DNA from: Erythrobacter sp. | GTDB lineage: Bacteria > Pseudomonadota > Alphaproteobacteria > Sphingomonadales > Sphingomonadaceae | Assembly (NCBI GenBank): GCA_024642335.1 | Contig: JAHEBH010000002.1 | Location: forward strand, 6,647 to 70,646 | Reading direction: 5' to 3' | Length of the DNA stretch: 64,000 nt | In this document: positions 1-64,000 of the stretch, piece by piece | How the letters are laid out: the number at the start of each line of letters is the position of its first letter | How positions within the stretch are numbered: the first letter of the stretch is position 1 | Notes under the pieces: model-generated | Database searches by the model: none | Told to the model about the DNA's origin: nothing | What the model saw: the letters and a program-made list of their open reading frames with translations, nothing else | Made by a program: the position numbers and the translations under genes

Positions 1-1976
1 ATGGTGAGAATATTCTCCTCCACCATCTGCTGGAACAGGCGCATGGCGGCTGCCCGCTCGGTCACGCCCAGTACCACCGGTCGGTCTGCCAGTTCGGCAA
101 TGATGTGGTCCTGGTCAGCCGGGTCGATCCGCAACAGCGCGCTTCCGACCGGCGCGCCATCGCGAACAAGCGAATCCAGCACAGCCTCGTCGGCATAGGC
201 GCGCGTACCCACCAGTTCGTCGATCGTGGCAGAAACCTTCATTTCGCGGGTGATCCGTCTGCCGGCGAGCATTTCCACCTGCACGCTCTGCCCCACCGAT
301 ACGCCCAATTGCTCGGCCAGCTGGCGGCTGAGCATCAACCCTGCAGGCGGCAGGCCGACTTCACCTCCGCCGGCGTCCACTCGTGCCATCAGCTTGGCAT
401 CACCGCTGGCGGATTCGATGGCCGTGCGTTCGCTCTTTGGGCCAAAGGACAGACGCACAGGCGAGGCGCGCGTTGCCTCCACCGCAATCACGCCATCGAT
501 TGATGCCAGCTCGTAGAGCACATCCTCATTGCGCGGCTCGATGAAGGTGACGGTCAAATCCTGGCGTTGGGCGCGGAAGAAGAAATCGTCGAGCATCGTT
601 CTGGATGCATCGACGAACTGCAGCGTGGAGAACAGCAGGCCAAGTGACAGCCCCACCCCCACCACGGTGATCGACGATCGTCCCGGCCAGCGCGCGATAT
701 GGCGGGCGATCATGTGACCGACTGCTGTAAAGCCCGCCTTCGCGCCGAGGCGTTCGAGCACGCCCACACGGTAAACTGGCGGCGGCGGCGGAGCCATCGC
801 CACGGCGGGCGACAGCTGCACCGCCGCGCGCACGCCCCCGATGGCGCCGAGCGAGGAGGAGGCAATCGACAGCGCCGCCCCGCCAAGGAAGACTTCACCC
901 GAGACGCGGTAGTTGAGGAAGGGAAAGCGGTAATACTCGCCGTAAAGGTCAGTCATGGCGCTGCCCAGCCACCAACCCAATATGGACCCCAAGCCAACTC
1001 CCAACATGGTGATGGCGATGGCAAACTTGAGATAATGCCAGCCGACGGCGGCGCTCGAGTACCCAAACGCCTTGAGCAGGCCGATTTCCGCCCGTTCCGT
1101 CCTGATCATGCGGCCAAGAACCACATAGACCAGGAAGGTGGACACGATCAGGAAGACAGGCGGGATCACCTTGGTCATCGCATCGAGCTGCATCAGCTCG
1201 TTGTCGAGGAACGAATTGGATGCATGGTCTTCGCGCCCATAGGCACCCGTCCCGCCATAGGGTTCCACCAGCGTGTCGAGGCGGCGGATCACTTCCTGCT
1301 CATTGGCCCCGCGTTCCAGCAGGAGCGACAGCGACGTGATCGCCTCGGTGCGATTAGTGGCGGCTTCCAGCGCTTTCTCGCCCATCCAGAAAATGCCGAA
1401 ACGGCTTTCATCGGGCATCAGTTCCCCGGGCGCGATCGCCCAGATGAAATCGGGTGCAAGCCCGATGCCCACGATCTTCAACCGGTCCTGGCTGCCGTAG
1501 ACAGTGGCATCGATCTCGTCGCCAAGGTCGAGGCCATTGGAAGCGGCAAAATTTTCGTCGACCACCACTTCCCCGGCCTGGTCTATCCCCGGACCGCGCC
1601 CGCGCACGATGACGATCTGGTTCAGCCGGGTTGCCCCGCCATCACCCACCGAATTGATGATCGCGCGGATGGAGTCATTGCGGCCCGGCAGGTCCAGCGT
1701 GGCGTATTGCTGGATGCGCCCTTCGGCCTCCGCCACCCCTTCCAGAGCCTCCACACGCTCGATGATGGAGCGCGGCGCGCGGGTCATGCTCGCGAAGACT
1801 TCGGCAAAGCGATAACGGTCGTAATAGGCATCGCGCGTCTCGACCAAAGACCGGTGTACGCCCATCGAAAGCACAAATGTCGCCATTGCCGCGGCAATCA
1901 CCACGGCAATGGCAAGTGCCTGTCCGCGCATGCGCCACAGATCGCGCAATAGTTTGATATCGAGCGATTTCACCAT
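1..1976 (-). CDS. ABC transporter permease (FtsX/MacB-like), 3' end runs off the window
   Basis: Not in the ORF track. ATG at 1976 overlaps the ATPase stop and reads [27 protein letters not shown]...; the frame is still open where checked (near 530-640 and at position 1, [17 protein letters not shown]). Confidence 0.85.
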
Positions 1977-2698
1977 CGGATCTCCGATGGGGAGATGCGC
2001 TGTTCATTTTCCTCTATGGAAGCAATTCGTCCGTCGAGGAAGTTGAACACGCGGTCGGCCATGGCGGCGATGCCGGCATTATGCGTGATCAGGATCAGCG
2101 TGGTGCCCAGTTCCGCATTCGCGCGCTCCAACGTCTCCAGCACACGCACGCCCGTGGCGCTGTCCAGCGCGCCCGTCGGCTCATCGCACAAGAGCACGCC
2201 GGGGCGCTTGGCAATCGCCCGTGCGACCGCCACGCGCTGTTGCTCTCCGCCTGAAAGCTGCGCCGGGAAATGGTCCATCCGCTCGGCCAGGCCGACCATG
2301 GCCAGCGCCTCTTCGGCATCCATCGGGTTCGGGGAAATGTCGGTGACAAGCCTTACATTCTCACGCGCCGTCAGGCTGGGGATGAGATTGTAGAACTGGA
2401 AGATGAAGCCGATGTTGGCGCGCCGGAAGCGCGTCAGTTCGGCGTCGTCCAGCTCGTTCAGCTGGGTATCGCCGTACCACAGGTCTCCGCTGGTAGCCCG
2501 GTCCAGGCCACCGATGATGTTGAGCAGCGTCGATTTGCCGCTGCCCGAAGGCCCGAGCAGGACCACCACCTCTCCGGCGCGGATTTCCAGATCGACCCCG
2601 CGCAGGGCATGAACCTGCGTCTCTCCGGTTTCATAGACCTTGCACAGCTCCCGCGCCGAGAATGCTTTCCGAAGTGCTTGAGAATCCACCGCGCTCAT
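1970..2698 (-). CDS. ABC transporter ATP-binding protein (LolD/MacB-like)
   Basis: Walker [17 protein letters not shown] signature, Walker B LLCDE; start chosen at MSAVDSQ. Confidence 0.92.
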
Positions 2699-2741
2699 AC
2701 CTGCAGCATAGCGTTTTGGCGCGTGAAAGCGATGATCAGGA

Positions 2742-3464
2742 TCAATCCTTCCGCGCGAATTGGCCCAGTTTCGCAACCGCGGGTCTTCCCGCCATGCGAT
2801 CGAGCCAGGCCATGGTGTGCGGTGTCGTATCCGTGTTGCACAGCTCAGGCAGCAAGCGAGGCAGGCCGGGCATCATGGAGTACCACTTGATATCAGCCAG
2901 CGTGTAGTTGTCGCCTATCAACCATTCACGGCCGCCCGAAAGATGCTGTTCCAGCCTGGCCGCAACATTGGCCAGCTTGTGCGTCGCATCGGCCAGCGCC
3001 TCTTCGCTGTAGCCCGTATTGGACACGGTCTCCCACTTCCGGCGGACCTCTTCATTGGGCATGTTGGCGAGGCGCTGGGCCATTTCTTGCTTGTCGATCT
3101 TGCTGGCGAAGGGGGTTGCCCTGTGCGCCCCGATCACAGTCAGCGCGGGACAGAAGTACTCGTCCACATATTTGGTCCACACCCGCATCTCGGCCCGTTC
3201 CCGCGGGTCGGCAGGGCGCAGAGGAACCTCGGGAAAGACATCGTCGAGGTATTCGTTGATCACGGTGGATTCGCGCACCAACCGCTCGTCATGCAGCAGG
3301 ACAGGAACCATCCCTTCCGGGCTGTATTGACGGAATGCCGGTTCGTGGTGCTCCCATTTGCGCGCGTCGAGGATGCGGTTCTCGAACTCCAGCCCCTTTT
3401 CGAGCAGGCAGAGCAGCGGCGTGAGCGAGTTGGCGACCGGGCCGAAGTGATAGAGTGCGAGCAT
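2742..3464 (-). CDS. Glutathione S-transferase, LigF-like beta-etherase family
   Basis: [31 protein letters not shown] and [21 protein letters not shown] match recalled LigF motifs. Confidence 0.75.
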
Positions 3465-3468
3465 GCAG

Positions 3469-4839
3469 TCAGCTTCGTCCAAGTTGCCCACTCGCGGCAT
3501 CCTCCGCGTTCAACCGTTCCACTTCCTCGCGATAGGGCTTCCAGCCCATCCATGTGACCAGCAATGCCGGTGGCAGGAAGACGATATGCAGCAACATGAT
3601 CGACCAGCGCAAATCGTCGGGCGAGGTGAAGATGAAGTCCGTCGTCGCGCCGGTGATGACCGGCGAGATACCCTGTCCGATCACCGTGAAGATAAACAGG
3701 TAAAGCGCCATCACCTGCCCCCGGATCTGGTTGGGCGTCACGATCAGCATCACAGCATTGAGCAAGGGGCCACTCATCCCGAGCGTTAGAAAACTCACCG
3801 CATTGCAGGCCAGCGCCAGTTCGGGCGTCGGCATCAGCGGCATGGCGATGGCAAAGGGGATATTGACCGCGCGGGTGTAGAGAATCACGCGGAAGGGTGC
3901 GTCCACCAGACCGCGTTTCTGCATTCTTTCCACCCATTGCGACCCGAACCAGAGACCGGCAAGCATGGCTATGATCGAGACAATGCCGGCCGTTACGCCA
4001 TAGGTCGCAGGCGACCAGGCATAGGTACGTTCAAAGAAGGCCGCGCCCCATGCCCTGCCCCCGCCATCCAGCGCACCAAGCGTAAGGCCGATGAGCAGAG
4101 GTCCGAACACCGCGAAATGCAGGCCCATATATTTGAGCGCACCAACCACCGGCACCCTGGATACGTCCGCCTGGAAACTGCGCCGCGGCGGCTCTTTCAA
4201 TGTCAGCAGCAAAAGGGCGACGAGCAGGCCGGGCAGGCCGACACCGATCATCACTGCCTGCCAGGGCCTTAGCTCCCCCGCGAGCGGAAGGATCGGCGTA
4301 CCGATCTTCGCGATGATATAGATCATCGCCCCGCCCAGCAGCAGCGCCAGTCCGTTGCCAGCCACCGAGCCGATCTGCAATCCGTAGACCGCCTTGGGCA
4401 GCTTGTTGCGTGGGAAGCAGTCGGAGACGATCGAATAAGCGGTGGGTCCGTTCACCGATTCACCGGCACCCACCACCATGCGCGCCAGGAACAACTGGGT
4501 GAAATTACCGGCCAACCCGCATGCGGCCGTGGCGAGGCTCCACACGGTAATGCCAATGGCAAGTATCCGCGTGCGCACCCAGCGATCGACAACGGGAGAC
4601 AACGGGATGCCAACCACGACATAGACAAACGCGAATGCCGGGCCGAGCAAGAGGCTGGCCTGCGTATCGGTAAGCTCGAAATCGCGGATGATGTCCTGAA
4701 TCAGCAGGCCCAAAATGCCCTGGTCGAGCATGGCGAAAGTGGTGCACAGCGCCAGCACGCCCACGGTGAACCAGGCCTGCTTCGGCGGCGGATATGCGGC
4801 TTCAGCAGTCTCCTTCTGCGGGGCTTCGACCTCGGCCAT
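3469..4839 (-). CDS. MFS transporter (spinster-like)
   Basis: 456 aa, about 12 hydrophobic segments, ARMVVGAGES MFS motif; ends 4 nt before the GST start. Confidence 0.85.
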   Translation of the reverse strand: MAEVEAPQKETAEAAYPPPKQAWFTVGVLALCTTFAMLDQGILGLLIQDIIRDFELTDTQASLLLGPAFAFVYVVVGIPLSPVVDRWVRTRILAIGITVWSLATAACGLAGNFTQLFLARMVVGAGESVNGPTAYSIVSDCFPRNKLPKAVYGLQIGSVAGNGLALLLGGAMIYIIAKIGTPILPLAGELRPWQAVMIGVGLPGLLVALLLLTLKEPPRRSFQADVSRVPVVGALKYMGLHFAVFGPLLIGLTLGALDGGGRAWGAAFFERTYAWSPATYGVTAGIVSIIAMLAGLWFGSQWVERMQKRGLVDAPFRVILYTRAVNIPFAIAMPLMPTPELALACNAVSFLTLGMSGPLLNAVMLIVTPNQIRGQVMALYLFIFTVIGQGISPVITGATTDFIFTSPDDLRWSIMLLHIVFLPPALLVTWMGWKPYREEVERLNAEDAASGQLGRS

Positions 4840-4982
4840 GCTAGCGATTCACATCCCCTCTTCCCTTTTCCAAGCGCCGAGCTTTACACATTTTACACTG
4901 TCTAAAGGAGAAAATTTCCTCCTCGGGTTGGGCTGCAAATGACAACAGGCACGCGGCAGGATTGTGAGTGATCGAAAGCATG

Positions 4983-5014
4983 TCCTGAGCCTGTCGAAGT
5001 GGATCGGCTCAGGA
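4983..5014. repeat. REP-like palindrome
   Basis: TCCTGAGCC-(TGTCGAAGTGGATC)-GGCTCAGGA, 9-bp inverted repeat containing CTGAGCCTGTCGAAG, downstream of tRNA-Ser. Confidence 0.55.
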
Positions 5015-5044
5015 ACCTAGTTGGCTCTTTGGGATGTAGGAAAG

Positions 5045-5134
5045 TGGCGGAGAGACAGGGATTCGAACCCTGGGTACTCGTGAGAGCACAACGGTTTTCG
5101 AGACCGCCCCGTTCGACCACTCCGGCACCTCTCC
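5045..5134 (-). tRNA. tRNA-Ser (anticodon CGA)
   Basis: GGAGAGGTGCCGGAGTGG...GCGGT-CTCGAAA-ACCGT, long variable arm, GGTTCGAATCC, encoded CCA; 90 nt. Confidence 0.97.
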
Positions 5135-5304
5135 GCACAAGGGGCGCGTGGACGGGAAAGACCCGTCCGGCCGATCAAGAAGCGCGGCGGTTAGCCGATG
5201 CTCTTGTGCTTGCCAAGTCCCCTTGCTGCACCTTTTTGCGACATGTGGTGGATTGTTGTGCCGGGGGGCTTGCTTCGCAACTGCAAAAACATACATTGGC
5301 ACGT

Positions 5305-5685
5305 ATGGAACCGTCGGAATTCTTCCTTCCGCAAGCCGGACGCATGATCCAGGCCCCCCTCAACAGCAAGGCGCGTTTCGGCATTGGAGATGTGTTGAAA
5401 CATCGCCTCTACGATTTTCGCGGCGTGGTCTTCGATATCGATCCGGTCTTCGCCAATAGCGAGGAATGGTACGATTCCATTCCGCTCGACCTGCGGCCCA
5501 AGCGCGAGCAGCCGTTCTACCACCTTCTCGCCGAAAACGATGAATCGACCTATGTCGCCTATGTCAGCCAGCAGAACCTGCTGCTGGATGTGGATGGCGG
5601 GCCGGTGGACCATCCCGGTATTGCACAATTGTTCGAGCGATATTCCGGTGGCCGCTACAACCTCAGGCGCAGCCTGACGCATTGA
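5305..5685 (+). CDS. hspQ: Heat shock protein HspQ (YccV family)
   Basis: ARFGIGDVLKHRLYDFRGVVFDIDP...QPFYHLLAEN...AYVSQQNL. Confidence 0.88.
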   Translation: MEPSEFFLPQAGRMIQAPLNSKARFGIGDVLKHRLYDFRGVVFDIDPVFANSEEWYDSIPLDLRPKREQPFYHLLAENDESTYVAYVSQQNLLLDVDGGPVDHPGIAQLFERYSGGRYNLRRSLTH

Positions 5686-5700
5686 GCGTGGGCTGCCGCG

Positions 5701-6603
5701 TCAGCTCTTGATCTTCCAGCCGCTCTTGAGCACGCGATAGGTCACAAGACCCAGCGCCAGATTGAGGGCACCCACGCCAATCGCTGCGCCAATCACTGCC
5801 TCATTGGTGTTGCCGATATCGCTTTCACCCAGGAAACCGAAGCGGAAGCCTGAAATCATGTAGAAAAACGGGTTCGCGCGGCTCACTGCCTGGAAGAACG
5901 GTGAGAGGTTCGAGATTACATAGAATGTCCCGGAAAGCAGGCTGAGCGGCGCGACTATGAAATTGGTCACAGCCGCATTGTGATCGAATTTCTCCGCCCA
6001 CAGGCTCGCCAAGAGGCCGACGATCGAAAGCATGGCAGCTCCCATCAATCCGAACCAGATGATGGCCCAGGGATGCGCAGCCTGCATTTCCACACCCGGC
6101 CACAGCGCCATGGCAAGGGCCACCGCCCCGCCCACCAAGATCGCGCGGGTCATGGCGCCGGCAACGATGCCGATCATCAGTTCGGCTTCTGACAAGGGCG
6201 GCATCAGTAAGTCGATGATCGTCCCCTGCAACTTGCCCGAAAGCAGGCTGAAGCTGGCATTGGCAAAGGCATTTTGCATCATGCCCATCATGATGAGGCC
6301 GGGCGCGACAAAGGTGGCGAAGGGTACGCCCAGCACTTCACGGCCCGATCGGCCCATGGCCACAGTGAAGATTACGAGGAACAGCAGAGTGGTGATCGCC
6401 GGGGCCCAGACTGTCTGCGTCTGGACCTTGAGAAATCGCCGTATCTCCTTAATATAGAGGCTCCACAGCCCGATCCGGTTGAACCCGGTAATGAGCGGCT
6501 GTCCCTTTGGCGGAAAGCTGCGCTTGCCATTGCTGTTTGTGCCACTGTCGCCGACAGTTGCATTGTCAGGTGGTGAGGTGCTTGCTTGGGCTTGATTGGC
6601 CAT
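5701..6603 (-). CDS. ABC-2 type transporter permease (YadH-like)
   Basis: LYIKEIRRFLKVQTQTVWAP, FVAPGLIMM, NPFFYMISGFR motifs. Confidence 0.88.
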   Translation of the reverse strand: MANQAQASTSPPDNATVGDSGTNSNGKRSFPPKGQPLITGFNRIGLWSLYIKEIRRFLKVQTQTVWAPAITTLLFLVIFTVAMGRSGREVLGVPFATFVAPGLIMMGMMQNAFANASFSLLSGKLQGTIIDLLMPPLSEAELMIGIVAGAMTRAILVGGAVALAMALWPGVEMQAAHPWAIIWFGLMGAAMLSIVGLLASLWAEKFDHNAAVTNFIVAPLSLLSGTFYVISNLSPFFQAVSRANPFFYMISGFRFGFLGESDIGNTNEAVIGAAIGVGALNLALGLVTYRVLKSGWKIKS

Positions 6604-6682
6604 GTGCAGCCGCCTATCGGCCTGTGCAGGTGCTGGCAAGTTCTTGCTGCGGCACAAGCCTGATGAAGAAACGGATTAATAC

Positions 6683-7351
6683 ATGAGCTGGACCGAAGAA
6701 CGCATCGCAACGCTGACCAAGCTGTGGGAAGGTGGCGCAACCGCCAGCCAGATCGCAGATGAACTCGGCGGCGTGTCGCGCAATGCAGTGATCGGCAAGG
6801 CCCACCGGCTCGGCCTCAAGTCGCGCCCCTCTCCCGTCAAGGCGAACGAAAAGAAGGCGGATAAGAAGAAGTCCGCGCCCCCGGCAAAGAAGGCGGAACC
6901 AAGATCTAAGGCCAAGGCGCCTGCGACAAGGGTTGAAGCTGCAACCGCGCCAAAGCCAGCAGGAAAGCCCATTCCGGAAAACAGCCAACCTCTGCCAAAT
7001 CGGCAGGAATCCCTGCCCAGGATCCATTCGGTTGGCCCCGGCGGTTTCGTACGCCAGGGCCCTGGTGATCAGCAGGCACCCATTCCGCCGGCACCGCCGC
7101 GCCGCCTGGTACCCGCCAAGCCAAGCCCCGAAATTGCTGAAAAGACCAGCCTGCTGGATCTGAGCGATCGCGTGTGTCGCTGGCCGATGGGTCATCCGGG
7201 CGAACCCGATTTCCACTTTTGTGGCGAGAAGGTGAACCCTGGCTTCCCGTATTGTGTGCAACATTGCGGAAGGGCCTATCAGGCACAGTTGCCGCGTGGT
7301 GCCCGCCGTCCTCCTCCGCCATTGCCCTTTGGCGGCCCGCGCGTCAGGTAG
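6683..7351 (+). CDS. gcrA: Cell cycle regulator GcrA
   Basis: MSWTEERIATLTKLWEGGATASQIA..LGGVSRNAVIGKAHRLGL and CRWPMGHP..FHFCG..YC..H. Confidence 0.95.
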   Translation: MSWTEERIATLTKLWEGGATASQIADELGGVSRNAVIGKAHRLGLKSRPSPVKANEKKADKKKSAPPAKKAEPRSKAKAPATRVEAATAPKPAGKPIPENSQPLPNRQESLPRIHSVGPGGFVRQGPGDQQAPIPPAPPRRLVPAKPSPEIAEKTSLLDLSDRVCRWPMGHPGEPDFHFCGEKVNPGFPYCVQHCGRAYQAQLPRGARRPPPPLPFGGPRVR

Positions 7352-7416
7352 ATTCAACGCGCGGGCGCGCCTCGGCGCCGAATCCGAAAAATCCGGAACG
7401 CTTGCGAAACACGCAG

Positions 7417-7610
7417 CCTGCACCCTTGAGGAAGGGGGGGAGGAGTGGGCACATGGCCACGCGTTTCGCGAAACTATGGCGCCCCGGCTTGGGGTCCAGG
7501 ACGCCGAGACTGCGGCATTTGATCGACACGACCCGAAGAACTACCGAAAAGTCTCCGCGAGCCTATAGGGGCATCAAACTCGTTAATCATGTAACGTGAT
7601 TACCCGACAA
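7417..7610 (-). repeat. Tandem element copy A (putative promoter plus structured ncRNA)
   Basis: Aligns end to end with 7671-7862; 27-nt identical core at 7486-7512; hairpins pair better on the minus strand. Confidence 0.8.
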
Positions 7611-7670
7611 TGCGTCTGGCATTTTGCGGCGACCATTCTTCCCTTCTGCAAAGCTGATAAGACACGTGGC

Positions 7671-7862
7671 CCTGCACCTCTGAGGAAGGGAGAGGAGATT
7701 GGCACACGGCCACGCGTCTATTGAAACTGAGGCGCCCTGGCTTGGGGTCCAGGACGCCGAGACTGAGGTGCTCATTTGAAGCGACCCGAAGAGCCCCGCA
7801 AGCCTCGGTCAAGCCTATAGAAGCACTCACCTAGTTTCTCATGTAACGTGGTTGCCCGACAA
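7671..7862 (-). repeat. Tandem element copy B (putative promoter plus structured ncRNA)
   Basis: Diverged copy of 7417-7610; identical core at 7739-7765. Confidence 0.8.
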
Positions 7863-7892
7863 GTGAACGAAGTAGCCGCAATGAAATTCCTG

Positions 7893-8681
7893 CTATTGCC
7901 AGCCAACATCCCCAGAGCGCTGCAATTCGCTTGTCTGTTCTACCTTCAGGAATTGATCGCCTGAAATGATCATACCGAGTGTGAACGCCTTTACTGCAGC
8001 TGTGGTTCGATCGGAAACTCCCAACTTGGAGAAGATTCTACGCACGTATACATCGACAGATGAAGGAGAAATTTCCAATATGTCCGCAATAACGGAGTTG
8101 CTCTTCCCCTGTGACATCCACTGTAGAACCTCCATTTCGCGGTTAGATAGCGCTGGAGGCTCTTCTGCCAGAGGAACGATGCGACAATACCGCTGAAAGG
8201 CATTCTGACCTAACGTGTGAATTCTGAACAACATGCTGTCGTCGGGCATGGGCGCGTCTTCATCCAGAATTGCGCCCAGGAAGCTGCTTCGCCCCTCTGG
8301 TCCAAAACAGGCCACACCGATCCCGCGACCCACACCATGTTGTTCTGCCAATTCAAGAAAGTACTTCTGCTGCTTCCCCAGTTCTTCGATCTCAACCTGA
8401 CCGGGCCACACAAAGGCCTCGAGTTTTTGTTTTGCAATTTGGGGAAGCGGATCAAAGCGATGGAGTGTGGCGCGATATTGCTGTTCCCAGCTCGCGGGCA
8501 ATCCGTCGCCGATAATAATACGGGGAGCCGAGGCACCGACAGAGATCGGTCCCCTCTGGTAGGCTTTAGAGATACCGAAGGCATTGAGCGCATACAAAAG
8601 CGCTCGCCGCAATGACGGCACGTCTGTTGTCTCGTTAATCGCCTTCAACAGGCGGCCAAATTCCTCCACGTCAATCTGCAT
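7893..8681 (-). CDS. LuxR-family regulator with autoinducer-binding domain (LuxR solo)
   Basis: W-xxx-Y...DP...W...G signature (SWEQQY, FDP, FVW, GIG) and C-terminal HTH LSNREMEVLQWMSQGKSNSVIA. Confidence 0.85.
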   Translation of the reverse strand: MQIDVEEFGRLLKAINETTDVPSLRRALLYALNAFGISKAYQRGPISVGASAPRIIIGDGLPASWEQQYRATLHRFDPLPQIAKQKLEAFVWPGQVEIEELGKQQKYFLELAEQHGVGRGIGVACFGPEGRSSFLGAILDEDAPMPDDSMLFRIHTLGQNAFQRYCRIVPLAEEPPALSNREMEVLQWMSQGKSNSVIADILEISPSSVDVYVRRIFSKLGVSDRTTAAVKAFTLGMIISGDQFLKVEQTSELQRSGDVGWQ

Positions 8682-8799
8682 GCCCCTCCCCCAAGTCAGG
8701 ACTGCGAAACTGCGCTAAGGCTGCGACCCTTGGCTAATAAGCCACCTCGCACAAAGGAATATTGCCATTATTGCAGATAATTAGCAAGTTGATTGCAAG

Positions 8800-10158
8800 T
8801 TATGCCTTCTTTGCAGCAGGAACATGATGATCGATCACCAAGGCTGCGACGAGAATGATCGCCGCGCAGACCACCAGTGTTGCAAAGAACGGGATGACGC
8901 TTGTCCCGCCAAGGTCCAGCAACCAGCCACCGAATGCGGTGGCGCTTACAGCGCCAACGCGGCTCATCAGGATTCCCAGCCCTATACCGGTCGAACGGAT
9001 CGAGGACGGGTAGCCCGCTGCCATGATCACATACATGCCGGCAATGCCGGCGCTGAAGAACGCACCCGCTGCTCCGATCAGCGCGGTCACAACCATGCGT
9101 TCCGCTTCATCGGGCGCTGCCGGCAGGCCTTCCACCGCGCCAGCCAGCGCCAGCAGAACCAGCAACAGCACCGCGCCCACTACAATCATCACCGGCTTTG
9201 AACCGAAATGCCGCATGGCCGCGCCCACGAGGATCGAACCGATCATCGATGTGATACCGCCGATCGACACGGTATTACCCGCTTGTTCGAGCGTAAAGCC
9301 GGTAGCGGTGAGGAAGGTCGTGGACCAGCTGAGGATCGAATAGGCAACCATGGCGGCTGCGGCGAAGGCCACGCCCACCCCAATATTGAGGCGCGTGAAG
9401 GAGGGGTCGAAAATGCCGATCTTCCCGCCATCGGGCAGGTCGGCCGCATGAGTTTCCGGGGCCAGGTCGATCTCGCCCTCAAGAACCAGCGCTGCACTCT
9501 TCTTTGCCTGCTCTGTCTTGCCCTGTCCCAGGAGGAAGGACGGGCTGTCGCGCAGGACTGCGAGGATGACCACCACCAGCCCCAGCGTGGCGAAGCCGAA
9601 GAACACGAACGTCCCGTCCCATCCACGTGCTATGGCCAGATCGGGGCCGATCCAGCCCACGATGGTCCCGCCTATCGGCGTTCCGACCGAAAGCGTGCTG
9701 ACGGCAATGGGGCGCCAGCGATCCGGCGTCCATTCGCTCGCCATGGTCAGCGCATTGGCATAGGCCGAGCCAAAACCAAGCCCGCCGATCAGGCGCCAGA
9801 AGGCCATCGACCAGACACCTTCAGCGCTGCCAGCACCGATTGTTGCCAATGAAAAGACTACCGCCGCGATGGCCAGCGCATAGCGGCGCCCGATTCGGTC
9901 TCCGATGATGCCGCCTGCGCCCGAGCCAAGGCCAAAGCCTACCAGCGCCGCACCCATGGCCAGGCCAAAAGTGCTGCGATCAACGCCAAAGTCCTCCATC
10001 ACCAGCGGAGCGATGATGCCGAGCAACTGCAGGTCCATCCCGTCGCAAACCAGGATCAGCATGCAAACGGCCACGGTCAGCCATTGGAATGCCCGCATGG
10101 GCGAGCGATTGAGTGCTTCGACAAACGAGATACTGCCCGCAGGCGCTGATGTAGCCAA
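8800..10158 (-). CDS. Aromatic acid:H+ symporter family MFS transporter (PcaK/BenK-like)
   Basis: LVCDGMDLQLLGIIAP, GDRIGRR, EWTPDRWR, YPSSIRSTGIG motifs typical of AAHS transporters. Confidence 0.8.
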   Translation of the reverse strand: MATSAPAGSISFVEALNRSPMRAFQWLTVAVCMLILVCDGMDLQLLGIIAPLVMEDFGVDRSTFGLAMGAALVGFGLGSGAGGIIGDRIGRRYALAIAAVVFSLATIGAGSAEGVWSMAFWRLIGGLGFGSAYANALTMASEWTPDRWRPIAVSTLSVGTPIGGTIVGWIGPDLAIARGWDGTFVFFGFATLGLVVVILAVLRDSPSFLLGQGKTEQAKKSAALVLEGEIDLAPETHAADLPDGGKIGIFDPSFTRLNIGVGVAFAAAAMVAYSILSWSTTFLTATGFTLEQAGNTVSIGGITSMIGSILVGAAMRHFGSKPVMIVVGAVLLLVLLALAGAVEGLPAAPDEAERMVVTALIGAAGAFFSAGIAGMYVIMAAGYPSSIRSTGIGLGILMSRVGAVSATAFGGWLLDLGGTSVIPFFATLVVCAAIILVAALVIDHHVPAAKKA

Positions 10159-10224
10159 TGGTAATCCCCTCTTCCGGAAGCGAGGATTCCCGCAATCGTG
10201 GCAAATGACCAGAGCAAAAGTGGA

Positions 10225-10809
10225 TTAGAGGACAGGAATCTCCTCTGCCCAACCCATATCGAGGCGATAGATCACATCCTGACCCGCAGAATGATAGCAC
10301 AACATCGCATCGCGACCCTCCCCGATATAGAGTGCCCGCAATATGGAACCGGCAACGCCATGTCCCACCACCACCAGGTCGCGGTTGCCTGCCCAGCGCA
10401 GCCAGCCCCAGAGCCGTTCGACGGCAGCGTCCAGCCCTTCACCGTCGCTGCAATGGTTTGCCCATGCCGACATGAAGGTCGGCTCATCCTCGATGACAGG
10501 ATCGCGCGCGCAGATGGAGGCAAAGTGGTGCTTCTCCCACGATCCGCAACCGACTTCCTGCAGCCGCGCATCTGTGATCACGGGCTTGTCCAAGCCGGCC
10601 GCATCCCGGACCAGCAGGGCTGATTCATGCGCACGTCTTTGCGGGCTTGAGATGATATCGAAGCCGTCATGCTGCAGCATGTCGCGCAGTTTCGTGCCCA
10701 TGGCCGCTGCCTGTTCCCTGCCGAGGCTGGTCAGCGGACTGTCGAGGCTTCCCTGAATGCGCCGCTCCAGGTTGAACTCGGTCTGGCCGTGGCGCAGCAG
10801 GAAGATCAT
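10225..10809 (-). CDS. Histidine phosphatase family protein
   Basis: LLRHGQT catalytic motif, SSPQRRA, LQEVGCGSWE, VGHG; start overlaps the SDR stop (ATGA). Confidence 0.88.
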   Translation of the reverse strand: MIFLLRHGQTEFNLERRIQGSLDSPLTSLGREQAAAMGTKLRDMLQHDGFDIISSPQRRAHESALLVRDAAGLDKPVITDARLQEVGCGSWEKHHFASICARDPVIEDEPTFMSAWANHCSDGEGLDAAVERLWGWLRWAGNRDLVVVGHGVAGSILRALYIGEGRDAMLCYHSAGQDVIYRLDMGWAEEIPVL

Positions 10810-11717
10810 TTGCGGCGCTGCTCCGGATCGGGAAGCGGCCGGTTGCCCGGTGCCATCAGCTTGCGCACCATTTCCGCACGGTTCGCCTCGAACTGGATCC
10901 GGGCCGGTGTAGGCTCATCATCGGGGAAGGCTTCCTCGATCTCGCGATGGCGCTGCTTCACTTCGTCGAGGAATTCGCGATTGGTGAGGATGTAGAAGCG
11001 ATTTTCCTTGATTGCCTGCACAACCGCGCGCCCGGTATCCTCGGGATCGATCGCGCCGCGCATGGCATCCCACAAATCCTTGAGGAACTGCGGTGCGTTC
11101 TCTTCATCCACCGTTCCGGGATTGTCTTCCGGCAAAGGAACGATGGCCGTGCGCGTGGCCCCGGGGAACAGGCAGGAAACGCCAATGCCCTGCCGCGCCA
11201 GTTGCAGGCGCAGGCTCTCCGAAAAACCGCGAATGGCATATTTGCTGGTCGAATAGGCACCCAGGTTCGGCAACGGCACCATGCCCGCCATCGAACTGGT
11301 ATTGACGACATGGCCACCCTCACCCTGCGCACGAATGATCGGCACCACGATCTTGGTGCCATTGATCACGCCGCCCAAGTTGATCGCCATCGCCTTGTCC
11401 CAATCCTCGAATTCGGGATCAGCCGCCTTGCCGCCGCCATTGATGCCGGCATTGTTGCACAGCACGTGGATCTTGCCGAAATGGCCCAGCACTTCGTCAG
11501 CTGCTGCCTTCAGGCTCTCGCGGTCGGCAACATTGGCCTTCACGAAATAGACGGCGTTGTTGCCTGCCAGTTCCTTCCTTGCGGCAGCGATATGCTCGTC
11601 GCTCCAGTCCGCCAGGGCAACCTTCATGCCTTCGGCCAGGAAAGCCTTGCCCATCCCCAGCCCGATGCCGCTGGCACCGCCGGTAATGAAGGCAACCTTG
11701 CCCTTCAGATCTTCCAT
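10806..11717 (-). CDS. SDR oxidoreductase, LigD/LigN/LigO-like
   Basis: KVAFITGGASGIG, NNAG, catalytic YSTSK; about 300 aa with extended C-terminus. Confidence 0.85.
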   Translation of the reverse strand: MEDLKGKVAFITGGASGIGLGMGKAFLAEGMKVALADWSDEHIAAARKELAGNNAVYFVKANVADRESLKAAADEVLGHFGKIHVLCNNAGINGGGKAADPEFEDWDKAMAINLGGVINGTKIVVPIIRAQGEGGHVVNTSSMAGMVPLPNLGAYSTSKYAIRGFSESLRLQLARQGIGVSCLFPGATRTAIVPLPEDNPGTVDEENAPQFLKDLWDAMRGAIDPEDTGRAVVQAIKENRFYILTNREFLDEVKQRHREIEEAFPDDEPTPARIQFEANRAEMVRKLMAPGNRPLPDPEQRRK

Positions 11718-11764
11718 GTTCGCAATTTCCCCCTGGATCGATGTCGGCAAATGGGCCGAAGTCT

Positions 11765-12229
11765 TCAACGCCCCTGCGTCAAAAGCCCTGCGGCTGCAAT
11801 ACCCGCTTCGCCGCACGCGCTATCATCTGCACTGTCTGCACCCGAAACGCCCACGCCGCCAAGTGCCACGCCGTCTTCGGTAAAGAAGGGCGTACCCCCC
11901 TCCCAGGTCGCGACACCCGGCGCGCCTTGACCCCAGTTGGCCGTCTCCTTCGAGGCAACATGGATGGTGGCTGCAGACCGGCCCTTCCACATGGCAAAAT
12001 CGGCAACAGCCGTGGAAGTACCATCCATGAAGGCAAAGGTGATCAGGCGTCCCGCCTCGTCATAGACAGCCACGGCAATGTTCATTTCGCGCTCGCCTGC
12101 CCAGGCAAGGCAGGTATCGCGAATGGTCGCCGCCGTCGCATAATCCAGCATAGGCCGGGCAGACTGAGCCAATGCCGGGACACTTGCCGCCAGCGCAATT
12201 GCCGCAGCCAGGATAGACTTGGTTCGCAT
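11765..12229 (-). CDS. GlcG/HbpS-like heme-binding protein with signal peptide
   Basis: IAVAVYDEAGRL, GG.P...GVALGGVGVSGA..DD..C..AG; Ala-rich signal ending ALA. Confidence 0.8.
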   Translation of the reverse strand: MRTKSILAAAIALAASVPALAQSARPMLDYATAATIRDTCLAWAGEREMNIAVAVYDEAGRLITFAFMDGTSTAVADFAMWKGRSAATIHVASKETANWGQGAPGVATWEGGTPFFTEDGVALGGVGVSGADSADDSACGEAGIAAAGLLTQGR

Positions 12230-12330
12230 CGGAATTCTTCCCCTCACCTCGTGTCTTGCAAGTTTGCCAGATCGCCCCACATGCGTCCATGCCCGTGCAC
12301 GAACGGTTCGCAAAGGAAAGGCCCCAAGAA

Positions 12331-12864
12331 ATGCAGTTCTCGCTCTACGAAGCCACCGTCCCGGGCTACCTGCAATCGCTGAGAGCAACCACAGCCTGGC
12401 TTGCAAAGGCCGAAGCCTTCGCGAACGAGGCAGGGCTGGCCGAGGCAGACATGATGGCGGCCAGGCTTGCCGACGATATGTTCCCCTTCAACCGGCAGGT
12501 ACGCGCCTGCGCCATGCACAGCCAGGGCGCGCTGGAGGGCGCATTCAAAGGCGTCTTCTCACCAGACCTGTCGCCGCATCCGGAAAGCTTTGCCGGACTG
12601 CGTGAAAGGTTGGGAGAGGCTTTGACCTATCTGGAAGGGCTCGCAAAATCCGATGTGGATGGATTGCTCGGCCAGGAAATGCGCTTCGAGTTTCGCGATA
12701 CCAAGTGGCCCTTCCTGGCACAGGACTTCCTGCTCAGCTTCAGCCAGCCGAACTTCTTCTTCCACACCACCACGGCCTATGCGATCCTGCGTCATCAAGG
12801 CATGCAGATCGGCAAGATGGATTACCTCGGCAAGACCCGAATGCTGGATCAGTCATCCAAGTAA
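12331..12864 (+). CDS. DUF1993 family protein
   Basis: ARLADDMFPF..QV..C, PNFFFHTTTAYAILRHQG..IGKMDYLG. Confidence 0.88.
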   Translation: MQFSLYEATVPGYLQSLRATTAWLAKAEAFANEAGLAEADMMAARLADDMFPFNRQVRACAMHSQGALEGAFKGVFSPDLSPHPESFAGLRERLGEALTYLEGLAKSDVDGLLGQEMRFEFRDTKWPFLAQDFLLSFSQPNFFFHTTTAYAILRHQGMQIGKMDYLGKTRMLDQSSK

Positions 12865-13000
12865 TTTCCTCGGAAACAGGCGGATAATTACCACCTTCTT
12901 CTCCGCGAATTAAGAAAAAATACGTAATAAAGTCTTATAGTTTTTGAACATTCTTAACATATCCCGCCTAAACGATTGTTTGGTTTCTGGGAGGATAGGG

Positions 13001-14269
13001 ATGGATTGGCTGCGCGCATCTAATGCGGCCACCACTGACCTGAAGAACTTTCGCCGCCTGCTCTGGATCAGCCAGTGCGGGACTGCAGCGCTGCTCTTTC
13101 TCGCCCTGACGCAGACCGGAACAGCAGCCACCGCCCTGACTGCCATCGCTGCCGGATCAATGGTGGCACAGTTCCTGATCTCCCGTCTTCTTGCCCATCG
13201 CTCGATCCTGCAGATCGAAGAGCATGAACGGCTGTTCCACGAAGCGGAAGATTCCCGTGAACAGATCGAACAGCTCTTCGCTATGACAGACATGCTGCAA
13301 AGTGCCGAGAACCATGACGACGCCGGCGCCATTCTGGAAGCGAGCGCGACCAGCCTTCTCCCTGAATTTCGCGGTGCGCTCTATATCTTCAACAACTCGC
13401 ACGACCGGCTGGACCGGATCCGCTACTGGCCACATGCGGAAGACTGCAACCCGGCAGAGGCTCTGGTTCCCGGCAATTGCTGGGCCCTGAAACGCGGCAA
13501 GCCGCATATCAACGACCCCCATACGGGTAAGCTGTGCTGCATGCACAACAACGGCGTGATGTCGACCTTCGAGATTCCGATGATCGCGCGAGGCAAGGTC
13601 CACGGCCTGCTGATGCTGGCAGTCGAAGGAACCGACGGCACTGCCCGACTGAAGAAGGTCTCCCGCATTGCGCGTGCTTTGGCCGATTCCGTTAGTCTGG
13701 CCTTGGCAAATATTGCGCTACAGGAAAAACTGCGCACCCAATCTCTCCGCGACCCGCTGACCGGCCTCTACAACCGGCGATACATGGAAGATGCGCTGGA
13801 ACGTTACCTGAGCATTGCCGAACGCAATGGCAGCGCAACTGCAGTCGTGATGATCGATCTCGACCACTTCAAGAAACTTAACGACGTGCACGGTCACGCC
13901 AAGGGCGATGCCGTGCTGCGCGATGTTGCGGGGCAGCTGGTGGGCGCTCTGCGCCCGTCTGACGTTGTCAGTCGCTATGGCGGCGAGGAGCTGCTGGTCA
14001 TTCTTCCTGGCTGCAGCCTCGAGGACGCGATGCTAAGGGCCGAAATCCTGCGCGCTCGTGTGGAAAGCCTTGGCGCCCTGCACAACACACCCATCACCGC
14101 ATCATTCGGCGTCGCTTGCGTTCCCGAAACCGCCAGCGCCATGGCCGACGTTGTGCCCATGGCCGATGCCGCCCTCTATGAAGCCAAGCAGGCAGGGCGA
14201 AATTGCGTAAAGGCGGCGAAACGTCGCGGTCCAGCTGATCGCTCCAAGCCCCATTTGGCCGTCGGCTAA
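13001..14269 (+). CDS. Membrane-anchored GAF plus GGDEF diguanylate cyclase
   Basis: Two N-terminal hydrophobic segments, CWALKRG GAF region, DPLTGLYNRR, RPSD I-site, GGEEL; GAGGA RBS before 13001. Confidence 0.9.
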   Translation: MDWLRASNAATTDLKNFRRLLWISQCGTAALLFLALTQTGTAATALTAIAAGSMVAQFLISRLLAHRSILQIEEHERLFHEAEDSREQIEQLFAMTDMLQSAENHDDAGAILEASATSLLPEFRGALYIFNNSHDRLDRIRYWPHAEDCNPAEALVPGNCWALKRGKPHINDPHTGKLCCMHNNGVMSTFEIPMIARGKVHGLLMLAVEGTDGTARLKKVSRIARALADSVSLALANIALQEKLRTQSLRDPLTGLYNRRYMEDALERYLSIAERNGSATAVVMIDLDHFKKLNDVHGHAKGDAVLRDVAGQLVGALRPSDVVSRYGGEELLVILPGCSLEDAMLRAEILRARVESLGALHNTPITASFGVACVPETASAMADVVPMADAALYEAKQAGRNCVKAAKRRGPADRSKPHLAVG

Positions 14270-15327
14270 CCGGTAACCTCCAGCACCATGTTGGTTGGCG
14301 TTTCCGCCGCCCTGCGGACATTGGCGAAGCCTGCTTCATTGAGCACTTCGGTGAGGCGTTTCTGCCCGGCCTGGGCACCCAGCCCCAGCCCCACTTCCTG
14401 TGCCAGCGAGGCAGGCGTGCAAACCACGCAAGAGGCCGCGTAGAATATCTGCCCCATCGGGTGCATGTTCTCCGCCATCGTGTCGCCTGCCATGGGCTCG
14501 ACCAGCATGAAGGTCCCGTCATCCTTCAGCGTCTCGCGGATGTGTCGGGCAGCACCGACGGGATCGCCCATGTCGTGCAATGCATCGAAGATACAGGCGA
14601 AATCGAAGCCATCGCCTGGATAATCTTGCGCCTTGGCGACGATGAATTCGACGTTGGTCACTCCTGCCTCTGCAGCCTTGGCCTTCGCCGCCGCAATCGA
14701 AGGGGCATGGAAATCGATGCCGACCACAGTCGAGTTGGGGTAAGCCTGCGCCATGAGCACGGTCGAGGTCCCGTGGCCGCAACCGATATCGGCGATCCTG
14801 GCACCCGCTTTCAGCTTGTCTTCGACGCCTGCAAGCGATGGAATCCAGCTCTCGACCAGGTTCGCGGCGTAGCCGGGGCGGAAGAAGCGGTCGGTGCCGC
14901 AGAAGCAGCATGGCAAATGATCGCTCCACGGCCTGCCTTCGCCCAAAATGAAGATATCTGCAGCCTTCTCGTGCGTCGCGAATTGCGAAAGGATGATCTC
15001 GAAAAAACCCTGCATGCAGGCGGGTTGCCCTTCGCGGCCGAAGATCAGCGCCTGCTCGGGCCTGACCTCGAACGTTTCCTTCTCGGGATCGAAGGTAACG
15101 TACCCCGCCGCCGAGACCGAGCCGAGCCATTCATGCAGATACTTGGAATTCATGCCTGACAGTGCAGCAAGCTGGTCGAGCGTAAGAGGGCCCTTGCCGT
15201 CCATCAGGTCGAACAGGCCTGCCTTGTCTCCCAGCACGGCCATGAACACGCTCATCGCCCCGGCAACGTCGCCAATGACCTTGCCGGCAAGCGCTTCGAC
15301 TTTGCCGAAATCGATATGCTCGCTCAT
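14266..15327 (-). CDS. Class I SAM-dependent methyltransferase with N-terminal winged helix
   Basis: ADIGCGHG motif, FDALHDMGDP. Confidence 0.88.
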   Translation of the reverse strand: MSEHIDFGKVEALAGKVIGDVAGAMSVFMAVLGDKAGLFDLMDGKGPLTLDQLAALSGMNSKYLHEWLGSVSAAGYVTFDPEKETFEVRPEQALIFGREGQPACMQGFFEIILSQFATHEKAADIFILGEGRPWSDHLPCCFCGTDRFFRPGYAANLVESWIPSLAGVEDKLKAGARIADIGCGHGTSTVLMAQAYPNSTVVGIDFHAPSIAAAKAKAAEAGVTNVEFIVAKAQDYPGDGFDFACIFDALHDMGDPVGAARHIRETLKDDGTFMLVEPMAGDTMAENMHPMGQIFYAASCVVCTPASLAQEVGLGLGAQAGQKRLTEVLNEAGFANVRRAAETPTNMVLEVTG

Positions 15328-15464
15328 TGGCTTTCTCCCTTGAATGGCATTTGCGAATGACCCTGCAGTGCGAGCGAGCATGACGCAAGGTCGGACAGGT
15401 TGCGCACACAGGAAACGGGCCGCGGTGGCTGGCGCCCCGCGGCCCTGTCTCCCGTGCGGAGAAG

Positions 15465-15497
15465 AAAGCCCCCGAACCGCGATGGTCCAGGGGCTTT
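15465..15497 (-). terminator. Probable intrinsic terminator after pnp
   Basis: AAAGCCCC-loop-GGGGCTTT hairpin just past the pnp stop. Confidence 0.6.
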
Positions 15498-15507
15498 CCC
15501 AATTCGA

Positions 15508-17823
15508 TTAATCGTCCTTGAGGAAGGCCGGCATGTGGTCGGGGGTGCCCCCCTCCCTGCCGCTGCCGCCATCGTGGTCACCACGATCACGGCGCGGGCC
15601 ACGGTCACGACCGCCACCGCCACCGCCACCGCGCGGACCGCGATCACCGCGACCACCGCCCGGACGACGATCGCCCCGATCACCGCGCGGCTCACGCGGT
15701 TCGCGCGGTGGGCGGGTGTCTTCCAGCTCTTCGCCGGTTTCCTGGTCGACTACGCGCATCGACAGGCGGACCTTGCCGCGGTTGTCGATTTCGAGAACCT
15801 TGACCTTCACTTCCTGGCCTTCGGTGACGACGTCAGTTGGCTTTTCGACGCGCTCGTTCTTCATTTCGGACACGTGGACGAGGCCGTCCTTGCCGCCCAT
15901 GAAGTTCACGAACGCACCGAAATCGACGATGTTGACGACCTTGCCGTTGTAGACCTTGCCGACTTCCGGCTCCTCCACAATGCCCTGGATCCAGGCCTTG
16001 GCGGCCTCGATCTGCGACACATCGGAGGAGGAAATCTTGATCACGCCTTCGTCATCGATGTCTACCTTGGCTCCGGTTTCGGCCACGATCTCGCGGATAA
16101 CCTTGCCGCCGGTGCCGATCACGTCGCGGATCTTCGACTTGTCGATCTGAATCGTTTCGATACGCGGTGCGTGGGCCGACAGTTCGGTGCGAGCCGAACC
16201 CAGGGCCTTCTGCATTTCGCCAAGGATGTGCTGGCGGCCAGCCTTGGCCTGTTCCAGCGCCTTGGCCATGATTTCCTGCGTGATCCCGGCCACCTTGATG
16301 TCCATCTGCATGGTGGTGATGCCGTTCTCGGTGCCAGCGACCTTGAAGTCCATGTCGCCGAGGTGATCTTCGTCACCCAGGATGTCCGACAGCACGGCGA
16401 ACTCGTCACCTTCCAGGATCAGGCCCATGGCGATGCCGGAAACCGGGCGTTCGATAGGAACACCGGCATCCATCATCGACAAACAGCCACCGCAGATCGT
16501 CGCCATCGAGGACGAGCCATTGGACTCGGTGATGTCGGACAGGATGCGGATCGTGTAGGGGAAGTCGTCATGCTTCGGCAGCACGGGGTGCAGCGCGCGC
16601 CATGCCAGCTTGCCGTGGCCGATCTCGCGACGGCCCGGTGCGCCGAAGCGGCCCACTTCGCCGACCGAATAGGGCGGGAAGTTATAGTGCAGCATGAAGT
16701 TCGAATAGGTGAGGCCTTCAAGGCCGTCGATCATCTGCTCGCTGTCCTTGGTGCCCAGCGTGGTGGTGCAGATTGCCTGCGTTTCACCGCGGGTGAACAG
16801 TGCCGAACCATGCGTGCGGGGCAGGAAGCCGACAATGCTCTCGATCGGGCGAACCTGGTCCAGCTTGCGGCCATCGATACGCTGGCCGTCCTTGAGGATG
16901 GCGGTGCGGACGATTTCGGCCTCGACCTTCTTCATGGTCTTGATCGCGACCATCTGGGTCTGCGGGGTTTCTTCCGCGAAGGCTTCCTTGGCCTTGGCCC
17001 GCGCTTCGTTGAGCGCGTTCGAACGGGCCGACTTGTCGGTCAACTTGTAGGCTGCGGCAACATCCTTGCCAACGAGGTCCTTGAGCTTCTTCTTGATGTC
17101 GGCGGTGTTGTCGGTGACGTCGATCTCCCACGGATCCTTGGCGGCCTGTTCGGCCAGCTGGATGATCGCCTTGACGACCTGCTGGTTCGCCTCATGCGCG
17201 AACATCACGGCGCCGAGCATGTCTTGCTCCGAAAGCTCCTTGGCTTCGGATTCGACCATCATCACCGCGTCATGCGTGCCGGCGACGATCAGGTCCAACC
17301 GGCCATCGGCCAGCGCGGTTTCCTGCTTGGGGTTGAGGACATATTCGCCATCGATCATGCCGACGCGGCAGCCCGAGATCGGACCCATGAAGGGAACGCC
17401 CGAAATGGTCAGCGCAGCCGAAGCCGCGACCATTGCCAGCACATCGGCCTCGGTCTCGCCATCGAAGGAGAGAACCTGGCAAATGACGTTGATTTCGTTG
17501 TAGAAACCTTCAGGGAACAGTGGGCGGATCGGACGGTCGATCAGGCGGCTGGTGAGCGTTTCCTTCTCGGTGGCGCCACGTTCGCGCTTGAAGAAGCCGC
17601 CCGGAATCCGGCCGGCGGCAGAGAATTTTTCCTGATAGTGAACGGTCAGCGGGAAGAAATCCTGCCCTTCCTTCACATTCTTGGCGGCGGTCACGGCGCA
17701 GAGCACCACGGTTTCGCCATAGGTGGCCAGCACGGCGCCGTCGGCTTGACGGGCAATGCGGCCGGTCTCGAGGGTGAGGGTTTTTCCGCCCCACTCCAGC
17801 GATACTGTCTTAACGTCGAACAT
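15508..17823 (-). CDS. pnp: Polyribonucleotide nucleotidyltransferase
   Basis: RFFKRE-type [28 protein letters not shown] and S1 domains. Confidence 0.98.
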
Positions 17824-17955
17824 ATTTTTTCCTTTGACCCGCGGCCCTATTGCTCGCGGGGTTTGCTGCCGGGTGTACCGTCCCGGTCCGGTGCGGGGCG
17901 TTTCTTCTTGCCCCAAAGGCGATGCCTGTCGAATTACAGACAACACCCCTCAATT

Positions 17956-18058
17956 CGTCACCCCGGGAAGCGCAGCTCTGCATTGCAGACCTGATCCGGG
18001 ATCCATTTCTCCACCAGAGCCATTGGCTCGATGGGCCCTGAAACAGGTTCAGGATCAC
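17956..18058. repeat. Degenerate miniature palindromic element between rpsO and pnp
   Basis: CGTCACCCC...ACCTGATCCGGGATCCAT on the left and ATGGGCCCTGAAACAGGTTCAGGATCAC on the right resemble recalled alphaproteobacterial REP-like units. Confidence 0.45.
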
Positions 18059-18068
18059 AGATGCTAAA

Positions 18069-18088
18069 CGGCCCGCCGAAGCGGGCCG
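18069..18088 (-). terminator. Intrinsic terminator after rpsO
   Basis: CGGCCCGC-UUCG-GCGGGCCG followed by UUU on the minus strand. Confidence 0.7.
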
Positions 18089-18098
18089 AAGCATTCCG

Positions 18099-18368
18099 TC
18101 ACTTACGCAGACCCAGCTTCTGGATCAGGGCGTTGTAGCGCGCCAGGTCTTCCTTCTTGAGGTAGGCCAGCAGGCTGCGACGCTTGTTGACCATCTTGAG
18201 CAGGCCACGACGCGAATGGTTATCCTTGTGGTGATCCTTGAAATGATCGGTCAGGTTGCGGATACGTTCGGTCAGGATGGCGACCTGTACTTCCGGCGAA
18301 CCGGTGTCACCCTTCCCTTGCGCGTTGTCCTTGATGATCTTCTGCTTTGCTTCGGCAGTAACCGACAT
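18099..18368 (-). CDS. rpsO: 30S ribosomal protein S15
   Basis: [20 protein letters not shown]...[21 protein letters not shown]. Confidence 0.98.
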
Positions 18369-18390
18369 ATTTTTCAAACCTTTCGCAGCA

Positions 18391-19359
18391 TCATTCGATA
18401 TTGAAACCCCTGACGACCCTGGCCGTCCCGTCCGAAAGCTCCATCAGCGCTACCGGAGCAATGTCCAGCTTCGCAAGATAGAGCCCGTCCGGTTGGGGCA
18501 ATCCGGAAATGACCCGGCCCTGGCGGACCGCCTGCGCGCTTTCCGGATCGAGAGACAAGGCCGGGATGCCGTCCAGCCCCGCCTCCAGCGGCAGGAGGTG
18601 GTCTTCAAGTGGCGCGCCCTTACCGATTTCGTTCAGTTTGTCCAGCGAAATCGCCTGTTTTTCGGTGAAGGGACCGGCCTTGATACGCCTTAGGTATGTG
18701 ACGTGACCTACTGTTCCCAGCGCATGGGCAATATCTCTGGCGAGACTGCGGATGTAGGTGCCCTTGCTGACATGGGCGACGAGCGTGATGCTGTCGGCCA
18801 GTTCCAGCGGGGCGGAAGGATCGTAGGGATCGGGACGTCCGGCGGTTGTTGCAAAGGCGGAATCGACGGGCTGGCGATCTGACCCTCCAAGCACCCCCAG
18901 CGAATGGATAGTGACGGAACGCGTCTTCATCTCCACTTCCTCGCCCGCCCTGGCACGGTCATAGGCGCGCTTGCCGTCAATCTTCACGGCGGAATAGGCG
19001 GGAGGCACCTGTTCGATGGGACCGGTGAAAAATTCACAAATGGCCGCAATGGCAGCGAGTGGTGGGCGGTGATCGGACCTTGCGATCACTACGCCTTCCG
19101 TGTCGAGCGTATCGGTCTCCTCCCCGAAAGCGATGGTGAATTCGTAAGCCTTGTCGCTATCGAGCATGCGGCCGCACAGCTTGGTCGCCTCCCCCAGCGC
19201 GATGGGCAGCACGCCTTCCGCCAACGGGTCGAGCGTGCCGCCATGGCCCACCTTCACCTTGCCGAAACCCGCCTCGCGCAGGTTTCGCTTCACCGCACCA
19301 ACGGCCTGCGTCGAGCCCAGCCCGCGCGGCTTGTCGAGGATGATCCAGCCATGCGGCAT
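18391..19359 (-). CDS. truB: tRNA pseudouridine(55) synthase
   Basis: [40 protein letters not shown]. Confidence 0.97.
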
Positions 19360-19367
19360 GGGCAGCC

Positions 19368-20051
19368 TCAATACCCCGCGATGGTGGATGCAACGCCGAG
19401 ATATTTGTCCACCAGCCAGTTCACCGGAACGCCAACCGTATTGCCCAGCACATCCCATTCGGGAAAGAACCAGACCAGTGCGATCAGCAGGAAGAACAGG
19501 CCCATGCCAAGATTGCGCAGTTTCGCATATGTCCCGGCCATGCTGCTGGGCAGAAGTCCCTCAACGATATGCGATCCATCGAACGGCGGAATGGGAAGCA
19601 GGTTGAAGATCGCCAGAAAGACATTGAGATAGAGGAACGTCAGCAAGGCCTGCGCGGCAAAACTAGGCTCTCCGCCAATCCCCACGGCGAGCAATGGTGC
19701 GAACAGGCCCAGCATCAGCGCAGCAACCAGAGCCAGCAACAGATTCATGCCCGGTCCGGCAGCAGCCACCCACATCATGTCCACGCGCGGGTTGTTAAGC
19801 CGCTGCTTGACCACCGGGACAGGCTTTGCCCAGCCGAAAGGCGGACCGCCCATCAGGATCATGGCGCCGGGAATGAGCAGCGTTCCTACAGGATCGACGT
19901 GGCGGATCGGATTGAAGCTCAATCGCCCGAGGCTGCTGGCCGTCGGATCGCCCAGCCATTTGGCGACCATGCCGTGTGCCACTTCATGAAACACGATGGC
20001 GACAACAAGCGCGGGCACCAACAGGGCGATATAGAAGACAGTATCGTTCAT
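19368..20051 (-). CDS. Site-2 protease family (M50) protein
   Basis: HEVAH, AAAGP, FNLLPIPPFDG. Confidence 0.92.
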   Translation of the reverse strand: MNDTVFYIALLVPALVVAIVFHEVAHGMVAKWLGDPTASSLGRLSFNPIRHVDPVGTLLIPGAMILMGGPPFGWAKPVPVVKQRLNNPRVDMMWVAAAGPGMNLLLALVAALMLGLFAPLLAVGIGGEPSFAAQALLTFLYLNVFLAIFNLLPIPPFDGSHIVEGLLPSSMAGTYAKLRNLGMGLFFLLIALVWFFPEWDVLGNTVGVPVNWLVDKYLGVASTIAGY

Positions 20052-20149
20052 GTGGCTGGCCTAGCAGATGGGGATTGCTGCGCCAGAGGTAAAGACGAAG
20101 ATGCCTGCCGGTGCTAGCCACCTCCAATCTGGCGAAAGGAATGCACGGC

Positions 20150-21739
20150 ATGAACGCAGGGGCATCGCAGAAGGGGTTGCTTGGGCGGATTGAGAGAGCA
20201 GGCAACAAGCTGCCCGATCCAGTGTTCCTTTTTCTCTACTTCATCCTTGTCCTGATTGTGGTGAGCGTGTTGGCCGATTTGGTCGGCGTCACCGCAAACC
20301 ATCCCACCGAGATCGACGAGGCAACCGGCACGGCGCGACAGATCGGCGCGGTGAGCCTACTTTCAGCAGACAATATCCGCCGCCTGTGGGTCGAGATGCC
20401 GGCGACCTTCACTCATTTCCATCCGCTGGGCTATGTGCTGGTCGTGATGCTGGGTGCCGGCGTTGCAGAGCGCGCGGGCCTGTTCGGCACGGCCATGCGC
20501 GCAGGGCTGCGCAATGCTCCCAAGGCCATGCTGACGCCGCTGGTCGTCTTCGTCGGCATGATGGGCAACCACGCTGCCGATGCGGGATATGTCGTGCTCA
20601 TCCCGCTATCAGGCATCATCTTTCACGCAGCGGGCCGGCATCCCGTGGCGGGGATCGCAGCAGGTTTTGCAGGCGTATCCGGCGGATTTTCGGCCAACCT
20701 TGTCCCGGGACAGCTCGACGCTCTGATACTTGGCCTGACACAGGCGGCGGTTGAGACCGCATTTACCGGCGTCACCGTCAATATCGCCGGGAACTGGTAT
20801 TTCATCGCTGCGATGACCGTCGTTTTCCTGCCAGTGATCTGGTTTGTGACCGACAAGATCATCGAGCCGCGGCTGGGCACTTGGAACCCTGCAACCGCGG
20901 ATACCACCCTGGCCCAGCCCCAGGGCAATCATGAACTGACGGCCGGTGAAAAGAGGGGCCTGAAATGGGCCGGCCTCGCTGTGGTGGGAATCTGCCTGCT
21001 CTGGGCGCTCTTCGTATGGGGGCCGGGCACGCCGCTGATCGAGGAAGAGGCACCGCCCGAAGGCCGCCTCAGTCCCTTCTACCAGAGCCTGGTCGCCTTT
21101 TTCTTCCTGCTCTTCCTTGCTGCTGGCTGGGCCTATGGCAAGGCGGCAGGAAAGATCGAGAACCACCGCGACCTGGTCAAGATGATGGCCGGATCGATGG
21201 CGGACATGTCCTACTACCTCGTCCTCGCCTTTGTGGCGGCGCATTTCGTGGCAATGTTCAGCTGGTCAAATCTGGGGCTGATCCTTGCTGTGATCGGGGC
21301 AGACTTCCTCGGCTCATCGGGCCTGCCAGCCTGGGCGCTGCTGGCGGCGATCATTATTGTCTCGGCCTTCATCAACCTGTTCGTCGGTTCCGCCAGCGCC
21401 AAGTGGGCGCTGCTGGGGCCAGTGCTGGTGCCGATGCTGATGCTGCTGGGCATCTCTCCAGAAATGGCAACCGCTGCCTATCGCGTGGGGGACAGTGCCA
21501 CCAATATCATCACCCCGCTGATGAGCTTCTTCCCGCTCATCCTGATCTTTGCCCAACGCTGGGACAAGAACTTCGGCCTCGGTTCGCTCGCTGCGACCAT
21601 GCTGCCATATTCCATCGGCTTGATGGTGGTCGGGATATTCCTGACAATCGGCTGGGTTGTGCTTGACCTGCCGCTGGGGCCAGGTGCGGGCGTATTTCTG
21701 GAAGTGCCTGTAGCTCAGGTCGCTACGCCCTCGCCTTAG
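20150..21739 (+). CDS. AbgT family transporter
   Basis: IERAGNKLPDP, GRHPVAG..AGFAGVSGGFSAN, YRVGDSATNIITP. Confidence 0.92.
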   Translation: MNAGASQKGLLGRIERAGNKLPDPVFLFLYFILVLIVVSVLADLVGVTANHPTEIDEATGTARQIGAVSLLSADNIRRLWVEMPATFTHFHPLGYVLVVMLGAGVAERAGLFGTAMRAGLRNAPKAMLTPLVVFVGMMGNHAADAGYVVLIPLSGIIFHAAGRHPVAGIAAGFAGVSGGFSANLVPGQLDALILGLTQAAVETAFTGVTVNIAGNWYFIAAMTVVFLPVIWFVTDKIIEPRLGTWNPATADTTLAQPQGNHELTAGEKRGLKWAGLAVVGICLLWALFVWGPGTPLIEEEAPPEGRLSPFYQSLVAFFFLLFLAAGWAYGKAAGKIENHRDLVKMMAGSMADMSYYLVLAFVAAHFVAMFSWSNLGLILAVIGADFLGSSGLPAWALLAAIIIVSAFINLFVGSASAKWALLGPVLVPMLMLLGISPEMATAAYRVGDSATNIITPLMSFFPLILIFAQRWDKNFGLGSLAATMLPYSIGLMVVGIFLTIGWVVLDLPLGPGAGVFLEVPVAQVATPSP

Positions 21740-21812
21740 GGTTCCAACGACCGATTGACACGACCAGGGTGTAAGTGCACCCTTCTTGCCAACACGGGGA
21801 AGGAGAGTTGCC

Positions 21813-22385
21813 ATGCCGTGGCTTAGGCTGATCTTTCTACCCCTTTCCGCCTTGCTCCTGGCGGCCAACGGCCCGCTCCATTTCACGCTCGATTCACAGG
21901 CCAGTAGTGTCTCCGCGCGGGTCGCCTATCTGTTTATGAGCTACAAGACTGTGCGCTTCACCACCATGGACGGAGACATTACCATCGTGCCCGACAGCCC
22001 CTATGACGCCACTGTCGATGTGGAGATAGATGCGCGCAATATCGAGGCACCCGACAGCATGACCTTGCGCGAGTTGCAGGGGAGGGATTTCTTTTGGGTC
22101 GAACGTTATCCAACCCTCGGCTTTTCCGGCACGGGCCTGACGATGAAAGATGACACGCACGGCACCATAACCGGCAATCTGAGCGCACGCGGCGTAACGC
22201 GCGAGGAAGAACTGCATGTGACCTTCGATAAGCCACCGGAGCAAGCATTTGCCAGCGGTGCCATAACCCTGACGGGCGAAATGGAAATCAACCGGCGCCA
22301 TTACGGTATGCGAAGTTTCCCTTTGGTCGTCGGCGAAAAGGTCAAGATTACGATGACTGCACGGATGGTTCCGGCTGGAACCTGA
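21813..22385 (+). CDS. YceI family protein
   Basis: Signal peptide, DFFWVERYPTLGF, GNLSARGVTR, INRRHYGM. Confidence 0.82.
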   Translation: MPWLRLIFLPLSALLLAANGPLHFTLDSQASSVSARVAYLFMSYKTVRFTTMDGDITIVPDSPYDATVDVEIDARNIEAPDSMTLRELQGRDFFWVERYPTLGFSGTGLTMKDDTHGTITGNLSARGVTREEELHVTFDKPPEQAFASGAITLTGEMEINRRHYGMRSFPLVVGEKVKITMTARMVPAGT

Positions 22386-22435
22386 AAATCACCATACTAC
22401 TGAGCACGCCGGACGCAGGCGGTCGGCAATTTGAT

Positions 22436-23002
22436 TTAGGCAGGCCATTCCCTCGCAAGGATCGAGAAGACGCCCGTATCGCGCACGTGCCCGGTCCAGG
22501 TGACCCGTTCGGCCCGCAAAACGCCTTCCTTGGTCGCTCCCAGTTTGAGGACGGCGGCCTGTGATCGGGCATTGCGCTCGTCCACGCGAAATTCGACGCG
22601 GCGGAACCCGGCGGCAAACGCCCGGTCGAGCAGCAATTTCTTGACCCGCGTGTTGAGGCCCGTGCCGCGTGCATTCTGCGCCATCAGTGTGCCGCCGATC
22701 TCGAGGCCCTGCCTGTCTGGCGTTATCGCCATGAAGCTGGTGGTTCCGCGCACAACGCCATCGACAAGCACAACCAGGGTGACGCGTGCGGGGACAGCCC
22801 GCGCGGCATCGAACAAGGAATCGAATGCCGCGCCGGACATGTTGTAGGGGTAGATTTCCCAAACCGGATCGTCCGGGTCGCAACAGGCGCGCAGCCCCTC
22901 GCGATGTTCCTCTGACAGCGGGAGGACCAATAGGTGGCCGCCTTCCCACCGGTCGTCTTTCATGGGTAGCGAGAGGCTCCCCACGTCAGGCCCGGTGGTC
23001 AT
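22436..23002 (-). CDS. GNAT N-acetyltransferase (RimJ/RimL-like)
   Basis: [36 protein letters not shown]. Confidence 0.88.
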
Positions 23003-23394
23003 GCTTCCTCGTCCAGATCGCGGCGAACCCGCGGATCGCCGAGCAGATGGTCAATCCGGCTGGCCTCGTCGAAACTCTCGTCCTCGCGGAACTGCAGCTT
23101 GGGCGCGAATTTCAGACCAAGGCGCTCGGCCACCTCTTTCTGGAAGAAGGCCGTGTTCTGTTGCAACGCTTTCAGCACCTTCGCCTCATCCTCGCCCAGC
23201 AAGGACTTCACATAAACCTTTGCATTGCGAAGGTCGGGCGACATGCGCACTTCGGTAACGCTCACCGTGTAGGCAGAGAGGACATCGTCATGCGCCTCCT
23301 TCCGCGCCAGCAGTTCCGAGAGGATATGGCGCACACGCTCACCAACCTTGAGCAGGCGGACGGACTGGTCTTCGGGGGCAGAATGGCGGGCCAT
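22999..23394 (-). CDS. rbfA: Ribosome-binding factor A
   Basis: [38 protein letters not shown]. Confidence 0.96.
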
Positions 23395-23933
23395 TATTCT
23401 TCCATCTTGTCCAAAATACGTTGCAGGCTGCGCATGTTGCGCGCCGTGCCGCGACAATCAAGCTTGCGTTCGATGAATGCGGCAGTGAGCTTGCTGGAGC
23501 CCGCTCCATCGACATAGTCGATATAGAGACAGCGATCGCCCAGCGCGATTTTCTCCGGCCCGCGCCCCTCATAGGCGGCCAGCAGGACCTTGAACTGGTC
23601 CGCATCGACTTGCCGCTCGAGGAAATGGGTATGGACGAACCTGTCCTCCCCTTCGCCGCGAAACGGATTTTCCTCGATGGCAGCGCGCACCTCATCCACA
23701 CTGCGCACCGCGGCGAATGTATCGAAGCCGAACCGGTCCTTCACGATATAGGCGAGCATTTCGGACAGACCGTCGCTGGGGCGCTCATCGAAAGAGAACA
23801 ACACATTGCCACTGGCAACGACCGTCTCGACGTCCTCGATATCCTCGCGCTCAAGAGCATCGCGCAGATCGGCCATTTTCAGCCGATTGCCGCCAACATT
23901 CATACTGGCGAAGAAGGCAACATAGCGCGCCAT
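23394..23933 (-). CDS. DUF1697 family protein
   Basis: [35 protein letters not shown]. Confidence 0.85.
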
Positions 23934-23965
23934 GTGCTGTCGTCGTCTCCCTTGGCGTCAGCCGG

Positions 23966-26476
<2,511 letters not shown>

Positions 26477-26499
26477 ACGCCTAAACTATTCCTTCAAAT

Positions 26500-27237
26500 T
26501 CAATCAGTCGCTGCGGCATCATGTGCAGCGCGTTGCGCCACACCTTCACCGCACTCATCGACCGCGCAAACGGCCCCAAGAAAGGTCTGCAAACGCTTTA
26601 GCGGGACAGAAACCCGCTGGGCCGATTGCCTATCGGTCAGCGCCAGGTGGACGACATTGTCGCGGCCCAATGCCACAGACAGGGCCGTGCGGTCCAGTGG
26701 CAGGATTTCTCCCGCCATTCCACTGCCTTCTGCATCCATGCCGACGCGCCATGCCTGGTCGAGCTTGCGCGCACCGTCCTGGCTGGCATCGGCAGCGTGA
26801 TAAAGCGCGGCGACCTTGCCCATCCGCGCATCATTGGCAATCCGGTCCGACCCCAAGATAAGGCGTCCCGAACGCATTTCGAGCCCCAGCCGTTCAAGAA
26901 AGGCCCGTGTGAGGGCATTCTCGAGTAGAACAGGCAAATCTTCGGGCACGGAAATCTTCCCATCCCTGAAGCTGCGCGCAAGGGCAGATTTCAGTCTGCC
27001 GTTCGCGACCGCCTCTTGCAGTTCGGCGCGCGATACGCCGATCCACGCGCCCCGTCCCGGCGCCCGCGCCAGCGCGTCGGGCAGGACATCGCCATCGGGC
27101 GAGAGCGCAAGGCGCAGCAAGCCGTCACGGTAAGCGGTCTTGCCGGTGAGCACACAGCGCCGCTCGGGGGCATCATCGCCCCCGGCTCGCTTCGCGGATC
27201 TGCTGGAACCTAGCGGCTCATTGCGAGGATTCCGCAT
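26500..27237 (-). CDS. DUF448 (YlxR-like) domain protein with L7Ae-like C-terminus
   Basis: ERRCVLTG..GLLRLALSPDG..PGRGAWI; position in the nusA-infB operon. Confidence 0.85.
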   Translation of the reverse strand: MRNPRNEPLGSSRSAKRAGGDDAPERRCVLTGKTAYRDGLLRLALSPDGDVLPDALARAPGRGAWIGVSRAELQEAVANGRLKSALARSFRDGKISVPEDLPVLLENALTRAFLERLGLEMRSGRLILGSDRIANDARMGKVAALYHAADASQDGARKLDQAWRVGMDAEGSGMAGEILPLDRTALSVALGRDNVVHLALTDRQSAQRVSVPLKRLQTFLGAVCAVDECGEGVAQRAAHDAAATD

Positions 27238-28870
27238 CGGCGGCCTCCTCTGCTTGGGTGTTGGCAGCGGGCGCTGCCTCTTCCTCATCCTCGAACCAGT
27301 GCGCACGAGCGGCCATGATGATCTCATTGCCCTGCTCTTCGCTAAGGCCGAATGCGCCGAGTACACCGCCCTTGTCCTGCTCTCGCTGCGGGCGACGCAG
27401 TGGCGGGCCATCAGAATTGCGGCGGCGCGGCGCGTCTCGACGCTTGGCAATCAGCTCGTCAGTGGCAAGATCGGCCAGATCGTCGAGCGTCTTGATCCCC
27501 GCCTTGCCCAGTACGACCAGCATTTCTTCGGTCAGATGCGGAATCTCGGCCAGATCGTCCTCCACGCCCAATTCACGGCGGGCGCTGCGATGAGCCTCTT
27601 CCTGGCGCTCGAGAGCTTCGGTCGCACGGCTCTGCAGTTCTTCGGCCAGTTCGTCGTCAAAGCCTTCAATGCTCGCGAGTTCGGACAGCTCGACATAGGC
27701 AACTTCTTCCAGCTCGGCGAAGCCTTCGGCGACCAGCAGCTGCGAGAGCGTTTCGTCGACGTCCAGCTCTTCCTCGAACATCTTGGAGCGTTCCGCGAAT
27801 TCCTTGCTACGCTTTTCGCTCGCTTCTTCCTCGGTCATGATATCGATCTGGTGACCGGTAAGCTGGCTGGCGAGGCGCACGTTCTGGCCGCGGCGTCCGA
27901 TGGCGAGCGAGAGCTGATCATCGGGCACGACCACTTCGATGCGGCCCTCGTCCTCGTCGAGCACCACGCGGCTGACCGTTGCCGGCTGCAGCGCGTTGAC
28001 CACGAAGGTGGCTGTATCTTCGGACCAGGGGATGATATCGATTTTTTCGCCCTGCAGTTCCTGAACCACTGCCTGGACGCGGCTGCCCTTCATGCCGACG
28101 CAGGCGCCGACCGGATCGATCGAGCTGTCGTGGCTGATAACGCCGATCTTGGCGCGACTGCCGGGATCGCGGGCGCCGGTCTTGATCTCGATGATACCGT
28201 CGTAGATTTCGGGAACTTCCTGCGCGAACAGCTTCTTCATGAATTCAGGATGCGCGCGGGAGAGGAAGATCTGCGGGCCGCGGTTGTTGCGTTCCACCTT
28301 CAGGATCAGCGCGCGAATACGTTCACCCACACGGGCGGCTTCACGGGGGATCTGCTGGTCGCGGCGGATCACGCCCTCGGCACGGCCAAGATTGACGATC
28401 ACATGGCCAAATTCGACCGACTTGATCACGCCGGTGATGACTTCGCCGGCACGATCCTTGAATTCTTCGTACTGGCGCTCGCGCTCGGCATCGCGGACCT
28501 TCTGGAAGATCACCTGCTTGGCGCTCTGCGCGTCGATGCGGCCCAGATCGACCGGCGGCAACGGATCGACGATAAAGTCACCGACTGCGGCACCTGGCTG
28601 CAACTTCTCCGCCTGCTTGAGGTCGACCTGCTTGAAGTAGTCTTCCACTTCCTCGACCACTTCGACAACGCGCCACAGGCGCAAATCACCGGTCATCGGG
28701 TCCAGCTTGGCGCGAATATCGTTCTCGGCGCCATAGCGTGCGCGCGCAGCCTTCTGGATCGCTTCTTCCATCGCCTCGATCACGATCGCCTTGTCGATCA
28801 TCTTTTCCGAGGCGACCGCGGTCGCGATCGCAAGCAGTTCAGCCTTGTTGGCGGAAATCGGGGTGGCCAT
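27218..28870 (-). CDS. nusA: Transcription termination factor NusA
   Basis: RIDAQSAKQVI, LSRAHPEFM..LF..EVPEI, ARDPGSRAK, LSLAIGRRGQNVRLA. Confidence 0.98.
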   Translation of the reverse strand: MATPISANKAELLAIATAVASEKMIDKAIVIEAMEEAIQKAARARYGAENDIRAKLDPMTGDLRLWRVVEVVEEVEDYFKQVDLKQAEKLQPGAAVGDFIVDPLPPVDLGRIDAQSAKQVIFQKVRDAERERQYEEFKDRAGEVITGVIKSVEFGHVIVNLGRAEGVIRRDQQIPREAARVGERIRALILKVERNNRGPQIFLSRAHPEFMKKLFAQEVPEIYDGIIEIKTGARDPGSRAKIGVISHDSSIDPVGACVGMKGSRVQAVVQELQGEKIDIIPWSEDTATFVVNALQPATVSRVVLDEDEGRIEVVVPDDQLSLAIGRRGQNVRLASQLTGHQIDIMTEEEASEKRSKEFAERSKMFEEELDVDETLSQLLVAEGFAELEEVAYVELSELASIEGFDDELAEELQSRATEALERQEEAHRSARRELGVEDDLAEIPHLTEEMLVVLGKAGIKTLDDLADLATDELIAKRRDAPRRRNSDGPPLRRPQREQDKGGVLGAFGLSEEQGNEIIMAARAHWFEDEEEAAPAANTQAEEAADAESSQ

Positions 28871-29442
28871 CAGTCGTCAGCCTTCTCTTCTTCGGTTGTT
28901 TCAACAATTTCTTCTGCACCGCTCATGTCGAGCGGCTGGGTGGCGGCTATCAGCTTGTCGGTCAGGACCAGCTGTGCCGAATGAACTTGGTCGAGCGGGA
29001 GAAAATGCATCACCCCGTCCTCGTCCCTGACATGGACCATTTCGATGCCGCGCTCCGGGTGAATACCTTCCAGTATTCCCTTGCGAACGCGCTGACCTTC
29101 CCACGCCTTGTCCATCACGATGCGCGCCTCGTGCCCGGCCCAGTTGGCATAATCCTTGGCTCGCGTCAGCGGACGGTCGATCCCGGGGCTGCCGACTTCG
29201 AGCAGATAGGCACCCTCGATGAGTTCCTCGCCGCCTTCCTCGATCTCGTCGATCCTGGCCGAAATGGCGCGCGACAGCGTGGCGCACTGGTCCATGATCA
29301 TCTGCCCGGTGGCCGGGTCTTCCGCCATGATCTGCAGTGTGCGTTCCTCGCCGGAACCCGTCAGCCTCACGCGCACGAGCTCGAAGCCGAGGGCCTCGGC
29401 TTCGGCAGCAATGACATCGTTCAGGCGCGCAAGATCGGCCAT
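28870..29442 (-). CDS. rimP: Ribosome maturation factor RimP
   Basis: C..LSRAISA..D, YLLEVGSPGIDRPL. Confidence 0.93.
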   Translation of the reverse strand: MADLARLNDVIAAEAEALGFELVRVRLTGSGEERTLQIMAEDPATGQMIMDQCATLSRAISARIDEIEEGGEELIEGAYLLEVGSPGIDRPLTRAKDYANWAGHEARIVMDKAWEGQRVRKGILEGIHPERGIEMVHVRDEDGVMHFLPLDQVHSAQLVLTDKLIAATQPLDMSGAEEIVETTEEEKADD

Positions 29443-29607
29443 GGAGCTCCAACTGGATCACAATGCCGACACCATGATGACAAAAGCGGTTCGGTGCCGG
29501 CCCCTTGCGGCGCCAGCATCCTTTATTGTCACGACAATGTCGGGATGGCGGCTATGTAGGCGCAGCGCGAGAAGAAAGCAATGGCGATAATGCGCGCCGC
29601 AACTTCA

Positions 29608-29913
29608 TCAGTTGCAGAAGCGGTCTACCTGGCTGTCAATCTCGTCGAGCTTGTCGGCATCGCGGTCCATTGTGCCATTCGCAACGCTCCGGTCCCATTG
29701 CTCCTGCGCCAGCCGCTGATAGGTTTCGCACTGCATCGCTGTGGCCTCCGCCTGGGCCTCAGCCACAGTCTCGTTGATGCTCTTGCCGTCAAGAGATGCC
29801 ATTTCCTGGTTCATGAGATCATCCGCATTGCGCGGAGCCGAAACAGCATAGGCGACCCAGGCAGCAATCACTATTGTGCCCGCAAGCCCGACAATACCCC
29901 TGATCACGCTCAT
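29608..29913 (-). CDS. Hypothetical membrane-anchored protein
   Basis: 101-aa ORF with one N-terminal hydrophobic helix and two Cys; family not recognised. Confidence 0.6.
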   Translation of the reverse strand: MSVIRGIVGLAGTIVIAAWVAYAVSAPRNADDLMNQEMASLDGKSINETVAEAQAEATAMQCETYQRLAQEQWDRSVANGTMDRDADKLDEIDSQVDRFCN

Positions 29914-29994
29914 GGTGAACCCTTTCTCTACTGTGCTGCAGATAGGGGAATGGGCCTTAGGAAGCGTTAATTTCAGGGCATTACAGCCGCTAGC

Positions 29995-31026
29995 TTAGTC
30001 CTGAACTGCCAATCCATGCTTCTTGATGCAATGGCGCAGCTGATCATAGGACAGGCCCAGCGACTTTGCCGTCTGGCGCTGGTTCCAGCGGTTGGCCCCT
30101 AAGGCATACTCTACGATGGCGCGTTCATGCGCATCGACCGCAACCCGCAGATCGTCGACATTCGAGAAGTCGCTTTCGACCGGAGCAGGATTCGCAACGG
30201 TATCCTTTGCGGACGCAGGGCGCGGTGCCTCCGGGACCGTGGCGATCGGCTTCCATGGCGAATCGAACGGGTCAAACACCGCATGCGCAATGGGCCGGGA
30301 CCAATCATCCCAACGATAGACCGCGCGTTCCACCACATTGCGCAATTCTCGCACATTGCCCGGCCAGGGATGGTTCTCGAGCGCCTCGGCAATGTGGGTG
30401 GCATAGCCGGGCCACTCCTCCCAGCCCAGTTCGGCAGCCATGCGCCGCCCGAAATAGTCCGCCAGAACCGCTATATCGCCTTCGCGCACGCGCAAGGGCG
30501 GCAGGGTAATCACCTCGAAACTCAGCCGGTCGAGCAAGTCGGCACGAAAGCGCCCTTCCTTGGCCAGTTTCGGCAAATTCTCGTTGGTCGCCGCGACGAT
30601 GCGAACATCGACGCGTGTAGGACGGGATGAGCCGATGCGCGTTACCTCGCCATATTCGACAGCGCGCAACAGGCGTTCCTGCGCGCCCATGGACAGCGTA
30701 CCCAGCTCATCGAGGAACAGCGTGCCCCTGTCCGCTTCCTCGAAACGACCTTCGCGCACTTTGGTGGCGCCGGTGAAAGCACCTGCTTCATGGCCGAACA
30801 GCTCGGCTTCGATCAGCGTTTCGGGCAGGGCGGCACAATTCATGATGACCAGCGGTTCCTCCCACCGGTCGGACAAGCGATGGAGGCGTTCTGCAATCAG
30901 TTCCTTGCCCGTTCCGCGCTCGCCGACCACCAGGACGGGGCGACGCATGGGCGCGGCGCGGCTGGCGCGTTCGACCGCATCGAGGAAGGCGCCCGACTGG
31001 CCGATGAACTGGTTCTCGCGCTCCAT
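29995..31026 (-). CDS. pspF: Sigma54-dependent activator PspF
   Basis: GERGTGKE, GAFTGA, LFLDE, DLLDRLS, WPGNVREL, C-terminal HTH; no N-terminal regulatory domain; divergent from pspA. Confidence 0.93.
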   Translation of the reverse strand: MERENQFIGQSGAFLDAVERASRAAPMRRPVLVVGERGTGKELIAERLHRLSDRWEEPLVIMNCAALPETLIEAELFGHEAGAFTGATKVREGRFEEADRGTLFLDELGTLSMGAQERLLRAVEYGEVTRIGSSRPTRVDVRIVAATNENLPKLAKEGRFRADLLDRLSFEVITLPPLRVREGDIAVLADYFGRRMAAELGWEEWPGYATHIAEALENHPWPGNVRELRNVVERAVYRWDDWSRPIAHAVFDPFDSPWKPIATVPEAPRPASAKDTVANPAPVESDFSNVDDLRVAVDAHERAIVEYALGANRWNQRQTAKSLGLSYDQLRHCIKKHGLAVQD

Positions 31027-31036
31027 GGCCAAGATA

Positions 31037-31071
31037 TAGTGAAAAACGCCAAGGTTTGGCAACAGTCACTA
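31037..31071. promoter_or_regulatory. Putative PspF upstream activating sequence
   Basis: Dyad TAGTGAAAAACGCCAA-ggt-TTGGCAACAGTCACTA, similar to the recalled enterobacterial psp UAS. Confidence 0.7.
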
Positions 31072-31126
31072 CGTGTGCAACGCAGGGTTATGCACAACAT
31101 GCTGGTTTTTCGTAGGAAATTGGATT

Positions 31127-31142
31127 TGGCACGCGCCTTGCA
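31127..31142 (+). promoter_or_regulatory. Sigma54 -24/-12 promoter of the psp operon
   Basis: TGGCAC-GCGCC-TTGCA, exact consensus spacing. Confidence 0.9.
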
Positions 31143-31176
31143 ATGTTTGGTGTAACCAATGTTTGAGGAGGAACGC

Positions 31177-31329
31177 ATGTTCGATCAGAGCTATTTTGCC
31201 AGCAAATCCGGCCTTGCCGCGCTGGTGAGCGTTGCGGCCATGATCGCTTTCAACCTCTATGCGCTCTCGCTGCAGAACGGTACAGCCGATCTGGTGCTTG
31301 CGGCTGTTCCGATGGTGGAACTGGCGTGA
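31177..31329 (+). CDS. 50-aa hydrophobic protein, first gene of the psp operon
   Basis: Not in the ORF track. GAGGAGGA RBS; MFDQSYFASKSGLAALVSVAAMIAFNLYALSLQNGTADLVLAAVPMVELA; stop overlaps GTG at 31326. Confidence 0.75.
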   Translation: MFDQSYFASKSGLAALVSVAAMIAFNLYALSLQNGTADLVLAAVPMVELA

Positions 31330-32156
31330 GCCGCGAGAACGAAAACCCCTTGACGCCGGTTGGGCTGAGCCGGAGCACGTCGGACTCCTCGCGGATAGAC
31401 CGCGAGATAGAACGGCTGCGTACGAGCCCCACCCCGACCAGCAATTCGCTTATTGCCGGAGGAGCCTGGATGGGCATTTTTTCGCGTACAAGAGACATCA
31501 TCGCCGCCAACTTCAACGAGCTGCTGGACCAGGCCGATGACCCCGCCAAGATGATCCGCATGATCATTCTGGAGATGGAGGAAACGCTGGTCGAAGTTCG
31601 AGCCAGCGCCGCCCGCACCATTGCTGACCAGAAGGAAATGCACCGTCACATGGTGAAGCTGGACAAGCTCCAGTCAGACTGGTCGGAGAAGGCCCAGCTT
31701 GCCTTGTCGAAGGATCGTGAAGACCTCGCCCGTGCCGCTCTGATGGAAAAGCGCAAGGCTGGCGACATGGCCGATCAGCTGAAACAGGAGATCACCGTGC
31801 TCGACGACGCGCTGCGCGCCTATGAGCAGGACATCGCCAAGCTGCAGCATCGCCTGCGCGAAGCCCGCAGCCGCCAGAGCCAGATCGCAGCACGGCTGGA
31901 AAGCGCGGAGAACCGCTACAAGCTGCGCAGCCTGATGACCAACGAGCGGGTGGACGATGCCCTGAGCCGCTTCGATCAGCTCGAGCGCCGCGTCGATTAT
32001 GCCGAAGGCCGCGCCGATGCACTGGGCATATCCGGCAACCCGCCCAGCCTGGCAGACGAGTTCGCCGCGCTGGAGGGCTCCGACAGGGTCAACGAGGAAC
32101 TCGAGGAAATGAAGCGCGCCCTGGGTTTGGGCAATGACGAGAAGAAGGAGGATTAA
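31326..32156 (+). CDS. pspA: Phage shock protein A (alternative start at 31470)
   Basis: MGIFSRTRDIIAANFNELLDQADDPAKMIRMII.EMEETLVEVR, LARAAL, long coiled coil. Confidence 0.93.
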   Translation: MSRENENPLTPVGLSRSTSDSSRIDREIERLRTSPTPTSNSLIAGGAWMGIFSRTRDIIAANFNELLDQADDPAKMIRMIILEMEETLVEVRASAARTIADQKEMHRHMVKLDKLQSDWSEKAQLALSKDREDLARAALMEKRKAGDMADQLKQEITVLDDALRAYEQDIAKLQHRLREARSRQSQIAARLESAENRYKLRSLMTNERVDDALSRFDQLERRVDYAEGRADALGISGNPPSLADEFAALEGSDRVNEELEEMKRALGLGNDEKKED

Positions 32157-32159
32157 CCC

Positions 32160-32456
32160 GTGGAAGAGATCATTATTTTGCCGATGATATTTGTCGGGCT
32201 TCCCTGGCTGATCCTGCACTATGTCACCAAATGGAAGACTGCCGCCGGCATCACCACTGACGATGAAGCGCTGCTGGAGGAACTCTACCAGCTGGCCCGG
32301 CGTCTGGACGAGCGGATGGACACGGTCGAACGGCTGGTCTCCTCCGACAATCCGGACTTCAAGACCGCGCGCATCATGCATGACAAGGAAATCGACAATA
32401 CGCCGCTGCATGAACTGGAGCAGCTGCTGGCCGAAAAGAAGGGAGCCCGCAAGTGA
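32160..32456 (+). CDS. pspB: Phage shock protein B
   Basis: TM IFVGLPWLILHY, then L..ARRLDERMDTVERLV. Confidence 0.88.
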   Translation: MEEIIILPMIFVGLPWLILHYVTKWKTAAGITTDDEALLEELYQLARRLDERMDTVERLVSSDNPDFKTARIMHDKEIDNTPLHELEQLLAEKKGARK

Positions 32457-32827
32457 ACTCGCCTCGTACCACACTCTATCGCGACAAGCAGAATGCGAAG
32501 ATGCTGGGCGTCTGCGCGGGCATTGCGGACTACACCGGCATCAATGCCTTCTGGGTCCGCCTTGCGGCCCTGATGCTGATCCCGATGACCGGCTTTGTCG
32601 TTCCGCTCTATTTCATCGCCGGTGTGCTTTTGAACAAGAAGCCTGCTGAGCTTTATGGCGATGAGCAGCAAGATAAATACTGGCAGGGCGTGCGCCAGTC
32701 CCCCAAGCGGACGACGCGCGAAATCCGTGCCCGCTTCCGCGACATCGACCGCCGTCTGGCCGGCGTGGAACACCACTATGTCACCAATAATCAGCGCCTC
32801 TCGGCCGAAATAGAGCGCCTGCGCTGA
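32453..32827 (+). CDS. pspC: Phage shock protein C
   Basis: LYRDKQNAKMLGVCAGIADYTG..WVRL, TM, C-terminal YVTNNQRLSAEIERLR. Confidence 0.9.
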   Translation: MNSPRTTLYRDKQNAKMLGVCAGIADYTGINAFWVRLAALMLIPMTGFVVPLYFIAGVLLNKKPAELYGDEQQDKYWQGVRQSPKRTTREIRARFRDIDRRLAGVEHHYVTNNQRLSAEIERLR

Positions 32828-32861
32828 CCAACACAGACACACATATCTGGGGGAAGATTAC

Positions 32862-33191
32862 ATGGGTGAGTTCATACCTATAATTGCGATCATCATGGGG
32901 TGCACAATCCCGATGGTGGCGATCTGGTCAAAGCACAAGGAAAGGGTCGCAGCGATGGACCGCGGCATCATCCTGGATGACAGGGGCAGGCCGGTCGGAG
33001 CTGCAAACAGCAACGCCGCAATTGAATCCGAGGTGAAGGAACTGCGCGAGCGCGTGAAAGTGCTCGAACGCATCGTTACCGACGGCGGATACAACCTCGC
33101 CAATGAGATCGAGGCGCTGCGCGACGCTCGTACAGATCACGATCAGGGCGCGGGCGTTCCGCTCAATGTTTCCAGCAGGGAGAGGGCGTGA
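32862..33191 (+). CDS. Psp-associated TM plus coiled-coil protein, paralogue 1
   Basis: N-terminal TM; LRERVKVLERIVTDGGYNLANEIEALR. Confidence 0.8.
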   Translation: MGEFIPIIAIIMGCTIPMVAIWSKHKERVAAMDRGIILDDRGRPVGAANSNAAIESEVKELRERVKVLERIVTDGGYNLANEIEALRDARTDHDQGAGVPLNVSSRERA

Positions 33192-33532
33192 TGGACCCGA
33201 CCCTTGCCATTATCCTCGATTACATTCCGCTGGTCATTGGTGGTGCCGTGGCCATCTCTCTCGCCGGTGTCTGGGCATCGGTTCACAACACCAAGCTCAA
33301 GATCAAGAACGGCTACCCGCTGGAAGGCATGTGGGGCCAGTCTCTCAAGCCGGATGTGTCGAGCGAAGGCATGGAGCGCGTAAAAATGCTGACGCAGGAG
33401 AATGCAGCGCTTCGTGCTGAGGTCTCGGCGATGAAAGAACGCATGGCCAATGTCGAACGCATCGTGACCGACAGCGGCTTCCAGCTGACACACCAGATCG
33501 ACCGGTTGCGGGACAGGGAAGAGGTGAACTGA
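33188..33532 (+). CDS. Psp-associated TM plus coiled-coil protein, paralogue 2
   Basis: N-terminal TM; MKERMANVERIVTDSGFQLTHQIDRLR; GTGA overlap with the previous gene. Confidence 0.8.
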   Translation: MMDPTLAIILDYIPLVIGGAVAISLAGVWASVHNTKLKIKNGYPLEGMWGQSLKPDVSSEGMERVKMLTQENAALRAEVSAMKERMANVERIVTDSGFQLTHQIDRLRDREEVN

Positions 33533-33831
33533 TGGATCTCGAGTTTGTATTCGGGCTGGTCACAGCAATCGCCATTGTCGCAATCGTGATGGGTACCATC
33601 GGCGGCATCGTGAAAAGCGCCATTCGCCTGAGGGAAAAAAGGCTGGAACTAAATGCCAAGCCGGCCCAGCCCGATGCCGCACCGCTGCTGGCCAAGGTCA
33701 ACCAGATGGAAGACCGTATCCGGGTGCTGGAAAGCATCGCCAGCGATAGCGGCGTCAGGTTGGCGCATGAAATCGAGTCCCTGCGTTTGACGGCCAATGT
33801 GCCGCAAAAGGGGAAGGAGGAAGTGGAGTGA
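33532..33831 (+). CDS. Psp-associated TM plus coiled-coil protein, paralogue 3
   Basis: N-terminal TM; MEDRIRVLESIASDSGVRLAHEIESLR. Confidence 0.8.
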   Translation: MDLEFVFGLVTAIAIVAIVMGTIGGIVKSAIRLREKRLELNAKPAQPDAAPLLAKVNQMEDRIRVLESIASDSGVRLAHEIESLRLTANVPQKGKEEVE

Positions 33832-34085
33832 GTATCGGTACTGCCTTGGTCGTTATCGTGGCGATCATGGTACTGGGAAGCGTCTTTCGCAGTCGTCACC
33901 ATGCCTCGCTGGGTATGGGAACCGACCAGCACGGCAATCCCGTCGGATCGACGCAACGTGAACGTGAACTTGAAGCAGAGATAGCTGAACTGCGCGATCG
34001 CGTGCATGTCCTTGAACGCATCGCCACCGAAGAAACTGACACAAAGCGCCTGTCGGCCGAAATCGACAAGCTGCGCGACGAATAG
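33828..34085 (+). CDS. Psp-associated TM plus coiled-coil protein, paralogue 4
   Basis: N-terminal TM; LRDRVHVLERIATEETDTKRLSAEIDKLR. Confidence 0.8.
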   Translation: MSIGTALVVIVAIMVLGSVFRSRHHASLGMGTDQHGNPVGSTQRERELEAEIAELRDRVHVLERIATEETDTKRLSAEIDKLRDE

Positions 34086-34095
34086 GGGAAAGGGT

Positions 34096-34335
34096 ATGTT
34101 GAGCGTAGAATTGCTGATTGCCGCCTGTTCGCTGCTGGGCCTGATGATACTGGCCGCGGCAGTCCTGAAGGGATGGCAGGGTTGGCTGGAACTCAAGGAA
34201 CGCGAACTGCAGCTGCGAGGCGGCCCGATGGAAATCGAAGGCGGCGCGCGCGAAGGTGCGGCACGGATCGAGATTTCCGACCTCAAGGAACGCATCCGCA
34301 AGCTGGAAGCAATCGCAAGCGGGGTGGACCTCTAG
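34096..34335 (+). CDS. Psp-associated TM plus coiled-coil protein, paralogue 5
   Basis: N-terminal TM; LKERIRKLEAIASGVDL, lacking the terminal EI..LR helix. Confidence 0.78.
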   Translation: MLSVELLIAACSLLGLMILAAAVLKGWQGWLELKERELQLRGGPMEIEGGAREGAARIEISDLKERIRKLEAIASGVDL

Positions 34336-34359
34336 GCGAAACGCATTAGATGCGCTGAC

Positions 34360-34767
34360 ATGCGCAGCATTGATGACATCCTTGAAGAATATGAATTCCT
34401 CGAAGGCGATGAACGCTATCGCCTGTTGATCGAGCTGGGGCGCGAACTGGACGAGATGCCCCAGCCGCTCAAGACCGACGCCACGCTGGTGCGCGGCTGC
34501 TCTGCCCAGGTCTGGGTCTACCCCACCGGCGATGCCGCCCAGCTGCATTTCCTGGCAGACAGCAATGCCGCGATTACCAAGGGCATTGTCGCGCTGGTGA
34601 TTTCCGCAGTGCAGGACAGGCCCGCGGAAGAAGTCGCCGCAATGGACGTGACGGGGGCGCTTGCTCCCTTCGACCTCAGGAACCAGCTGTCCTCCAACCG
34701 TACGCAGGGCGTGCCCAACATGATCGCGCTGGTGAAAGAACACGCCGCGCGCATTGCGCAGGGCTGA
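34360..34767 (+). CDS. sufE: SufE family protein
   Basis: RYRLLIELGREL, VRGCSAQVW, ADSNAAITKG, LSSNRTQG. Confidence 0.92.
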   Translation: MRSIDDILEEYEFLEGDERYRLLIELGRELDEMPQPLKTDATLVRGCSAQVWVYPTGDAAQLHFLADSNAAITKGIVALVISAVQDRPAEEVAAMDVTGALAPFDLRNQLSSNRTQGVPNMIALVKEHAARIAQG

Positions 34768-34771
34768 GGCG

Positions 34772-35119
34772 ATGCGGCCGCTGTGGGTGGCGGCAGGCCT
34801 GCTGTTCGTGGGCCTTGGCACGGTGGGAGCCTTCCTGCCGATCCTGCCGACCGTGCCGTTCCTGCTGCTGGCGACATTCTTCTTCGCACGCGGCAATCCG
34901 GCCTGGGAGCAGCGCCTGCTCAACCATCCGCGCTGGGGTCCGCCGCTGGTTGAATGGCGCACCCGCCGCGCCATTTCGCGCCGCGCCAAGATATCCGCAC
35001 TGGCAGCAATGGGCATGGGCGTGCTGGTCACTGCCCTCACCCTCGGCTTTCCGTGGTGGCTGCTGGTACTGGCGATTGTCTCGGTAACCGGCGGCTGGAT
35101 CTGGACGCGGGCGGAGTAG
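34772..35119 (+). CDS. YbaN (DUF454) family membrane protein
   Basis: GLGTVGAFLPILPTVPFLLLA..FFARG.P..EQRLLNHP. Confidence 0.88.
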   Translation: MRPLWVAAGLLFVGLGTVGAFLPILPTVPFLLLATFFFARGNPAWEQRLLNHPRWGPPLVEWRTRRAISRRAKISALAAMGMGVLVTALTLGFPWWLLVLAIVSVTGGWIWTRAE

Positions 35120-35120
35120 T

Positions 35121-35639
35121 TCAGCCCCCGACGCTATCCCGCACCACGGCAATGCCGGCTTGGCGCTGCGCCTTGAGTTCCGCCTTCAGCACTGCCGGAT
35201 CGCGGGCAAAGACGAAGCCGAAGCTCACCCCGCCTTCCTTGCCGACCGTGGCGTGGTGCAGCTTGTGCGCCTGGACCAGCCGCTTGGCATAGCCGCGTTT
35301 GGGCACCCAGCGGAAATAGCGCTGATGCACCAGCCCATCGTGGATCAGCGTGTAGATGATCCCGTAGAAGAGGACGCCGAGGCCAATCCATGTTCCCGGC
35401 CACCAAGCTGAAGAGCCCATGACGAGCGGGCTGCCGATTGCGAACATGGAGATGCTCATCACCGCGCCCACAACGCCATATAGGTCGTTCTTTTCGAACG
35501 TCTTGTCATGCGGCTCGTGATGGTCGCGGTGCCAGCCCCAGCCCCATCCATGCATGATGTATTTGTGGCTCGCCCAGGCAATCCACTCCATCGCCAGCAC
35601 GCTGGCAAGTACGATCAAGGTGGGGGCGAGCCAATCCAT
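35121..35639 (-). CDS. crtZ: Beta-carotene hydroxylase
   Basis: ME..AW..HKYIMHGWGWGWHRDHH, FEKNDLY, HDGLVHQR, QAHKLHH, VSFGF; true start lies inside the longer track ORF. Confidence 0.93.
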   Translation of the reverse strand: MDWLAPTLIVLASVLAMEWIAWASHKYIMHGWGWGWHRDHHEPHDKTFEKNDLYGVVGAVMSISMFAIGSPLVMGSSAWWPGTWIGLGVLFYGIIYTLIHDGLVHQRYFRWVPKRGYAKRLVQAHKLHHATVGKEGGVSFGFVFARDPAVLKAELKAQRQAGIAVVRDSVGG

Positions 35640-35717
35640 AGGCACTAAATAGGGACTTTGGGCGCTGAAAGACAGCCCCCGCTTGATTTGCGGCGTATGC
35701 GGCGTAGATGGCACCCC

Positions 35718-37148
35718 ATGGCAAGCAAACCGACCACCCTCTATGAAAAGATCTGGGACGCGCACGTTATCGAACAGCGCGACGATGGCACCTGCCTGAT
35801 CTTCATCGACCGTCACCTGGTGCATGAAGTCACCAGCCCGCAGGCTTTCGAAGCGCTGCGCATGGCCGGACGCACGGTCCGCCGCCCGGAACTCACACTG
35901 GCTGTGCCGGACCACAATTTGCCCACCACGGCGCGCATCGATGCACGGGGCAATCGCGTTCCCATCGCGGACCCTGAAAGCCGCAACCAGCTGGAAGCGC
36001 TGGAACGCAATGCGCCCGAATTCGGCGTCAAGTATTTCGGCGCCACCGCCGCGCAACAGGGCATCGTCCATGTCGTGGGGCCCGAGCAGGGCTTCTCGCT
36101 GCCCGGCACGACCATCGTGTGCGGTGACAGCCACACGGCCTGCCACGGCGGTGTGGGCGCGCTCGCCTTCGGCATCGGTACCAGCGAGGTGGAGCATGTG
36201 CTCGCGACGCAAACGCTGCAGCTCCGCAAGTCGAAAACCATGGAAGTGCGCGTGGAGGGTGAACTTGGCCCCGGCGTCACCTCCAAGGACCTGATTATGC
36301 ATATCATCGGCACCATCGGCACTGCTGGCGGCACCGGCCATGTGATCGAATATCGCGGGCGAGTGTTCGAGGAAATGAGCGTCGAAGGCCGGCTTACCGT
36401 CTGCAACATGAGCATCGAGGGCGGCGCACGCGCAGGCCTGATCGCACCTGATGAAACGACTTTCGCCTATCTCAAGGGCCGCCCCTATGCGCCGAAAGGT
36501 GGGGATTGGGACAAGGCCGTCGCCTATTGGAAGACGCTGCATACCGATGAAGGCGCGGCGTTCGACAAGAGCGTGGTCATCAACGCCGCCGAAGTCGAGC
36601 CCACCGTCACCTGGGGCACCAGCCCGGAAGATACGGTAGCGATTGGCGGCGTTGTCCCCTCCCCCGACAGCTTCCCCGATGCGTCCAAGCAGCGCGCCGC
36701 GCAGGCGAGCCTCGATTACATGGGTCTCACCCCCGGGCAGCGCATGGACGAGGTGGAGGTGCAGAACATCTTCATCGGTTCCTGCACCAACAGCCGCATA
36801 GAAGACCTGAGGGCTGCCGCAGAGGTGCTCAAGGGCCGCAAGAAACATCCGAACATCAAATGGGGCATCATCGTTCCCGGCTCCGGGCTGGTGAAGATGC
36901 AGGCAGAGGAAGAAGGCCTCGACAAGATCTTCATCGAAGCCGGACTCGAATGGCGCGAGCCGGGATGTTCCGCCTGCCTCGGCATGAACCCCGACAAGGT
37001 TCCGTCGGGCGAGCGTTCGGCATCCACCAGCAACCGCAATTTCGTCGGCAGGCAAGGTCCGGGCGCCCGCACCCACCTCGTCAGCCCGGCTATGGCTGCG
37101 GCCGCTGCGGTGACGGGCAAGCTGACAGATGTCAGGACATTGTCATGA
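35718..37148 (+). CDS. leuC: 3-isopropylmalate dehydratase large subunit
   Basis: [51 protein letters not shown]. Confidence 0.98.
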
Positions 37149-37534
37149 TGGGCAGCTGTGCCTGCGGCAAGGTCTCTGTCGAGATCGACGAGGCACCCGA
37201 GTATATCAACGTGTGCAATTGCGGCTTTTGCCGCCCCGCCGGTGCTGCCTGGGGTTATTTCCGGCACGCGCAGGTCAAGGTGACAGGCGATACCAGGACC
37301 TTCCGCCGAAGCGACCTGCCCAACCCCAGGCTGGACCTGCATTTTTGCCCAGAGTGTGGTACCGTCACGCATTACATCAACTTCGGCCAACCCGAGCGCG
37401 ATCGCATGGCCGTGAACACGAGAGTATTCCTGCAGGATGATCTCGACGGAATCGAAGTACGCTATCTCGACATTCGCGGCGACGATATGATCCGCACCGG
37501 CGAGGGCACAATTGGTGATGGACATTCCTTTTGA
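37145..37534 (+). CDS. GFA/CENP-V family zinc protein
   Basis: GSCACG, CNCGFC, FCPECG. Confidence 0.85.
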
Positions 37535-37583
37535 CGATGGAACCGCCTTGCAACTACCAAGCGGGAAGCCCAATTAGGACGTT

Positions 37584-37739
37584 ATGACGGACGACAAGAA
37601 AAAGCTGATCGTTGCCGGTGCTGCCATCGGCTCGGCCGCTGTTGCCGCGGCGCTGCTCTATGCCAACCGGCGCAGGAAGAAGGACGAGAAGGAAAAGCAG
37701 CCTTCGATCCCCTCTGGCGAAGCGCCGGAGACCGATTGA
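37584..37739 (+). CDS. 51-aa membrane-anchored peptide
   Basis: Not in the ORF track. [51 protein letters not shown]; stop overlaps the leuD start. Confidence 0.7.
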
Positions 37740-38341
37740 TGGACAAGGTCACGACCGTCGAAGGCCGCGCCTATCCCTTCGGCATGAAGAATGTCGATAC
37801 CGACATCATCATTCCGGCACATTTCCTCAAGACGGTGACCCGCGAAGGCCTTGGCAAGGGTGCTTTCGAGGCGCTGCGCAAGGACCCCGAAAACGTCTTC
37901 GACAATCCGGCACATGCAGGCTCTACCATCATCATTGCCGGCGACAATTTCGGTTGCGGATCGAGCCGCGAACATGCCGCCTGGGCACTGCTCGACATGG
38001 GTGTGAAAGCTGTGATCGCCCCCAGTTTCTCGGACATCTTCTCCGGCAATGCCTTCAAGAACGGCATCCTGACCGTGGCCCTGCCGCAGGAAGCAATCGA
38101 CCGGCTGATGGAAGTTGCGGAAACCGACCCAATCATGATCGACCTCGAGACGCAAACGGTGACGACCCCGTTCCAGGACCGCTGGACCTTCGAAATCGAT
38201 CCCTTCCGCAAATTCTGCCTCAGCGAGGGCCTCGACGAGGTTGGCCTGACGCTGCAGAGCAATGCCGCCATCGAAGGTTACGAAGCGCGCCAAAGAACCG
38301 AACAGCCATGGCTTGCCAGCGGAACCGGGCTTGCTGCCTGA
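37739..38341 (+). CDS. leuD: 3-isopropylmalate dehydratase small subunit
   Basis: [41 protein letters not shown]. Confidence 0.97.
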
Positions 38342-38383
38342 GGCCTGCACACCTATTTTCAGAACACCGGACTCAAGAGGGAC

Positions 38384-38710
38384 GTGATGACCGATTTCAA
38401 GGACCGCGAACGCGGAGAAGAAGCAAAGTTTGCAATGGACGAACAGAACGCCTTCCGCATTGCGGCACGGCGCAACCGTCTACTGGGCCAATGGGCTGCC
38501 GGGCTGATGGGCCTGACGCCCGAAGAAACAGAGGGCTACAAGAAGGATGTCGTCCGGGCCGATTTCGAGGAAGCTGGCGACGAAGACGTGATCCGCAAGG
38601 TTCTGGGCGATCTGACCGCTGCCGGACACGACGTGGACGAAGCCACTATTCGCGCCAAGCTGGAAGAAAAGGCCATCGAGGCGAAGCGCCAGTTGATGAG
38701 CGAGTCCTGA
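38384..38710 (+). CDS. DUF1476 family protein
   Basis: FKDRERGEEAKFA..F...ARRNRLLGQWAA, ADFEEAGDEDV.RKV..DL. Confidence 0.88.
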   Translation: MMTDFKDRERGEEAKFAMDEQNAFRIAARRNRLLGQWAAGLMGLTPEETEGYKKDVVRADFEEAGDEDVIRKVLGDLTAAGHDVDEATIRAKLEEKAIEAKRQLMSES

Positions 38711-38715
38711 TCGCA

Positions 38716-38949
38716 ATGGCCATGCAAGCTGCGGAGATCGAGGCGCTGATTAAGGCCGCGATCACCGATGCCGATGTCGAAATCGTGGCGCTGGCAGATG
38801 ATGGCGATCATTATCGTGCCACAGTCACCTCGGCATCTTTCGCCGGCAAGCCGCGCGTTGCGCAACACAAGATGGTCTATGAAGCCTTGGGCGGTCGCAT
38901 GGGCGGCGCACTGCACGCCTTGCAACTGAGCACCGCCGTTCCCAAGTGA
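38716..38949 (+). CDS. BolA family protein
   Basis: DGDHY...[27 protein letters not shown]. Confidence 0.92.
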
Positions 38950-38980
38950 TGGGCTGAACAAAGATACAATGGTGGGACCC

Positions 38981-39310
38981 ATGTCGAATACGAATGAACG
39001 CATTGCCAAGATCGTGAACGAGAACGACGTCGTCCTTTTCATGAAAGGCACGCCGCTTTTCCCGCAGTGCGGTTTCTCCAACCGCGCGACCGCGATCCTC
39101 GATCACTGCAATGTCGCTTTCGAGAGCGTTGACGTACTGCAGGACATGGAAGTCCGGCAGGGTATCAAGGAATTTTCCGACTGGCCGACCATTCCCCAGC
39201 TCTACGTAAAGGGTGAATTCGTCGGCGGTAGCGACATCATGATGGAAATGTACGAGGCCGGTGAATTGCAGGCCCTGCTCGAAGAGAAGCAGGTAGCCAA
39301 GGCTTCCTGA
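38981..39310 (+). CDS. grxD: Monothiol glutaredoxin (Grx4)
   Basis: [33 protein letters not shown]. Confidence 0.96.
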
Positions 39311-39334
39311 CATTTCACATTCCGGGTGAACTTG

Positions 39335-39363
39335 CGGACCGCTTCGGCGGTCCGTTTGCTTTT
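39335..39363 (+). terminator. Intrinsic terminator after grxD
   Basis: CGGACCGC-TTCG-GCGGTCCG followed by TTTGCTTTT. Confidence 0.75.
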
Positions 39364-39394
39364 CGGCGCTTAATTCGCGCGCTAGGCTGTACCA

Positions 39395-40012
39395 ATGTGC
39401 AACCTTTACCGCATGAAACAGAGTCGGACCGAGGTGGCGGATTTCTTTTCGTCCATTGCACAAGACTTACGTGTCGCTCCGGGCAACGACCCTGCCGAAA
39501 TCTATCCCGGCTATCCCGGCCTCGTGCTGGCTGAAGGACAGGTCCAGCAGATGGCATGGGGGTTCCCGCTTGCCCTCAAGGGAACGAGGGGTCAGCCGCT
39601 GAAGCCCAAGCCGGTCAACAATGCGCGCTCGGACAAGCTGGGCAGCCCCTTCTGGTCTGCCAGCTTCCGGGATCGGCGTTGCCTTGTGCCGGTATCCGAA
39701 TTTGCCGAGGCGCGTGGAGCCAAGGGCGCGAAGACGCGGACGTGGTTCTCGCTTCCCGATACGCCCCTCATGGCTGTGGCCGGTTTCTGGCGCGATACCG
39801 AAGAGTGGGGACCAGCCTTCACCATGGTCATGACCGATGCAAATGACGCTGTCCGGCCATTGCATGACCGCATGCCGTCGATCCTCGCTCCCGATGACTG
39901 GCAAACCTATCTCGGCCTTGATCCGCAAGCAGCGTTCGAGATCTGCCGGCCCTATGCCGGAGCGATGACGGTCTCGCACACAGACACGCCCTGGCCGGGC
40001 CGTCGCGGGTGA
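39395..40012 (+). CDS. SOS response-associated peptidase (SRAP/YedK family)
   Basis: N-terminal MCNLY, WGFP, NNARSD, RRCLVP...F.E, HDRMP. Confidence 0.92.
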   Translation: MCNLYRMKQSRTEVADFFSSIAQDLRVAPGNDPAEIYPGYPGLVLAEGQVQQMAWGFPLALKGTRGQPLKPKPVNNARSDKLGSPFWSASFRDRRCLVPVSEFAEARGAKGAKTRTWFSLPDTPLMAVAGFWRDTEEWGPAFTMVMTDANDAVRPLHDRMPSILAPDDWQTYLGLDPQAAFEICRPYAGAMTVSHTDTPWPGRRG

Positions 40013-40042
40013 CCGGATTGTCGGGAAGGCCTGTTCTTCGGG

Positions 40043-40089
40043 GAGGCGGGGCCGGGAGACTCCAGGGGACCCAGGATCGGCCCCGCCTC
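40043..40089 (-). other. Strong GC hairpin, candidate sigma54-dependent small RNA
   Basis: 12-bp perfect inverted repeat GAGGCGGGGCCG...CGGCCCCGCCTC around a 23-nt interior; no U-tract on either strand. Confidence 0.5.
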
Positions 40090-40120
40090 ATTCGAAGACT
40101 ACAGGGTACACACAATACTT

Positions 40121-40161
40121 TGCACAGCCCGTGCCAGTTTTGCGCATTCGCGGATTTCTGC
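40121..40161 (-). promoter_or_regulatory. Putative sigma54 promoter with conserved upstream 12-mer
   Basis: Minus strand GCAGAAATCCGC-N13-TGGCAC-GGGCT-GTGCA; same layout as 41619-41659. Confidence 0.6.
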
Positions 40162-40323
40162 GCAACACGATGGTTAAGGTGGCCTTACTGGCAGGCAGGA
40201 TTGTAAAAAAAGCCGACGTTTTTCGTTGTTTTCCGCACGCCCATCCGGGTACGCGCGCAGCAGGGACAGCTTGCTGTCCATCTGGCGAGGACGAAGGCGC
40301 GGATGCGCCTTCGCAAACAAGAT

Positions 40324-40400
40324 TGGCGCGCCCGGCAGGACTCGAACCTGCAACTCCAAGCTTAGAAGGCTCGTGCTCTATCCAGTTGAACTACGGGCGC
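40324..40400 (-). tRNA. tRNA-Arg (anticodon UCU)
   Basis: GCGCCCGTAGTTCAACTGGATAGAGC-A-CGAGC-CTTCTAA-GCTTG...GGTTCGAGTCC...CCA; 77 nt. Confidence 0.97.
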
Positions 40401-40459
40401 GTCGGGTCCGGTCCATAGCGGGCTTTGCGGCTATGGCAAATCAAGATAGGTTCGCTTTC

Positions 40460-41197
40460 ATGGATAGAAAGCCGCAACGTATCGAGGGGCACGAAGGCGG
40501 ACGCCGCCACTTCCGCTATTTCGATTATGTCATGGTGGCCTTCGTCACCATCCTCCTGCTGTCCAACGTGATCGGGGCCGGCAAAGTCTCCTTTGTCGAA
40601 CTGCCTGTGCTGGGCATTTGGGAATTTGGCGCAGGTATCCTGTTCTTCCCCGTTTCCTATGTGATCGGAGATATACTGACCGAAGTGTATGGATACGCCC
40701 ATGCGCGGCGCTGCATCTGGGCCGGGTTTATCGCGCTCGTCTTCATGGCCTTCATGGCTATGGTAGTGGTCGCCCTGCCCCCGGCGGCAAACTGGGGCGG
40801 GCAGGAAGCTTACGAGCAGGTTTTCGGGCAGGTGCCGCGTATCGTGCTGGCGTCGATCATTGCCTTCTGGGCAGGCGAGTTCGTGAATTCCTACGTCATG
40901 GCGCGGATGAAGGTCTGGACGAAAGGCAGGTTGCTGTGGACGCGGACCATCGGTTCGACCGTGGTCGGCCAAGGCGTGGACAGCGCCTTGTTCTATCCGA
41001 TCGCCTTTCTGGGAGCCTCGGGCTGGAGCACCGATCTGGTCATAACCGTGGCGCTCACCCAATGGCTGCTGAAGACGGGCTGGGAGGTGGTCCTCACGCC
41101 CGTCACCTACAAGGCTGTGTCTTTCCTCAAACGGCGCGAAGGCGTGGAAGTCTTCGATACGGACACCGACTTTTCTCCCTTCGCAAAGTCCTTGTAG
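40460..41197 (+). CDS. Queuosine precursor transporter (YhhQ/Vut_1)
   Basis: LLSNVIGAGK, FFPVSYVIGDILTEVYG, RIVLASIIAF..GEFVNS, RTIGSTVVGQGVDS; alternative start at 40433. Confidence 0.9.
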   Translation: MDRKPQRIEGHEGGRRHFRYFDYVMVAFVTILLLSNVIGAGKVSFVELPVLGIWEFGAGILFFPVSYVIGDILTEVYGYAHARRCIWAGFIALVFMAFMAMVVVALPPAANWGGQEAYEQVFGQVPRIVLASIIAFWAGEFVNSYVMARMKVWTKGRLLWTRTIGSTVVGQGVDSALFYPIAFLGASGWSTDLVITVALTQWLLKTGWEVVLTPVTYKAVSFLKRREGVEVFDTDTDFSPFAKSL

Positions 41198-41225
41198 GTT
41201 GAAGCCCGGTTGGGGAAGTGGTGGA

Positions 41226-41438
41226 TCACTCCACCACTGCCCACATTGCGAGATAGATCAGGATAAAGCTGCCGAAACCGGCAATGGCACCGATGCCGAA
41301 TACCAGGCGCACGATCAGCGGATCGATCCCGAAGTAATTGGCAAGGCCCGAACAGACGCCACCGATTTTGGCATTGCTCTTGTCGAGGTGGAGCTTCCTG
41401 GGCGGTCCACCCGTTGGTTGGGGGCTGAGCTGGCTCAT
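41226..41438 (-). CDS. Stand-alone PspC domain protein
   Basis: LHLDKSNAKIGGVCSGLANYFGIDPLIVRL plus TM only; no C-terminal coiled coil. Confidence 0.88.
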   Translation of the reverse strand: MSQLSPQPTGGPPRKLHLDKSNAKIGGVCSGLANYFGIDPLIVRLVFGIGAIAGFGSFILIYLAMWAVVE

Positions 41439-41563
41439 GCGACCAGCACCGTGGCAGCCTGGACCTGCGGGATGGCAAAATAGCTCACCATGATGGCCAT
41501 GGACATGGCAACGGCGCCGAAAGCGGCCATGGCACGGTGGAGAACATTGGTTTCTTCGGACAT
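41435..41563 (-). CDS. 42-aa hydrophobic protein
   Basis: Not in the ORF track. GAGGGAG RBS; MSEETNVLHRAMAAFGAVAMSMAIMVSYFAIPQVQAATVLVA; ATGA overlap with the PspC-domain gene. Confidence 0.75.
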   Translation of the reverse strand: MSEETNVLHRAMAAFGAVAMSMAIMVSYFAIPQVQAATVLVA

Positions 41564-41618
41564 TTCTTAACTCCCTCTAGCTTGGATCGAACAATCATTC
41601 GCTCGATACCACAACCAT

Positions 41619-41659
41619 TGCAGAGGGTGTGCCAGTTTAAGAAAATGGCGGATTTCTGC
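41619..41659 (-). promoter_or_regulatory. Putative sigma54 promoter with conserved upstream 12-mer
   Basis: Minus strand GCAGAAATCCGC-N13-TGGCAC-ACCCT-CTGCA. Confidence 0.7.
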
Positions 41660-41693
41660 CATTCTTGTTCAGGATAACGAAAGGTTCCACAAA

Positions 41694-41724
41694 TAGTGAT
41701 ACTGAACATTGGTATTTTTCACCA
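41694..41724. promoter_or_regulatory. PspF-UAS-like sites
   Basis: Minus strand TGGTGAAAAATACCAA is 13/16 identical to the site at 31037, followed by a ...TCACTA half-site. Confidence 0.6.
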
Positions 41725-41787
41725 ATATTTAGAAAGTTGATTTTCATGGCTTCAAACGTGCCGCTCGCCTAGTCATCATATCGCACC

Positions 41788-42873
41788 ATGGCGCTCGACC
41801 GGATCACCCTTTCCACATTCCGCAACCATGCCGATACGCGGCTTGACGGCACTGCGCATTTCAACCTGCTTGTCGGGGAAAATGGCGCGGGCAAGACCAA
41901 CGTGCTCGAGGCGCTCTCGCTCTTTGCGCCAGGACGGGGCCTGCGACGCGCGGCATTGGGCGAGATGGCGGGACAGGCAGGCGAAGGCAGCTTTGCGGCA
42001 AGTGCGCAGCTCGATCCGGGTGATGGCTCTTCCCCGGTCAGGATAGGCACGGGCACCATGCCCGAACGGCTTGGCCGCCGCATCGTCCAGATCAACGGTG
42101 CGGAAAGCAGCGCGCTGGAACTGGGTGAATGGCTCGCTGTCGGCTGGCTTACACCAACCATGGACCGCATCTTCAATGACAGCGCCTCTGCACGGCGGCG
42201 TTATCTTGACCGGTTGACGGTTGCCCTGGACCCAGGCCACGCGCGGCATGCCTCGCGATACGAGGCTGCCCTGAGGGAGAGAAACAGGCTGCTTTCCGAC
42301 CCCGCAGACCCCGACCAGACGTGGCTCGATTCCATCGAAGCGCAGCTTGCCGAAGCTGGCGCCTTGCTCACCATGGGTCGTGCTGCACTCGTGAACCGCC
42401 TGTCGTCCGAGCTGGCGCACCTGTCTCCGCAGCCCTTCGCCCTGCCGCGCCTCACCTACCAGCCAGGCGGACCGGCATCACAGGCAGAACTGGCGGCCGA
42501 ACTTGCGCGCCACCGCCGCCGCGACCGGGCGGCGCAACGCACGCTGACCGGGCCGCATCGCGATGAGCTGGATGTCGTTTTGGATGGCAAGGAGGTGCCT
42601 GCAGCGCAGTGTTCCACTGGCGAACAGAAGGCGATGCTGATCGCGATCACGCTTGCCCATGCCGGACTTGCGGCAGGAGGCAGACCCAGCCTGTTGCTGC
42701 TCGATGAAGTCGCTGCCCATCTCGATCCCATTCGCCGTGCGGCGCTGTTCGAGCGGCTGCGTGAAGGCGGCGCACAAGTGTGGCTGACGGGAACCGAGAG
42801 CGCCCCGTTCGACGATATCGCCAAGGAGGCCGCCGTGTGGCGCGTCTCCGGCGGCGCGGTGGAGCGACTTTAG
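41788..42873 (+). CDS. recF: DNA replication and repair protein RecF
   Basis: FRNH, GENGAGKTNVLEALS, RRRYLDR, GPHRD, CSTGEQK, LLLDEVAAHLD. Confidence 0.97.
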   Translation: MALDRITLSTFRNHADTRLDGTAHFNLLVGENGAGKTNVLEALSLFAPGRGLRRAALGEMAGQAGEGSFAASAQLDPGDGSSPVRIGTGTMPERLGRRIVQINGAESSALELGEWLAVGWLTPTMDRIFNDSASARRRYLDRLTVALDPGHARHASRYEAALRERNRLLSDPADPDQTWLDSIEAQLAEAGALLTMGRAALVNRLSSELAHLSPQPFALPRLTYQPGGPASQAELAAELARHRRRDRAAQRTLTGPHRDELDVVLDGKEVPAAQCSTGEQKAMLIAITLAHAGLAAGGRPSLLLLDEVAAHLDPIRRAALFERLREGGAQVWLTGTESAPFDDIAKEAAVWRVSGGAVERL

Positions 42874-43574
42874 GCCCCGTTCGGCAAGGCCGCAGCAACA
42901 GATCCGACCGTCGCGGCCACAATCTCCTCGATCCCTTCGGCAGTCGGGTGGATACGGTCCGGCAGGATCAGCTCGGGCTTGTCATAAACCGATTCAAGGA
43001 AGAAGGGCACAAGTGCCGTATCGAACTCTGCTGCCAGCGCAGGATAAATCCCATCGAATTCTTCCTGATACTCCACCCCCATGTTGGGCGGCGCGCGCAT
43101 CCCCATGAGCAGCACAGGAATATCGCGAGAGGTCAGTTCCTCAAGGATCGCCGCCAGATTCTCGCGCGTCTGGTCGGGCGTTATCCCGCGTAGCAGGTCA
43201 TTGCCGCCCAGTTCGACCAGCGCCAGGTCGGGCCGCTGCTCCAGATTATCAAGCAGGAATGCAATTCGCTGTCGGCCCGCCGCAGTCGTCTCACCCGATA
43301 CAGCCGCATCCATCACGCGGGCGTTGACGCCCTGCCCCCGCAGGCTGGCCTGCAGTTTTTCGGGATAGCCCTCGTGCTCTTCCAGATTGTAGCCAGCGAA
43401 AAGGCTGTCGCCGAAGGCAAGGATATGGTGCTCCGGCCCGATCACCGGAAGCACTTCCTCGATCGGCGGCGGCTCGGTGGCTGCAAAATCTTCCGCCGGT
43501 GCCTCGGCACCGCAAGCCACCAGGCCTGCTGAAGCCGCAAGCGACAGGATCAGACGCACAGACAATCGATACAT
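42870..43574 (-). CDS. Arylesterase (SGNH/GDSL, TesA-like), probable lipoprotein
   Basis: LVAC lipobox, AFGDSL, VSGETT, ELGGND, DRIHPT. Confidence 0.9.
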   Translation of the reverse strand: MYRLSVRLILSLAASAGLVACGAEAPAEDFAATEPPPIEEVLPVIGPEHHILAFGDSLFAGYNLEEHEGYPEKLQASLRGQGVNARVMDAAVSGETTAAGRQRIAFLLDNLEQRPDLALVELGGNDLLRGITPDQTRENLAAILEELTSRDIPVLLMGMRAPPNMGVEYQEEFDGIYPALAAEFDTALVPFFLESVYDKPELILPDRIHPTAEGIEEIVAATVGSVAAALPNGA

Positions 43575-43627
43575 TTCGTTACTACCGCTACCTTTCAATT
43601 CCTGCATAGCTATGCCATCTCCCGATT

Positions 43628-44329
43628 GTGACAAGCCCCCCGGACAATTCATTCGCCATCGAGGCGCGTAATCTGAAGCTGACTCTCGGCAAGGGAGACG
43701 CAGCGGTCGATATCCTGCGGGGTATCGACCTGACCGTCCCTTCCGGCCAAACGCTCGCCCTTCTTGGCCCCTCGGGGTCGGGCAAGAGCTCGCTTATGGC
43801 GGTACTCACCGGGCTTGAGCGTGCCACATCAGGTTCGCTCGATGTCGCAGGCGCCGACTTTGCCCATCTGGACGAAGATGCACTCGCCCTCGCCCGTCGC
43901 GGCAGGATCGGCATCGTGCTGCAGGCCTTCCATCTCCTGCCCACCATGACCGCGCAGGAGAACGTAGCCACGCCGCTGGAACTGGCTGGAGTGAAAGGTG
44001 CGTGGGAACGCGCGGCAGAGGAACTGGAGGCCGTCGGCCTCGGCCATCGCCTGACGCACTACCCCGCGCAGCTTTCGGGCGGTGAACAGCAACGCGTCGC
44101 CATTGCCCGCGCCATCGCCCCGCGTCCGCCATTGATCTTTGCCGACGAGCCGACCGGCAATCTCGACGCCTCTACCGGCACCAGCATCGTGGATGTCCTT
44201 TTCCGTCGCCGCGAGGAGACCGGGGCGACGCTGATCATCATTACCCATGACAAGAGCCTGGCCGAGAAATGCGATCGGGTGGTGACGCTGGCAGACGGCT
44301 TGATCGCTTCCGATAGCACAGCTGCATGA
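43628..44329 (+). CDS. ABC transporter ATP-binding protein (YbbA-like)
   Basis: [27 protein letters not shown]; divergent from the arylesterase. Confidence 0.93.
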   Translation: MTSPPDNSFAIEARNLKLTLGKGDAAVDILRGIDLTVPSGQTLALLGPSGSGKSSLMAVLTGLERATSGSLDVAGADFAHLDEDALALARRGRIGIVLQAFHLLPTMTAQENVATPLELAGVKGAWERAAEELEAVGLGHRLTHYPAQLSGGEQQRVAIARAIAPRPPLIFADEPTGNLDASTGTSIVDVLFRRREETGATLIIITHDKSLAEKCDRVVTLADGLIASDSTAA

Positions 44330-46845
44330 GCACGCTGGGCTGGGCACAGGCCTGGGCCATCGCCCGCCGCGACCTGCACCGGCAGTTTCGCGGTCTGCGA
44401 TTGCTGCTGGTATGCTTGTTCCTGGGCGTTGGCGCGCTGGCAGCCATCGGTTCTCTTACTTCCGCCATCCGCAGCGAACTCGATTCGCAAGGGCAGGTGC
44501 TGCTGGGCGGTGATTTCGAGGTCGAGGTCTATCAGCGCGCCCTGACCGAGGAGGAGAATGCCTTCCTGGGTGAGTATGGCGAGCTGTCGCAAGGCCTGCG
44601 CATGCAGGCCATGGCGAGCACAGAGGATGCTGCAGCCCCCATCGAACTGAAGGCCGTACAGAATAACTGGCCGCTTTATGGTGCATTGACGCTGATCGAC
44701 GGGCGCAGCGTGGGGGCGCCAACGGGCGATGATGCATGGGTGGCCGAGGGAGTGGCGGACCGCCTGTCGCTGCAGGTTGGCGACAGTTTCAATCTCGGCC
44801 GCACCCCGCTGACAGTCGCAGGCATCATCGATGAGGAACCGGACCGGCTGAGTGAAGGCTTCTCGCTCGGCCAGACGGTGATCGTGCCTTACGCAATACC
44901 CGAGCAGGCCGGACTGACCCTGCCCGGCGCGATGTATGAAACCAAGACGCGGCTCCGCTTCGACGGCAATTTCGATCCCGACACGGTCGAGGAAGCGGTG
45001 GCGGAGGCCTTTCCGGAAGCTGGCCTTGATATCCGCACGCGCGACCGTGCATCTCCGGGCGCAGAACGCTTCGTCAGCCGGATGGGCGAATTCCTGACTC
45101 TGGTTGGCCTCGCCGCGCTGGTCATCGCCGGAATCGGTATCGGCGGGGGCGTATCCTCCTACCTCGATGCCCGCCGCGCCAGCATCGCAACACTCAAGAT
45201 CCTCGGCGCCACAAGCAAGGACATAGCCCGCATATACACGCTGCAGATCGGGTCCGCCGCCGTTCTGGGGGCGGTAGCAGGCCTGTTGGCGGGCATAATG
45301 GTTACCCCGCTTCTGGCCGGCGCCCTGGGGTCGCTCCTGCCCGTGGATAATGCACTCGTACTCGATCCGGGGGCGCTAATGCGTGCTGCTGCCTTCGGCC
45401 TGCTGGTGGCACTGATATTTGCCGCGCCGCCAATCCTGCGCGCCCGTGAATTTCCCGCCATGGCGCTGATGCGGTCGCGCGTTTCACCCGTCGCCGAAGG
45501 CTGGAGGAACGCGGCATTGCCTGTTGCCGTGGGCCTTGCCGGGATTGCGCTGCTCGCGCTCGTCGGTTCTCCCACGCCGGGCCTATCGGCATTGTTCATG
45601 GGCGGTGCGCTCGTCATGCTCGGCCTGCTCGCGCTGCTGGGCAGGCTGATCCGCTGGGCGGCGATGAAATCCCCTCGCCCCTCCAATCCCATCGTGCGTG
45701 CCGCGCTGGCTAATCTCTACCGACCGGGCTCTGCCACCGGAGCGCTGGTGACGGCACTCGGTTTCGGGCTTGCCGCATTCGTGTTGCTGGCGGGCGTCCA
45801 GACCAGCCTCAACGGCAATATCGAACGTTCGGTTCCCGCCATCGCGCCCGACTATTTCGTGCTCGACCTGCCAGTAGACCGCGTGGACGAATTCACCGCA
45901 ATGGTGGAGGAGGCCGCGCCCGGATCGCAGATCAACGCCACGCCCACGTTGCGCGGGACGGTGATCGCCTATGGGCCAGAGGACAACCCCAGTGTCGTCG
46001 CCGAGATGGAGGAAGTCCCGGAAGGCGCATGGGGCCTGCGCGGCGAGCGCGGGCTGACCTATTCCACCGATGTGCCGCAGGGTAATGTGCTGACCCGGGG
46101 CGAATGGTGGGAAGACGGATATGCCGGGGAACCGCTGGTCTCGATCGATGAAGAGCTTGCCAACGCGGCAGGCCTGCGGATCGGTGATATCATCACGGTC
46201 AATCTCCTGGGTGTGCAGAAGACTGCGCGCATCGCTAATTTCCGGCGGCTCGACTGGGAAAGTCTGGGCTTCAACTATGTCTTCGTCTTCTCGCCCAATA
46301 CACTGGCCGATGCGCCTCACAATGTCGCCGCCACGGTGGCTTTCCCCAGCGGGTCCGAGCCCGGCACCTTGCTGCGCGATCTGGCGCGCGCCTTTCCTTC
46401 CAGTTCCGTGATAGAGGTAGGCCCGATACTGAGCGAAGCGCGCAATATCCTCGACCAGGTGGCGCTGGCCATTCTCGCGGCGGCATCGGTGGCGGTGCTG
46501 GCGGGCATTGCAGTTCTGCTGGGCGCCATCGCGGCGGCACGTGCGGCGCGCATTTATGACACGGTGATCCTGCGTGTATTGGGTGCCAGCCGCGGGCAAC
46601 TGCTGGGCCTGCAGTTTGCCGAATTCGGCCTGCTGGCCGTGCTGCTGGCGGGCGTGGCACTGGCGCTGGGGATCGGCATTTCCTGGCTGATCATCACGCA
46701 GCTGTTTGAGTTCGAATGGCTGCCCGACTGGACGGAGATTTTCGCCGTGCTGGGTGCAGGAATCGGCCTGGTGCTGGTCTTCGCCTTCGCCGCCTCCCTA
46801 CCGGTTCTGCGCGCCAAGCCGGCCCAGACATTGCGGTCTCTCTGA
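44326..46845 (+). CDS. ABC transporter permease (YbbP-like)
   Basis: 839 aa with two FtsX-like repeats (IATLKILGA; VILRVLGASR), LLGGD. Confidence 0.92.
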   Translation: MSTLGWAQAWAIARRDLHRQFRGLRLLLVCLFLGVGALAAIGSLTSAIRSELDSQGQVLLGGDFEVEVYQRALTEEENAFLGEYGELSQGLRMQAMASTEDAAAPIELKAVQNNWPLYGALTLIDGRSVGAPTGDDAWVAEGVADRLSLQVGDSFNLGRTPLTVAGIIDEEPDRLSEGFSLGQTVIVPYAIPEQAGLTLPGAMYETKTRLRFDGNFDPDTVEEAVAEAFPEAGLDIRTRDRASPGAERFVSRMGEFLTLVGLAALVIAGIGIGGGVSSYLDARRASIATLKILGATSKDIARIYTLQIGSAAVLGAVAGLLAGIMVTPLLAGALGSLLPVDNALVLDPGALMRAAAFGLLVALIFAAPPILRAREFPAMALMRSRVSPVAEGWRNAALPVAVGLAGIALLALVGSPTPGLSALFMGGALVMLGLLALLGRLIRWAAMKSPRPSNPIVRAALANLYRPGSATGALVTALGFGLAAFVLLAGVQTSLNGNIERSVPAIAPDYFVLDLPVDRVDEFTAMVEEAAPGSQINATPTLRGTVIAYGPEDNPSVVAEMEEVPEGAWGLRGERGLTYSTDVPQGNVLTRGEWWEDGYAGEPLVSIDEELANAAGLRIGDIITVNLLGVQKTARIANFRRLDWESLGFNYVFVFSPNTLADAPHNVAATVAFPSGSEPGTLLRDLARAFPSSSVIEVGPILSEARNILDQVALAILAAASVAVLAGIAVLLGAIAAARAARIYDTVILRVLGASRGQLLGLQFAEFGLLAVLLAGVALALGIGISWLIITQLFEFEWLPDWTEIFAVLGAGIGLVLVFAFAASLPVLRAKPAQTLRSL

Positions 46846-46904
46846 CAAGAATGGGGCGGCCAGAGCGCTGACTCCGATCGCCCTTCCAACCACGAAACCT
46901 GTAT

Positions 46905-47375
46905 TTATTCGAATGTTGCAGCGTGATTGCCGGCTGGCGGTCCAACATGCACCAGCGTACCGGCGATCATGTCATGCAGCCCCTGCCTACGCTCGGTAAA
47001 GGCCACCATGATGTAGCCGATACACAGGATGACACCCGAAATGATCTTGGCGAAATAGCGACCCATTGCCCGCAGAAAACTGATCCGGTTGCCGGAAAGG
47101 TCCGTCACCACCATGCCCAGCGCCTTCTTGCCCAGCGTGGCCTGCATGGAAGAACTCTCCAGCCCGGCAAAATAGGCGATGCCCATAAGCAGGCCGATTG
47201 CACCACTTCCTGCGTCGTTTGCCGTGTAGGAATAGGATGCCGACATATCTCCAAATTCGGAAACTGTGGTGCCAAAGCCAAAGACCGAACTAACCACATT
47301 GATCGCGATCCCCAGCAGGATCACGTCGATCAGATAGGCCCCCACCCTGCGCCAGAAACCGCCAAAATATTCCAT
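46905..47375 (-). CDS. RDD family protein
   Basis: GFWRRVGAYLID, QATLGKKALG..V, RRQGLHDMIAGT.V. Confidence 0.9.
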   Translation of the reverse strand: MEYFGGFWRRVGAYLIDVILLGIAINVVSSVFGFGTTVSEFGDMSASYSYTANDAGSGAIGLLMGIAYFAGLESSSMQATLGKKALGMVVTDLSGNRISFLRAMGRYFAKIISGVILCIGYIMVAFTERRQGLHDMIAGTLVHVGPPAGNHAATFE

Positions 47376-47460
47376 ATAACCCCTCCTGAAATTGAACGCG
47401 CCCGAGAAGACTACAATTTGTTCAACGAAGCAAATCGGGCTGTGCAAAACCGGGAACACA

Positions 47461-47490
47461 AAAATAAAAGGGGGCCGCGAAGCCCCCTTT
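47461..47490 (-). terminator. Intrinsic terminator after the TonB-dependent receptor
   Basis: GGGGGC-loop-GCCCCC hairpin followed by UUUUAUUUU on the minus strand. Confidence 0.75.
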
Positions 47491-47515
47491 CCCAAGTACA
47501 TATTGAAGTTCAGTC

Positions 47516-50164
47516 TCAGAACCGCTTGCGGATCGTTGCTCCATAGGTGCGCGGCTGGTTGGGATAGGTCGAAATCGATTTCGGCTGGCCGGGTGAGTCG
47601 AACAGCGACAACATGTAGCGATCGTTGAGCAGGTTGCGTCCCCAGACCGAGATATCGAGATCGAGATCGATGAAGCTATAGGTCAGCGATGCGGAAAGTT
47701 CGTCAACCTGGCGACGGTATGGCGCTGCGGCAGCGATCGCTGCAGCCTGCCCGCCATCGAGGAAGCCCGGCAGGCCTTCGAGCACGGCGACATCGGATTC
47801 GAAATGGTACGTCGTGCGCGCCGTGAGCAAGTCGCCGTTGCCCAGGTCCTGCTCCCATTGTGCCCCCATGACCACGGTCCATTCCGGAATTCCTGCAGGC
47901 GTGGTGCCCGACAGGTCGCCCACGGTCGACTGTTCGAAACTGACATACTCCGGATCAAGCCAGGTCACAGCAAAGTTCAGGGTAAGCGGATCGATCGGAT
48001 TGGCGAGCGTTTCCAGTTCAACACCATAGGTACGCTGCTTGCCCGCATTGGCCAGCAGGAAGCCGGTGCCAGTAAAAATGTTGGACTGGAAGCCATTGAT
48101 ATCCTGACGGAATACCGTCAGATTGGCTGAAATGACATCCCAATTGCCCTTGAGGCCAAACTCGATGACTTCGGATGTTTCCGGTCCGGCAAACCGGCTG
48201 CCGTATTCCAGGTTGTTGACAAGCAGGCCTGCCGACTCCAGCGCAGCTGCGTCCGAAGCCAGAGGCCGGCTGTCACGACCAAGGTTGAAGGAACTCGCCT
48301 TGAAACCTGTCGCATAGCTCGCATAGAGATTCAGGTCCGGGTTCACGTCATAGGCCAGCCGGATGGTGTAGGCGAAGTCATCATCATCGGTCTTGCCGTC
48401 TTCCACCGAATTGGGAATGTTGATGAAGGGCGGGAAAAGCTGCAGCGGCAGTCCGACCAGGAACGGATTGACGTTGGGATCAGCATCATTGGCATCGGCA
48501 AAGGCTTGTGCGCCAGCAGAAACAAGCTGGAATGCGGCCGGATTATTCGCGGCAAAAGCGCCGACTTCCGCCGGAGTGGCTGGACGCCCGAGCATCAGCA
48601 GATTGCCAACCGTGGTCGAAACACCCGTTGCGTAAATGGCACGATTGCCGGCATCGTACAGGTCAATGGAAGAGAAGACATCCGACGCCTCGTAGTCAGT
48701 CACGGCGCGCTTCTTGTCCATCGTGTAGTTGCCGCCAAGCGTCAGTACCAGGCGGTCGGACAGTTCGATGTCTACCTGTCCGAAGATAGAAAGCGCATCG
48801 TTGGAAAGCTGGAAGGTGCCCGTTTCTGCAAGGCCGGCAGCTGCAAACTGACCGATATACTGCGTGGGATCGCCGTAAAGCGCACCTATCGTCTGTTCGA
48901 TAAATTGCACGGTGCTGCCGGAACCGTTGCCGCCCGCGCTCAGGTCGGCATAGCTGCGGAAGCTGTTGCCGATCACGATGTCCTGGAACTCGTCGATCTT
49001 TTCGTCGAAATAGAACAGCCCGCCCAGCGCAGTCACGGGGCCCCATTGACCCGAGACACGGAATTCCTGCGTGAAGGTTTCCAGCTTCTGGTCCTGGAAG
49101 CGGCCCAGCAGATCGAGCGAGGTGAAATCGACGTCCTGCGCATAGGCTGCATCGGTTTCTCGATAGGCGGTGATGGATGTCAACGTGACGTCGTTCAGGT
49201 CCAGGTCGAACTGGCCGGAAACGCCGTAATTCTCGATCTCGTTTGTCGAGGGGAAATTGTTGTAGACCAAGCCGCCATAGGGGTCGTCTGCGTCATTGAC
49301 CATGCCGCCCAGCGCGAAGATTGCCAGAGTAGCGGGTGACTGCCGTACATTGACGACGCCGCAGCAATTTTCGTCGATGCTGTCATAGTCGGCGATGAGG
49401 CGTGCAGTGAAATTGTCGCCGTTGTCATACAGGGCCTGGCCGCGAACGAACCAGCGATCCCGCTCATTCGTGCGAGAATTGGACGCGGGATCGACATTGT
49501 AGCCATCACGGGAAGAAAAGCCCCCGGCAAGGCTCAGCGCCACGTCTTCCGATACCGGGCCGCTGACATACCCGCGCGCCACCAGCGCATCGAGATTGCC
49601 ATAGGAGAATTCGGCCGAGCCTTCGGGCGTAAAGGATGGCGCGCTGGTGACCAGGGAGATAACGCCGGCCGAAGCATTCTTGCCGAACAGGGTCGACTGC
49701 GGCCCGCGCAGGACTTCGATACGGCTGACATTGGGTATGTCGTTGATCTGCGCCGCTGTTCGGGAACGATAGACACCATCGACAAAGACGCCGACCGAAG
49801 GTTCGATACCGGCGTTGTTCGCACCGTTGCCGAAGCCGCGAATGATGAAGTTGGTATTGGCCGAGCTTTGCAGCTGCGTGACGCGCAGCGAGGGGACGAT
49901 AGTCTGCAGGTCTTTCAGGTCGCGGATTTCCTCACGCGCCAGGGTCTCTGCAGTAGCAACTGAGACGGCGACCGGTATCTCCTGCAATGTCGCTTCACGT
50001 TTGGTGGCGGTGACGATGATCTCATTGCCGAATGCCTCATCCTCATCCTCAGCAGTCCCGGCATCCTGCGCCTGGGCAGCGAACGGCAAAGTCAACGCAA
50101 CAGATGCAACGCCACACAGAAACACGCGGGCAAGGTTAACGGAACCCAAGCTGCGAATTTTCAT
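47516..50164 (-). CDS. TonB-dependent receptor
   Basis: Signal peptide, EIIVTATKRE, IRGFG, VGVFVDGVY, IEVLRGPQSTLFGKNASAG, C-terminal RTYGATIRKRF. Confidence 0.95.
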   Translation of the reverse strand: MKIRSLGSVNLARVFLCGVASVALTLPFAAQAQDAGTAEDEDEAFGNEIIVTATKREATLQEIPVAVSVATAETLAREEIRDLKDLQTIVPSLRVTQLQSSANTNFIIRGFGNGANNAGIEPSVGVFVDGVYRSRTAAQINDIPNVSRIEVLRGPQSTLFGKNASAGVISLVTSAPSFTPEGSAEFSYGNLDALVARGYVSGPVSEDVALSLAGGFSSRDGYNVDPASNSRTNERDRWFVRGQALYDNGDNFTARLIADYDSIDENCCGVVNVRQSPATLAIFALGGMVNDADDPYGGLVYNNFPSTNEIENYGVSGQFDLDLNDVTLTSITAYRETDAAYAQDVDFTSLDLLGRFQDQKLETFTQEFRVSGQWGPVTALGGLFYFDEKIDEFQDIVIGNSFRSYADLSAGGNGSGSTVQFIEQTIGALYGDPTQYIGQFAAAGLAETGTFQLSNDALSIFGQVDIELSDRLVLTLGGNYTMDKKRAVTDYEASDVFSSIDLYDAGNRAIYATGVSTTVGNLLMLGRPATPAEVGAFAANNPAAFQLVSAGAQAFADANDADPNVNPFLVGLPLQLFPPFINIPNSVEDGKTDDDDFAYTIRLAYDVNPDLNLYASYATGFKASSFNLGRDSRPLASDAAALESAGLLVNNLEYGSRFAGPETSEVIEFGLKGNWDVISANLTVFRQDINGFQSNIFTGTGFLLANAGKQRTYGVELETLANPIDPLTLNFAVTWLDPEYVSFEQSTVGDLSGTTPAGIPEWTVVMGAQWEQDLGNGDLLTARTTYHFESDVAVLEGLPGFLDGGQAAAIAAAAPYRRQVDELSASLTYSFIDLDLDISVWGRNLLNDRYMLSLFDSPGQPKSISTYPNQPRTYGATIRKRF

Positions 50165-50459
50165 ATATCTCTCCATCTCTCCCACCGGCCGCAACTTGCC
50201 GTATTTCGGTCATAATGTTGCATCCGAAACCATTGAATAGTCCCTTGAACCTAGGGGACGCAATCATTTAGATGATAACTCGGTTGCATTTGAAACTGGA
50301 CCTGTAACAAATCGGCCACATGGCCTTTCGGGCAGGAGCAATGTCCGCGAGGTTCCTTCGTGCTTGCGAGCAGCAGCCGCCTCGGCTAGAGGGCGCGGGA
50401 ATTTCAGGGCGAAGGAGCAAGGCTCTCGCCTCCAACCAAGCTAAACCAAGGTTTTCCCT

Positions 50460-52286
50460 ATGTCCGCGCCCCTCCGCAATGTGGCGATCATTGCCCACGT
50501 CGATCATGGCAAGACCACACTGGTCGACCAGCTCTTCCGCCAGTCCGGCACCTTCCGCGACAACCAGCGGGTGGAAGAACGCGCGATGGATTCCAACGAT
50601 CTGGAAAAGGAACGCGGGATCACCATCCTGGCGAAGTGCACCAGCGTGGAATGGAACGGCACGCGAATCAATATTGTCGACACACCCGGCCACGCCGACT
50701 TCGGCGGTGAGGTGGAACGCATCCTCTCAATGGTCGATGGGGTGATCCTGCTGGTTGACAGTTCCGAAGGTGCCATGCCGCAGACCAAGTTCGTGACCGG
50801 AAAGGCGCTGTCGCTGGGCCTCAGGCCGATCGTGGTGGTCAACAAGGTCGATCGCCCTGACGAACGCATCCAGGAGGTGCTGGACGAGGTGTTCGACCTG
50901 TTCGTCAGCCTCGATGCCAATGACGAGCAGCTCGATTTCCCTGTGCTCTATGCCTCGGGCCGCAATGGCTATGCCAATGAAGACCCGTCCCTGCGCGAAG
51001 GCACACTGAATCCGTTGTTCCAGAAGATCGTGGACCATGTGCCGGCCCCCAGCGCGGATGAGGATGGCCCGTTCAAATTCCTCGTCACCCTGCTTGATCG
51101 CGACAATTTCCTCGGCCGCATCCTGACCGGCCTGGTGTTTTCCGGCTCGATCAAGGTCAATGACCCGATCCACGCACTCGATGCCTCGGGCAAGGTGGTG
51201 GAAACGGGCCGCGCTTCCAAGCTGATGGCATTCCGCGGACTCGAGCGCGTGCCGGTCGATGAAGCCAGGGCGGGAGACATCATTTCCATTGCGGGACTGA
51301 CCACGGCCACGGTGTCCAATACCATAGCCAATCCTTCGGTCACCGAGCCGCTGCAGGCCCAGCCGATCGATCCGCCGACGCTGTCGATGCGCTTTGCCGT
51401 CAACGACAGCCCGCTGGCGGGCCGCGAGGGCAGCAAGGTGACAAGCCGCATGATCCGTGACCGACTGGAGCGCGAAGCCGAATCGAACGTCGCCATCAAG
51501 GTCACCGAAAGCGAGGACAAGGACAGTTTCGAGGTCGCCGGGCGCGGCGAACTGCAGCTGGGCGTGCTGATCGAAACCATGCGCCGCGAAGGCTTCGAAC
51601 TGGGCATCAGCCGCCCGAAGGTGATCTTCCGCACCGACGAGGCGGGCAACCGCACCGAGCCCTATGAGACCGTGGTGATCGACGTGGATGACGAGCACTC
51701 GGGCACGGTCGTCGAGAAGATGGCGCAGCGCAAGGCCGAGCTGACCGACATGCGCCCCAGCGGCGGCGGCAAGACGCGCATCACCTTCTCCGCCCCCTCG
51801 CGCGGCCTGATCGGCTATCATGGCGAATTCCTGTCCGACACGCGCGGCACGGGCATCATGAACCGCCTGTTCGAGAAGTATGGCCCCTACAAGGGCCGCA
51901 TCGAAGGCCGCATCAACGGCGTGCTGATCTCCATGGAAGCGGGCGACGCGGTGGCCTATTCGCTCAACATGCTGGAAGAACGCGGCGTGCTGTTCATCGG
52001 CAGCGGCACCAAGCTCTATGAAGGCATGATCATCGGCGAGAACGCCAAGCCCGATGATCTTGAGGTCAACCCGATGAAGTCCAAGCAGCTGACCAACTTC
52101 CGCTCCAGCGGCAAGGACGATGCCATCCGCCTGACTCCACCGCGCCAGATGACGCTGGAACAGGCCATCGCCTATATTGACGATGACGAGATGGTGGAGG
52201 TCACCCCGCAGTCTATCCGCCTGCGCAAGGTCTACCTCGATCCGCATGAGCGCAAGCGCCACAAGCGCAAGGCCGAAGCTGCCTGA
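50460..52286 (+). CDS. typA: Translational GTPase TypA/BipA
   Basis: [53 protein letters not shown]. Confidence 0.98.
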
Positions 52287-52365
52287 TCTGCAGAGCAACT
52301 CAAGCTAGCCCTCGCGCGTCATAATTGCGCTTGCGCGGCGCCAAACATCCTGTTTTTCATGGCGA

Positions 52366-53355
52366 ATGACCAGAATCATGCGCCATGAACTGCTGCTGAT
52401 CTTCAACGACGCGCGGGGTGCTTTCTCGGGTTGGTCAAACCTGCTGACGCTGCTTGTTGCGGTCCCCATATTGTTGCTGGCGGCACGGTCCTGGTTCGCG
52501 GAAGTTCCAGCCGACCAGGCCGGTTTTGTTATCGCGCTGTTCGGTTTCGCTGTCGGTCTGAGCGCCACACACTTGCTGGCAGAGAGGGTGCAGTACCATC
52601 AGACCCTGGGCATGCTGGCCGAAGAGGCGCTTGCCGTTCGCTCCGCCCTCGCCCCTTTTGCCATCTTGCTGGCAATGGCGGTCATCCTTGCTGCCGGCCT
52701 GGCCGGTCTGGTTCACCCTTCGGGTCTTGGCTATTTCCTTGCGGCAGCAGGGGCTGGCATTGCCGCGAGGGGTCTGCTCCTTATTGTTCTGAGCGCCAGT
52801 TCATCCGGGGGGAATTACAATGCGTTGTCGCGCGCCCTGCTCCGTCTTGCCGGAGACTGGCGCAGCGGACTGCTTCTTGGCCTTGCAGTCGCCCTCTCGG
52901 CGGCGGCCGGCAGCGCTCTGCTTGCCAAGGAGGCGAGCATGGCGCTTGCCCTTCTCCTTCCATGCATTCCGGCCCTCGCCCTCGCCAGCCTGGACGCAGG
53001 ATCGATGCGCTTCTTGGCCCAATCCGGGTTCTCCCCATGGCAGGCCATCCGGAAACACGCGCGGGCGCTGGTCGTGTTCGGGGGCACCATCGTTCCCGTC
53101 TATGCCATGACGACAGATCTTGTAACCGCTGCTTTCGCAGGCGGACTCGTCATTGTGGTCCTGCTGGTCATGATTGTGCGGCTGCTGTGCTATCGACTTT
53201 ATCCAAAGCGACTGGCCGATTTCACCGCCAGCATCCTCCTGATCGCCGTCATACTTGCCGGGATTGCGGTACCGCTTCTGGCACCCGTTGTCTTTGCCGT
53301 GCCTGTCGTCCGCCTGTGGGGCATGGCTTCGAACTCCACTTGGCGGATCGCATGA
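52366..53355 (+). CDS. Hypothetical polytopic membrane protein, probable ABC permease
   Basis: 329 aa, very hydrophobic; stop overlaps the ATPase start (ATGA). Confidence 0.65.
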   Translation: MTRIMRHELLLIFNDARGAFSGWSNLLTLLVAVPILLLAARSWFAEVPADQAGFVIALFGFAVGLSATHLLAERVQYHQTLGMLAEEALAVRSALAPFAILLAMAVILAAGLAGLVHPSGLGYFLAAAGAGIAARGLLLIVLSASSSGGNYNALSRALLRLAGDWRSGLLLGLAVALSAAAGSALLAKEASMALALLLPCIPALALASLDAGSMRFLAQSGFSPWQAIRKHARALVVFGGTIVPVYAMTTDLVTAAFAGGLVIVVLLVMIVRLLCYRLYPKRLADFTASILLIAVILAGIAVPLLAPVVFAVPVVRLWGMASNSTWRIA

Positions 53356-54080
53356 CGGAAGCGATCGCCCTTGATGATGTCTGCGTCCGGCGGGGCACCG
53401 ATATGGTGGTCCATTCGCTCTCCCTCGCAATCGACCAAGGGACATGGTTCGGATTGATGGGAGCAAACGGATCGGGCAAGACCACGCTGCTGCGGGCGCT
53501 GGCGGGAAGGCTGCCGATCGCACGTGGTACTTGCCGGTTGCTGGGGGCGGAACTCGCCGGTCGGCGGGCTGCAAGGGCAGCGCAAATGGGTTTCGCGCCC
53601 CCCATCGAAAGCCTGCCGGAAATGATGCGCGTCCGCGAGGCGCTGGCGCTGGTCGGTGGCGATCTCGACACGGCAATCGGCAATATCGAAGGCCTGGGCG
53701 ATGCCATGGCCATTCCGGGCCTGCTTGACCGGTGGATAGGCGATTGCTCCTCGGGAATGCGGCAAAGAGTCGCCATTGCCCTGGCTTTCGCTGGCGGTCG
53801 CGAGATCGTGATCCTGGACGAACCCTTCAACTGGCTGGATCCGGTTGCGGCCTTCGATATCAGGCATGTCCTTCGTGCAAGGGTGGACAAAGGACTGACG
53901 CTGGTCACAGCACTGCACGACATCCCGACGCTGACGACCTGTTGCGACGCTGGTCTCGTCATGGCGGAGGGACATGCCGCGCTCACCCTGACAAAGGATC
54001 AGCTCATCAAGGGTGCGATGGACCCGCTCTCGTTCGAAAGCGACATGATCCAGGCCTTGCGGACCCGCACCTGGACCTAG
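53352..54080 (+). CDS. ABC transporter ATP-binding protein
   Basis: GANGSGKT, CSSGMRQR, VILDEP, ALHD; true start lies inside the longer track ORF. Confidence 0.88.
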   Translation: MTEAIALDDVCVRRGTDMVVHSLSLAIDQGTWFGLMGANGSGKTTLLRALAGRLPIARGTCRLLGAELAGRRAARAAQMGFAPPIESLPEMMRVREALALVGGDLDTAIGNIEGLGDAMAIPGLLDRWIGDCSSGMRQRVAIALAFAGGREIVILDEPFNWLDPVAAFDIRHVLRARVDKGLTLVTALHDIPTLTTCCDAGLVMAEGHAALTLTKDQLIKGAMDPLSFESDMIQALRTRTWT

Positions 54081-54091
54081 GATCAGGCCGA

Positions 54092-54751
54092 TCAGGCAGC
54101 ACGCTGCTTCTGCCGCCAGAACCACCAGCTATAGATCAGCGGGATGATCGCGGCGATCAGGATCGGGCCAAGCACCAGCCCGGTGGCAAGCCCCGGCCCC
54201 GTTGGCAGAAAGGTATTGGCCGCCACCACGAAGCCCGCAAGCATCATCAACTTTCCGCCCAGCCGGTGCGTGGCGATCCAGTTATCCGTATCGGAAATGG
54301 TCCAGGGCGTGCGGATACCCACGAAGAAGCCTGGCCGACTTTTGGGAAGCATATTGCCCATTGCGATCAGCAACAGGCCCAGCGGCAGGTAGAACAGGCG
54401 CTTGGGCAAGTCCCATTCCATTGCCGGCGCGGCAATGGATGTCTGCACGAAGATCATGATCGCAATCATCCCCAACCACACCACGCGCATCAGCGGGGCT
54501 GAACCTTCGAGCCTGTCCTGAAGCGGCTCGAGCGATGGGATCACCGCCAACAGCAGAGAGACCAAGAACAGCACGCCAGGCGCGACCATCAACGCTGGCA
54601 GGGCATCGGTAAAGCGGTCCGGCTCGCCAGCGCCGTTGAAATGGATCGGCAATTGCGCGCCCTCTGGCAGAGCGGACGCAAGCCAAAGGCCAAAACCGGC
54701 CAGGGCCGCGACGACCAGCAGCGACAGAACCAGAAGAAACCTCGTATTCAT
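54092..54751 (-). CDS. SdpI family membrane protein (with DUF1648-like N-terminus)
   Basis: LPIHF...GEPD.F, GNMLPK.RP.FFVGIRTPWT......W..THRLGG. Confidence 0.88.
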   Translation of the reverse strand: MNTRFLLVLSLLVVAALAGFGLWLASALPEGAQLPIHFNGAGEPDRFTDALPALMVAPGVLFLVSLLLAVIPSLEPLQDRLEGSAPLMRVVWLGMIAIMIFVQTSIAAPAMEWDLPKRLFYLPLGLLLIAMGNMLPKSRPGFFVGIRTPWTISDTDNWIATHRLGGKLMMLAGFVVAANTFLPTGPGLATGLVLGPILIAAIIPLIYSWWFWRQKQRAA

Positions 54752-54753
54752 CC

Positions 54754-55038
54754 TTACTCTCCTTCCTTCGCGTCTTCACGGCTAACGCCCATGCGTCCCA
54801 TGAAACCCATCACGGCCTCTTGCAGCGTGGACATGTTCAAAGTGTAGGTGATGGTTCCGGCCCTGTTTTCACCCAGGATGAGTCCCGCCGCCTTGAGCTT
54901 GGCAAAGTGGCCTGACATGGTCGGCTTGGAGACCGGGAAATGATCGGCCAGCTCGCCAGCGGTCTTGCCGCCGCTCTTCAGCAGCTCCAGCACCTGTCGG
55001 CGAATCGGATGGGACAAGGCGTCGAAAACATCACTCAT
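54754..55038 (-). CDS. ArsR family repressor (SdpR-like)
   Basis: VFDALSHPIRRQVLELL..G..TAGELA..F..SKPTMS.HF..LK.AGLI. Confidence 0.9.
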   Translation of the reverse strand: MSDVFDALSHPIRRQVLELLKSGGKTAGELADHFPVSKPTMSGHFAKLKAAGLILGENRAGTITYTLNMSTLQEAVMGFMGRMGVSREDAKEGE

Positions 55039-55040
55039 AG

Positions 55041-55064
55041 CTATTTAGCTAATTTCCTAAATAG
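55041..55064. promoter_or_regulatory. Probable operator of the SdpR-like repressor
   Basis: Perfect inverted repeat CTATTTAG-N8-CTAAATAG, 2 nt upstream of the start codon. Confidence 0.7.
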
Positions 55065-55135
55065 AGCTTTGCAAGCGATTTCGTTTTTGCGCGCGCCCTA
55101 TCGCCATCCCGCGATTGCTGATTTAAGGGGCGGTG

Positions 55136-56290
55136 ATGGATATTGCCGATCTGCGGGTTGCCCTGTTCAGCGGCAACTACAACATGACCACGGACGGGGC
55201 GAACAAGGCGCTCAATCGGCTGGTCGAATACCTGCAGCGGCAGGGCGCGGTTGTGCGCGTCTATTCCCCGGTCAATGATACGCCCGCTTTCGAGCCGCAA
55301 GGCACTCTGGTGGGCCTGCCATCGGTGGCGATTCCGGGGCGCAGCGAATACAAGTTTCCTCTGATCCTGTCGCCCCGGATCAGGGCAGACCTGAACGCCT
55401 TCAATCCGCACGTACTGCACATTTCCTCACCCGATTTCGTCGCTCGCGCCGCAGTCAATTGGGCAAGGGCGCGGAACATCCCCGTGCTGGCATCGGTCCA
55501 TACGCGGTTCGATACCTATCCGCGCTATTACAATCTGGGCTTCCTGGAACCGCCACTCAAGGCGCTGATCCGCAGCCTCTATCGCAAGTGCGATGCGCTG
55601 GTGACCCCGTCCGAGAGCATGGCGGATGTCCTGCGCGAAGAGGGCATGAACGATGACATCGGCATCTGGTCGCGCGGCGTCGATCGCACAGTCTTCGACC
55701 CTTCGCGCCGCAATCTCTCCTGGCGCCGCGAGCTGGGCATTGCCGACAATGACGTTGCCGTCGGTTTCCTCGGCCGGTTGGTGATGGAAAAGGGGCTGGA
55801 TGTCTTCGCCGCCACCATCGCCGAGCTGCGCAAGCGCGGCGTGGAACACAAGGTGCTGGTGGTGGGCGAAGGGCCAGCGCGGGCAGGTTTCCTGCAGCAG
55901 TTGCCAGGCGCAGTCATGGCCGGGTTCCAAAGCGGCGAAAACCTGGGCCGCGCCGTCGCCAGCATGGATTTGCTGCTCAATCCCTCGATCACGGAGACCT
56001 TCGGCAACGTCACGCTGGAGGCAATGGCCAGTGGCATTCCCGTGGTCGCCGCGCGCGCCACGGGAAGCACCAGCCTTGTCGTCGATGGCCAGACCGGGAC
56101 CCTGGTCGAACCCGGAAATATCCCGGCCTTCGCCGATGCCATCACCGCCTATCGCAACGACGCCTCCCTGCGCACCACCCATGGCACTGCGGGCGAGCTG
56201 CGCAGCCGCAATTATGCATGGGACGCCATCAACAAAGCCGTGGCGGAAGCCTATCTGCGGCTGATCGGCCAACGCCAAGCCAGAGCCTGA
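55136..56290 (+). CDS. Glycosyltransferase family 4 (GT-B)
   Basis: RVALFSGNY, SVHTRFDTY, GRLVMEKG, ETFGNVTLEAMASG.PVVA. Confidence 0.9.
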   Translation: MDIADLRVALFSGNYNMTTDGANKALNRLVEYLQRQGAVVRVYSPVNDTPAFEPQGTLVGLPSVAIPGRSEYKFPLILSPRIRADLNAFNPHVLHISSPDFVARAAVNWARARNIPVLASVHTRFDTYPRYYNLGFLEPPLKALIRSLYRKCDALVTPSESMADVLREEGMNDDIGIWSRGVDRTVFDPSRRNLSWRRELGIADNDVAVGFLGRLVMEKGLDVFAATIAELRKRGVEHKVLVVGEGPARAGFLQQLPGAVMAGFQSGENLGRAVASMDLLLNPSITETFGNVTLEAMASGIPVVAARATGSTSLVVDGQTGTLVEPGNIPAFADAITAYRNDASLRTTHGTAGELRSRNYAWDAINKAVAEAYLRLIGQRQARA

Positions 56291-56300
56291 CGCCACAGAC

Positions 56301-56951
56301 TCAAAGGCGTTCGATCTTGCGCGCAACCTCGTCGATGAGGTCCACAATCTGTTCGACCTTGGCATCGTCGAGTCCAGCAGAGCGCTGGTGGCGCAAGGCG
56401 TTGCGCAAATTTTCCATCGCACGATGCATGTGCCGATGCGGGGACGAGCGTCGCTCCTCCCCGATGCCTGAAATGCGTTCGATCAGTGCCGCGACCGATT
56501 CCGCCTCGGCCTCGAGTTCAATGTTGCCGGCCCCGGTGACGGCGAAGACCTTGCGCGGACTGTCATCCGGCTGATCGGCAATAACGCCTTCGTCGAGCAT
56601 CATCTGCAACGTGGGATAGATCGTTCCAGGGCTGGGCGCATAGGCACCGCCGGTCATTTCCTCGATCGCCTTGATCAGGTCATAACCGTGGCGGGGCTGA
56701 TCAGCGAGCAGCTTCAGCAGGACCAGCCGCAACTCCCCCGAACCGAACATCCGACTGCGTGCCCGGCCTCTTCCGCCGCCGCCGCCAAATTTTCCGCCCG
56801 GACCGAAGGGAAAGTCCTCCCCGAAAGGGCCGCCAATCCCGAAGAAGTCTCCGCCCCGGCCACCAGAATGGCGCGCAGTCGCGCCCATGACAGCGAACTT
56901 GGCCAGTTTGCGGGCCTTGCGGCCCATGCGTCTTTCAAATCCGTTGTGCAT
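56301..56951 (-). CDS. PadR family transcriptional regulator
   Basis: LRLVLLKLLADQPRHGYDLIK, PSPGTIYPTL; Gly-rich N-terminus. Confidence 0.9.
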   Translation of the reverse strand: MHNGFERRMGRKARKLAKFAVMGATARHSGGRGGDFFGIGGPFGEDFPFGPGGKFGGGGGRGRARSRMFGSGELRLVLLKLLADQPRHGYDLIKAIEEMTGGAYAPSPGTIYPTLQMMLDEGVIADQPDDSPRKVFAVTGAGNIELEAEAESVAALIERISGIGEERRSSPHRHMHRAMENLRNALRHQRSAGLDDAKVEQIVDLIDEVARKIERL

Positions 56952-57049
56952 AACACCTCCGAATTAAATCGATACTTTACGATATATCTTAGTAATGACG
57001 GTATACAAGAGGGCTCGCAGGAATTTTCTCTTCCGCCTATCTGGAAAGC

Positions 57050-58366
57050 ATGGCCGATCTCTTTCCCGAAGACCCTGTCCAGCAGCACACTGACACGCCC
57101 GCCGAGGATGCCCCTCTCGCTGACCGTTTGCGCCCGCGCTCGCTTACCGAGGTGATCGGACAGCAGCACCTGACCGGCCCCGAGGGCGCGATCGGGCGCA
57201 TGGTTGCGGCGGGCCGCCTGTCCAGCATGATCTTGTGGGGACCGCCGGGTACGGGAAAGACCAGTATCGCCCGTCTGCTCGCCGATGCCGTAGGCATGCG
57301 TTACGAGGCCGTCAGCGCGGTCTTTTCGGGCGTGGCCGACCTGAAGAAGGCTTTTGCGGCCGCGGAAAAGGCGCGCGAGGCGGGCCAGCGCACGCTGCTG
57401 TTCGTGGACGAGATCCACCGCTTCAACCGCGCGCAGCAGGATGGCTTCCTGCCCTTCGTCGAACGCGGCACGGTGACGTTGGTCGGCGCGACCACCGAAA
57501 ATCCCAGCTTCGAGCTCAATGCCGCGCTGCTCAGCCGGGCGCAGGTGCTGATCCTGCACCGACTCGACGCTGAAGCCCTCTGCCAATTGCTCGTCCGGGC
57601 AGAGGAGCTGGAAGGCCCCCTCCCCCTTACTGCCGAAGCGCGCGAAGCGCTGATCGCCAGCGCGGATGGCGATGGGCGCTTCCTGCTCAACCAGGCCGAG
57701 ACGCTTTACGCCGCGAAGATCGCAGAACCGCTCGACCCATCGGGCCTCGGCCAGTTCCTGCAGCGCCGCGTCGCCGTTTATGACAAGGATCGCGAGGGGC
57801 ACTACAATCTCATTTCCGCCCTGCACAAGGCGGTGCGCGGGTCCGATCCGCAAGCTGCGCTGTATTACCTCGCCCGCATGCTGGTGGCGGGAGAAGAACC
57901 GCTGTTCCTCGCCCGCAGGCTCATTCGCATGGCGGTGGAGGATATCGGCCTCGCCGACCCGCAAGCGCTGCCCCAATGCGTTGCGGCGAAGGATGCCTAT
58001 CAGTTCCTCGGCAGCCCCGAGGGCGAGCTGGCGCTGGTGCAGGCCTGCCTCTATCTCGCCACCGCGCCCAAGAGCAACGCCGCCTATGCCGCACAGAAAG
58101 CCGCATGGAAAAGCGCCAGGGAAACAGGCAGCCTGATGCCGCCCATGAATATCGTCAACGCGCCCACCAAGCTGATGAAGGATGTCGGCTATGGCGCGGG
58201 CTACACCTACGACCATGACGCGGCCGAGGGATTTTCCGGCGACAACTACTGGCCCGAAGAGATGGAGCCGCAAGACTTCTACCAACCAGCCGAACGTGGC
58301 TTCGAACGCGAAGTGAAAAAGCGGCTCGACTACTGGCAGAAGCTGCGCGGGGAGCGCGGTGGTTAG
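57050..58366 (+). CDS. rarA: Replication-associated recombination protein A
   Basis: PLADRLRP, LWGPPGTGKTS, FVDEIHRFN, GATTENPSF, SALHKAVRGSD. Confidence 0.96.
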   Translation: MADLFPEDPVQQHTDTPAEDAPLADRLRPRSLTEVIGQQHLTGPEGAIGRMVAAGRLSSMILWGPPGTGKTSIARLLADAVGMRYEAVSAVFSGVADLKKAFAAAEKAREAGQRTLLFVDEIHRFNRAQQDGFLPFVERGTVTLVGATTENPSFELNAALLSRAQVLILHRLDAEALCQLLVRAEELEGPLPLTAEAREALIASADGDGRFLLNQAETLYAAKIAEPLDPSGLGQFLQRRVAVYDKDREGHYNLISALHKAVRGSDPQAALYYLARMLVAGEEPLFLARRLIRMAVEDIGLADPQALPQCVAAKDAYQFLGSPEGELALVQACLYLATAPKSNAAYAAQKAAWKSARETGSLMPPMNIVNAPTKLMKDVGYGAGYTYDHDAAEGFSGDNYWPEEMEPQDFYQPAERGFEREVKKRLDYWQKLRGERGG

Positions 58367-59228
58367 GCACTTCTCGCACTTTATCGCCATCGACTGGTCG
58401 GGGGCGAAGGGTAGCCGTCACAAGAGTATCGCCATGGCCGTGGCCCATGCCGATGGCGGGCCGCCCGTTCTGGTGGACCGCAAGAGCGGCTGGTCGCGTG
58501 AGGAAGTCTTTGAAGTGCTGCGCGATGAGCTTCCGGACAACAGCCTGGTCGGCTTCGACCTTGGCATTTCCCTGCCATTCGCGGACCACTCGGCCTTCTT
58601 TCCAGGTTGGCAGGAAACTCCCTGGAACGCTGAACAATTGTGGGAACTGATTGAAACAATCTGCGCCGAGGAAGAGGACTTTGCCGCGGGAACGTTTGTC
58701 GATCATCCCAAGGCACAGCACTATTTCCGCCGCCACGGTGGGCGAGAGGGCAAGCATTTCGGCGGTGGGCGCGGACGTTTTCGCGTGACCGAACATGCGC
58801 AGGCAGAACAGGGGCTCAAGCCCACCTCGAACTTCAACCTTGTCGGCGCGGCGCAGGTGGGCAAATCCAGCCTTACCGGCATGCGACTGCTCCATGCCTT
58901 GCGCAGGCATGTGCCCGTCTGGCCGGTTGACCCGCTGCCGCATACAGGCTCTGTGATTGTCGAAATCTATACCGCGCTTGCTGCCAAGGCCGCCGGGCGA
59001 AGCACCTCACGCGCGAAGATTCGCGACATGGGGGAACTTGATGATGCTCTGGTCGCGCTCAGCAGTCCGCCTCTGGGAAGTGCCGGACCGATTGACGATC
59101 ATTCCGCCGATGCCTTGATCACCGCTGCATGGATGCGCGCCCATGCGCAGCGGGCGGAACTGTGGTCACCACATGGAATGACACCACAAGTAGCGCGGAC
59201 GGAAGGCTGGACCTTCGGCGTTCTCTAA
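58359..59228 (+). CDS. Hypothetical protein, DUF429-like predicted RNase H-fold nuclease
   Basis: FIAIDWSGA, VGFDLGISLP, VEIYTA, DHSADAL acidic motifs; overlaps the rarA stop by 8 nt. Confidence 0.55.
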   Translation: MVRHFSHFIAIDWSGAKGSRHKSIAMAVAHADGGPPVLVDRKSGWSREEVFEVLRDELPDNSLVGFDLGISLPFADHSAFFPGWQETPWNAEQLWELIETICAEEEDFAAGTFVDHPKAQHYFRRHGGREGKHFGGGRGRFRVTEHAQAEQGLKPTSNFNLVGAAQVGKSSLTGMRLLHALRRHVPVWPVDPLPHTGSVIVEIYTALAAKAAGRSTSRAKIRDMGELDDALVALSSPPLGSAGPIDDHSADALITAAWMRAHAQRAELWSPHGMTPQVARTEGWTFGVL

Positions 59229-59237
59229 CCAAGCCGG

Positions 59238-59600
59238 TCAACGGCGACGCATCTCGCGGATTTCCTCGACCCGTGGATCAATGGCACGCTTTTGTTCGAT
59301 CCGGTGCGGGCGCGTATTCGCGCCTCCAGTGCCACTGCTGGCCAGTTGCTTGATCGCCTTGAGGTTTTCCTCCCTCGCCATGCCGGGAATGAGGAAGGCA
59401 TCGGCGATCCACCAGAAGGCCAGCGGGATGATGCCGATGATCGAAAGGCACATCAGCAGCTGGACAATGCCCGAACCTGTCTTGCCCAGGTAGAAACGGT
59501 GTGCCCCGAGGAAGCCCAGCAGGAACCACAGGATGTAACCAGCCCCTACACTCTTCCGGCGTGCTTCAAATTCCAGCCGGGCACGAAGATCATCGTCCAT
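59238..59600 (-). CDS. TM2 domain protein
   Basis: KSVGAGYILWFLLGFLGAHRFYLGK, W..DAFLIP. Confidence 0.85.
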   Translation of the reverse strand: MDDDLRARLEFEARRKSVGAGYILWFLLGFLGAHRFYLGKTGSGIVQLLMCLSIIGIIPLAFWWIADAFLIPGMAREENLKAIKQLASSGTGGANTRPHRIEQKRAIDPRVEEIREMRRR

Positions 59601-59731
59601 TTCCGCCTTCCCTCCAACAGTTTCAACGTAGTGACTGGTGGCGGTATCGCAAGCCTCTTGGGAAGCACGAGAAAAGCGCAAAACTGGTACTGGATTTTTC
59701 CGATCACTTGCCCCAAAGGGCTGCGCGACGT

Positions 59732-59807
<76 letters not shown>

Positions 59808-59834
59808 TCGCCCTAGCCATAGACTCCACCAGGC

Positions 59835-60560
59835 CTACTTCCCGAATTTTGGCAGGATCTTTCCCGCTTCATTGCGATATTTGCGATAGGAATCGCCATG
59901 TTCCGCGATCAGGTCACGCTCTTCATAGTGCAGGCCGATGAAGATGTAAGCGGTGAAGCCCAAGCTGAGGATGATCTGGGTCATCGTCATCGAAGGTGTC
60001 GCCCAGACCCCGATCAGTACGCCCGTCTGGATCGGGTGGCGGATATAGCTGTACATCGCGCGCTTGACGAAGGGCAGCGGTGGATTGGGCTGGTTCTTGA
60101 AGTTCAGATACACCTGCCGAAGACCGAACAGGTCAAAGTGGTTGATGGCAAATGTCGATGCCAGCAGGAAGACCCAGCCAAAACCAAAAAGCGCCCAGAG
60201 AAGGTAGGCGAGCGCTGGCTGTTCAACCAGCCAGACCTGACCCGGAACAGCCATCCAGTAACCCGTCAGTGCGATGCTGGTGATACCAGAGACCAGCACA
60301 TAGCTCGCCCGCTCCGCAGCGGTCGGGATTACTTTGGTGATGAGGGCTTTGAAGCCCGGCCGGGCCATGCCTGAATGGATCAAGCCCCACACGGCAACCA
60401 GCAGCACATTCCAGGCAATCGGCTGGACCGACACATCGCCGTCGCCCCAGAGATATCCGAACGGTAAAATTTGCGCCAATGAGGCAATGATCGCGACCAA
60501 TCCGATAACGCCAATGAAATAGCAGACGATGCCGTAGAGCAGCACAATTGTTCTTTGCAT
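59835..60560 (-). CDS. Membrane methyltransferase, MddA/NurM-like (methanethiol S-methyltransferase family)
   Basis: HSGMARP.FK, ERASYVL, INHFDLFGLRQV, RHP, WATPSMT, EERDL. Confidence 0.78.
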   Translation of the reverse strand: MQRTIVLLYGIVCYFIGVIGLVAIIASLAQILPFGYLWGDGDVSVQPIAWNVLLVAVWGLIHSGMARPGFKALITKVIPTAAERASYVLVSGITSIALTGYWMAVPGQVWLVEQPALAYLLWALFGFGWVFLLASTFAINHFDLFGLRQVYLNFKNQPNPPLPFVKRAMYSYIRHPIQTGVLIGVWATPSMTMTQIILSLGFTAYIFIGLHYEERDLIAEHGDSYRKYRNEAGKILPKFGK

Positions 60561-60656
60561 GTCGAATCCCCCGATTTGACCCGGGAGGCATACTATCACG
60601 ATTTGCGGGGCATCCCAAAAAGAGAGGTTTCAGGCAAACACTCTGCCTGGCACGAC

Positions 60657-61958
60657 TTATCGCCCCACCGCCACATATCGAAGGCCGTGTTTTTCAACAT
60701 CGGTGCGGCTGTAAAGATTGCGCAGGTCGACCAATAACGGGCGCTTGAGCAGTTCCTTGGTGCGCTCGAGGTTGAGCGCGCGGAAGGCATCCCATTCGGT
60801 CACGATCACTGCCGCATCCGCGCCCGTCATCGCATCGTAGGAGTTCTCGCAATAGGTCAGCCCGTCGATCACCGCCCTGGAGGTCTCCATGCCTTCGGGA
60901 TCGTAGGCGCGAACAGCGATCCCGGCGCCTTGCAGCGCCTTCACGATATCGATAGCGGGGGAATCGCGCATGTCGTCTGTGTTCGCCTTGAAGGTCAGGC
61001 CCAGCAGGGCGACCGTCATACCCTGCGTGTTACCGCCCATGGCATGGATGATCTTCTGGCCCATCGCCAGCTTTCGCTGGCTGTTCACCTTCACCACCGA
61101 ATCCACGATCTGCAGCGGAGCTCCGTAATCCTGCCCGGTCTTGAGCAGGGCCAGCGTGTCCTTGGGAAAGCATGATCCGCCATAGCCCGGGCCAGGCTGG
61201 AGGAAGCGCGCACCTATACGGCTGTCCGTACCGATCCCCTTGGCCACATCGCGGACATCGGCGCCGACCTTCTCGCACAGATCGGCGATCTCGTTGATGA
61301 AGCTGATCTTGGTAGCGAGGAAGGCGTTGGCGGCATATTTGGTCAGTTCGGCCGCGCGTCGGCTCATCGACAGGAGCGGCGCGTCATTGCGCGTCAGTGG
61401 CCGGTATACCTCCTGCAATACGGCCTCGGCATGATCGTCATTCACGCCAATCACCACGCGATCAGGATGTTTGAAATCGTCGATGGCCGCACCTTCGCGC
61501 AGGAATTCCGGGTTGGAAGCAACAGAGAATTTCAGCGAGGGGTTGGTCCGTCTGATGATCGCTTCAACCTCGTCACCCGTTCCCACAGGCACGGTGGACT
61601 TGTCGACCACCACCACCCCGTCGCGCAACAACGGCGCCATCTCCTCCGCTGCAGCGTAGACATAGGAAAGATCGGCGTGGCCATCGCCCCGACGCGAAGG
61701 CGTGCCCACGGCAATGAAGACCGCCTCCGCCTCCGGAAGCACGCTGGCGATATCGAGAGTGAAATCGAGGCGGCCCGAAGCGACATTGCTTTCCACCAAG
61801 TCATCCAGGCCCGGCTCGAAGATCGGAATCTTGCCCGCAAGCAACGCGTCAATCTTGGACTTGTCCTTGTCCACACAGGTCACGTGATGGCCGAAATCGG
61901 CAAAACAGGCTCCGGAAACCAGGCCCACATACCCAGTTCCAATCATCACAATACGCAT
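60657..61958 (-). CDS. ugd: UDP-glucose 6-dehydrogenase
   Basis: IGTGYVGLV, KSTVPVGT, SNPEFLREG, GYGGSCFPKD, GLTFKANTDD. Confidence 0.95.
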   Translation of the reverse strand: MRIVMIGTGYVGLVSGACFADFGHHVTCVDKDKSKIDALLAGKIPIFEPGLDDLVESNVASGRLDFTLDIASVLPEAEAVFIAVGTPSRRGDGHADLSYVYAAAEEMAPLLRDGVVVVDKSTVPVGTGDEVEAIIRRTNPSLKFSVASNPEFLREGAAIDDFKHPDRVVIGVNDDHAEAVLQEVYRPLTRNDAPLLSMSRRAAELTKYAANAFLATKISFINEIADLCEKVGADVRDVAKGIGTDSRIGARFLQPGPGYGGSCFPKDTLALLKTGQDYGAPLQIVDSVVKVNSQRKLAMGQKIIHAMGGNTQGMTVALLGLTFKANTDDMRDSPAIDIVKALQGAGIAVRAYDPEGMETSRAVIDGLTYCENSYDAMTGADAAVIVTEWDAFRALNLERTKELLKRPLLVDLRNLYSRTDVEKHGLRYVAVGR

Positions 61959-62051
61959 TCATAACTCCCTAAAACCTCGAAAAAATTCGGCGGGCGGCGA
62001 CGGCCCGGTCTGAATGCGTCCTAGCCAGAGCGATGACCTGGAGGCAAGCGC

Positions 62052-62519
62052 CTAGCCACGCCCGCGATAAGGGGCGACGCCCTGGTCGGGCAGCCACAAA
62101 CCTACAGGCGGCGTCCCGCTTTGCCAGAAGACATCGATGGGAATACCTCCGCGCGGATACCAGTAGCCGCCAATGCGCAGCCAATGCGGCTTCATCTCGG
62201 CAAACAGTCTCTCTCCGATCCCCACGGTCACATCCTCGTGAAACCCGTTGTGATTGCGGAAGGAGCCGAGAAACAGCTTGAGGCTCTTCGATTCCACAAT
62301 CGTATCTCCCGGCGCATAGTCGATCACCAGATGCGCGAAATCGGGCTGGCCGGTCACCGGGCAAAGCGAGGTAAACTCGGGTGCGGCAAACCGTACAAGA
62401 TAGAGCGATCCCATGCGCGGATTGGGCACGTAATCGAGAACTGCCTCTGCCGGGGATGCAGGAAGTGCGCTTTGCTGCCCCAGATGCAGCGGAGAAGATG
62501 GCGAGCTATCGTCTGTCAT
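62052..62519 (-). CDS. queF: PreQ0 nitrile reductase, unimodular type
   Basis: [30 protein letters not shown]...FHE, PRGGIP. Confidence 0.96.
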
Positions 62520-62620
62520 GACAGCCTGATGCCGCCTTGCCAGCCTCTAGGCAAGAACAAGGATACTCGACCTGTCGAGAGCGCATTGTCCTGCACGCGC
62601 CCATGTTCTACCCCATGCGC

Positions 62621-63466
62621 ATGGAAAACCTCGTCTCCACACAATGGCTGGCCGATAATCTCGGCTCTCCAGGCCTCGCCATTATCGATGCTTCGGCGCA
62701 TCTCCCCGATGCCCAGCGCGATCCCGCTGCAGAATTCGAGGCGGCGCATATTCCCGGCGCGCTTTATCTGAACCTCGCCAGCTTCTTCGATGCTGGCTGT
62801 CCGGTCCCCAACACGCTCCCCACCGCCGAACAGTTCTCGGCGCGGATGGGAACGCTGGGCATTACACCCGTAACCCGCGTGGTCATCTATGATGATTCCT
62901 ATATAAAGACCTCCGCCCGCGCCTGGTTCATCCTGCGCATGCACGGGATGAAGCGTGTAGCGATCCTTGACGGAGGCCTCGGCAAATGGCGCGCCGAGGG
63001 ACGTCCGCTGGAAAGCGGCGCAACCGCGGCAGAAGCGGTGGAGCACACTCCTTCAACCGGACCCGCCCCGCAGCGATTCAAAGCCGATCTTCTCACCAAT
63101 ATCGACAGCAAGCAGGCCGAAGTCGTAGATGCTCGGGGTGCGGATCGCTTTACCGGCGAGGTTCCCGATTTCCGCCCGAATATTGCCGATGGTCATATTC
63201 CCGGATCGCGCAATGTCGTGTTCGATCAGGTCCTGAATGCGGATGGCACGTTCAAGGACGAAGCGGGCATCCGCGCAGCATTCGCCGCGCAGAATGTCGA
63301 TCTCGACAAGCCTGTCATAACCACCTGTGGTGGCGGCGTGACCGCGCTGGTCCTGCTCTTTGCCCTCGAACGCATCGGCAAGACCGATGTCGCGCTTTAT
63401 GACGGCAGCTGGAGCGAATGGGGCGGCGATCCCGACCTTCCGAAGGAAGTTGGCGAGGCACGGTGA
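62621..63466 (+). CDS. sseA: 3-mercaptopyruvate/thiosulfate sulfurtransferase
   Basis: LVSTQWL, HIPGA, ARAWF, LDGG...W, active-site TCGGGVTA, LYDGSWSEW. Confidence 0.88.
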   Translation: MENLVSTQWLADNLGSPGLAIIDASAHLPDAQRDPAAEFEAAHIPGALYLNLASFFDAGCPVPNTLPTAEQFSARMGTLGITPVTRVVIYDDSYIKTSARAWFILRMHGMKRVAILDGGLGKWRAEGRPLESGATAAEAVEHTPSTGPAPQRFKADLLTNIDSKQAEVVDARGADRFTGEVPDFRPNIADGHIPGSRNVVFDQVLNADGTFKDEAGIRAAFAAQNVDLDKPVITTCGGGVTALVLLFALERIGKTDVALYDGSWSEWGGDPDLPKEVGEAR

Positions 63467-64000
63467 GCGGCGGCAAAACCTCCGACGGCCACAAGCCGGG
63501 AACCCGCGTCGTCGGGGCAGGACGGCGCGAGGAATGGACTGGCGCGGTCGTCAATCCACCCGTCTGGCGGGCAAGCACCCATCTCTATGCCGATAGCAAG
63601 GACCTCGCCAGTGGCCGCCCGAACGAGGACGGGCATTTCTATTACGGTCGCCGCGGTGCCCCCACCCAATGGGCACTGGCCGAAGCGCTGACACAGCTGG
63701 AACCCGGTGCAGCCGGTACCATCCTCTATCCCAGCGGGGTGGCCGCGATCGCCAATGTCCTGCTCGCCATTCTCGCACCCGGCGATGTGCTGCTGGTGAC
63801 CGACAACGCCTATGAACCCACGCGCAACATCGCGCTGGGCATGCTCGGGCAATATGGCATCGAGGCGCGGCCTTTCGATCCGCTGGACCACGCCGCCTAT
63901 GAAGCGGCTTTCTGTGCCAACACTCGCGCTGTGATGATCGAGTGCCCGGGCAGCCTGACGATGGAAGTGTGCGACGTGCCCTTCCTGGCAGGAATGGCGA
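63463..64000 (+). CDS. metC: Cystathionine beta-lyase, runs off the window
   Basis: Not in the ORF track. GTGA overlap; VVNPPVWRAST.LY, YYGRRGAPT, LYPSGVAAI, DN.YEPTR. Confidence 0.85.
   Translation, partial: MSGGKTSDGHKPGTRVVGAGRREEWTGAVVNPPVWRASTHLYADSKDLASGRPNEDGHFYYGRRGAPTQWALAEALTQLEPGAAGTILYPSGVAAIANVLLAILAPGDVLLVTDNAYEPTRNIALGMLGQYGIEARPFDPLDHAAYEAAFCANTRAVMIECPGSLTMEVCDVPFLAGMA

Follow-up and report, generated by a model that had tools for sequence, protein, structure and literature searches.

The glutathione S-transferase (GST) encoded at positions 2742..3464 on the minus strand of the window, a stretch of 64,000 nucleotides from Erythrobacter sp., belongs to the LigF family. It falls in a third clade within the LigF supergroup, outside both tested subclades, LigF1 and LigF2. 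The gene lies directly behind the gene of a Spinster-like MFS transporter, and the two are linked in the genomes of many relatives. Based on these observations, we propose that the GST is most likely a glutathione-dependent beta-aryl-ether lyase acting on a lignin-derived substrate that would be carried by the MFS transporter. A probability of about 0.55 is assigned to this proposal.

The MFS gene (3469..4839, minus strand, 456 aa) ends with the stop codon TGA at 3471-3469. The GST gene (240 aa plus stop) starts with the ATG at 3464 and ends with the stop codon at 2744-2742. The spacer between the two, CTGC (3465..3468, minus strand), was read from the sequence and agrees with the ORF coordinates, confirming the gap of 4 nt given in the first-pass annotation. 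The motif FGPVANS and a second motif of 16 residues, both listed there, are present in the GST translation. Alternative GST frames overlap the MFS gene, with a longer ORF beginning at 3500 and a database gene call of 249 aa. The real start is 3464, because all GST orthologues open at ML.LYHFGP and because the closest metagenome relative, the marine contig L152, has a Shine-Dalgarno-like GAGGAAG just ahead of the ATG in its 13-nt MFS-GST spacer.

The intergenic region that separates the MFS start from a divergent YccV-like gene (4840..4998, no strand assigned, taken from the ORF map) is presumed to be the promoter region of the MFS-GST pair. A sigma-70 consensus scan upstream of the pair gave zero matches, leaving the promoter unplaced. 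On the other side, an ABC ATPase gene (1970..2697, minus strand; Pfam ABC_tran), with its probable start at ATG 2697, 44 nt past the GST stop, is followed by a gene for a FtsX/MacB-type permease (3-1976, minus strand; Pfam FtsX and MacB_PCD). No terminator-like site was detected in a scan between the GST and ABC genes. The ABC ATPase and the permease are probably a housekeeping unit separate from the MFS-GST pair. They were not found adjoining the cluster in other relatives, L152 excepted, where the ABC gene order after the GST matches that of the window. The window neighbors, YccV-like and ABC/FtsX, are unrelated to lignin, and the database annotation of the GST reads merely “glutathione S-transferase family protein”.

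The GST exceeds the cut-offs of the Pfam models GST_N, GST_N_2, GST_N_3, and GST_C. Its best PDB match by phmmer is LigF of Sphingobium sp. SYK-6 (4XT0), a beta(S)-specific beta-etherase of the LigF1 subclade, with E 8.7e-55 over residues 2-233, while the next structure is found at 8e-20; chance does not account for such a match. Compared with 4XT0, Foldseek gives an identity of 44% and a hand count on the phmmer alignment one of ~47%, both above the class identity cut-off for GSTs of about 40% quoted in PMC6369299. The AF2 model of the GST (pLDDT 96) superposes on 4XT0 with a TM of 0.93/0.92 and an rmsd of 1.3 Å; the runner-up fold reaches a TM of 0.74-0.77. The identity to 4XT0 is unevenly distributed, at ~63% in residues 1-101 and ~34% in the next 101 (hand count), in line with the earlier remark that the C-terminal half departs from LigF. 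The LigF motifs that had been given for that comparison, FGPGANSLKPL and a 16-residue stretch, were both found in the 4XT0 chain of the phmmer alignment. Other class assignments were tried and rejected. The LigE model NF042997 gives the GST 21.2 bits against a curated cut-off of 440, the Nu-class models PRK11752 (cut-off 325) and PRK13972 (cut-off 332) give 17.6 and 19.1 bits, respectively, and the highest-scoring NCBIfam model, FzlA, stays at 60 bits where its cut-off is 300.

The GST and LigF have in common the FGP.ANS motif, a 15-residue motif, the Asn-Ser site, the cis-Pro loop, Glu65-Ser66, and Trp148. In the GST the Asn-Ser site is Asn12-Ser13, which is 100% conserved across all LigF-type clades and BaeA. 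Mutating Ser13/14 of LigF, the active-site serine that corresponds to Ser13 of the GST, leaves <5% of the activity (PMC4777856). Val53, Pro54, Glu65, Ser66, and Trp144 are further conserved residues of the GST. Glutathione is contacted in LigF by Gln39, His40, Gln52, Val53, Glu65, Ser66, Gln144, and Trp148 (PMC4777856). The contacts His40, Val53, Glu65, Ser66, and the tryptophan (LigF Trp148) are retained in the GST, and Gln39 is replaced with histidine, as in most LigF1 proteins. LigF Gln52 and Gln144 are replaced with methionine and valine (GST position 140), respectively, in 16/16 sphingomonad members of the clade. These two changes need not abolish activity since the active BaeA has threonine and arginine at the same positions.

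In the IQ-TREE phylogeny, the LigF supergroup including the GST has a support of 97/91, and BaeA and BaeB fall outside it. The support is 100/100 for the GST clade, 100/99 for LigF1, 100/97 for LigF2, and 98/89 for LigF1+LigF2, where the LigF2, BaeA, and BaeB clades were labeled by the short motifs of Fig. S4 in PMC6369299 and by synteny with BaeA/BaeB pairs, not by full reference sequences. The first-pass annotation had described the protein as a divergent member of the beta-etherase clade. The position inside the supergroup and the fit of the model on LigF at 1.3 Å uphold this description and sharpen it to a third clade, and the clustering with generic GSTs that had been named as the refuting outcome is not seen. 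Orthology to LigF1 or LigF2 was rejected, as the tree places the GST outside both and the real LigF1 of this genome is found on another contig (C96; 336 bits to 4XT0). Assignment to BaeA or BaeB was also rejected, as the GST is outside both clades, no GST gene adjoins it, and the genome is without a BaeA/BaeB-type orthologue.

Every member of the LigF/BaeA radiation tested so far is a beta-etherase (PMC6369299). The tree in the same paper has an unnamed third cluster, formed by WP_014075049.1 with OJU58736.1, for which no match among the present clades was obtained. A search of the accessible literature for the clade accessions gave no publication that names any clade member. The clade is frequent in Erythrobacteraceae, with deeper-branching relatives among uncultured Proteobacteria from soil and sediment. 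P0004 is an 86% relative. NaLigF2 (Saro_2865) of Novosphingobium aromaticivorans, of the LigF2 subclade, and the GST are LigF-family proteins that are each ~40-47% identical to LigF1. The LigF2 clade is 36-44% identical to the GST and has the motifs YYHAEPLANSLKSM and RMRYWNKFIDEH and His65-Thr66, whereas the GST has Glu65-Ser66. The GST and the heterodimeric beta(R)-etherase BaeAB of N. aromaticivorans are part of one wider radiation, and BaeA has the Asn-Ser motif too. BaeA/BaeB-type proteins share 31-36% identity with the GST, which falls in neither of their clades and lacks a partner gene next to it.

The genomes of at least 15 Erythrobacteraceae or sphingomonads have orthologues of the GST and of the Spinster-like MFS in one conserved cluster. 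In 15/15 sphingomonad loci, an MFS orthologue (62-84% identity) and SDRs are located within ~10 kb of the GST orthologue, usually together with a BaeA/BaeB-like pair and a TonB receptor. The best solved relatives of the cluster SDRs are the SYK-6 C-alpha dehydrogenases (LigD-type), and the cluster also includes two DUF8021 genes. Further LigF-family GSTs are always found in the same cluster of the relatives, with tandem pairs at some soil metagenome loci, and in the ancestral cluster the BaeA/BaeB sister lineage adjoins the GST orthologues. The linkage of GST, MFS, and SDR genes recurs in gammaproteobacterial MAGs, including Steroidobacteraceae, and in many metagenome contigs. The LigF2 of Novosphingobium-type clusters and the GST clade of Erythrobacteraceae clusters each have an adjacent BaeA/BaeB-type GST pair a few kb away (PMC6369299), and are thus positional counterparts. 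The LigF2 clusters examined (n=3) contain no orthologue of the Spinster-like MFS. Unlike LigF of SYK-6, the GST gene follows an MFS gene and is not in a ligDFEG-type operon.

In L152, the MFS is 91% identical and lies directly upstream of its GST, in the same order as here. Since this gene order is kept at a synonymous divergence (dS) of ~1.1, an assembly artefact at the MFS-GST junction is ruled out. The 4-nt gap and the same order in the diverged L152 fit an operon coupling of the two genes. Measured against L152, the GST has a dN/dS of 0.10, which indicates purifying selection, and the MFS has one of 0.056.

The genome is 2.7 Mb in size and 98.7% complete. Orthologues of the BaeA/BaeB-like pair, the cluster SDRs, the TonB receptor, and DUF8021 are absent from it, and the MFS-GST pair is a remnant of the larger conserved cluster. 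The only pathway-associated gene near the GST within the window is a LigD/LigO/LigL-type C-alpha dehydrogenase-like SDR (10806..11816, minus strand, as the pair; Pfam adh_short), located ~6 kb off. Its best PDB matches are the SYK-6 “C alpha-dehydrogenase” structures 4YA6 (191 bits), 4YAE, and 4Y98, and the cluster SDR of Croceibacterium soli shares 44% identity with it. This SDR is a possible pathway partner outside the operon. LigF1 and a true LigE (contig C98; 499.6 bits against the NCBIfam NF042997 cut-off of 440) are on other contigs. As the genome already has both enzymes, the GST is either redundant or has a different role. No Nu-class GST was found in this genome at E 1e-10 or better, and no LigG-like lyase was found among the nine other GST-fold genes (NCBIfam scans; PDB search of one). 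A complete pathway is therefore not evident here. Among the relatives, a Nu-class GST scores above the cut-off in 5/5 tested.

The MFS matches Pfam MFS_1 at 1.2e-31 (110 bits). Its sole strong PDB relative is 6E8J, with E 1.3e-26 over residues 26-400, and other structures are at 1e-6 or weaker. We take 6E8J to be the Hyphomonas Spinster homologue HnSpns, and on this basis the label “Spinster-like” given at first pass is retained. Animal Spinster-type MFS proteins are exporters, and to our knowledge HnSpns has no established physiological substrate. Unlike HnSpns, the MFS here is associated with a cluster for aromatic catabolism. A precedent for this kind of transport is offered by DdvT/DdvK of SYK-6, a TonB receptor and an MFS transporter that take up the 5,5' lignin dimer DDVA (PMC6874591; cited in PMC12997858). 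Transporters of both these kinds are also encoded in the full Erythrobacteraceae cluster. DDVA carries a charge. Beta-O-4 dimers such as GGE do not, and they are without a known transporter; a 2026 review implicates none for them (PMC12997858).

In the proposed mechanism, the conserved Asn12-Ser13 and Glu65-Ser66 sites would position glutathione in the GST. The glutathione would then attack the beta-carbon of a lignin-derived alpha-keto beta-aryl ether (an MPHPV-type compound). As in the LigF reaction, a phenol would be released together with a glutathione conjugate. The GST and the MFS would be translated off one transcript, and the MFS would most likely carry the substrate across the inner membrane, with import as the presumed direction. 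The pair would be the surviving core of an Erythrobacteraceae cluster for the uptake and cleavage of beta-aryl-ether dimers. The full cluster includes the TonB receptor, the MFS, LigD-type dehydrogenases, the BaeA/BaeB-like GST pair, and the GST.

It is conceivable, although unlikely, that the GST keeps the LigF fold with other glutathione chemistry. This could be a GS-HPV-type deglutathionylation (the LigG or Nu-class step) or the conjugation of another electrophile, in which case the MFS would export either the conjugate or a toxic phenol. Such a role would suit a nearly complete genome in which a Nu-class GST was not found at the above threshold, while all the tested relatives have one, and in which no LigG-like GST was recognized among those tested. 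It would also suit the two altered glutathione-contact residues, the coverage of both enantiomers by LigF1 and LigE, and the export function of animal Spinster proteins. On the other hand, the known lyases have a catalytic cysteine (LigG, Omega-like) or a Nu-class two-glutathione site, whereas the GST has the transferase-type Asn-Ser site of LigF/BaeA and scores only 17-19 bits with the Nu models against cut-offs of 325-332. The full-cluster relatives retain a Nu-class GST, so the GST clade does not replace it. In the full clusters the MFS adjoins the TonB receptor, which points to uptake.

That the adjacency to the MFS is functionally meaningless and the protein is a general detoxification GST is very unlikely. 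The generic database name and the flanking YccV-like and ABC/FtsX genes would agree with such a role, but the GST and MFS families are linked across Erythrobacteraceae, gammaproteobacterial MAGs, and metagenome contigs, together with LigD-type dehydrogenases, which is not expected by chance. The GST is also LigF-like by 35 orders of magnitude over any other solved GST. Heterodimers do exist in the radiation, and BaeB gives <0.3% of the BaeAB activity (PMC6369299). The GST could likewise be a poorly active or non-catalytic subunit that works paired with another LigF-family protein, perhaps LigF1, and the additional LigF-family GSTs in the cluster of the relatives, some of them in tandem pairs in soil metagenomes, could be read in this way. 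However, the BaeA and BaeB genes are adjacent, while the GST gene stands alone beside the transporter in two diverged genomes. Its Asn-Ser and Glu-Ser motifs are complete, its dN/dS is 0.10, and it is far nearer to the homodimeric LigF (TM 0.93) than to BaeB, making a partner subunit highly improbable.

Beta-O-4 ethers represent 50-70% of the lignin linkages (PMC4777856), and tests on the LigF side have so far covered only BaeAB and the two LigF subclades. The GST adds a third, well-supported clade in which glutathione-contact residues are altered and whose linkage to a Spinster-like MFS is consistent and to a TonB receptor frequent. Going beyond the proposed ether lyase, a bolder and more doubtful reading is that the MFS, with the TonB receptor in the full clusters, might form the first uptake system dedicated to lignin fragments with beta-aryl-ether bonds, and that the third clade might cleave a substrate class beyond the reach of LigF1, LigF2, and LigE. 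Examples would be beta-ethers that are carboxylated or carry another charge, are rich in syringyl units, or are linked to flavonoids. A separate substrate class with dedicated uptake would explain why a small genome keeps exactly this pair beside LigF1 and LigE. As the review names no beta-O-4 dimer transporter (PMC12997858), the MFS and TonB genes are concrete, testable candidates. The two-gene remnant in a 2.7-Mb genome would offer a minimal system in which the enzyme and the transporter are found together.

The MFS gene (456 aa, 3469-4839, minus strand) closes with a TGA, and it is followed after a spacer of 4 nt, read from the sequence as CTGC, by the co-oriented GST gene (240 aa), which runs on the minus strand from an ATG at 3464 to 2742. 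The first-pass annotation had placed the GST start 4 nt behind the MFS gene, and this is confirmed. A longer GST frame is possible from 3500. In the database the GST is called as a gene of 249 aa (P0003), with an upstream start in the stretch 3465-3500, so that it overlaps the MFS gene. The true start is ATG 3464 and not the upstream database start, because the N-terminus ML.LYHFGP is common to all GST orthologues and a GAGGAAG ribosome-binding site lies just 5' of the matching ATG in the marine metagenome contig L152, the nearest metagenome relative.

Both GST domains, N- and C-terminal, are above the Pfam cut-offs in the window protein. [quoted passage not shown] The identity to 4XT0 is ~47% overall, with ~63% over residues 1-101 and ~34% over the next 101 by hand count on the alignment. 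An AlphaFold2 model computed from 106 sequences (mean pLDDT 96, pTM 0.92) superimposes on 4XT0 with TM 0.93/0.92, an rmsd of 1.3 Å and 44% identity; the second-best fold has a TM of 0.74-0.77. The motifs quoted earlier for the GST are found in its translation, and those given for LigF are truly present in the 4XT0 chain. Assignment to the LigE type has been rejected, as the GST scores 21 bits against a cut-off of 440 on the NCBIfam 'beta-etherase' model (273 positions), which evidently describes LigE. In fold, identity and catalytic motif the protein belongs to the LigF class; the tree does not place it inside a subclade with demonstrated activity. It is classed here as a LigF-class enzyme from a third subclade, for which a LigF-like function is predicted by homology.

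The phylogeny covers 175 LigF-family sequences, which were drawn from 120 genomes in the GTDB family of the window genome, from 80 named loci of species-representative genomes and from the flanks of these. Trees have been built with FastTree and then, on 74 rows, with IQ-TREE LG+C20 PMSF (support as ultrafast bootstrap/SH-aLRT). The LigF1 clade is labelled by a paralogue on contig C96 of the window genome, G000, and the labels of LigF2 and of the heterodimeric etherase partners BaeA and BaeB come from short motifs in Fig. S4 of Kontur et al. 2019 (PMC6369299), not from full reference sequences; LigF2 is labelled in addition by where it is known to lie, a few kb away from adjoining BaeA and BaeB genes. 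The LigF supergroup excludes the BaeA and BaeB types (97/91), and within it LigF1 (100/99) and LigF2 (100/97) are sisters (98/89). The clade holding the window GST (100/100) lies outside LigF1+LigF2, among poorly resolved clades of uncultured Steroidobacteraceae, Woeseiaceae and other Proteobacteria. Its members include 16 sphingomonad/Erythrobacteraceae orthologues with 62-77% identity to the window GST, including those of Alteraurantiacibacter aestuarii, Croceibacterium spp., Altererythrobacter fulvus, Caenibius and Porphyrobacter. Deeper branches hold the MAG row L036 (56%) and two small sets of three rows (52-55% identity); Caulobacteraceae supply one set, and gammaproteobacterial MAGs, Steroidobacteraceae among them, the other.

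In a large protein collection, the best 120 clusters (90% identity) listed all share at least 66% identity with the window GST, and their named members are Erythrobacteraceae, including Altererythrobacter sp. B11 (BBC72552.1 / WP_119082791.1). LigF-AB11, characterised from the same strain, is a different protein of the LigF1 type, 66% identical to LigF (PMC10616338). Accessions of the clade are not named in the literature searched. The tree of Kontur et al. also has an unnamed third cluster, not matched to the present clades (PMC6369299).

Asn12-Ser13 is invariant across every clade. At the same site, the alanine variant of LigF Ser13/14 has <5% activity (PMC4777856) and BaeA Asn14 is essential (PMC6369299). 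Val53-Pro54, Glu65-Ser66 and the tryptophan equivalent to LigF Trp148 are also conserved in the GST, and the LigF Gln39 position is a histidine. Two changes are clade-specific and occur in 16 of 16 sphingomonad members: Gln52, which in LigF touches the cysteinyl part of glutathione, is replaced by methionine, and Gln144, which touches the glycine (PMC4777856), by valine (position 140 of the window GST). Since these positions are threonine and arginine in BaeA, an active enzyme, the replacements argue for an altered site rather than a dead one.

Essentially the same gene set is found at all sphingomonad loci with a GST orthologue (15/15). In Croceibacterium soli (L023) the order is BaeA-like GST, BaeB-like GST, TonB-dependent receptor, MFS (80% identical to the window MFS), DUF8021, SDR, MFS_3, DUF8021, SDR and a divergently oriented GST orthologue. 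The cluster SDRs have their best solved relatives among the C-alpha dehydrogenases of SYK-6 (4YA6/4YAC, 4YAE and 4Y98). The BaeA-like and BaeB-like genes are sister lineages to true BaeA (YTWEPNANSGKP) and BaeB in the trees, and they probably form a heterodimeric etherase of a second kind. They are adjacent at L023:17563-18282 and L023:18348-19061 (both minus strand) and also in L022, L024, L026, L029, L030 and L035; in the BaeB-like partner, G-H-S-A-S takes the place of the N-G-P-S of BaeB. The DUF8021 genes (PF26061; L023:8944-10008, plus strand, and L023:12607-13572, minus strand) are kept within this Erythrobacteraceae beta-etherase-type cluster and may encode missing enzymes of the pathway. 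The first of the two proteins has no Pfam-A, NCBIfam or PDB sequence match and takes its name from the protein atlas only; paralogues in G000 lie on C83 (four), C35 and C64.

In three LigF2-BaeAB clusters, all from other sphingomonads, a TonB receptor is encoded close by, but an orthologue of the window MFS is absent. Gammaproteobacterial loci L037 and L039 and soil/sediment metagenome loci L170, L185, L186 and L192 combine a GST of the same or a neighbouring clade with LigD-type SDRs and an MFS of the same family (38-47% identical to the window MFS). In other soil/sediment metagenome loci of uncultured Proteobacteria (L173, L175, L180, L184), two tandem LigF-like GSTs, 46-48% identical to the window GST, lie next to a LigD-type SDR. 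These could be etherase pairs from outside the sphingomonads, either enantiomer-complementary or heterodimeric.

The GST of A. aestuarii is the row nearest the window GST in the tree, and its cluster is reduced to a 58-aa BaeA-like fragment (L025:6354-6527, adjoining the MFS), MFS, two SDRs and GST. This arrangement is intermediate between the full cluster and that of the window genome, in which only MFS and GST, 4 nt apart, are left. For none of the remaining cluster genes does the G000 assembly contain an orthologue, and the window flanks show no synteny with any other cluster. L152 has the same order as the window: MFS (91%), GST (80%), ABC ATPase (90%) and FtsX permease (94%). In the comparison with L152, where synonymous divergence is ~1.1, the GST has a dN/dS of 0.10 and the MFS one of 0.056. 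We conclude that the MFS-GST pair is real and conserved and that selection acts on it.

The window MFS matches Pfam MFS_1, and its sole strong solved relative is the bacterial Spinster homologue 6E8J (E 1.3e-26). Its position behind the TonB receptor in the full clusters suggests a role in uptake. A LigD/LigO/LigL-like SDR gene (10806-11816, minus strand; best PDB match 4YA6, 191 bits) lies ~6 kb from the GST. Within 8800-11816 on the minus strand it is coupled to two further genes, one for a histidine phosphatase and one for an MFS of the sugar/aromatic-acid type.

By homology with LigF, glutathione would be bound in the cleft between the two GST domains, and its thiolate would make an SN2 attack on the beta-carbon of an alpha-keto beta-aryl ether, as in LigF (PMC4777856), releasing the phenol and forming a glutathione conjugate with inverted configuration. 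LigD-type dehydrogenases, such as that encoded at 10806-11816, would supply the alpha-keto substrate, and the MFS, presumably co-transcribed with the GST, would import the dimer or its oxidised form. The analysis shows the family, fold and clade of the GST, its residues, the gene linkage and the selection, and from there the chemistry, substrate, stereo-preference, co-transcription and import are inferred.

The proposed mechanism sits uneasily with the presence of LigF1 and LigE in G000 (2.66 Mb, 105 contigs, 98.7% complete; the window is C28:6647-70646) and with the missing BaeA/BaeB-like pair. The genome has three LigF-related genes, one of them a LigF1-type paralogue on C96 (336 bits against 4XT0, bearing YSFGPGANSLKP), so the window GST is not the primary LigF of the organism. 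The third, on C59 (1064-1876, plus strand), is distant (93 bits against 4XT0); it has a long branch, HHGSSACAAK in place of the FGP.ANS motif and one close relative, in C. soli (G083:C14). LigE is encoded on C98 (499.6 bits on the NCBIfam model), and LigF1 and LigE are located in unrelated neighbourhoods. Despite the presence of LigE, LigF1 and LigD-like SDRs, no Nu-class GST (YghU-type, NF008731, E 1e-10 or better) is found in G000, although all five relatives checked have one above the cut-off, and no LigG-like enzyme that could strip glutathione from the product is recognised among the GST-fold genes tested. This keeps alive the alternative that the window GST has a different glutathione chemistry from LigF. 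On the other hand, its Asn-Ser site is the one typical of transferases, and a Nu-class GST is retained in relatives that carry the full cluster.

A 2026 review states that no transporters have been implicated for beta-O-4 dimers (PMC12997858). As far as the literature searched shows, a conserved association of a LigF-class GST with both a TonB receptor and a Spinster-like MFS is a novelty in the beta-aryl-ether pathway. The MFS-GST pair is a solid, testable lead for lignin specialists rather than a surprise in kind.

Follow-up and report, generated by a model that had tools for sequence, protein, structure and literature searches.

Results

A tandem element lies between gcrA and a convergent luxR-type gene

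The window analyzed here is a 64,000-nucleotide stretch of DNA from an Erythrobacter sp., and the features of the interval that concerns us are collected in Table 1. A repeat search finds two copies of one sequence, copy A (7417-7610) and copy B (7671-7862), that are ~78–80% identical with a period of 252–254 nt and are built of three co-linear direct-repeat blocks (7417-7448/7671-7702, 7448-7539/7701-7792 and 7560-7610/7812-7862); in a pairwise alignment of A and B, mean column identity is 80%. These blocks, flanked by gcrA on the plus strand and a LuxR-type gene on the minus strand, bear out the first-pass annotation of this DNA, which had described two tandem elements between convergent genes. 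That finding was right about convergence and did not include that the LuxR-type gene (hereafter luxR) shares the strand of the elements and lies immediately upstream of them, and because of this gene the relevant frame is a LuxR-controlled module or an element of the luxR 3'UTR. Copies A and B are the only two in the whole genome (2.66 Mb, 105 contigs, 98.7% complete), and the gene order abc2-gcrA-RNA-luxR-MFS is conserved at ~30 loci.

Table 1 Genes and predicted features around copies A and B, in window coordinates
Feature	Position	Strand	Remarks
gcrA	6683-7351	+	Pfam GcrA, 5e-41; convergent neighbor; ~55 nt between its stop codon and the end of copy A
sRNA copy A, distal, adjoining gcrA	7405-7556	-	Predicted ~152 nt; predicted ends
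Copy A terminator-like hairpin	7410-7463	-	C/U-rich loop 7426-7447
Copy A hairpin 2	7478-7505	-	Loop ACCCCAAG at 7488-7495
Copy A hairpin 1	7506-7555	-	Apex motif UUCGGGUCG
Copy A -10 (TATAGG), predicted	7562-7567	-	6-8 nt ahead of hairpin 1
Copy A dyad box (TGTC-N12-TACA), putative LuxR site	7590-7609	-	Block conserved in every member
sRNA copy B, proximal to luxR	7655-7808	-	Predicted ~153 nt; 151.5 bits with covariance model R1
Copy B terminator-like hairpin	~7660-7719	-	Predicted fold
Copy B hairpin 2	7731-7758	-	Loop 7741-7748
Copy B hairpin 1	~7759-7806	-	Apex degenerated
Copy B -10 (TATAGG), predicted	7814-7819	-	From promoter alignment
Copy B dyad box, putative LuxR site	7842-7861	-	Follows the luxR stop codon
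AHL-type LuxR-family gene (luxR)	7893-8681	-	Same strand as, and directly upstream of, both RNAs
luxR 5' leader CCUGACUUGGGGGAGGGGC	8682-8700	-	Directly before the AUG; candidate target site

ORFs of 40–76 codons overlap the element mechanically. The first-pass annotation had named a conserved ORF translated in ribosome profiling as a finding that would speak against RNA genes; at the sequence level, no conserved ORF is present on either strand: ORFs vary in frame, length and presence, many members have none at all, and the indels among members have lengths that are not multiples of three.

Covariation defines a structured RNA on the minus strand

Read on the minus strand, the two copies fold with z-scores of −4.30 (A) and −3.34 (B) relative to shuffled controls, compared with −1.25 and −0.80 for plus-strand folds. 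G-U wobbles account for 68 of the 399 paired cells in the clade alignment (summed from the per-pair table), and since these would be A-C mismatches if read on the plus strand, they fix the RNA strand as minus, in agreement with the earlier proposal that the wobble pairs work on that strand only. The alignment and folds likewise recover the middle hairpin as it was originally drawn, GGCGUCCUGG-ACCCCAAG-CC(G/A)GGGCGCC, including the switch from U-G to U-A between copies.

The three hairpins are apparent in a MAFFT alignment of 10 clade members that was not fitted to structure. Here 95.5% of cells pair, compared with 37–46% when the 3' partners are slid, and 10 pairs are changed on both sides, a number expected at 3.9 from shuffled alignments and reached in 0 of 500 shuffles. 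When 32 distinct sequences are fitted to a covariance model, both-side changes extend to 32 of the 40 pairs, in an alignment that is biased toward structure by construction. Compensatory changes are found in each of the three hairpins, as the first-pass annotation had anticipated for homologues of a genuine RNA, and independent single-sequence folds give the same hairpin 1 in every member with stem sequences that are wholly different between clades. This pattern of substitution indicates that selection acts on these elements at the level of a minus-strand RNA, and together with the lack of a conserved ORF it favors a non-coding RNA. We consider it highly probable that each is a structured RNA gene on that strand.

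Each unit carries three hairpins with conserved unpaired segments

Within each unit the order is dyad box, -10 element, hairpin 1, hairpin 2, a short linker and a long GC-rich hairpin with a C/U-rich loop, such that the repeat takes in a promoter-like part ahead of the RNA itself. The predicted RNAs are ~150–155 nt long, rather than the ~140 nt first suggested, and the 3' hairpin is not the short GUGCC/GGUGC stem of the original description; we find instead a stem of at least 16 pairs, topped by the C/U-rich loop. Three unpaired parts are conserved: the apex of hairpin 1 (GUCGCR), the loop of hairpin 2 and the C-run of the terminator loop. In single-sequence folds the apex UUCGGGUCGCR is identical in all clades, and the hairpin-2 loop reads ACCCCAAG here and AACCCACAU or ACCCCACAA in other members. 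The C/U-rich loop reads CUCCUCCCCCCC in copy A and UCUCCUCUCCC in copy B, and other clades have only CCCCCC; the loop singled out by the first-pass annotation is retained as a C-run throughout the family, and in the window clade this run has grown to UCUCCUCCCCCUUCCUC, a sequence similar to the 16S anti-Shine-Dalgarno.

The last hairpin of other clades is a textbook terminator, with loop AGCCCCCCU and a U-run (stem plus U5–8 in clades 2 and 3), and its counterpart in the window clade has a 16-bp stem and a weak U-tail (UUUCG, UCUUAUC). A simple terminator scan of the minus strand between 7300 and 8800 calls no site, the window-clade hairpins included.

Rfam cmscan returns no match in 7000-8300 at E ≤ 1, a result that covers AbcR and the alphaproteobacterial anti-Shine-Dalgarno sRNA families such as alpha-r14/cuckoo and CcsR; the whole window at gathering score contains three tRNAs only, and eight related loci give chance matches far below gathering scores. 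Literature searches turned up no sRNA described at this locus. The first-pass annotation did not recognize the family, and these searches concur: as judged by its covarying structure and the absence of an Rfam counterpart, this is a new RNA family.

The RNA accompanies one clade of orphan LuxR receptors

The adjacent receptor has an autoinducer-binding domain (Pfam Autoind_bind PF03472, 2.7e-14) and a GerE helix-turn-helix (PF00196, 2.3e-19), its best solved relatives are RhlR, CviR, LasR, TraR and QscR, and an alignment to RhlR shows that the ligand-pocket positions W, Y, DP, W and G are kept. No LuxI synthase (PF00765) is found in this 98.7% complete genome by a search that is positive in 40 of 121 family genomes, and the receptor is therefore an orphan, or solo. 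To our knowledge, LuxR solos are very common, and the signal and regulon of most are not known. A survey of sphingomonad LuxR solos in the literature reports no conserved neighborhood.

Of the 63 genomes of the genus, 36 encode an orthologue of this LuxR, and in all 36 the RNA follows it immediately, on the luxR strand. BLAST detects single copies in 8 of 36 genus genomes and the remaining members needed covariance models, with 29 of the 36 found by model R1 and 7 by model R2 with filters off; the E-values of both models are rough, owing to short calibration. By comparison, the gcrA loci of five complete LuxR-less genomes have neither luxR nor the RNA (0/5). The linkage between luxR and RNA also persists where gcrA and the MFS neighbor have been lost. 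Among seven other genera with a LuxR that is 40–49% identical, five show the element at the equivalent place, and gcrA adjoins it in only one of those five, in a thin sample of 1–6 genomes per genus; the conserved unit is thus luxR, box and RNA. Synteny with gcrA, whose 3' flank was originally proposed as the place to collect homologues, holds within the genus and does not hold in most of the other genera that carry luxR together with the RNA.

The members outside the genus came from targeted searches beside LuxR orthologues. A genome-wide search of 150 family genomes with R2 gives only spurious GC-rich hairpins outside the genus, and a degenerate pattern search of 400 genomes yields noise equal to the control. 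Three weak R1 matches (genomes G007, G024 and G082) were counted as false, since these genomes lack the LuxR; the G082 match lies at a locus (L060) that has neither gcrA nor luxR.

A dyad-symmetric box with activator geometry precedes each RNA

Both tandem copies retain the box and the -10 element, and the intervening spacer has diverged. The box spans 20 bp and is of the type TGTC-N12-GACA across clades, with inner CAA/TTG; it is a perfect 18-bp palindrome, GTCACGCAATTGCGTGAC, in the third clade and a degenerate dyad in the window clade. The -10 element follows 23 nt further on from the box, with its T and A invariant in 28 of 28 aligned promoters, and in every clade the box center lies 32 nt before the -10 hexamer, or at approximately −44.5 from the predicted start, where the box overlaps a poor -35 (ATGnnn). 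A center near −44.5 that overlaps the -35 is the class II lux/tra box geometry of LuxR/TraR-type activators. The box itself differs from classical lux and tra boxes. A genome-wide PWM scan finds it at the two RNA genes only (38.9 and 37.5 bits), with the next site at 14.7 bits.

A simple scan finds no consensus sigma-70 promoter, consistent with dependence on an activator. EcfG, sigma-54, CtrA and PhoB-type motifs were rejected by eye on the alignments; for the EcfG pattern GGAAC-N16/17-CGTT, there is a CGTT inside the box, with no GGAAC 16–17 nt upstream of it and no conservation there. Two further genera have this box and a leader bearing the GGGUCGCA motif ahead of a 127-codon ORF, in place of an sRNA body, and a box that heads a protein-coding gene marks the head of a transcription unit. 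The presence of the box before a small protein gene elsewhere also suggests that the sRNA arose from, or became, an mRNA leader. The box can form seven pairs with the hairpin-1 apex, a helix that appears in the R2 consensus structure and has no informative variation, and given this modeled pairing the box may itself be transcribed.

From the luxR stop codon to the copy B box there are ~30–31 nt in which no terminator was found, and the RNA sequence is therefore probably also part of the luxR mRNA. Adjacency and geometry together argue that the box is probably the operator of the adjacent LuxR, and control of the RNAs by this receptor appears to us rather probable.

The RNA loops complement the luxR ribosome-binding region

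Masking of G-rich ribosome-binding sites is the usual role of such C-rich loops, and the luxR leader offers such a site to two loops. CUUGGGG in the leader (8689-8695) is complementary to the hairpin-2 loop, and a leader G-tract (8683-8692) is complementary to the terminator loop over 10 bp (−22.4 kcal/mol). Nucleotide conservation of the window-clade leader CCUGACUUGGGGnAGGGGC-AUG contrasts with LuxR proteins that share only 52–58% identity, and the CUUGGGG of this leader complements the loop sequence CCCCAAG in 15 of 17 clade genomes. Loop and leader variants change together: about half of clade 2 combines loop CCCACAU with leader AUGUGGG, and two genomes combine CCCAUC with GAUGGG. Because matching leader variants accompany the loop variants, cognate groups match better than non-cognate ones (7.4 vs 4.5–5.0 nt, and 6.0 vs 4.1–4.7 nt). 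The hairpin-2/leader match is absent in the third clade, and the significance of loop-leader complementarity relative to shuffled leaders is modest. The hairpin-1 apex GUCGCR recurs in sense orientation in luxR leaders.

In duplex scans of the genome the CU-rich loop finds hundreds of G-rich partner sites, REP-like repeats among them, and ~2.5% of crudely defined translation-start regions pair with it as well as or better than the luxR leader does; no specific regulon can be named from these scans. The start region of gcrA has no G-rich site. Feedback of the RNA on luxR is a possibility to which we give somewhat less than an even chance.

Discussion

The reading that best accommodates these observations, for which we put the probability at roughly 0.55, is that copies A and B encode sibling sRNAs of ~150 nt that are activated by the LuxR solo and whose C-rich loops pair with G-rich ribosome-binding sites. 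The two elements would be paralogous genes for a regulatory RNA of a previously undescribed family that always accompanies one clade of orphan AHL-type LuxR receptors. Each gene would have its own promoter, with a -10 and a poor -35 overlapped by the dyad box, and the adjacent LuxR solo would bind this box and switch the RNAs on. The C-rich loops are predicted to pair with G-rich ribosome-binding regions and lower translation, with the luxR leader as the best-supported candidate target, a pairing that would close a negative feedback loop. A stronger version, in which a receptor with a single type of operator drives only its own sRNAs, its output is wholly post-transcriptional, the sRNAs mask the luxR ribosome-binding site and the module is mobile between genera, strikes us as rather unlikely as a whole.

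Alternatively, the element could be a structured 3'UTR of the luxR mRNA, produced by luxR transcription that runs through both copies, whose C-rich loops fold onto the ribosome-binding site of the same message and govern its translation or stability, or from which an sRNA is cut. The 30 nt without a terminator between the luxR stop codon and the element would be expected on this account, as would two loops complementary to the luxR leader and the unvarying position of the element, on the same strand and immediately 3' of luxR in 36 of 36 genus genomes and in other genera. A dyad-symmetric box at fixed spacing from an invariant -10 TA indicates instead a promoter; moreover, copy A keeps its box and -10 some 250 nt from luxR, beyond the terminator-like hairpin of copy B, and two other genera have this box and leader at the start of a protein-coding gene. 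For these reasons we judge a 3'UTR element unlikely, while noting that the 3'UTR and independent-gene readings are not mutually exclusive.

It is less likely still that these are real sRNAs governed by another regulator or sigma factor, with targets unrelated to luxR, as a general anti-Shine-Dalgarno regulator or a protein-binding RNA might have, and an adjacency that reflects shared inheritance only. The box does look unlike classical lux boxes, the CU-rich loop pairs about equally well with many G-rich start regions and no partner can be assigned to the invariant apex of hairpin 1 (GUCGCR), all of which such a model would accommodate. It sits poorly with strict co-occurrence with luxR (36/36 vs 0/5 at LuxR-less loci), with a linkage that outlives the loss of gcrA and the MFS neighbor, with a box that is found nowhere else in the genome, and with alignments that contain no EcfG or sigma-54 arrangement.

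The position between convergent gcrA and luxR, and a long GC-rich 3' hairpin that could terminate transcription in both directions, might point to a terminator or insulator that was duplicated by chance and does nothing as an RNA in its own right, or, given a weak U-tail that permits read-through to gcrA ~55 nt away, to an RNA antisense to gcrA. Such a function has no need of hairpins 1 and 2 or of invariant loops, yet these are maintained by covariation; furthermore, the module is present in other genera without gcrA, and gcrA loci without luxR are also without the element, all of which makes this account very improbable. A MITE- or REP-like repeat element or a small protein-coding gene, brought to mind by the tandem repeat and the overlapping ORFs, is scarcely credible, the former contradicted by only two copies in the genome, a single syntenic site per species and no terminal inverted repeats, and the latter by ORFs that are inconsistent between members and indels that break the triplet frame.

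The proposed control of sibling sRNA genes by a LuxR solo has a parallel in Yersinia enterocolitica, where the sRNA gene yenS is switched on by YenR and the YenS RNA represses yenI; a comparable non-coding RNA under a LuxR homologue is reported from Pantoea stewartii (Tsai & Winans 2011 and Schu et al. 2009, as summarized in PMC3493969). In the known case a LuxR-family receptor drives an sRNA gene (~100–170 nt), and the sRNA feeds back on a component of the same signaling system by inhibiting translation; both steps are predicted here. The association of an sRNA gene with a luxR-family gene, as in the YenS type, extends to 36 of 36 genus genomes and about five other genera. No relation to YenS in sequence or structure was detected, and the two circuits differ in several respects: YenS belongs to Enterobacterales and the RNA described here to an Erythrobacter-like group of Alphaproteobacteria; the receptor here is a solo with no LuxI; the predicted target is the mRNA of the receptor itself, whereas YenS represses a synthase mRNA; and the gene here is tandemly duplicated.

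The first-pass annotation had compared the elements with alphaproteobacterial sRNAs of the cuckoo/alpha-r14 type. The cuckoo, CcsR and alpha-r14 RNAs do share with them a C/U-rich, anti-Shine-Dalgarno-like loop on a hairpin and tandem siblings, but the cuckoo/CcsR design of several hairpins with CCUCCUCCC is replaced here by one CU-rich loop per RNA, placed on the terminator, which in clades other than that of the window is simply a C6 run. They also differ in promoter type and in gene context, and no Rfam model matches at E ≤ 1. The comparison is an analogy only.

C-rich-loop sRNAs that mask G-rich ribosome-binding sites include RsaE/RoxS of Firmicutes and GsrN of Caulobacter. As in those RNAs, exposed C-runs (here ACCCCA and CCCCCC) are the most conserved unpaired parts and the predicted partners are G-tracts at translation starts; their sequences are unrelated to those described here, and the EcfG-dependent promoter of GsrN (GGAAC-N16/17-CGTT) is absent. 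In icaR of Staphylococcus aureus, an anti-Shine-Dalgarno motif in the 3'UTR acts on the Shine-Dalgarno region of the same mRNA. Our locus resembles it in that a C-rich motif 3' of a regulator's coding region complements the Shine-Dalgarno region of that regulator, and differs in having a promoter-like box, extra conserved hairpins and a second copy that does not adjoin the end of the mRNA.

For LuxR solos, comparative sequence alone yields in this instance a candidate operator, an sRNA gene as candidate sole target, a candidate feedback site and cultured strains in which the module is present. If confirmed, the module would be an alphaproteobacterial counterpart of the YenR-YenS type of circuit, and RNA catalogs would gain a new family with strong covariation.

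It would also illustrate how sibling sRNAs can form, with one copy held constant and the other changing more rapidly. The tandem pair is present in the closest relative as well (its LuxR is 81% identical), and the duplication is thus older than the divergence of these species. Between them, the distal copies share 88% identity, whereas the proximal copies share 73% with each other and ~70% with the distal copies, from which it follows that the proximal copy evolves faster. An apparent second tandem pair, in genome G073, proved to be one gene split by a ~290-nt MITE-like insertion with 23-nt inverted ends. Change in the proximal copy falls notably in the hairpin-1 apex, which is otherwise invariant.

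Shared motifs and possible promoter elements of the luxR-RNA module

We find that GGGUCGCA, the invariant motif at the hairpin-1 apex of the sRNA, occurs again in the luxR leaders of clade 2, in the same sense and ~30 nt upstream of the start codon, and that the motif is present in the clade 3 luxR leaders as GGGCGCAnAT (example loci for these leaders, L054, L055 and L058; L106, L107 and L111). An apex motif common to hairpin 1 and the luxR leaders might serve both as a protein-binding site, or it might be half of an operator. The box, a 20-bp dyad and putative LuxR-binding site, could itself base-pair with the apex of hairpin 1 (window 7590-7609 with 7524-7535, and likewise in copy B), and thus may be transcribed. 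This possible helix comprises 7 pairs, with 99% of cells paired across 37 sequences; changes are one-sided only, which is uninformative.

Promoters of clade 2 (L048-L056) carry an additional direct repeat, TGTAAA-N5-GTAAA, with 11-bp phasing, located 40-60 nt upstream of the box, in the stretch that separates it from the luxR stop codon; those of the window clade are without it. This repeat could represent an UP-like element or the site of a second regulator.

Insertions in the sRNA gene, and an ORF in place of its body, in relatives

The sRNA gene of one relative, G073 (L047:1245-1520, minus strand), is split by a ~290-nt insertion in the linker that joins hairpin 2 to the terminator. The insertion is MITE-like in appearance, with terminal inverted repeats of 23 nt. 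A 66-nt insertion occupies the same linker position in another species (loci L016/L043). Two other genera have the same LuxR-adjacent box followed by a GGGUCGCA-motif leader, with a 127-codon ORF where the sRNA body would otherwise lie. WAFKLRRMRD and FGEPxWDxLL occur in this ORF; a Pfam search with it returned no match, and its sole relative in the window genome is weak (E = 3e-4).

tRNA genes and G-rich repeats

Rfam matches at the gathering score across the whole window are limited to three tRNA genes.

Coordinates of the tRNA genes and the 127-codon ORF
Feature	Location	Strand	Remark
tRNA gene	window 5048-5134	-	Rfam, gathering score
tRNA gene	window 40327-40400	-	Rfam, gathering score
tRNA gene	window 59732-59804	+	Rfam, gathering score
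127-codon ORF behind box and leader	L120:2336-2719	+	matching ORF in L118

Outside the window, the window genome has many copies of G-rich GGGGAGGGGCCGGGGGUGGGGG repeats and CUCCCGC...GCGGGAGGGG hairpins (contigs C15, C16, C35, C59, C42, C69 and others), which often lie near gene starts and look REP-like. These copies dominate partner searches for the C-rich loops.

Follow-up and report, generated by a model that had tools for sequence, protein, structure and literature searches.

Directly behind pspA-pspB-pspC in the window (the whole 64-kb stretch of DNA analysed), five tightly packed ORFs of 79-114 aa, here called X1 to X5, very probably encode divergent paralogues of the PspB domain, as judged by profile comparisons, membrane topology and gene order. 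As an explanation of the whole array, the reading that they are membrane-anchored zipper subunits of the Psp complex is favoured with rather better than even probability. The array spans positions 32862-34335 on the plus strand, behind pspF, a sigma54 box and pspABC, and the features of the locus are collected in Table 1.

Table 1. Features of the psp locus and of the downstream array (nucleotide positions in the window).
Feature	Positions	Strand	Remarks
pspF, sigma54 enhancer-binding activator, divergent from the operon	29995..31062	-	355-aa ORF; AAA+ sigma54-interaction sequence, C-terminal HTH; position as PspF in PMC11237479 Table S3
sigma54 -24/-12 box	31127..31141	+	TGGCAC-N5-TTGC; between pspF and the 50-aa ORF
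50-aa hydrophobic ORF heading the operon	31177..31329	+	From the ORF list; corresponds to 'X' before PspA in PMC11237479 Table S3
pspA	31470..32156	+	TIGR02977 280 bits (cut-off 243); PF04012 128 bits
pspB, canonical	32160..32456	+	98 aa; TIGR02976 93.7 bits (cut-off 51.7); PF06667 77 bits
pspC	32453..32827	+	124 aa; TIGR02978 117 bits (cut-off 104)
PspB-like leucine-zipper tail of PspC	residues 85-124, nt 32705-32824	+	Aligns to the X family, 40 columns, 92%
X1, PspB-like paralogue, first-position orthogroup	32862..33191	+	109 aa; TM residues 5-21, motif helix, second helix
X2, PspB-like paralogue, most conserved copy	33188..33532	+	114 aa; linker GYPLEGMWGQ invariant
X3, PspB-like paralogue, fast-evolving variable slot	33532..33831	+	99 aa; motif and second helix
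X4, PspB-like paralogue, penultimate-position orthogroup	33828..34085	+	85 aa
X5, shortened divergent paralogue, final gene of the array	34096..34335	+	79 aa
sufE, conserved downstream neighbour	34360..34767	+	PF02657 114 bits

The proposal of an earlier note that the array extends the psp operon is supported by its position: the sole match to the sigma54 box without mismatches in the 64-kb window lies ahead of it (31127-31141), and no terminator was predicted on the plus strand between 30900 and 35200. The pspA gene of the operon encodes the only PspA of the genome. From X1 to X4, consecutive genes overlap by 4, 1 and 4 nt, X4 and X5 are 10 nt apart, and in more than 60 other loci the junctions between X genes are mostly of -4 or -1 nt. 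We infer that transcription from the PspF/sigma54 promoter runs through pspABC into the X genes, and that translation of the X genes is coupled to that of pspABC. A sigma70-like hexamer pair at 32857-32884 was considered as an internal promoter and rejected, as it overlaps the start codon of X1 and such pairs occur at chance level (2 found, 0.9 expected).

Judged by their homologues, dN/dS values and synteny, X1-X5 are genuine genes rather than chance ORFs. X2 alone has 1092 homologues in the database. Against a same-genus genome, dN/dS ranged from 0.08 to 0.51 (X1, 0.32; X2, 0.08; X3, 0.51 against its best same-genus match; X5, 0.25), with dS near saturation, so that the values are rough; by this measure, all five copies are under purifying selection. 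The comparison of X4 and X5 with locus L075 was discarded, because that locus is truncated and the comparison is not orthologous. Gene callers choose the ATG at 33191 as the start of X2, which gives 113 aa, and a longer frame for X5 that starts at 34006 overlaps X4 and is unnecessary.

Near its N-terminus, each of the five proteins carries one hydrophobic 17-mer (Kyte-Doolittle mean 2.2-2.7), which is preceded by no K or R and followed by several. Among 157 X proteins, each has one N-terminal hydrophobic segment, beginning at residues 1-16, with K+R averaging 0.05 ahead of it and 3.0 over the next 15 residues; the corresponding values for PspB are 0 and 2.4. Under the positive-inside rule, on which this prediction depends, the X proteins are predicted to be bitopic and N-out/C-in like PspB. 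This predicted topology leaves 1-15 residues outside the membrane and places the variable linkers in the cytoplasm.

The motif L/M-x-x-R-x-x-x-L/V-E-x-I was found in 5/5 proteins, with R, E and I invariant. In X1-X4 it is followed by a second helix, L..(E/Q)I..LR, that also forms the end of PspC (RLSAEIERLR); X5 ends after the motif helix, without the second one. The coordinates and features described by the earlier note, namely five packed ORFs with a TM helix and a shared motif, four of them continuing into the helix that ends PspC, were confirmed in the sequence, and the motif that it had given for E. coli PspB is present in enterobacterial PspB as MRERIQALE.IL. Among 37 X2 orthologues, 28 columns are invariant, and the X2 linker does not vary across genera. 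An AF2 model of X2 consists of a TM helix (residues 4-40), a loop and one long, extended helix (59-113), with a pTM of 0.34.

Single-sequence scans of X1-X5 against Pfam and NCBIfam gave only sub-threshold matches, mixed with coiled-coil noise from families such as bZIP, DivIC and ZapB. X1-X4 scored 10-14 bits on the PspB models, for which the cut-offs are 25.6 bits (Pfam PF06667) and 51.7 bits (TIGR02976), and X5 gave no match; a genome-wide scan with PF06667 found the canonical pspB alone. As such scans were not decisive, a tally over 53 X proteins and profile-profile comparisons (hhalign), with reversed profiles and PspA as controls, were used. Of 18,950 NCBIfam models, those most often matched by the 53 members were two PspC and two PspB models (31, 23, 15 and 12 members), TIGR02976 being matched by 23/53 below its cut-off, and the top Pfam family was PspB (14/53). 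The best E-values for PspB were 8e-4 (Pfam) and 1.3e-5 (TIGR02976), all under cut-off. The matches fall in the same register and at the same PspB/PspC profile positions in dozens of members; those to TIGR02978 are limited to positions about 76-121, and PF04024, the N-terminal PspC domain, was matched by 0/53. The name DUF2730, which a few UniRef clusters carry, was rejected, as the model misses X1-X5 and lies outside the 25 families most matched by the 53 members at E<=1.

In the hhalign comparisons, the best and longest match of the X profile was to the PspC tail, with 92% over 40 columns and both helices covered, and the X2 group reached 95.7% with the same tail. Non-family PspC gave 83% over 38 columns, against 2-5% for reversed controls. 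For the PspB leucine-zipper helix, the comparisons gave 84-91% over 23-24 columns against 1-3% for reversed profiles, among them 91% over 23 columns with non-family PspB, and X4 matched PspB with 72.6% over 52 columns, the TM helix included. Over all comparisons, reversed profiles gave 1-5% and PspA 1%. The shared zipper helix corresponds to PspB profile positions about 44-67, and residues 52-75 of X1 align in register with PspB 40-63. X5 gave no direct hhalign signal with PspB or PspC and is linked to them only via the other X groups (94% over 22 columns; reversed control 1.5%).

The similarity spans only 23-40 columns of a helix, and in Pfam the generic coiled-coil families bZIP and ZapB were matched almost as often. 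When the X profile and PspB were searched against PDB sequences, coiled-coil noise was obtained and no solved relative. A library-wide search with the X profile gave 1833 clusters at E<=0.001, a count that is an upper bound because at least one false positive, a 1776-aa coiled-coil repeat protein, is included. The description of the ORFs as PspB/PspC-like paralogues therefore has to be divided: their mutual paralogy and remote kinship to the PspB zipper helix and the PspC tail stand (hhalign 84-93% against 1-5%), and the profile similarity on which the earlier note had staked this reading was found both by hhalign and in the NCBIfam tally, but no X protein, among the window copies and the 53 members, reached a curated PspB or PspC cut-off in Pfam or NCBIfam.

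Compared with PspB of E. coli and Yersinia enterocolitica (PF06667, TIGR02976), the X proteins share the size class, the single N-terminal TM helix, the predicted cytoplasmic C-terminus, the in-register zipper helix and the location in the psp operon. Unlike PspB, they score far under the cut-offs, carry a second C-terminal helix (X1-X4) and lineage-specific linkers (GYPLEGMWG in X2), and occur in several copies per operon beside a canonical PspB. Their zipper tail resembles, in both helices, the C-terminal leucine-zipper domain of PspC (E. coli residues about 77-119), whereas the N-terminal domain and the membrane hairpin of PspC are missing and the zipper sits on a PspB-type anchor instead.

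A copy-number survey found array matches in 110/120 genomes of the same family, with 1-9 per genome and a median of 5. The array always lies between pspC and sufE, the synteny pspA-pspB-pspC-X was kept in all family loci spanning the region, and where both ends could be seen (68 loci) the X copies begin less than 400 nt from pspC. PspC was also absent in 4/5 of the X-less genomes tested, and in the X-less genome G061 sufE directly follows pspC, giving a pspABC-sufE variant. As sufE follows pspC even without X, its linkage is to the psp locus and not to X.

Across sphingomonad genera the order of the genes is fixed as X1, an optional X2', X2, a variable slot, X4 and X5. The X1 orthogroup was first in 23/26 loci with a scorable position, X4 was penultimate in 18/20 and X5 last in 26/26, and X2 was found once per locus in 31/31; X3 forms no stable orthogroup. 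In almost all loci, X2 and X5 are each found once. Judged by these fixed-order orthologous groups, which are common to the sphingomonad genera, the duplications are old. Elsewhere, some gammaproteobacterial assemblies have one or two copies directly behind pspABC, and orphan single copies away from psp genes were found in another alphaproteobacterial family, Aliikangiella marina, an OM182 MAG and an Emcibacteraceae MAG.

No paper on Psp in sphingomonads was found in the literature searches. The earlier note knew of no description of such an array, but the layout is already known: for Erythrobacter litoralis (context of AOL22920.1) it is catalogued as "PspB duplicates" by Ravi et al. (2024, mSystems 9:e00847-23, PMC11237479, Table S3), where PspC itself is annotated 'PspC+PspB'. 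This independent survey made the same domain call. That string is identical gene for gene, with a divergent pspF, a small ORF, pspA, pspB, a pspC with a PspB-like tail and five PspB-like genes; the taxonomic neighbourhood is the same and nothing essential differs. The entry is one line with one example, in which the N-terminal helix is labelled 'SIG' and distribution, orthogroups and function are not reported. In contrast to that label, the helix reads here as an N-out/C-in anchor, with no positive n-region. Added here are the family-wide distribution, the fixed-order orthogroups, the anchor topology unlike a signal peptide, the X-less pspABC-sufE variant, and the one- or two-copy operons and orphans outside Sphingomonadales.

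Kinship to PspB and PspC has to be weighed against convergence, in which small membrane coiled-coil proteins of other descent, serving another membrane-related purpose, share heptad periodicity only. The family-library matches are all below cut-off, generic zipper families score similarly in Pfam, the PDB search gave noise and a eukaryote-like repeat protein was among the matches of the X profile, all of which would fit convergence. However, the reversed-profile and PspA coiled-coil controls stayed far below the true comparisons, the register and profile positions are the same in dozens of members, the TM-plus-helix architecture and topology signature are those of PspB, the genes adjoin pspB and pspC, and the survey in PMC11237479 made the same call, so convergence is considered very unlikely. 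A function outside the Psp response, in which a general 'VLERIVTD' small membrane protein, tied for example to sufE or to membrane organisation, was captured beside pspC in sphingomonads, was given an equally small probability. The orphan members away from psp genes in other lineages make such a role possible, and sufE always comes after the array. Against it stand the closeness to pspC in the 68 loci, the lack of PspC in 4/5 of the X-less genomes tested, the sufE gene that follows pspC where X is missing, and the gammaproteobacterial assemblies that also have X directly after pspABC.

The earlier note had favoured alternative, partly interchangeable sensors, each linker sensing a different envelope insult and feeding PspA release, to give multi-input sensing. 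In favour of sensors, the copies share the zipper helix but have strongly different linkers, and genomes carry between 1 and 9 copies. Nevertheless, hardly any part of the X proteins lies outside the membrane, which makes multi-input sensing unlikely: 1-15 residues are exposed there, and the linkers that diverge are placed on the cytoplasmic side, which is rich in K/R. Moreover, the X2 linker is invariant across genera, and old orthologous groups in fixed order, with X2 and X5 nearly always single-copy, are more in line with constant subunits than with a repertoire that is diversifying.

Of the components of the Psp response, PspB and PspC are understood least. The tail of PspC acts as a switch in Yersinia and E. 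coli, with either PspB or PspA as its partner, and how it changes between them is still debated. [quoted passage not shown]

In the reading of the X proteins as zipper subunits, each would combine a very short outside N-terminus and one membrane helix with a cytoplasmic leucine-zipper-type helix homologous to PspB and the PspC tail. In coiled-coil pairs, the presumed partners of the cytoplasmic helices would be one another, PspB and the PspC tail, and the X proteins would add further, non-redundant subunits to the PspBC complex in the membrane. As such, they may set the amount of PspA docked at the membrane and the amount of PspF freed, a regulatory direction that is itself conjectural. As the X proteins would themselves be stress-induced, they are proposed to feed back on the response. 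This coiled-coil-subunit mechanism was given slightly less than an even chance; a putative role as adaptors that bind PspA or PspC is plausible.

A further-reaching version, which we consider rather unlikely, takes X1, X2, X4 and X5 not for spare copies of PspB but for obligate distinct subunits, each single-copy and held in the same order from before the radiation of the sphingomonads onwards. Together they would form a defined hetero-oligomeric coiled-coil platform at the cytoplasmic side of the membrane, by which PspA (ESCRT-III-like) assemblies would be nucleated or patterned, and the gammaproteobacterial operons with one or two copies and the orphan 'VLERIVTD' proteins would be simpler ancestors. 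If this were true, sphingomonads would have a membrane-receptor lattice for PspA without counterpart in the enterobacterial model. The sphingomonads offer a natural series of four to six extra switch helices on PspB-type anchors, kept as distinct orthologues, which could serve to map the residues behind the choice of partner and to examine whether a defined receptor in the membrane is required for PspA to dock.

In the psp region of the window, five small genes, X1 to X5, come after a canonical Psp locus. From X1 to X4, successive genes overlap by 4, 1 and 4 nt, whereas X4 and X5 are separated by a 10-nt gap with a purine-rich stretch, and no terminator-like site was predicted on the plus strand between 30900 and 35200. 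As the 24-nt interval between X5 and sufE is free of a predicted terminator, sufE may also be part of the psp transcript. A sigma70-like hexamer pair over the X1 start codon (32857-32884, plus strand; ATTACA, 16 nt, TATAAT; 10/12) was rejected as an internal promoter, being at chance level for the region. The genome of the window has a single PspA, and no further X-like genes were found in it outside the psp locus.

Features of the psp region, in window positions
Feature	Position	Strand	Remarks
pspF	29995-31062	-	
sigma54 -24/-12 box	31127-31141		TGGCAC-N5-TTGC; sole perfect match in the 64-kb window
50-aa hydrophobic ORF	31177-31329	+	between sigma54 box and pspA
pspA	after the 50-aa ORF		TIGR02977, 280 bits, above curated cut-off
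pspB	32160-32456		TIGR02976, 94 bits, above curated cut-off
pspC	32453-32827		TIGR02978, 117 bits, above curated cut-off
X1	32862-33191	+	
X2	33188-33532	+	
X3	33532-33831	+	
X4	33828-34085	+	
X5	34096-34335	+	
sufE	34360-34767	+	PF02657, 114 bits

The 50-aa ORF is apparently the first gene of the operon, conserved but unnamed, and is the counterpart of the unnamed "X" that precedes PspA in Table S3 of Ravi et al. 2024 (PMC11237479). A histidine-rich membrane protein (HDGLVHQRYF..., HKLHH) is encoded on the minus strand by the 3' part of a long frame, at ~35121-35640. From its sequence, it looks like a carotene hydroxylase of the CrtZ type; this candidate frame overlaps that of a LeuC-like gene on the plus strand.

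X1-X5 are real genes. When the five proteins were aligned, each showed the N-terminal hydrophobic helix, variable linker and common motif described in the earlier note, the motif helix being L-x-x-R-x-x-x-L-E-x-I with invariant R, E and I. This first helix is also present in PspB (LDERMDTVERL). As also described there, four of the five (X1-X4) extend into a second helix, L..(E/Q)I..LR, which is also the C-terminal end of PspC (RLSAEIERLR); X5 ends directly after the motif helix. Database searches with X2 returned 1092 homologues, the nearest from Alteraurantiacibacter and other Erythrobacter-type genera, all without names except for a few automatic 'DUF2730' labels. Compared with a same-genus genome, dN/dS was 0.32 for X1, 0.08 for X2, 0.51 for X3, 0.30 for X4, 0.25 for X5 and 0.23 for pspC, all rough values with dS near saturation.

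In single-sequence scans, X1-X4 matched PspB positions ~44-67 and PspC positions ~76-121 with E-values of 0.001-0.6, mixed with generic coiled-coil matches, and X5 gave no match to the PspB or PspC models. As these scans were not decisive, profile-profile comparisons with controls were carried out; the input was 152 distinct X proteins together with 47 sequences each of PspB and PspC, taken from loci of the window's family and of other Proteobacteria. The X profile matched PspB from outside the family at 91% over 23 columns and PspC at 92% over 40 columns, with residues 48-87 of X1 falling onto 85-124 of PspC across both helices; the value for non-family PspC was 83% over 38 columns. Reversed profiles gave 1-5%, and the value for PspA, which is itself a long natural coiled coil, was 1%. 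X1, X2, X4 and X2', an X2-related type, were mutually related at 97-99.9%. X5 was linked to the other X groups across 22 columns at 94%, against 1.5% for the reversed control, and gave no direct signal to either PspB or PspC. When 53 X proteins were searched against NCBIfam (18,950 models), the top four were two PspC and two PspB models (31, 23, 15 and 12 members), and in Pfam the PspB model was matched most (14 members), with bZIP and ZapB close behind. Therefore, from the profile scores and the family tally, the X proteins are remote homologues of the PspB domain, with a helical match of 22-40 columns. The PspB/PspC-like assignment of the earlier note is supported as remote homology, but none of the 53 proteins reached a curated PspB or PspC cut-off and the PspC N-terminal domain is absent from them; they fall outside PspB and PspC as the curated definitions set them.

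When 120 genomes from the window's own family, representing 112 genera, were searched with a model derived from the five proteins, the resulting copy-number survey revealed X matches in 110 of them (1-9 per genome, median 5). All the region-spanning family loci inspected read pspA-pspB-pspC-[X array]-sufE, with junctions mostly of -4 or -1 nt. In a further scan, of named genomes, this operon was present in Sphingomonas, Sphingobium, Novosphingobium, Erythrobacter, Sandarakinorhabdus, Blastomonas, Sphingorhabdus and others, and in Croceibacterium with nine X copies. Four of the five X-less family genomes tested also lacked PspC; in the fifth (locus L079), pspA-pspB-pspC is followed directly by sufE after a 57-nt gap.

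Among 300 other genomes of the class, matches were found only in two of the same family and in two of one other alphaproteobacterial family, each of the latter with one orphan X-like gene of 78-83 aa (loci L040, 1480-1716, plus strand, and L041, 1507-1758, minus strand). These adjoin unrelated-looking ORFs. Both genomes have PspC-domain genes on contigs other than that of the X-like gene, and one has PspA, on another contig; none was found in the other (93% complete). Orphan copies with a LEERI.VLERIVTD helix, away from psp genes, were found in that family and in Aliikangiella marina, an OM182 MAG and an Emcibacteraceae MAG, and several gammaproteobacterial assemblies (Woeseiaceae, unnamed MAGs) have one or two X genes after pspABC. 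In a global library the X profile retrieved 1833 clusters at 50% identity, at least one of them a coiled-coil false positive: 14 stretches of P0124, a eukaryote-like repeat protein of 1776 aa, were matched, so the profile can catch generic coiled coils. Four metagenomic proteins of 148-163 aa (P0122, P0125, P0126 and P0131) carry two X-type zipper modules each, and may be natural fusions of adjoining array genes or merged gene calls. Many Sandarakinorhabdus-type and gammaproteobacterial loci (L091, L092, L095-L099, L101, L107, L114, L116, L117, L119, L124, L128, L129, L136, L140 and L148) have a second, weaker PspC-model match (56-76 bits) that separates pspB from the main pspC. This match could represent a split pspC or an additional short gene with a PspC domain.

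Clustering on reciprocal BLAST scores yielded groups that hold fixed array positions. The X1 type was first in 23/26 scored loci, X4 penultimate in 18/20 and X5 last in 26/26; X2 was present in exactly one copy in 31/31 loci, preceded in 17 loci by X2', and X3 occupies a fast-evolving variable slot. Conserved sequences differ by group, with linkers GYPLEGMWG in X2 and HGYPLEDEWGG in X2', and W.GWL.LK...ARIE.ADLKERIRKLEAIA.GVDL in X5. These fixed positions and separate linkers indicate that the duplications are older than the radiation of these genera, with each copy retained, which argues for non-redundant roles.

The earlier note was not aware of a description of the array, but the layout is already catalogued as "PspB duplicates": Table S3 of PMC11237479 gives for Erythrobacter litoralis a divergent PspF, X, PspA, PspB, PspC+PspB, four SIG+PspB and one PspB, a gene-for-gene match to the window. 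The table thereby treats the tail of PspC as a diverged domain of the PspB type, as here, and E. coli PspC is likewise entered there as PspC+PspB. Two other surveys made no mention of such PspB duplicates, and literature searches turned up no functional studies of the sphingomonad Psp system.

All 157 X proteins examined have one hydrophobic segment starting at residues 1-16, with a mean K+R that rises from 0.05 ahead of it to 3.0 over the following 15 residues; the values for PspB are 0 and 2.4. By the positive-inside rule, this distribution predicts N-out/C-in anchors and not cleavable signal peptides, with the entire conserved portion in the cytoplasm. An AlphaFold2 model of X2 (36 orthologues; mean pLDDT 78, pTM 0.34) placed a TM helix at 4-40 and a single long helix at 59-113, joined by a low-confidence loop that spans the invariant GYPLEGMWGQ linker; no solved structure of a relative was present in the PDB copy searched. 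As almost nothing would be exposed outside the membrane, the proteins are unlikely to sense several external signals as proposed.

PMC5596341, with its references 14 and 15, describes for Yersinia a membrane complex of PspB and PspC, silencing of the system by interactions between their cytoplasmic domains, and binding of PspA by the cytoplasmic C-terminal domain of PspC in the on state. In E. coli, PspB self-associates and the interaction with PspA requires the PspC leucine zipper (PMC3068692). The X proteins would present the same zipper in the cytoplasm on a PspB-type anchor, X1-X4 with both helices of the PspC tail, and would be produced with pspABC from one stress-induced, translationally coupled message. 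On the simplest interpretation, they would pair through coiled coils with PspB, the PspC tail, PspA or each other, and would serve the membrane complex as extra fixed subunits, tuning PspA docking and feedback. Their net effect could be silencing, as for PspB, or recruitment of PspA, as for the PspC tail.

Follow-up and report, generated by a model that had tools for sequence, protein, structure and literature searches.

Several regulatory small RNAs (sRNAs) are known to be produced from sigma-54-dependent promoters under the control of a dedicated activator. GlmY of enterobacteria is a sigma-54 sRNA under GlrR, and NrsZ of Pseudomonas is one under NtrC. C-rich anti-Shine-Dalgarno sRNAs with CCUCCUCCC loops, of the CcsR/alpha-r14 'cuckoo' type, are in addition known from alphaproteobacteria. 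The Qrr1-5 RNAs of Vibrio are described as driven by LuxO together with sigma-54, and Dv_sRNA2 of Desulfovibrio has been reported as an sRNA target of the activator DVU0679 (PMC3333781). Sigma-54 motifs also belong to the promoters of PEP-CTERM genes, where Haft et al. 2006 (BMC Biol 4:29, PMC1569441) described a 17-nt motif ending in TTTACA, followed after a mean spacer of 62.8 nt (SD 10.6) by a sigma-54 motif, the phylogenetic profile of the 17-nt motif matching PrsR, PrsK and PrsT. A DAP-chip assay with DVUA0057, a PrsR-type regulator of Desulfovibrio vulgaris, recovered the PEP-CTERM targets that had been predicted (PMC3333781). The PrsK/PrsR two-component system is widespread in environmental proteobacteria and has been connected with the formation of flocs and biofilms; the targets proposed for it so far are all protein-coding PEP-CTERM genes.

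In the 64-kb stretch of Erythrobacter DNA analysed here (the window), a PEP-CTERM box and a sigma-54 promoter precede a predicted hairpin RNA on the minus strand (Table 1). A preliminary description of this locus had proposed a sigma-54-dependent sRNA, possibly a member of the PspF regulon, and had pointed to the promoter, to a 12-mer placed 13 nt upstream of TGGCAC with the same spacing at a second promoter (41619-41659), to a perfect 12-bp GC stem and to convergence on the SRAP gene; each of these parts is present as described, the 12-mer GCAGAAATCCGC occurring in exactly two copies in the 64 kb. The sigma-54-dependent RNA gene at 40218-40012 is very probably real, and with reasonable confidence we read this block as a single-copy, PrsR-activated gene whose product is a non-coding RNA of about 80-100 nt and which is conserved in the Erythrobacteraceae, a clade within the Sphingomonadaceae. 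Like Qrr1-5, GlmY, NrsZ and Dv_sRNA2, it would join a response-regulator activator and sigma-54 to a short non-coding RNA output; unlike them, it shows no similarity to any of these RNAs in sequence or structure, its activator and signal differ, it is single-copy, with no paralogue in its own genome, and most of its orthologues have no canonical terminator.

Table 1. Elements of the RNA gene and its neighbours in the window
Feature	Position	Strand	Remarks
Upstream activator site, 17-nt PEP-CTERM box CGTCGG-N6-TTACA	40218-40202	-	Predicted PrsR site; 64 nt upstream of TGGCAC
TTAACCATCGT box (conserved TTAACCATCG box), between enhancer and promoter	40167-40177	-	Genus alignment
Promoter-proximal dyad GCAGAAATCCGC, centre about -45	40161-40150	-	12-mer common to promoter at 41619
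Sigma-54 promoter TGGCAC-GGGCT-GTGCA (TGGCACGGGCTGTGCA), -24/-12 elements	40136-40121	-	One mismatch to TGGCAC-N5-TTGCW
Conserved sRNA core	40110-40035	-	Covariance-model match 40114-40035
Outer helix CUUCG/CGAAG	40097-40093/40040-40036	-	Extends 12-bp stem
Perfect 12-bp helix	40089-40078/40054-40043	-	Found in sequence
3' tail with second C-rich motif CCUUCCCGACAAUCC (motif 40029-40015)	40034-40012	-	Orthologue listing
SRAP gene, convergent neighbour (context only)	39395-40012	+	Pfam SRAP, E = 1.9e-27
tRNA-Arg(UCU), upstream neighbour (context only)	40324-40400	-	ARAGORN and Rfam

The promoter shows exactly the 10-nt spacing of GG and GC expected for sigma-54, and rpoN is encoded in the genome (409.7 bits against a cut-off of 277); neither a sigma-70-like promoter nor a canonical terminator was found in 39800-40500 on either strand. 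Loose sigma-54-like matches are not enriched in the window, with 34 seen against 38.8 expected at two mismatches, and the case therefore rests on conservation and not on motif count. A genome-wide promoter scan at one mismatch was too noisy for use; at exact match, the scan returned few credible sigma-54 promoters and none with the PEP-CTERM box.

Conservation extends over the whole arrangement. Each of the 24 other genus members sampled keeps a block of about 140 nt (40175-40035) at 71-82% identity, with diverging flanks; the tRNA-Arg(UCU) gene immediately precedes the box in some members of the genus and is 1.5-4 kb away in others. The same parts were found in 36 of 150 other genomes of the family, the covariance model R1 matches 37 of 151 family genomes (own included) in 29 of 112 genera, and when 185,579 species genomes were scanned for the exact pattern, 115 stretches were returned, almost all from organisms named as Erythrobacteraceae. 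The conserved parts are, in order, a 17-nt dyad TGTCGG-N6-TTACA (family consensus TGTCGGrawwtyTTACA), the TTAACCATCG box, a GCAGrAAwCC dyad (CGCAGGAAwCCGC in the genus consensus), TGGCAC-N5-nTGCA and a structured RNA of about 80 nt with a C-rich tail. The promoter pattern TGGCAC-N5-nTGCA is invariant in the alignment of 23 genus sequences, in which AACCATC of the TTAACCATCGT box is likewise invariant and TTAAC nearly so; this box (TTAAC/ACCATCG) is present in most other genera and also in some PEP-CTERM gene promoters (L209, L212, L215). In all 29 loci read from other genera, TGGCAC-N5-TGC and the PEP-CTERM box occur at equal spacing, and of 48 orthologous loci, 46 have the start of the box 80 or 81 nt upstream of TGGCAC. 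The TTAACCATCGT box is a candidate site for an architectural (DNA-bending) protein; by eye, no convincing IHF consensus was seen in the TTAACCATCG or 12-mer region.

The 5' end of the RNA is predicted near 40110 from the position of the -12 element. The fold reaches -46 kcal/mol (z = -5.3); the core has a 5' GUACCC motif and, in its loop, UCCCC and GUCUCC, the 3' tail carries CCUCCCC and CUUCCC, and in several genera most orthologues have YCCCC-(G)AAAAUC behind the hairpin. Across 83 distinct sequences 97.3% of the cells pair, with 9 pairs and 54 cells showing changes on both sides, a level reached in none of 500 shuffles, and slid controls gave 0-3 pairs. About 43 G-U or U-G cells would become A-C mismatches on the other strand, so that the wobble pairs fit the minus strand only. 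The covariance model gives the minus strand 86.8 bits and the plus strand 33 bits. No open reading frame is conserved in the RNA region across the orthologues, and the preliminary description was right that no ORF led by a ribosome-binding site lies there: no Shine-Dalgarno sequence precedes the ATG at 40091, and this ATG is not conserved, the relatives mostly reading CGAACG. The gene downstream varies, being SRAP in 24 of 91 distinct loci and a UDG-family gene in others, and is convergent in 64 of 86 loci, its strand having been called by the GC1 > GC2 criterion.

These features also answer the objection, anticipated in the preliminary description, that the hairpin might be a mere terminator: it covaries on the promoter strand, and SRAP lies downstream in only 24 of the 91 loci. 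The covariation, the G-U pairs on the promoter strand, the lack of a conserved ORF and the variable downstream gene together indicate an independent non-coding RNA gene and not a terminator; with promoter, enhancer and hairpin conserved as a unit, the sigma-54-dependent sRNA of the preliminary description is, as a reading of the sequence, strongly supported by the comparison of genomes; as expected of a base-pairing sRNA that acts in trans, it has its own predicted promoter, conserved structure, no ORF and independence from the neighbouring genes.

A different use of the same transcript, in which it would run unterminated and antisense into the 3' end of SRAP and modulate that gene in this genus, the hairpin acting in addition as a bidirectional terminator, is improbable. 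It draws on the position of the SRAP stop codon, which in the 24 convergent loci lies 20-39 nt past the RNA core, on the good folding of the hairpin in both strands and on the missing terminator: of 92 orthologues, 14 to about 25 have a GC hairpin with a T-run 30-56 nt behind the core hairpin, but no canonical terminator was found here in 39800-40500 on either strand, or after the RNA in the genus, so that here the transcript may indeed extend antisense into SRAP. However, 67 of the 91 loci have no SRAP within 1.5 kb downstream and yet retain box, promoter and hairpin, the wobble pairs are compatible with the minus strand only, and on the plus strand the stem has no T-run behind it. In this genus a cis effect on SRAP could come in addition, but would not be what the element is conserved for.

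In the preliminary description the A-rich sequence at 40201-40216 was noted as a match to the psp upstream activator site; the 12/16 match stands, on the opposite strand, but the site is better read as the 17-nt PEP-CTERM box at 40218-40202. This reading relies on a matrix learned by de novo EM from 16 sigma-54 promoters before ORFs at the PEP-CTERM gene loci of two other sphingomonads, G104 and G046, which yielded the motif TGTCGGAAATTTTTACA with spacers of 62-65, 52-54 and 42-43 nt, the 62-65-nt class accounting for 9 of the 16. The window site CGTCGGCTTTTTTTACA scores 22.2 bits with this matrix, the best in the window and second in the 2.66-Mb genome, and is separated from TGGCAC by 64 nt. 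The locus thus resembles the promoters of the PrsK/PrsR/PrsT regulon (PMC1569441) in its 17-nt motif ending in (T)TTACA, its spacer close to 63 nt, its sigma-54 -24/-12 elements and the presence of prsK and prsR in the genome; it is unlike them in that its product is a non-coding hairpin RNA and not a secreted PEP-CTERM protein, and in that no exosortase or PEP-CTERM domain was found. A strict class-wide scan (TGTCGG-N6-TTTACA-N50-75-TGGCAC) was uninformative: it matched 1 of 401 genomes and missed the present one, whose box reads CGTCGG. The best-scoring site of the genome (27.0 bits) lies 30 bp upstream of prsK; a box was seen near prsK in just 5 of the 21 genomes checked (own and 20 others), which speaks weakly for autoregulation of prsK.

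Membership of the RNA in the phage-shock (PspF) regulon, with PspF (encoded at 29995-31062, 9 kb away) acting on the A-rich site, was the activator suggested in the preliminary description and has a very slim chance of being correct. Beyond the 12/16 match, it leans on the promoter at 41619-41659, which resembles a remote, pspG-like PspF unit, lies 1.5 kb away on the same strand, and shares with the RNA promoter the sigma-54 elements and the identical 12-mer 13 nt before TGGCAC; over 42 nt the two promoters are direct repeats of each other with 74% identity, and most genomes have pspF at a distance of about 10 kb from the RNA gene. That second promoter differs, however, in having a psp-type enhancer (TTGGTGAAAAATACCAA) at 73 nt and in driving a 42-aa peptide and a short PspC-domain protein. 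With the PEP-CTERM-box matrix, which gives the RNA site 22.2 bits, the two genuine psp enhancers score only -0.2 and 6.3, and both psp promoters have spacers of 73-74 nt, against 64 nt for the RNA gene. About 22 PspF-type promoters from other Erythrobacteraceae carry GCAGAATTC(C/T)GC at the position of the dyad, and the 12-mer dyad, being common to PspF-type and PrsR-type promoters, is uninformative on the activator; the 10-kb linkage reflects conserved gene order. Moreover, PspF does not reach the curated cut-off in five of the RNA-positive genomes, namely G079, G115 (100% complete), G122 (99%), G150 and G180. PspF was therefore rejected as activator on site score, spacing and co-occurrence.

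PrsR is the likely activator of the RNA gene. Its binding to the box is predicted here, with indirect support from the DAP-chip experiment in Desulfovibrio (PMC3333781). PrsR (TIGR02915) scores 673 bits in the genome against a cut-off of 502.6, and PrsK (TIGR02916) 323.6 bits against 300, as read over its C-terminal 335 aa. Among the 37 RNA-positive genomes, 34 have PrsR over the cut-off, the others being G079 (97% complete), G180 (76% complete) and G082; in G082 the best match is 392 bits against the cut-off of 502.6, in a search that left out 10.5 kb of that genome. G079 and G180 belong to one genus and are also without PrsK, exosortase and PspF; since they are near-identical at the RNA locus, a recent loss of prsR could have left the locus as a relic.

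That the RNA is sigma-54-dependent but answers to another activator, either NtrC or an orphan response regulator on contig C53 (477 aa, adjoining pntA), is unlikely. Every one of the 37 RNA-positive genomes encodes an orthologue of the orphan (64-83% identity), so that co-occurrence does not speak against it, and one genus (g56) retains RNA, box and promoter with NtrC, NtrX and the orphan only. However, the presence of the orphan tracks phylogeny, because all close relatives carry it, and it has GSFPGA in place of the GAFTGA sigma-54 contact motif; no orthologue was found at E <= 1e-100 in G104, though that genome has PrsR and many PEP-CTERM promoters with box and sigma-54 elements (18 PEP-CTERM gene matches, most of the loci read having both). 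As for NtrC, the consensus of its sites is unlike the box.

In the present genome no match to TIGR02602, PF09721 or TIGR02595 was obtained, and PF07589 gave a sub-threshold match only, absences that are to be read against an assembly of 105 contigs that is 98.7% complete; both exosortase and PEP-CTERM proteins appear to be lost here, and exosortase is present in most other RNA-positive genomes. With prsK-prsR kept and no exosortase or PEP-CTERM protein found, the RNA gene has the sole predicted promoter with box and sigma-54 elements that remains here. Such a loss would fit a locus without function, the decaying promoter and leader of a PEP-CTERM gene whose coding part is gone, and leaders of about 70 nt are normal behind PEP-CTERM promoters. 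This explanation is barely credible, however: the sequence and structure of the RNA are kept with compensatory changes in at least 29 genera, most of them still with exosortase, there is one orthologous copy per genome in a syntenic position, and the leaders of the PEP-CTERM genes examined are unlike the RNA.

For the functional, PrsR-activated RNA gene, the following course may be envisaged. PrsR, the response regulator of the PrsK/PrsR system, would bind the PEP-CTERM box and activate the gene, reaching the promoter by DNA looping across the 64-nt spacer, perhaps aided by the TTAACCATCG box and the GCAGAAATCCGC dyad; sigma-54 RNA polymerase would then transcribe the RNA from TGGCAC-N5-GTGCA, starting near 40110. 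The transcript is predicted to fold into one long, very stable hairpin that would expose anti-Shine-Dalgarno-like motifs in its loop and tail, and would most likely act in trans by pairing with G-rich ribosome-binding regions of mRNAs. The exposed C-rich motifs (UCCCC, GUCUCC, CCUCCCC), predicted to be able to pair with ribosome-binding sites, recall the CcsR/alpha-r14 type, from which the RNA differs in being one long hairpin with a tail and in having no Rfam match at E <= 10. RNAduplex predictions on 2,346 heuristic gene starts placed the pntA start region first (-46.6 kcal/mol, z = -5.4); a pairing of at least 8 bp at pntA is kept in only 2 of 4 genomes of the genus, and the prediction yielded no conserved target.

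It may tentatively be proposed that in Erythrobacteraceae the PrsK/PrsR envelope/exopolysaccharide sensor signals in part, or here solely, through this sRNA. The PEP-CTERM/exosortase regulon would then have a post-transcriptional arm, which outlives exosortase and cargo and masks the ribosome-binding sites of other genes. An arm that outlives exosortase and cargo would have to control other genes, for example surface, exopolysaccharide or metabolic ones. If true, PrsK/PrsR would gain a post-transcriptional output from a conserved sRNA controlled by a PEP-CTERM box, which would also explain the retention of prsKR in a genome without exosortase or PEP-CTERM cargo, and one promoter with one RNA would provide a compact, easily assayed PrsR reporter.

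The comparison with Rfam that the preliminary description had advised (Rfam 15) returned only tRNAs at the gathering score and nothing overlapping the element in 39600-40500 at E <= 10, no family thus covering it, and no paper on the RNA was found in the literature. The RNA is a conserved, uncatalogued sRNA gene of Erythrobacteraceae, and it provides a family of about 100 sequences with covarying structure in a bacterial family with very few described sRNAs.

The minus-strand stretch downstream of the tRNA-Arg(UCU) gene is predicted, from its sequence and conservation, to be a genuine and conserved small RNA gene, dependent on sigma-54 and placed under a PEP-CTERM box. Every sequence feature of the preliminary description (promoter, 12-mer, upstream site and stem) is present, and the 12-mer occurs in two exact copies in the window, both 13 nt 5' of TGGCAC, here and at the 41619 promoter. 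The RNA promoter and that at 41619-41659 form a 42-nt repeat with 74% identity. No sigma-70-like promoter or canonical terminator was found on either strand of 39800-40500, and the hairpin has a folding energy of -46 kcal/mol (z = -5.3). It had also been claimed that no ORF led by a ribosome-binding site covers the hairpin, and this holds: the sole ORF across it (95 aa, running antisense to SRAP) has no ribosome-binding site that could be found, and the ATG inside it lacks conservation in the genus alignment. The dispersed repeat upstream of the box, of which many copies with 80-100% identity are scattered across genomes of the genus, is a REP- or MITE-like element.

Features of the RNA locus, listed 5' to 3' on the minus strand, and candidate activators in the same genome
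Feature	Position	Strand	Remark
tRNA-Arg(UCU) gene	40400-40324	minus	upstream end of locus
Dispersed repeat, ~66 nt	40252-40317		between tRNA-Arg gene and box
PEP-CTERM box, CGTCGG-N6-TTACA	40218-40202	minus	17-nt dyad, predicted PrsR site
TTAACCATCGT	40177-40167	minus	between box and promoter
12-mer GCAGAAATCCGC	40161-40150	minus	upstream of TGGCAC
Sigma-54 promoter TGGCAC-GGGCT-GTGCA	40136-40121	minus	
Folding sequence	from ~40110	minus	CUUCG/CGAAG helix stacked on perfect 12-bp GC helix
12-bp GC helix	40089-40078 with 40054-40043	minus	
NtrC/NtrX pair			activator
PspF	29995-31062		activator
PrsR			activator, PrsK adjoining
Orphan response-regulator activator	contig C53, 70895-72325 (L071:2396-3829)		activator

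Motif counts by themselves are unconvincing, with 34 loose sigma-54-like matches observed in the window and 38.8 expected, and it is conservation that marks the locus as more than chance. A DNA search matched 40175-40036 in all 24 other sampled genomes of the genus at 71-82% identity, the flanks having no match in these relatives, and in the genus alignment TGGCAC-N5-nTGCA, AACCATC and most of the hairpin are invariant. Across the family, R1, a covariance model built on the transcribed part, found one copy in each of 37 of 151 genomes (29 of 112 genera), a lower bound given the strict filtering of the search. All 29 loci read in other genera carry, 5' of the RNA, the 17-nt dyad, a TTAAC/ACCATCG box and TGGCAC-N5-TGC, and 46 of 48 loci have the dyad beginning 80 or 81 nt 5' of TGGCAC. 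Scanning one genome per species for the exact pattern yielded 115 stretches; among the 80 matches listed, nearly all are named Erythrobacteraceae (including Aurantiacibacter, Altererythrobacter, Croceibacterium, Erythrobacter, Qipengyuania, Citromicrobium, Pelagerythrobacter, Allopontixanthobacter and Porphyrobacter), a few are Novosphingobium, and four (Streptomyces, a Dinoroseobacter MAG, Tepidisphaeraceae and Elusimicrobia) look like chance matches. In many genera, the window's not among them, a recurrent palindrome, (C)TTGCCAAG, was also seen 30-45 nt 5' of the box (loci L048, L052, L055, L057, L059, L060, L063 and others). As for the neighbouring genes, no more than 24 of 91 distinct loci have a convergent SRAP gene after the RNA, 20-39 nt away; with strand called from GC content by codon position, the first downstream gene proved convergent in 64 of 86 loci and codirectional in 12, and these codirectional genes are mutually unrelated (one belongs to the UDG family). 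The element is therefore not the leader of any particular gene, nor the SRAP terminator.

The structure was assessed on 98 aligned matches, 83 of them distinct. Standard pairs make up 97.3% of cells in the distinct sequences, and changes on both sides occur in 9 of 17 pairs (54 cells; one pair, for example, is GC in 47, AU in 23, GU in 10, CG in 2 and UA in 1); none of 500 shuffles reached any of the pairing measures and partner-slid controls gave 0-3 pairs with both-side changes, on an alignment that was fitted to the covariance model, favouring structure, and that the slid controls share. About 43 cells hold G-U or U-G pairs, where the plus strand would have A-C mismatches, and with the model the minus strand reaches 86.8 bits, the plus strand 33 bits; the wobble pairs and the strand scores thus assign the structure to the promoter-bearing strand. 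The earlier proposal of a sigma-54-dependent small RNA is strongly supported at the sequence level, by a conserved unit of promoter and RNA and by paired changes on the promoter strand. Towards the 3' end, a terminator in the strict sense (GC hairpin plus T-run, 30-56 nt past the core hairpin) was identified in 14 of 92 orthologues, and about 25 of the 92 have a terminator-like hairpin by eye; in the window's genus neither approach found such a hairpin after the core. Since a semi-conserved YCCCC-(G)AAAAUC tail lies between hairpin and terminator in such orthologues and occurs here too, at 40029-40015, the RNA probably extends to about 40012 or further.

The upstream dyad can be related to a known motif. 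Haft et al. 2006 (PMC1569441) described, for PEP-CTERM genes of proteobacteria, an upstream motif of 17 nt with TTTACA at its end, followed after a mean spacer of 62.8 nt by a sigma-54 motif, the phylogenetic profile of the DNA motif being an exact match to PrsR, PrsK and PrsT. Two family members without the RNA, G104 and G046 (18 and 11 PEP-CTERM matches), served as independent test genomes; the motif and a sigma-54 promoter precede most of their PEP-CTERM genes, and a GTTAACCATCGT box is found in some of these promoters. De novo EM upstream of 16 such promoters (loci L209-L237), with the RNA sites left out, yielded TGTCGGAAATTTTTACA, and the spacers between box and promoter measure 62-65 nt (n = 9), 52-54 nt (n = 4) or 42-43 nt (n = 2), steps of about one helical turn which suggest face-of-helix phasing, with the activator on one face. 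On the window, the EM matrix gives the box of the RNA gene the best score, 22.2 bits (next best, 12.9), and in the whole genome it ranks second; this score and the matching spacing identify the enhancer of the RNA gene as a PEP-CTERM box. Genome-wide, the dyad matrix picked out only two strong sites, the RNA box and one 30 bp 5' of the prsK start codon. The latter (contig C9, ~34862-34878; L070:1063-1079) is the top PEP-CTERM-box match of the genome at 27.0 bits, has the opposite orientation and no adjoining sigma-54 promoter, and may serve autoregulation; of 20 other genomes checked, only 4 have a comparable box near prsK. Ranking third, at 21.4 bits, is a box on contig C28 (~78427-78443; L238:2130-2146), 8 kb outside the window; about 100 nt 3' of it begins a gene whose product is a secreted protein with a Tat signal and DSDPND repeats, and no well-spaced sigma-54 promoter is evident.

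With three RNA-positive genomes lacking a clear PrsR, and the orphan activator present in all 37, PrsR is favoured as the probable activator of the RNA gene, an activator other than PrsR or PspF is considered unlikely, and PspF, the candidate of the preliminary description, very improbable. PrsR was found in 34 of the 37 RNA-positive genomes, and for DVUA0057, the PrsR-type regulator of Desulfovibrio vulgaris, predicted PEP-CTERM targets were enriched by DAP-chip; another sigma-54-type response regulator in that study, DVU0679, has a small RNA as target (PMC3333781). Of 151 family genomes, 137 have a PspF above the curated cut-off, but five RNA-positive ones do not (G079, G115, 100% complete, G122, 99%, G150 and G180). 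Membership of the RNA in the PspF regulon is further contradicted by enhancer type, spacing and score: the psp-type enhancer GTGAAAAAnnCCAA sits 73-74 nt from both psp-type promoters, whose upstream regions score -0.2 and 6.3 bits with the EM matrix against 22.2 for the RNA box. The promoters do have a promoter-proximal element in common, GCAGAATTC(C/T)GC: about 22 PspF-type promoters from other Erythrobacteraceae carry it 13 nt 5' of TGGCAC, and RNA promoters have it in the weaker form GCAGGAAwCC. The near-palindromic GGCAGAATTC(C/T)GCC dyad, seen at 41648-41659 and in orthologous promoters (for example L004, L008, L098 and L150), is centred at about -45 and strongly conserved among PspF-type sigma-54 promoters throughout Erythrobacteraceae. 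Being present in both sigma-54 promoter classes of the family, this dyad is an element common to them and marks no single activator. The orphan activator occurs in every RNA-positive genome, but its presence tracks phylogeny, GSFPGA replaces its GAFTGA sigma-54 contact motif, and it was not found in G104, where boxes are many. Orthologues of it at E <= 1e-100 occur in 113 of 151 family genomes. In genus g56 (G079 and G180), PrsR, PrsK, exosortase and PspF were not found, only NtrC, NtrX and the orphan activator being present; as the two g56 loci are nearly identical, the RNA locus there is possibly a relic after recent loss. The best PrsR-like protein of G082 (searched less 10.5 kb) reaches 392 bits only.

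The own genome (98.7% complete, 105 contigs) has an intact prsK-prsR pair, only a sub-threshold match to PF07589, and no match to the exosortase models TIGR02602 and PF09721 or to the PEP-CTERM domain TIGR02595. Exosortase is present in 131 of 151 family genomes, among them the congener G013 and the majority of RNA-positive genomes, and its absence here is unusual for the family. The RNA gene is predicted to be the sole box-plus-sigma-54 promoter left in this genome; elsewhere in the family the RNA coexists with the protein regulon. A covariance search brought no Rfam homologue, no family in Rfam 15 matching the RNA, and full-text literature searches returned neither a paper connecting a small RNA with PEP-CTERM or PrsR nor one about sigma-54 small RNAs of this bacterial family. 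The RNA constitutes a new RNA family and would give a known regulatory system a new kind of output. Its conserved unpaired parts are C-rich (GUACCC at the 5' end, UCCCC and GUCUCC in the loop, CCUCCCC and CUUCCC in the tail), which fits pairing to G-rich ribosome-binding sites. In a duplex scan of 2,346 heuristic gene starts the pntA start region came top (-46.6 kcal/mol, z = -5.4), with pairing of at least 8 bp kept in only 2 of 4 genus genomes; as a target, pntA is a lead rather than a finding. The orphan activator gene is divergent from a small membrane ORF and pntA on contig C53. The pntA start is an ATG in relatives (MRIAVLKE or MKIAVLKE) and the own genome has CTT there (C53 ~70600-70625; L071:2100-2125), apparently using an upstream in-frame ATG (MGGLRIAV).

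Follow-up and report, generated by a model that had tools for sequence, protein, structure and literature searches.

The two-gene operon located beside recF in the window, i.e. the whole stretch of 64,000 nucleotides of Erythrobacter sp. DNA that was analysed, probably belongs to the PspF (phage-shock) regulon as its second transcription unit. The assignment, made at the level of sequence, is based on a palindrome and a palindrome-to-promoter offset shared with the psp operon, on the top genome-wide ranks of these elements, on their conservation and that of the two ORFs across genera, on the co-occurrence with pspF, on the lack of a sigma-70 consensus and on the precedent of pspG. A pspG-like second unit had been proposed in a first-pass annotation of the same DNA, and it is retained here on account of the identical palindrome type and offset, of the uniqueness of the two sites in the genome and of their conservation in the family. 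The unit is composed of the following elements, listed with the type of evidence used:

41725..41709, minus strand: upstream activating sequence (UAS), putative PspF site, 17-bp palindrome TTGGTGAAAAATACCAA (matrix rank, conservation)
41672..41643, minus strand: promoter-proximal block CTGAACAAGAATGGCAGAAATCCGCCATTTT between the UAS and the -24 box (conserved columns)
41634..41619, minus strand: sigma-54 -24/-12 promoter TGGCACACCCTCTGCA (consensus and matrix)
41571..41577, minus strand: Shine-Dalgarno sequence GAGGGAG, 7 nt 5' of the ATG of the small ORF (sequence reading)
41563..41435, minus strand: ORF of a 42-aa small membrane protein, unannotated family (conservation, codon pattern)
41438..41226, minus strand: 70-aa PspC-domain-only protein (PF04024 match)
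41218..41237, minus strand: 9-bp hairpin overlapping the stop codon of the 70-aa ORF, without U-tract (folding)

The two ORFs overlap by ATGA, in which the start codon of the 70-aa ORF and the TGA stop codon of the 42-aa ORF are combined. The recF gene starts at 41788 on the plus strand, divergent from the unit, and the gene of a Vut_1 transporter converges on it from the opposite side; the 70-aa gene therefore has recF and the transporter as neighbours and is not part of the pspA-pspB-pspC operon. The 61-nt stretch around the hairpin folds with an MFE of -24.1 kcal/mol (z -2.6). This hairpin was not called by a simple terminator scan and is a possible weak terminator before the convergent Vut_1 gene. 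No sigma-70 consensus promoter was found in the intergenic region of the unit. An Rfam scan of positions 39800-41900 returned only a tRNA-Arg above family threshold, together with one sub-threshold match antisense to this tRNA-Arg.

The psp operon present in the same window was used as the reference. Its promoter (31127) lies 10.5 kb from the unit, in agreement with the 10 kb initially estimated, and its relevant features are:

29995..31026, minus strand: pspF, sensor-less sigma-54 activator with a Fis-type HTH (TIGR02974 467.5 bits, cut-off 443.55)
31036..31052, plus strand: psp operon UAS ATAGTGAAAAACGCCAA, followed by an extra half-site TTGGCAA (promoter comparison)
31127..31142, plus strand: psp operon sigma-54 promoter TGGCACGCGCCTTGCA (perfect box)
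31470-32827, plus strand: pspA-pspB-pspC (family matches)
32453-32827, plus strand: full-length pspC, 124 aa (TIGR02978 117 bits, cut-off 104)

The psp UAS is situated 10 nt upstream of the start codon of pspF, a gene divergent from the sigma-54 box at 31127-31142. This box is followed in the 3' direction, in that order, by a leader ORF of 50/56 aa, pspA, pspB, pspC and five paralogues extending to 34335. The genome also encodes RpoN (TIGR02395 410 bits, above cut-off) and, besides PspF, four other enhancer-binding proteins including NtrC and NtrX types. Further observations were made in this region. The hydrophobic leader ORF (31159/31177-31329, plus strand, 50-56 aa), located between the sigma-54 promoter and pspA and displaying the pattern MFDxxFFxSKxGxAALVSxAAM...ELA, is conserved in at least 22 genomes of the genus and has no family match. 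The five genes found 3' of pspC (32862-34335, plus strand) are tandem paralogues encoding single-helix coiled-coil proteins. A 101-aa ORF with an N-terminal hydrophobic helix (29608-29913, minus strand), located between rimP and pspF, has no family match either, and parts of it are kept in relatives where the psp operon is deleted.

The enhancers of the two promoters were compared directly. The 16-mer TGGTGAAAAATACCAA (41724..41709) and its counterpart TAGTGAAAAACGCCAA from the pspF-pspA region (31037..31052) are identical at 13 of 16 positions, as had been noticed in the first pass, and this match is part of the 17-bp palindrome. The distances then reported, about 60 and 55 nt, are erroneous: the spacing from the first base of the palindrome to the T of TGGCAC is 91 nt at both promoters (31036 to 31127 for the psp operon, 41725 to 41634 for the recF-side unit), with a gap of 74 nt. 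The box TGGCACACCCTCTGCA, located 55 nt 5' of the ATG of the 42-aa ORF, displays a single mismatch to TGGCAC-N5-TTGC. Position matrices were built from other genomes only and used to scan the whole 2.66-Mb genome on both strands, i.e. 5.3 million positions. The UAS at 41725..41709 is the best UAS match of the genome (24.1 bits). Among the sigma-54 boxes, that of the psp operon ranks first (26.1 bits) and that of the recF-side unit second (25.5 bits), the third scoring 20.8 bits, so that the box seen before the 42-aa ORF in the first pass is firmly retained. The genome-wide search for a UAS combined with a -24/-12 box, which had been put forward as a check, retrieved the psp operon and the recF-side unit only, and no third site was found in this genome with the UAS in either orientation. 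The common palindrome and offset, the uniqueness of the two pairs, the top ranks given by independent matrices and the presence of both pspF and rpoN all argue for a second PspF unit.

The same conclusion is suggested by relatives. Within the genus, promoters of the psp operon (27 genomes) and of loci orthologous to the recF-side unit (24 genomes) were cut in register on TGGCAC. A core xTxGxGAAAxxTCCCAA occupies the same columns in both consensuses, covering 22 recF-side and 25 psp promoters (47), while the intergenic columns around it are unconserved. An extra half-site TTGGCAA is found just 3' of the UAS in the psp set, and the recF-side unit carries a single palindrome. When a strict UAS-gap-box pattern was searched in 31 genomes of the genus, 11 matches were obtained, ten at the recF-side locus and one at a psp operon, with none elsewhere and none for the reversed control. 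A candidate PspF enhancer is defined for the group as TTGGnGAAAnnTCCCAA, placed 91 nt before TGGCAC. A second block common to both promoters at 13 of 16 positions (TCACTAnnTGTGnAAC, at -61 and -65) lacks conservation among relatives and was discarded as probably due to chance.

The block found between the UAS and the box (41672..41643) consists of strongly conserved columns in the 22 orthologous promoters. Its core GCAGAAATCCGC also occurs 13 nt upstream of an additional sigma-54 box of the window (40136) and, in a related form, upstream of the psp promoters of relatives; the block is therefore not specific to the recF-side unit. It may be a bending or IHF-type element. The PspF promoters of E. 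coli possess an IHF site between enhancer and promoter; judged by eye, the block is a poor fit to the E. coli IHF consensus. A G(C/G)(A/G)GAAATC(C/T)GC-like block was observed about 13-25 nt upstream of several sigma-54 boxes (41643-41672 and 40148-40160 in the window, and near position 2838 of C46 of the same genome, all on the minus strand) and of the psp promoters of relatives, and it looks like a general sigma-54 promoter-proximal element of the group that is not PspF-specific. The additional box itself (TGGCACGGGCTGTGCA, 40121-40136, minus strand) is the sixth-best of the genome and is preceded by GCAGAAATCCGC with exactly the 13-nt spacing of the recF-side promoter. The region 3' of it (40040-40120) contains a GC-rich hairpin but no ORF. 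At least nine relatives conserve the box together with AACCATCGT on its upstream side and GTACCC...GTCTTCGA on its downstream side; neither a PspF-type UAS above threshold nor an Rfam family was detected at this site, which may drive the synthesis of a sigma-54-dependent small RNA.

The product of the second gene matches the PspC family PF04024 over residues 14-69 (E 2.3e-19, 69.4 bits, cut-off 25). With TIGR02978 it reaches 51.1 bits, below the cut-off of 104, and covers model positions 2-58 of 121 only. The first-pass description of a 42-aa ORF coupled to a protein of 70 aa that contains only the PspC N-terminal domain and a TM helix thus agrees with the ATGA overlap, with the PF04024 match and with the alignment to half of TIGR02978. 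Identity to the N-terminus of the operon PspC amounts to 50% over 36 residues. The AlphaFold model, computed with 35 homologues, predicts a disordered N-terminal tail, a short helix (23-36) and a TM helix (40-69) with a pLDDT of 85-88, and it places the invariant Arg44 at the N-terminal end of the TM helix, just past the inter-helix loop. The PspC domain, the short helix, the conserved Arg and the TM helix are laid out as in the operon PspC; the 70-aa protein differs in that it stops after the TM helix, without the cytoplasmic C-terminus of about 55 residues, and in that its gene is not located by pspA and pspB. It had been proposed that PspC function is split in this organism, the N-terminal domain being encoded here and C-domain-like proteins in the operon, with combinatorial complexes as a result. 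This idea is unsupported, since a full-length PspC of 124 aa, scoring 117 bits with TIGR02978, is kept in the operon. The five paralogues, which were to supply the C-terminal domain, show only a weak resemblance to the PspC C-terminus (TIGR02978 E 0.0014-0.04), their shared C-terminal motif gives hhalign probabilities of 20% against the PspC C-terminus and 5% against PspB, and no similarity to the PspC C-terminus was detected using BLASTP. With a full-length PspC present in the operon, the 70-aa protein is best read as a PspC domain alone, an extra truncated paralogue and not half of a split gene.

The 42-aa protein comprises a short polar N-terminus, one hydrophobic helix and a tail ending in LA or VA. 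Its ORF is kept in all same-genus loci with its frame, its length and a recognisable sequence, is duplicated in tandem in many genomes, and shows differences of 0.31/0.18/0.46 per codon position. The conserved frame and length, the codon-position pattern, the strong ribosome binding site and the coupling to the next gene indicate that the small ORF is a gene. The protein belongs to no Pfam or NCBIfam family, a word index returned only the protein itself, and four matches were found among 1.84 billion representative proteins. Several candidate relationships were rejected. Both the 42-aa ORF and the psp leader ORF are conserved and end in LA, but the hhalign probability is 0.2% and the analogy is positional only. 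Homology of the 42-aa protein to PspB was rejected upon an hhalign probability of 0.1% against the PspB alignment of the genus and the lack of a Pfam or NCBIfam match. Homology to PspG was likewise discarded, as PspC was the sole family retrieved for the 70-aa protein in a Pfam scan extended to E 0.1 and the 42-aa protein had no match at all; the likeness to PspG is limited to function and position.

An orthologue of the short pspC is present in 24 of 24 same-genus genomes, and matches (E <= 1e-12) were obtained in 31 of 80 other sampled genera of the family. Two of these 31 adjoin pspF and probably represent the operon's own pspC. Source names of homologues include Aurantiacibacter, Altererythrobacter and Croceibacterium. 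Of 25 same-genus loci, 21 carry the conserved sequence TGGCAC-N5-CTGCA; in other genera, at least 18 of 29 loci display a TGGCAC-N5-(C/G)TGCA box with a UAS-like site about 90 nt upstream, and small ORFs of about 40 aa are found in most of the 29. In 51 of 54 loci the unit and recF are arranged divergently, whereas the distance to pspF can reach megabases; the 10 kb observed here are therefore incidental. All 31 genera with a short pspC possess pspF, and none of the seven pspF-less genera has a short pspC; this co-occurrence is statistically weak, the p of about 0.03 being uncorrected for the shared ancestry that makes the genera non-independent. The conservation of UAS, box and ORFs across genera, the co-occurrence with pspF and the missing sigma-70 consensus are in favor of a PspF-dependent unit.

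The distribution also gives rise to the alternative that survives best, although it is improbable: the unit could be PspF-independent and respond to another enhancer-binding protein, for instance of the NtrC or NtrX type, or to another factor that binds the palindrome and also acts at psp. Three relatives (G001, G008 and G011) have neither PspA nor PspF. The rimP and sufE genes, which flank the 4.4-kb psp operon in the present genome, are only 520-835 bp apart in these three, and the corresponding regions (L069, L070 and L071, respectively) were compared. The remnant in G008 consists of the fifth paralogue only, which is intact, and that of G011 of a truncated 101-aa ORF joined to a fragment of the fifth paralogue with a TAA stop; in G001, the 3' end of pspF is followed by an assembly gap of N's and the case is ambiguous. 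The junctions of G008 and G011 are not derivable from each other, from which we conclude that the two deletions were in all appearance independent. In a RecF tree, the three genomes are placed beside relatives with psp and the losses therefore look recent; in these small-genome relatives they may indeed be so. At the recF-side locus, G008 and G011 nevertheless retain the UAS, the box and both ORFs intact, and G001 retains both ORFs, an N gap covering its promoter region. The retention of the unit without pspF is compatible with a recent loss and is at the same time the best argument for another activator, or for a PspF-independent use of the proteins. The best 'PspF-like' match in G008 was rejected as a PspF: this regulator of 571 aa has an extended N-terminal region, which we take to be of the XylR/DmpR type.

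Another activator would be available among the four other enhancer-binding proteins of the genome, and the proximal GCAGAAATCC block is shared with the additional sigma-54 promoter that has no UAS. This alternative is opposed by the restriction of palindrome plus box to the psp operon and the recF-side unit, by the apparently recent and independent losses of pspF, and by the absence of the unit from all seven pspF-less genera. A further argument against it is that the psp palindrome immediately precedes the pspF start, where a site for PspF autoregulation is classically located.

It is very unlikely that the palindrome serves recF as an operator or promoter element, resembles the psp UAS by coincidence and leaves the box to rely on another distant enhancer. 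The divergent arrangement with recF in 51 of 54 loci and the location of the palindrome 63-79 nt upstream of the recF ATG would fit such a role, but the palindrome keeps a constant 91-nt offset to the box and lies at variable distances from recF in different genomes, the same motif occurs with the same offset at psp operons with no recF nearby, and the locus L077, devoid of recF, still carries a UAS-like site and a box. The chance that box and 13/16 match are functionless and that the 42-aa ORF is no gene is negligible: one-mismatch boxes are common (11 in the window against 6.9 expected) and a lone 13/16 match carries little weight in AT-rich intergenic DNA, but the elements rank first (UAS) and second (box) genome-wide with independent matrices, dozens of genomes conserve them while the flanking intergenic bases diverge, and the small ORF displays coding-type substitutions and tandem duplication.

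For the second PspF unit, we infer PspF binding, induction by stress and the functions of the proteins, and the mechanism can be briefly summarized as follows. PspF, encoded 10 kb away, would bind the 17-bp palindrome, the centre of which lies about 109 bp 5' of the expected start. Membrane stress would free PspF from PspA and allow it to loop to the sigma-54 polymerase at -24/-12, and DNA bending by the conserved proximal block may help this looping. Opening of the promoter would then switch on the unit in parallel with the psp operon, and the transcript would direct the translationally coupled synthesis of a 42-aa membrane peptide with one helix and of a membrane-embedded PspC domain of 70 aa. 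In full-length PspC, the cytoplasmic C-terminal part handles PspA and PspB. The short PspC is devoid of this part and is therefore unlikely to capture PspA; the peptide and the short PspC, like PspG in enterobacteria, most likely have a role within the membrane once induced, either as effectors or by modulating PspB/PspC, and do not serve as a PspA-capturing sensor. A more specific proposal, which is only a tentative and rather unlikely one, is that both proteins form a membrane-only mini PspB/PspC-like pair that does not depend on PspA. This pair would seal or stabilise the membrane under stress, or would titrate full-length PspB/PspC as a feedback brake, and it would stay useful and expressed after loss of psp and pspF, as in the two relatives with these deletions. 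If true, the pair would establish a new family of envelope-stress microproteins and give the bare PspC domain a function that does not require PspA.

The closest known counterpart is pspG. In E. coli, PspF activates only pspA, with two UAS, and the unlinked pspG, with one UAS (PMC3709507, PMC3467454), and pspG is an unlinked PspF-dependent gene in both E. coli and Yersinia (PMC3041696, PMC3467454, PMC3709507). Its membership of the PspF regulon in Escherichia coli and Yersinia enterocolitica is attributed to Lloyd et al. 2004 and Green and Darwin 2004, as cited in PMC3467454 and PMC3709507. The recF-side unit resembles pspG in its separation from pspF-pspA, its sigma-54 promoter with a single UAS, its small inner-membrane products and its place in a two-promoter regulon, where the psp promoter has more UAS sites than the remote unit (two versus one in E. 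coli, an extra half-site here). It differs in that there is no sequence kinship, that the payload consists of two genes, a microprotein and a truncated PspC paralogue, and that the unit is alphaproteobacterial (Sphingomonadaceae/Erythrobacteraceae) and fixed beside recF, its PspF dependence being deduced.

The arrangement is also reminiscent of PspB-PspC, the gene of a small single-helix membrane protein being placed just before, and overlapping, that of a PspC-domain protein; the 42-aa family, in contrast to PspB, has no cytoplasmic helical domain and no detectable similarity to it. PspC dimerises and needs a small partner for its stability, and in Yersinia it is toxic and degraded without its partner PspB (PMC3467454), which makes a dedicated small partner plausible for the short PspC. 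Stand-alone 'PspC domain-containing proteins' are described as pan-bacterial by Ravi et al. 2024 (PMC11237479), and the 70-aa protein is likewise a short PspC-domain-only protein encoded away from pspA, and public records of its family carry this name. The partners reported for such proteins in the survey passages are PadR/HAAS, two-component or Toastrack proteins, as opposed to the 42-aa peptide found here; the passages on stand-alone pspC retrieved from PMC11237479 mention neither a PspF UAS with a sigma-54 promoter nor a coupled 40-aa peptide. Literature searches retrieved no published description of the recF-side unit.

The present unit is an incremental extension of a well-known system and not a new system. 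The enterobacterial Psp response has a tiny output, limited to the two promoters of pspA and pspG. The recF-side unit suggests that sphingomonad-type Alphaproteobacteria evolved the same two-promoter logic, the second unit being a different one. A conserved and unannotated family of membrane proteins of about 40 residues is exposed in this way, and a natural domain-only PspC could help to separate the membrane function of PspC from PspA signalling.
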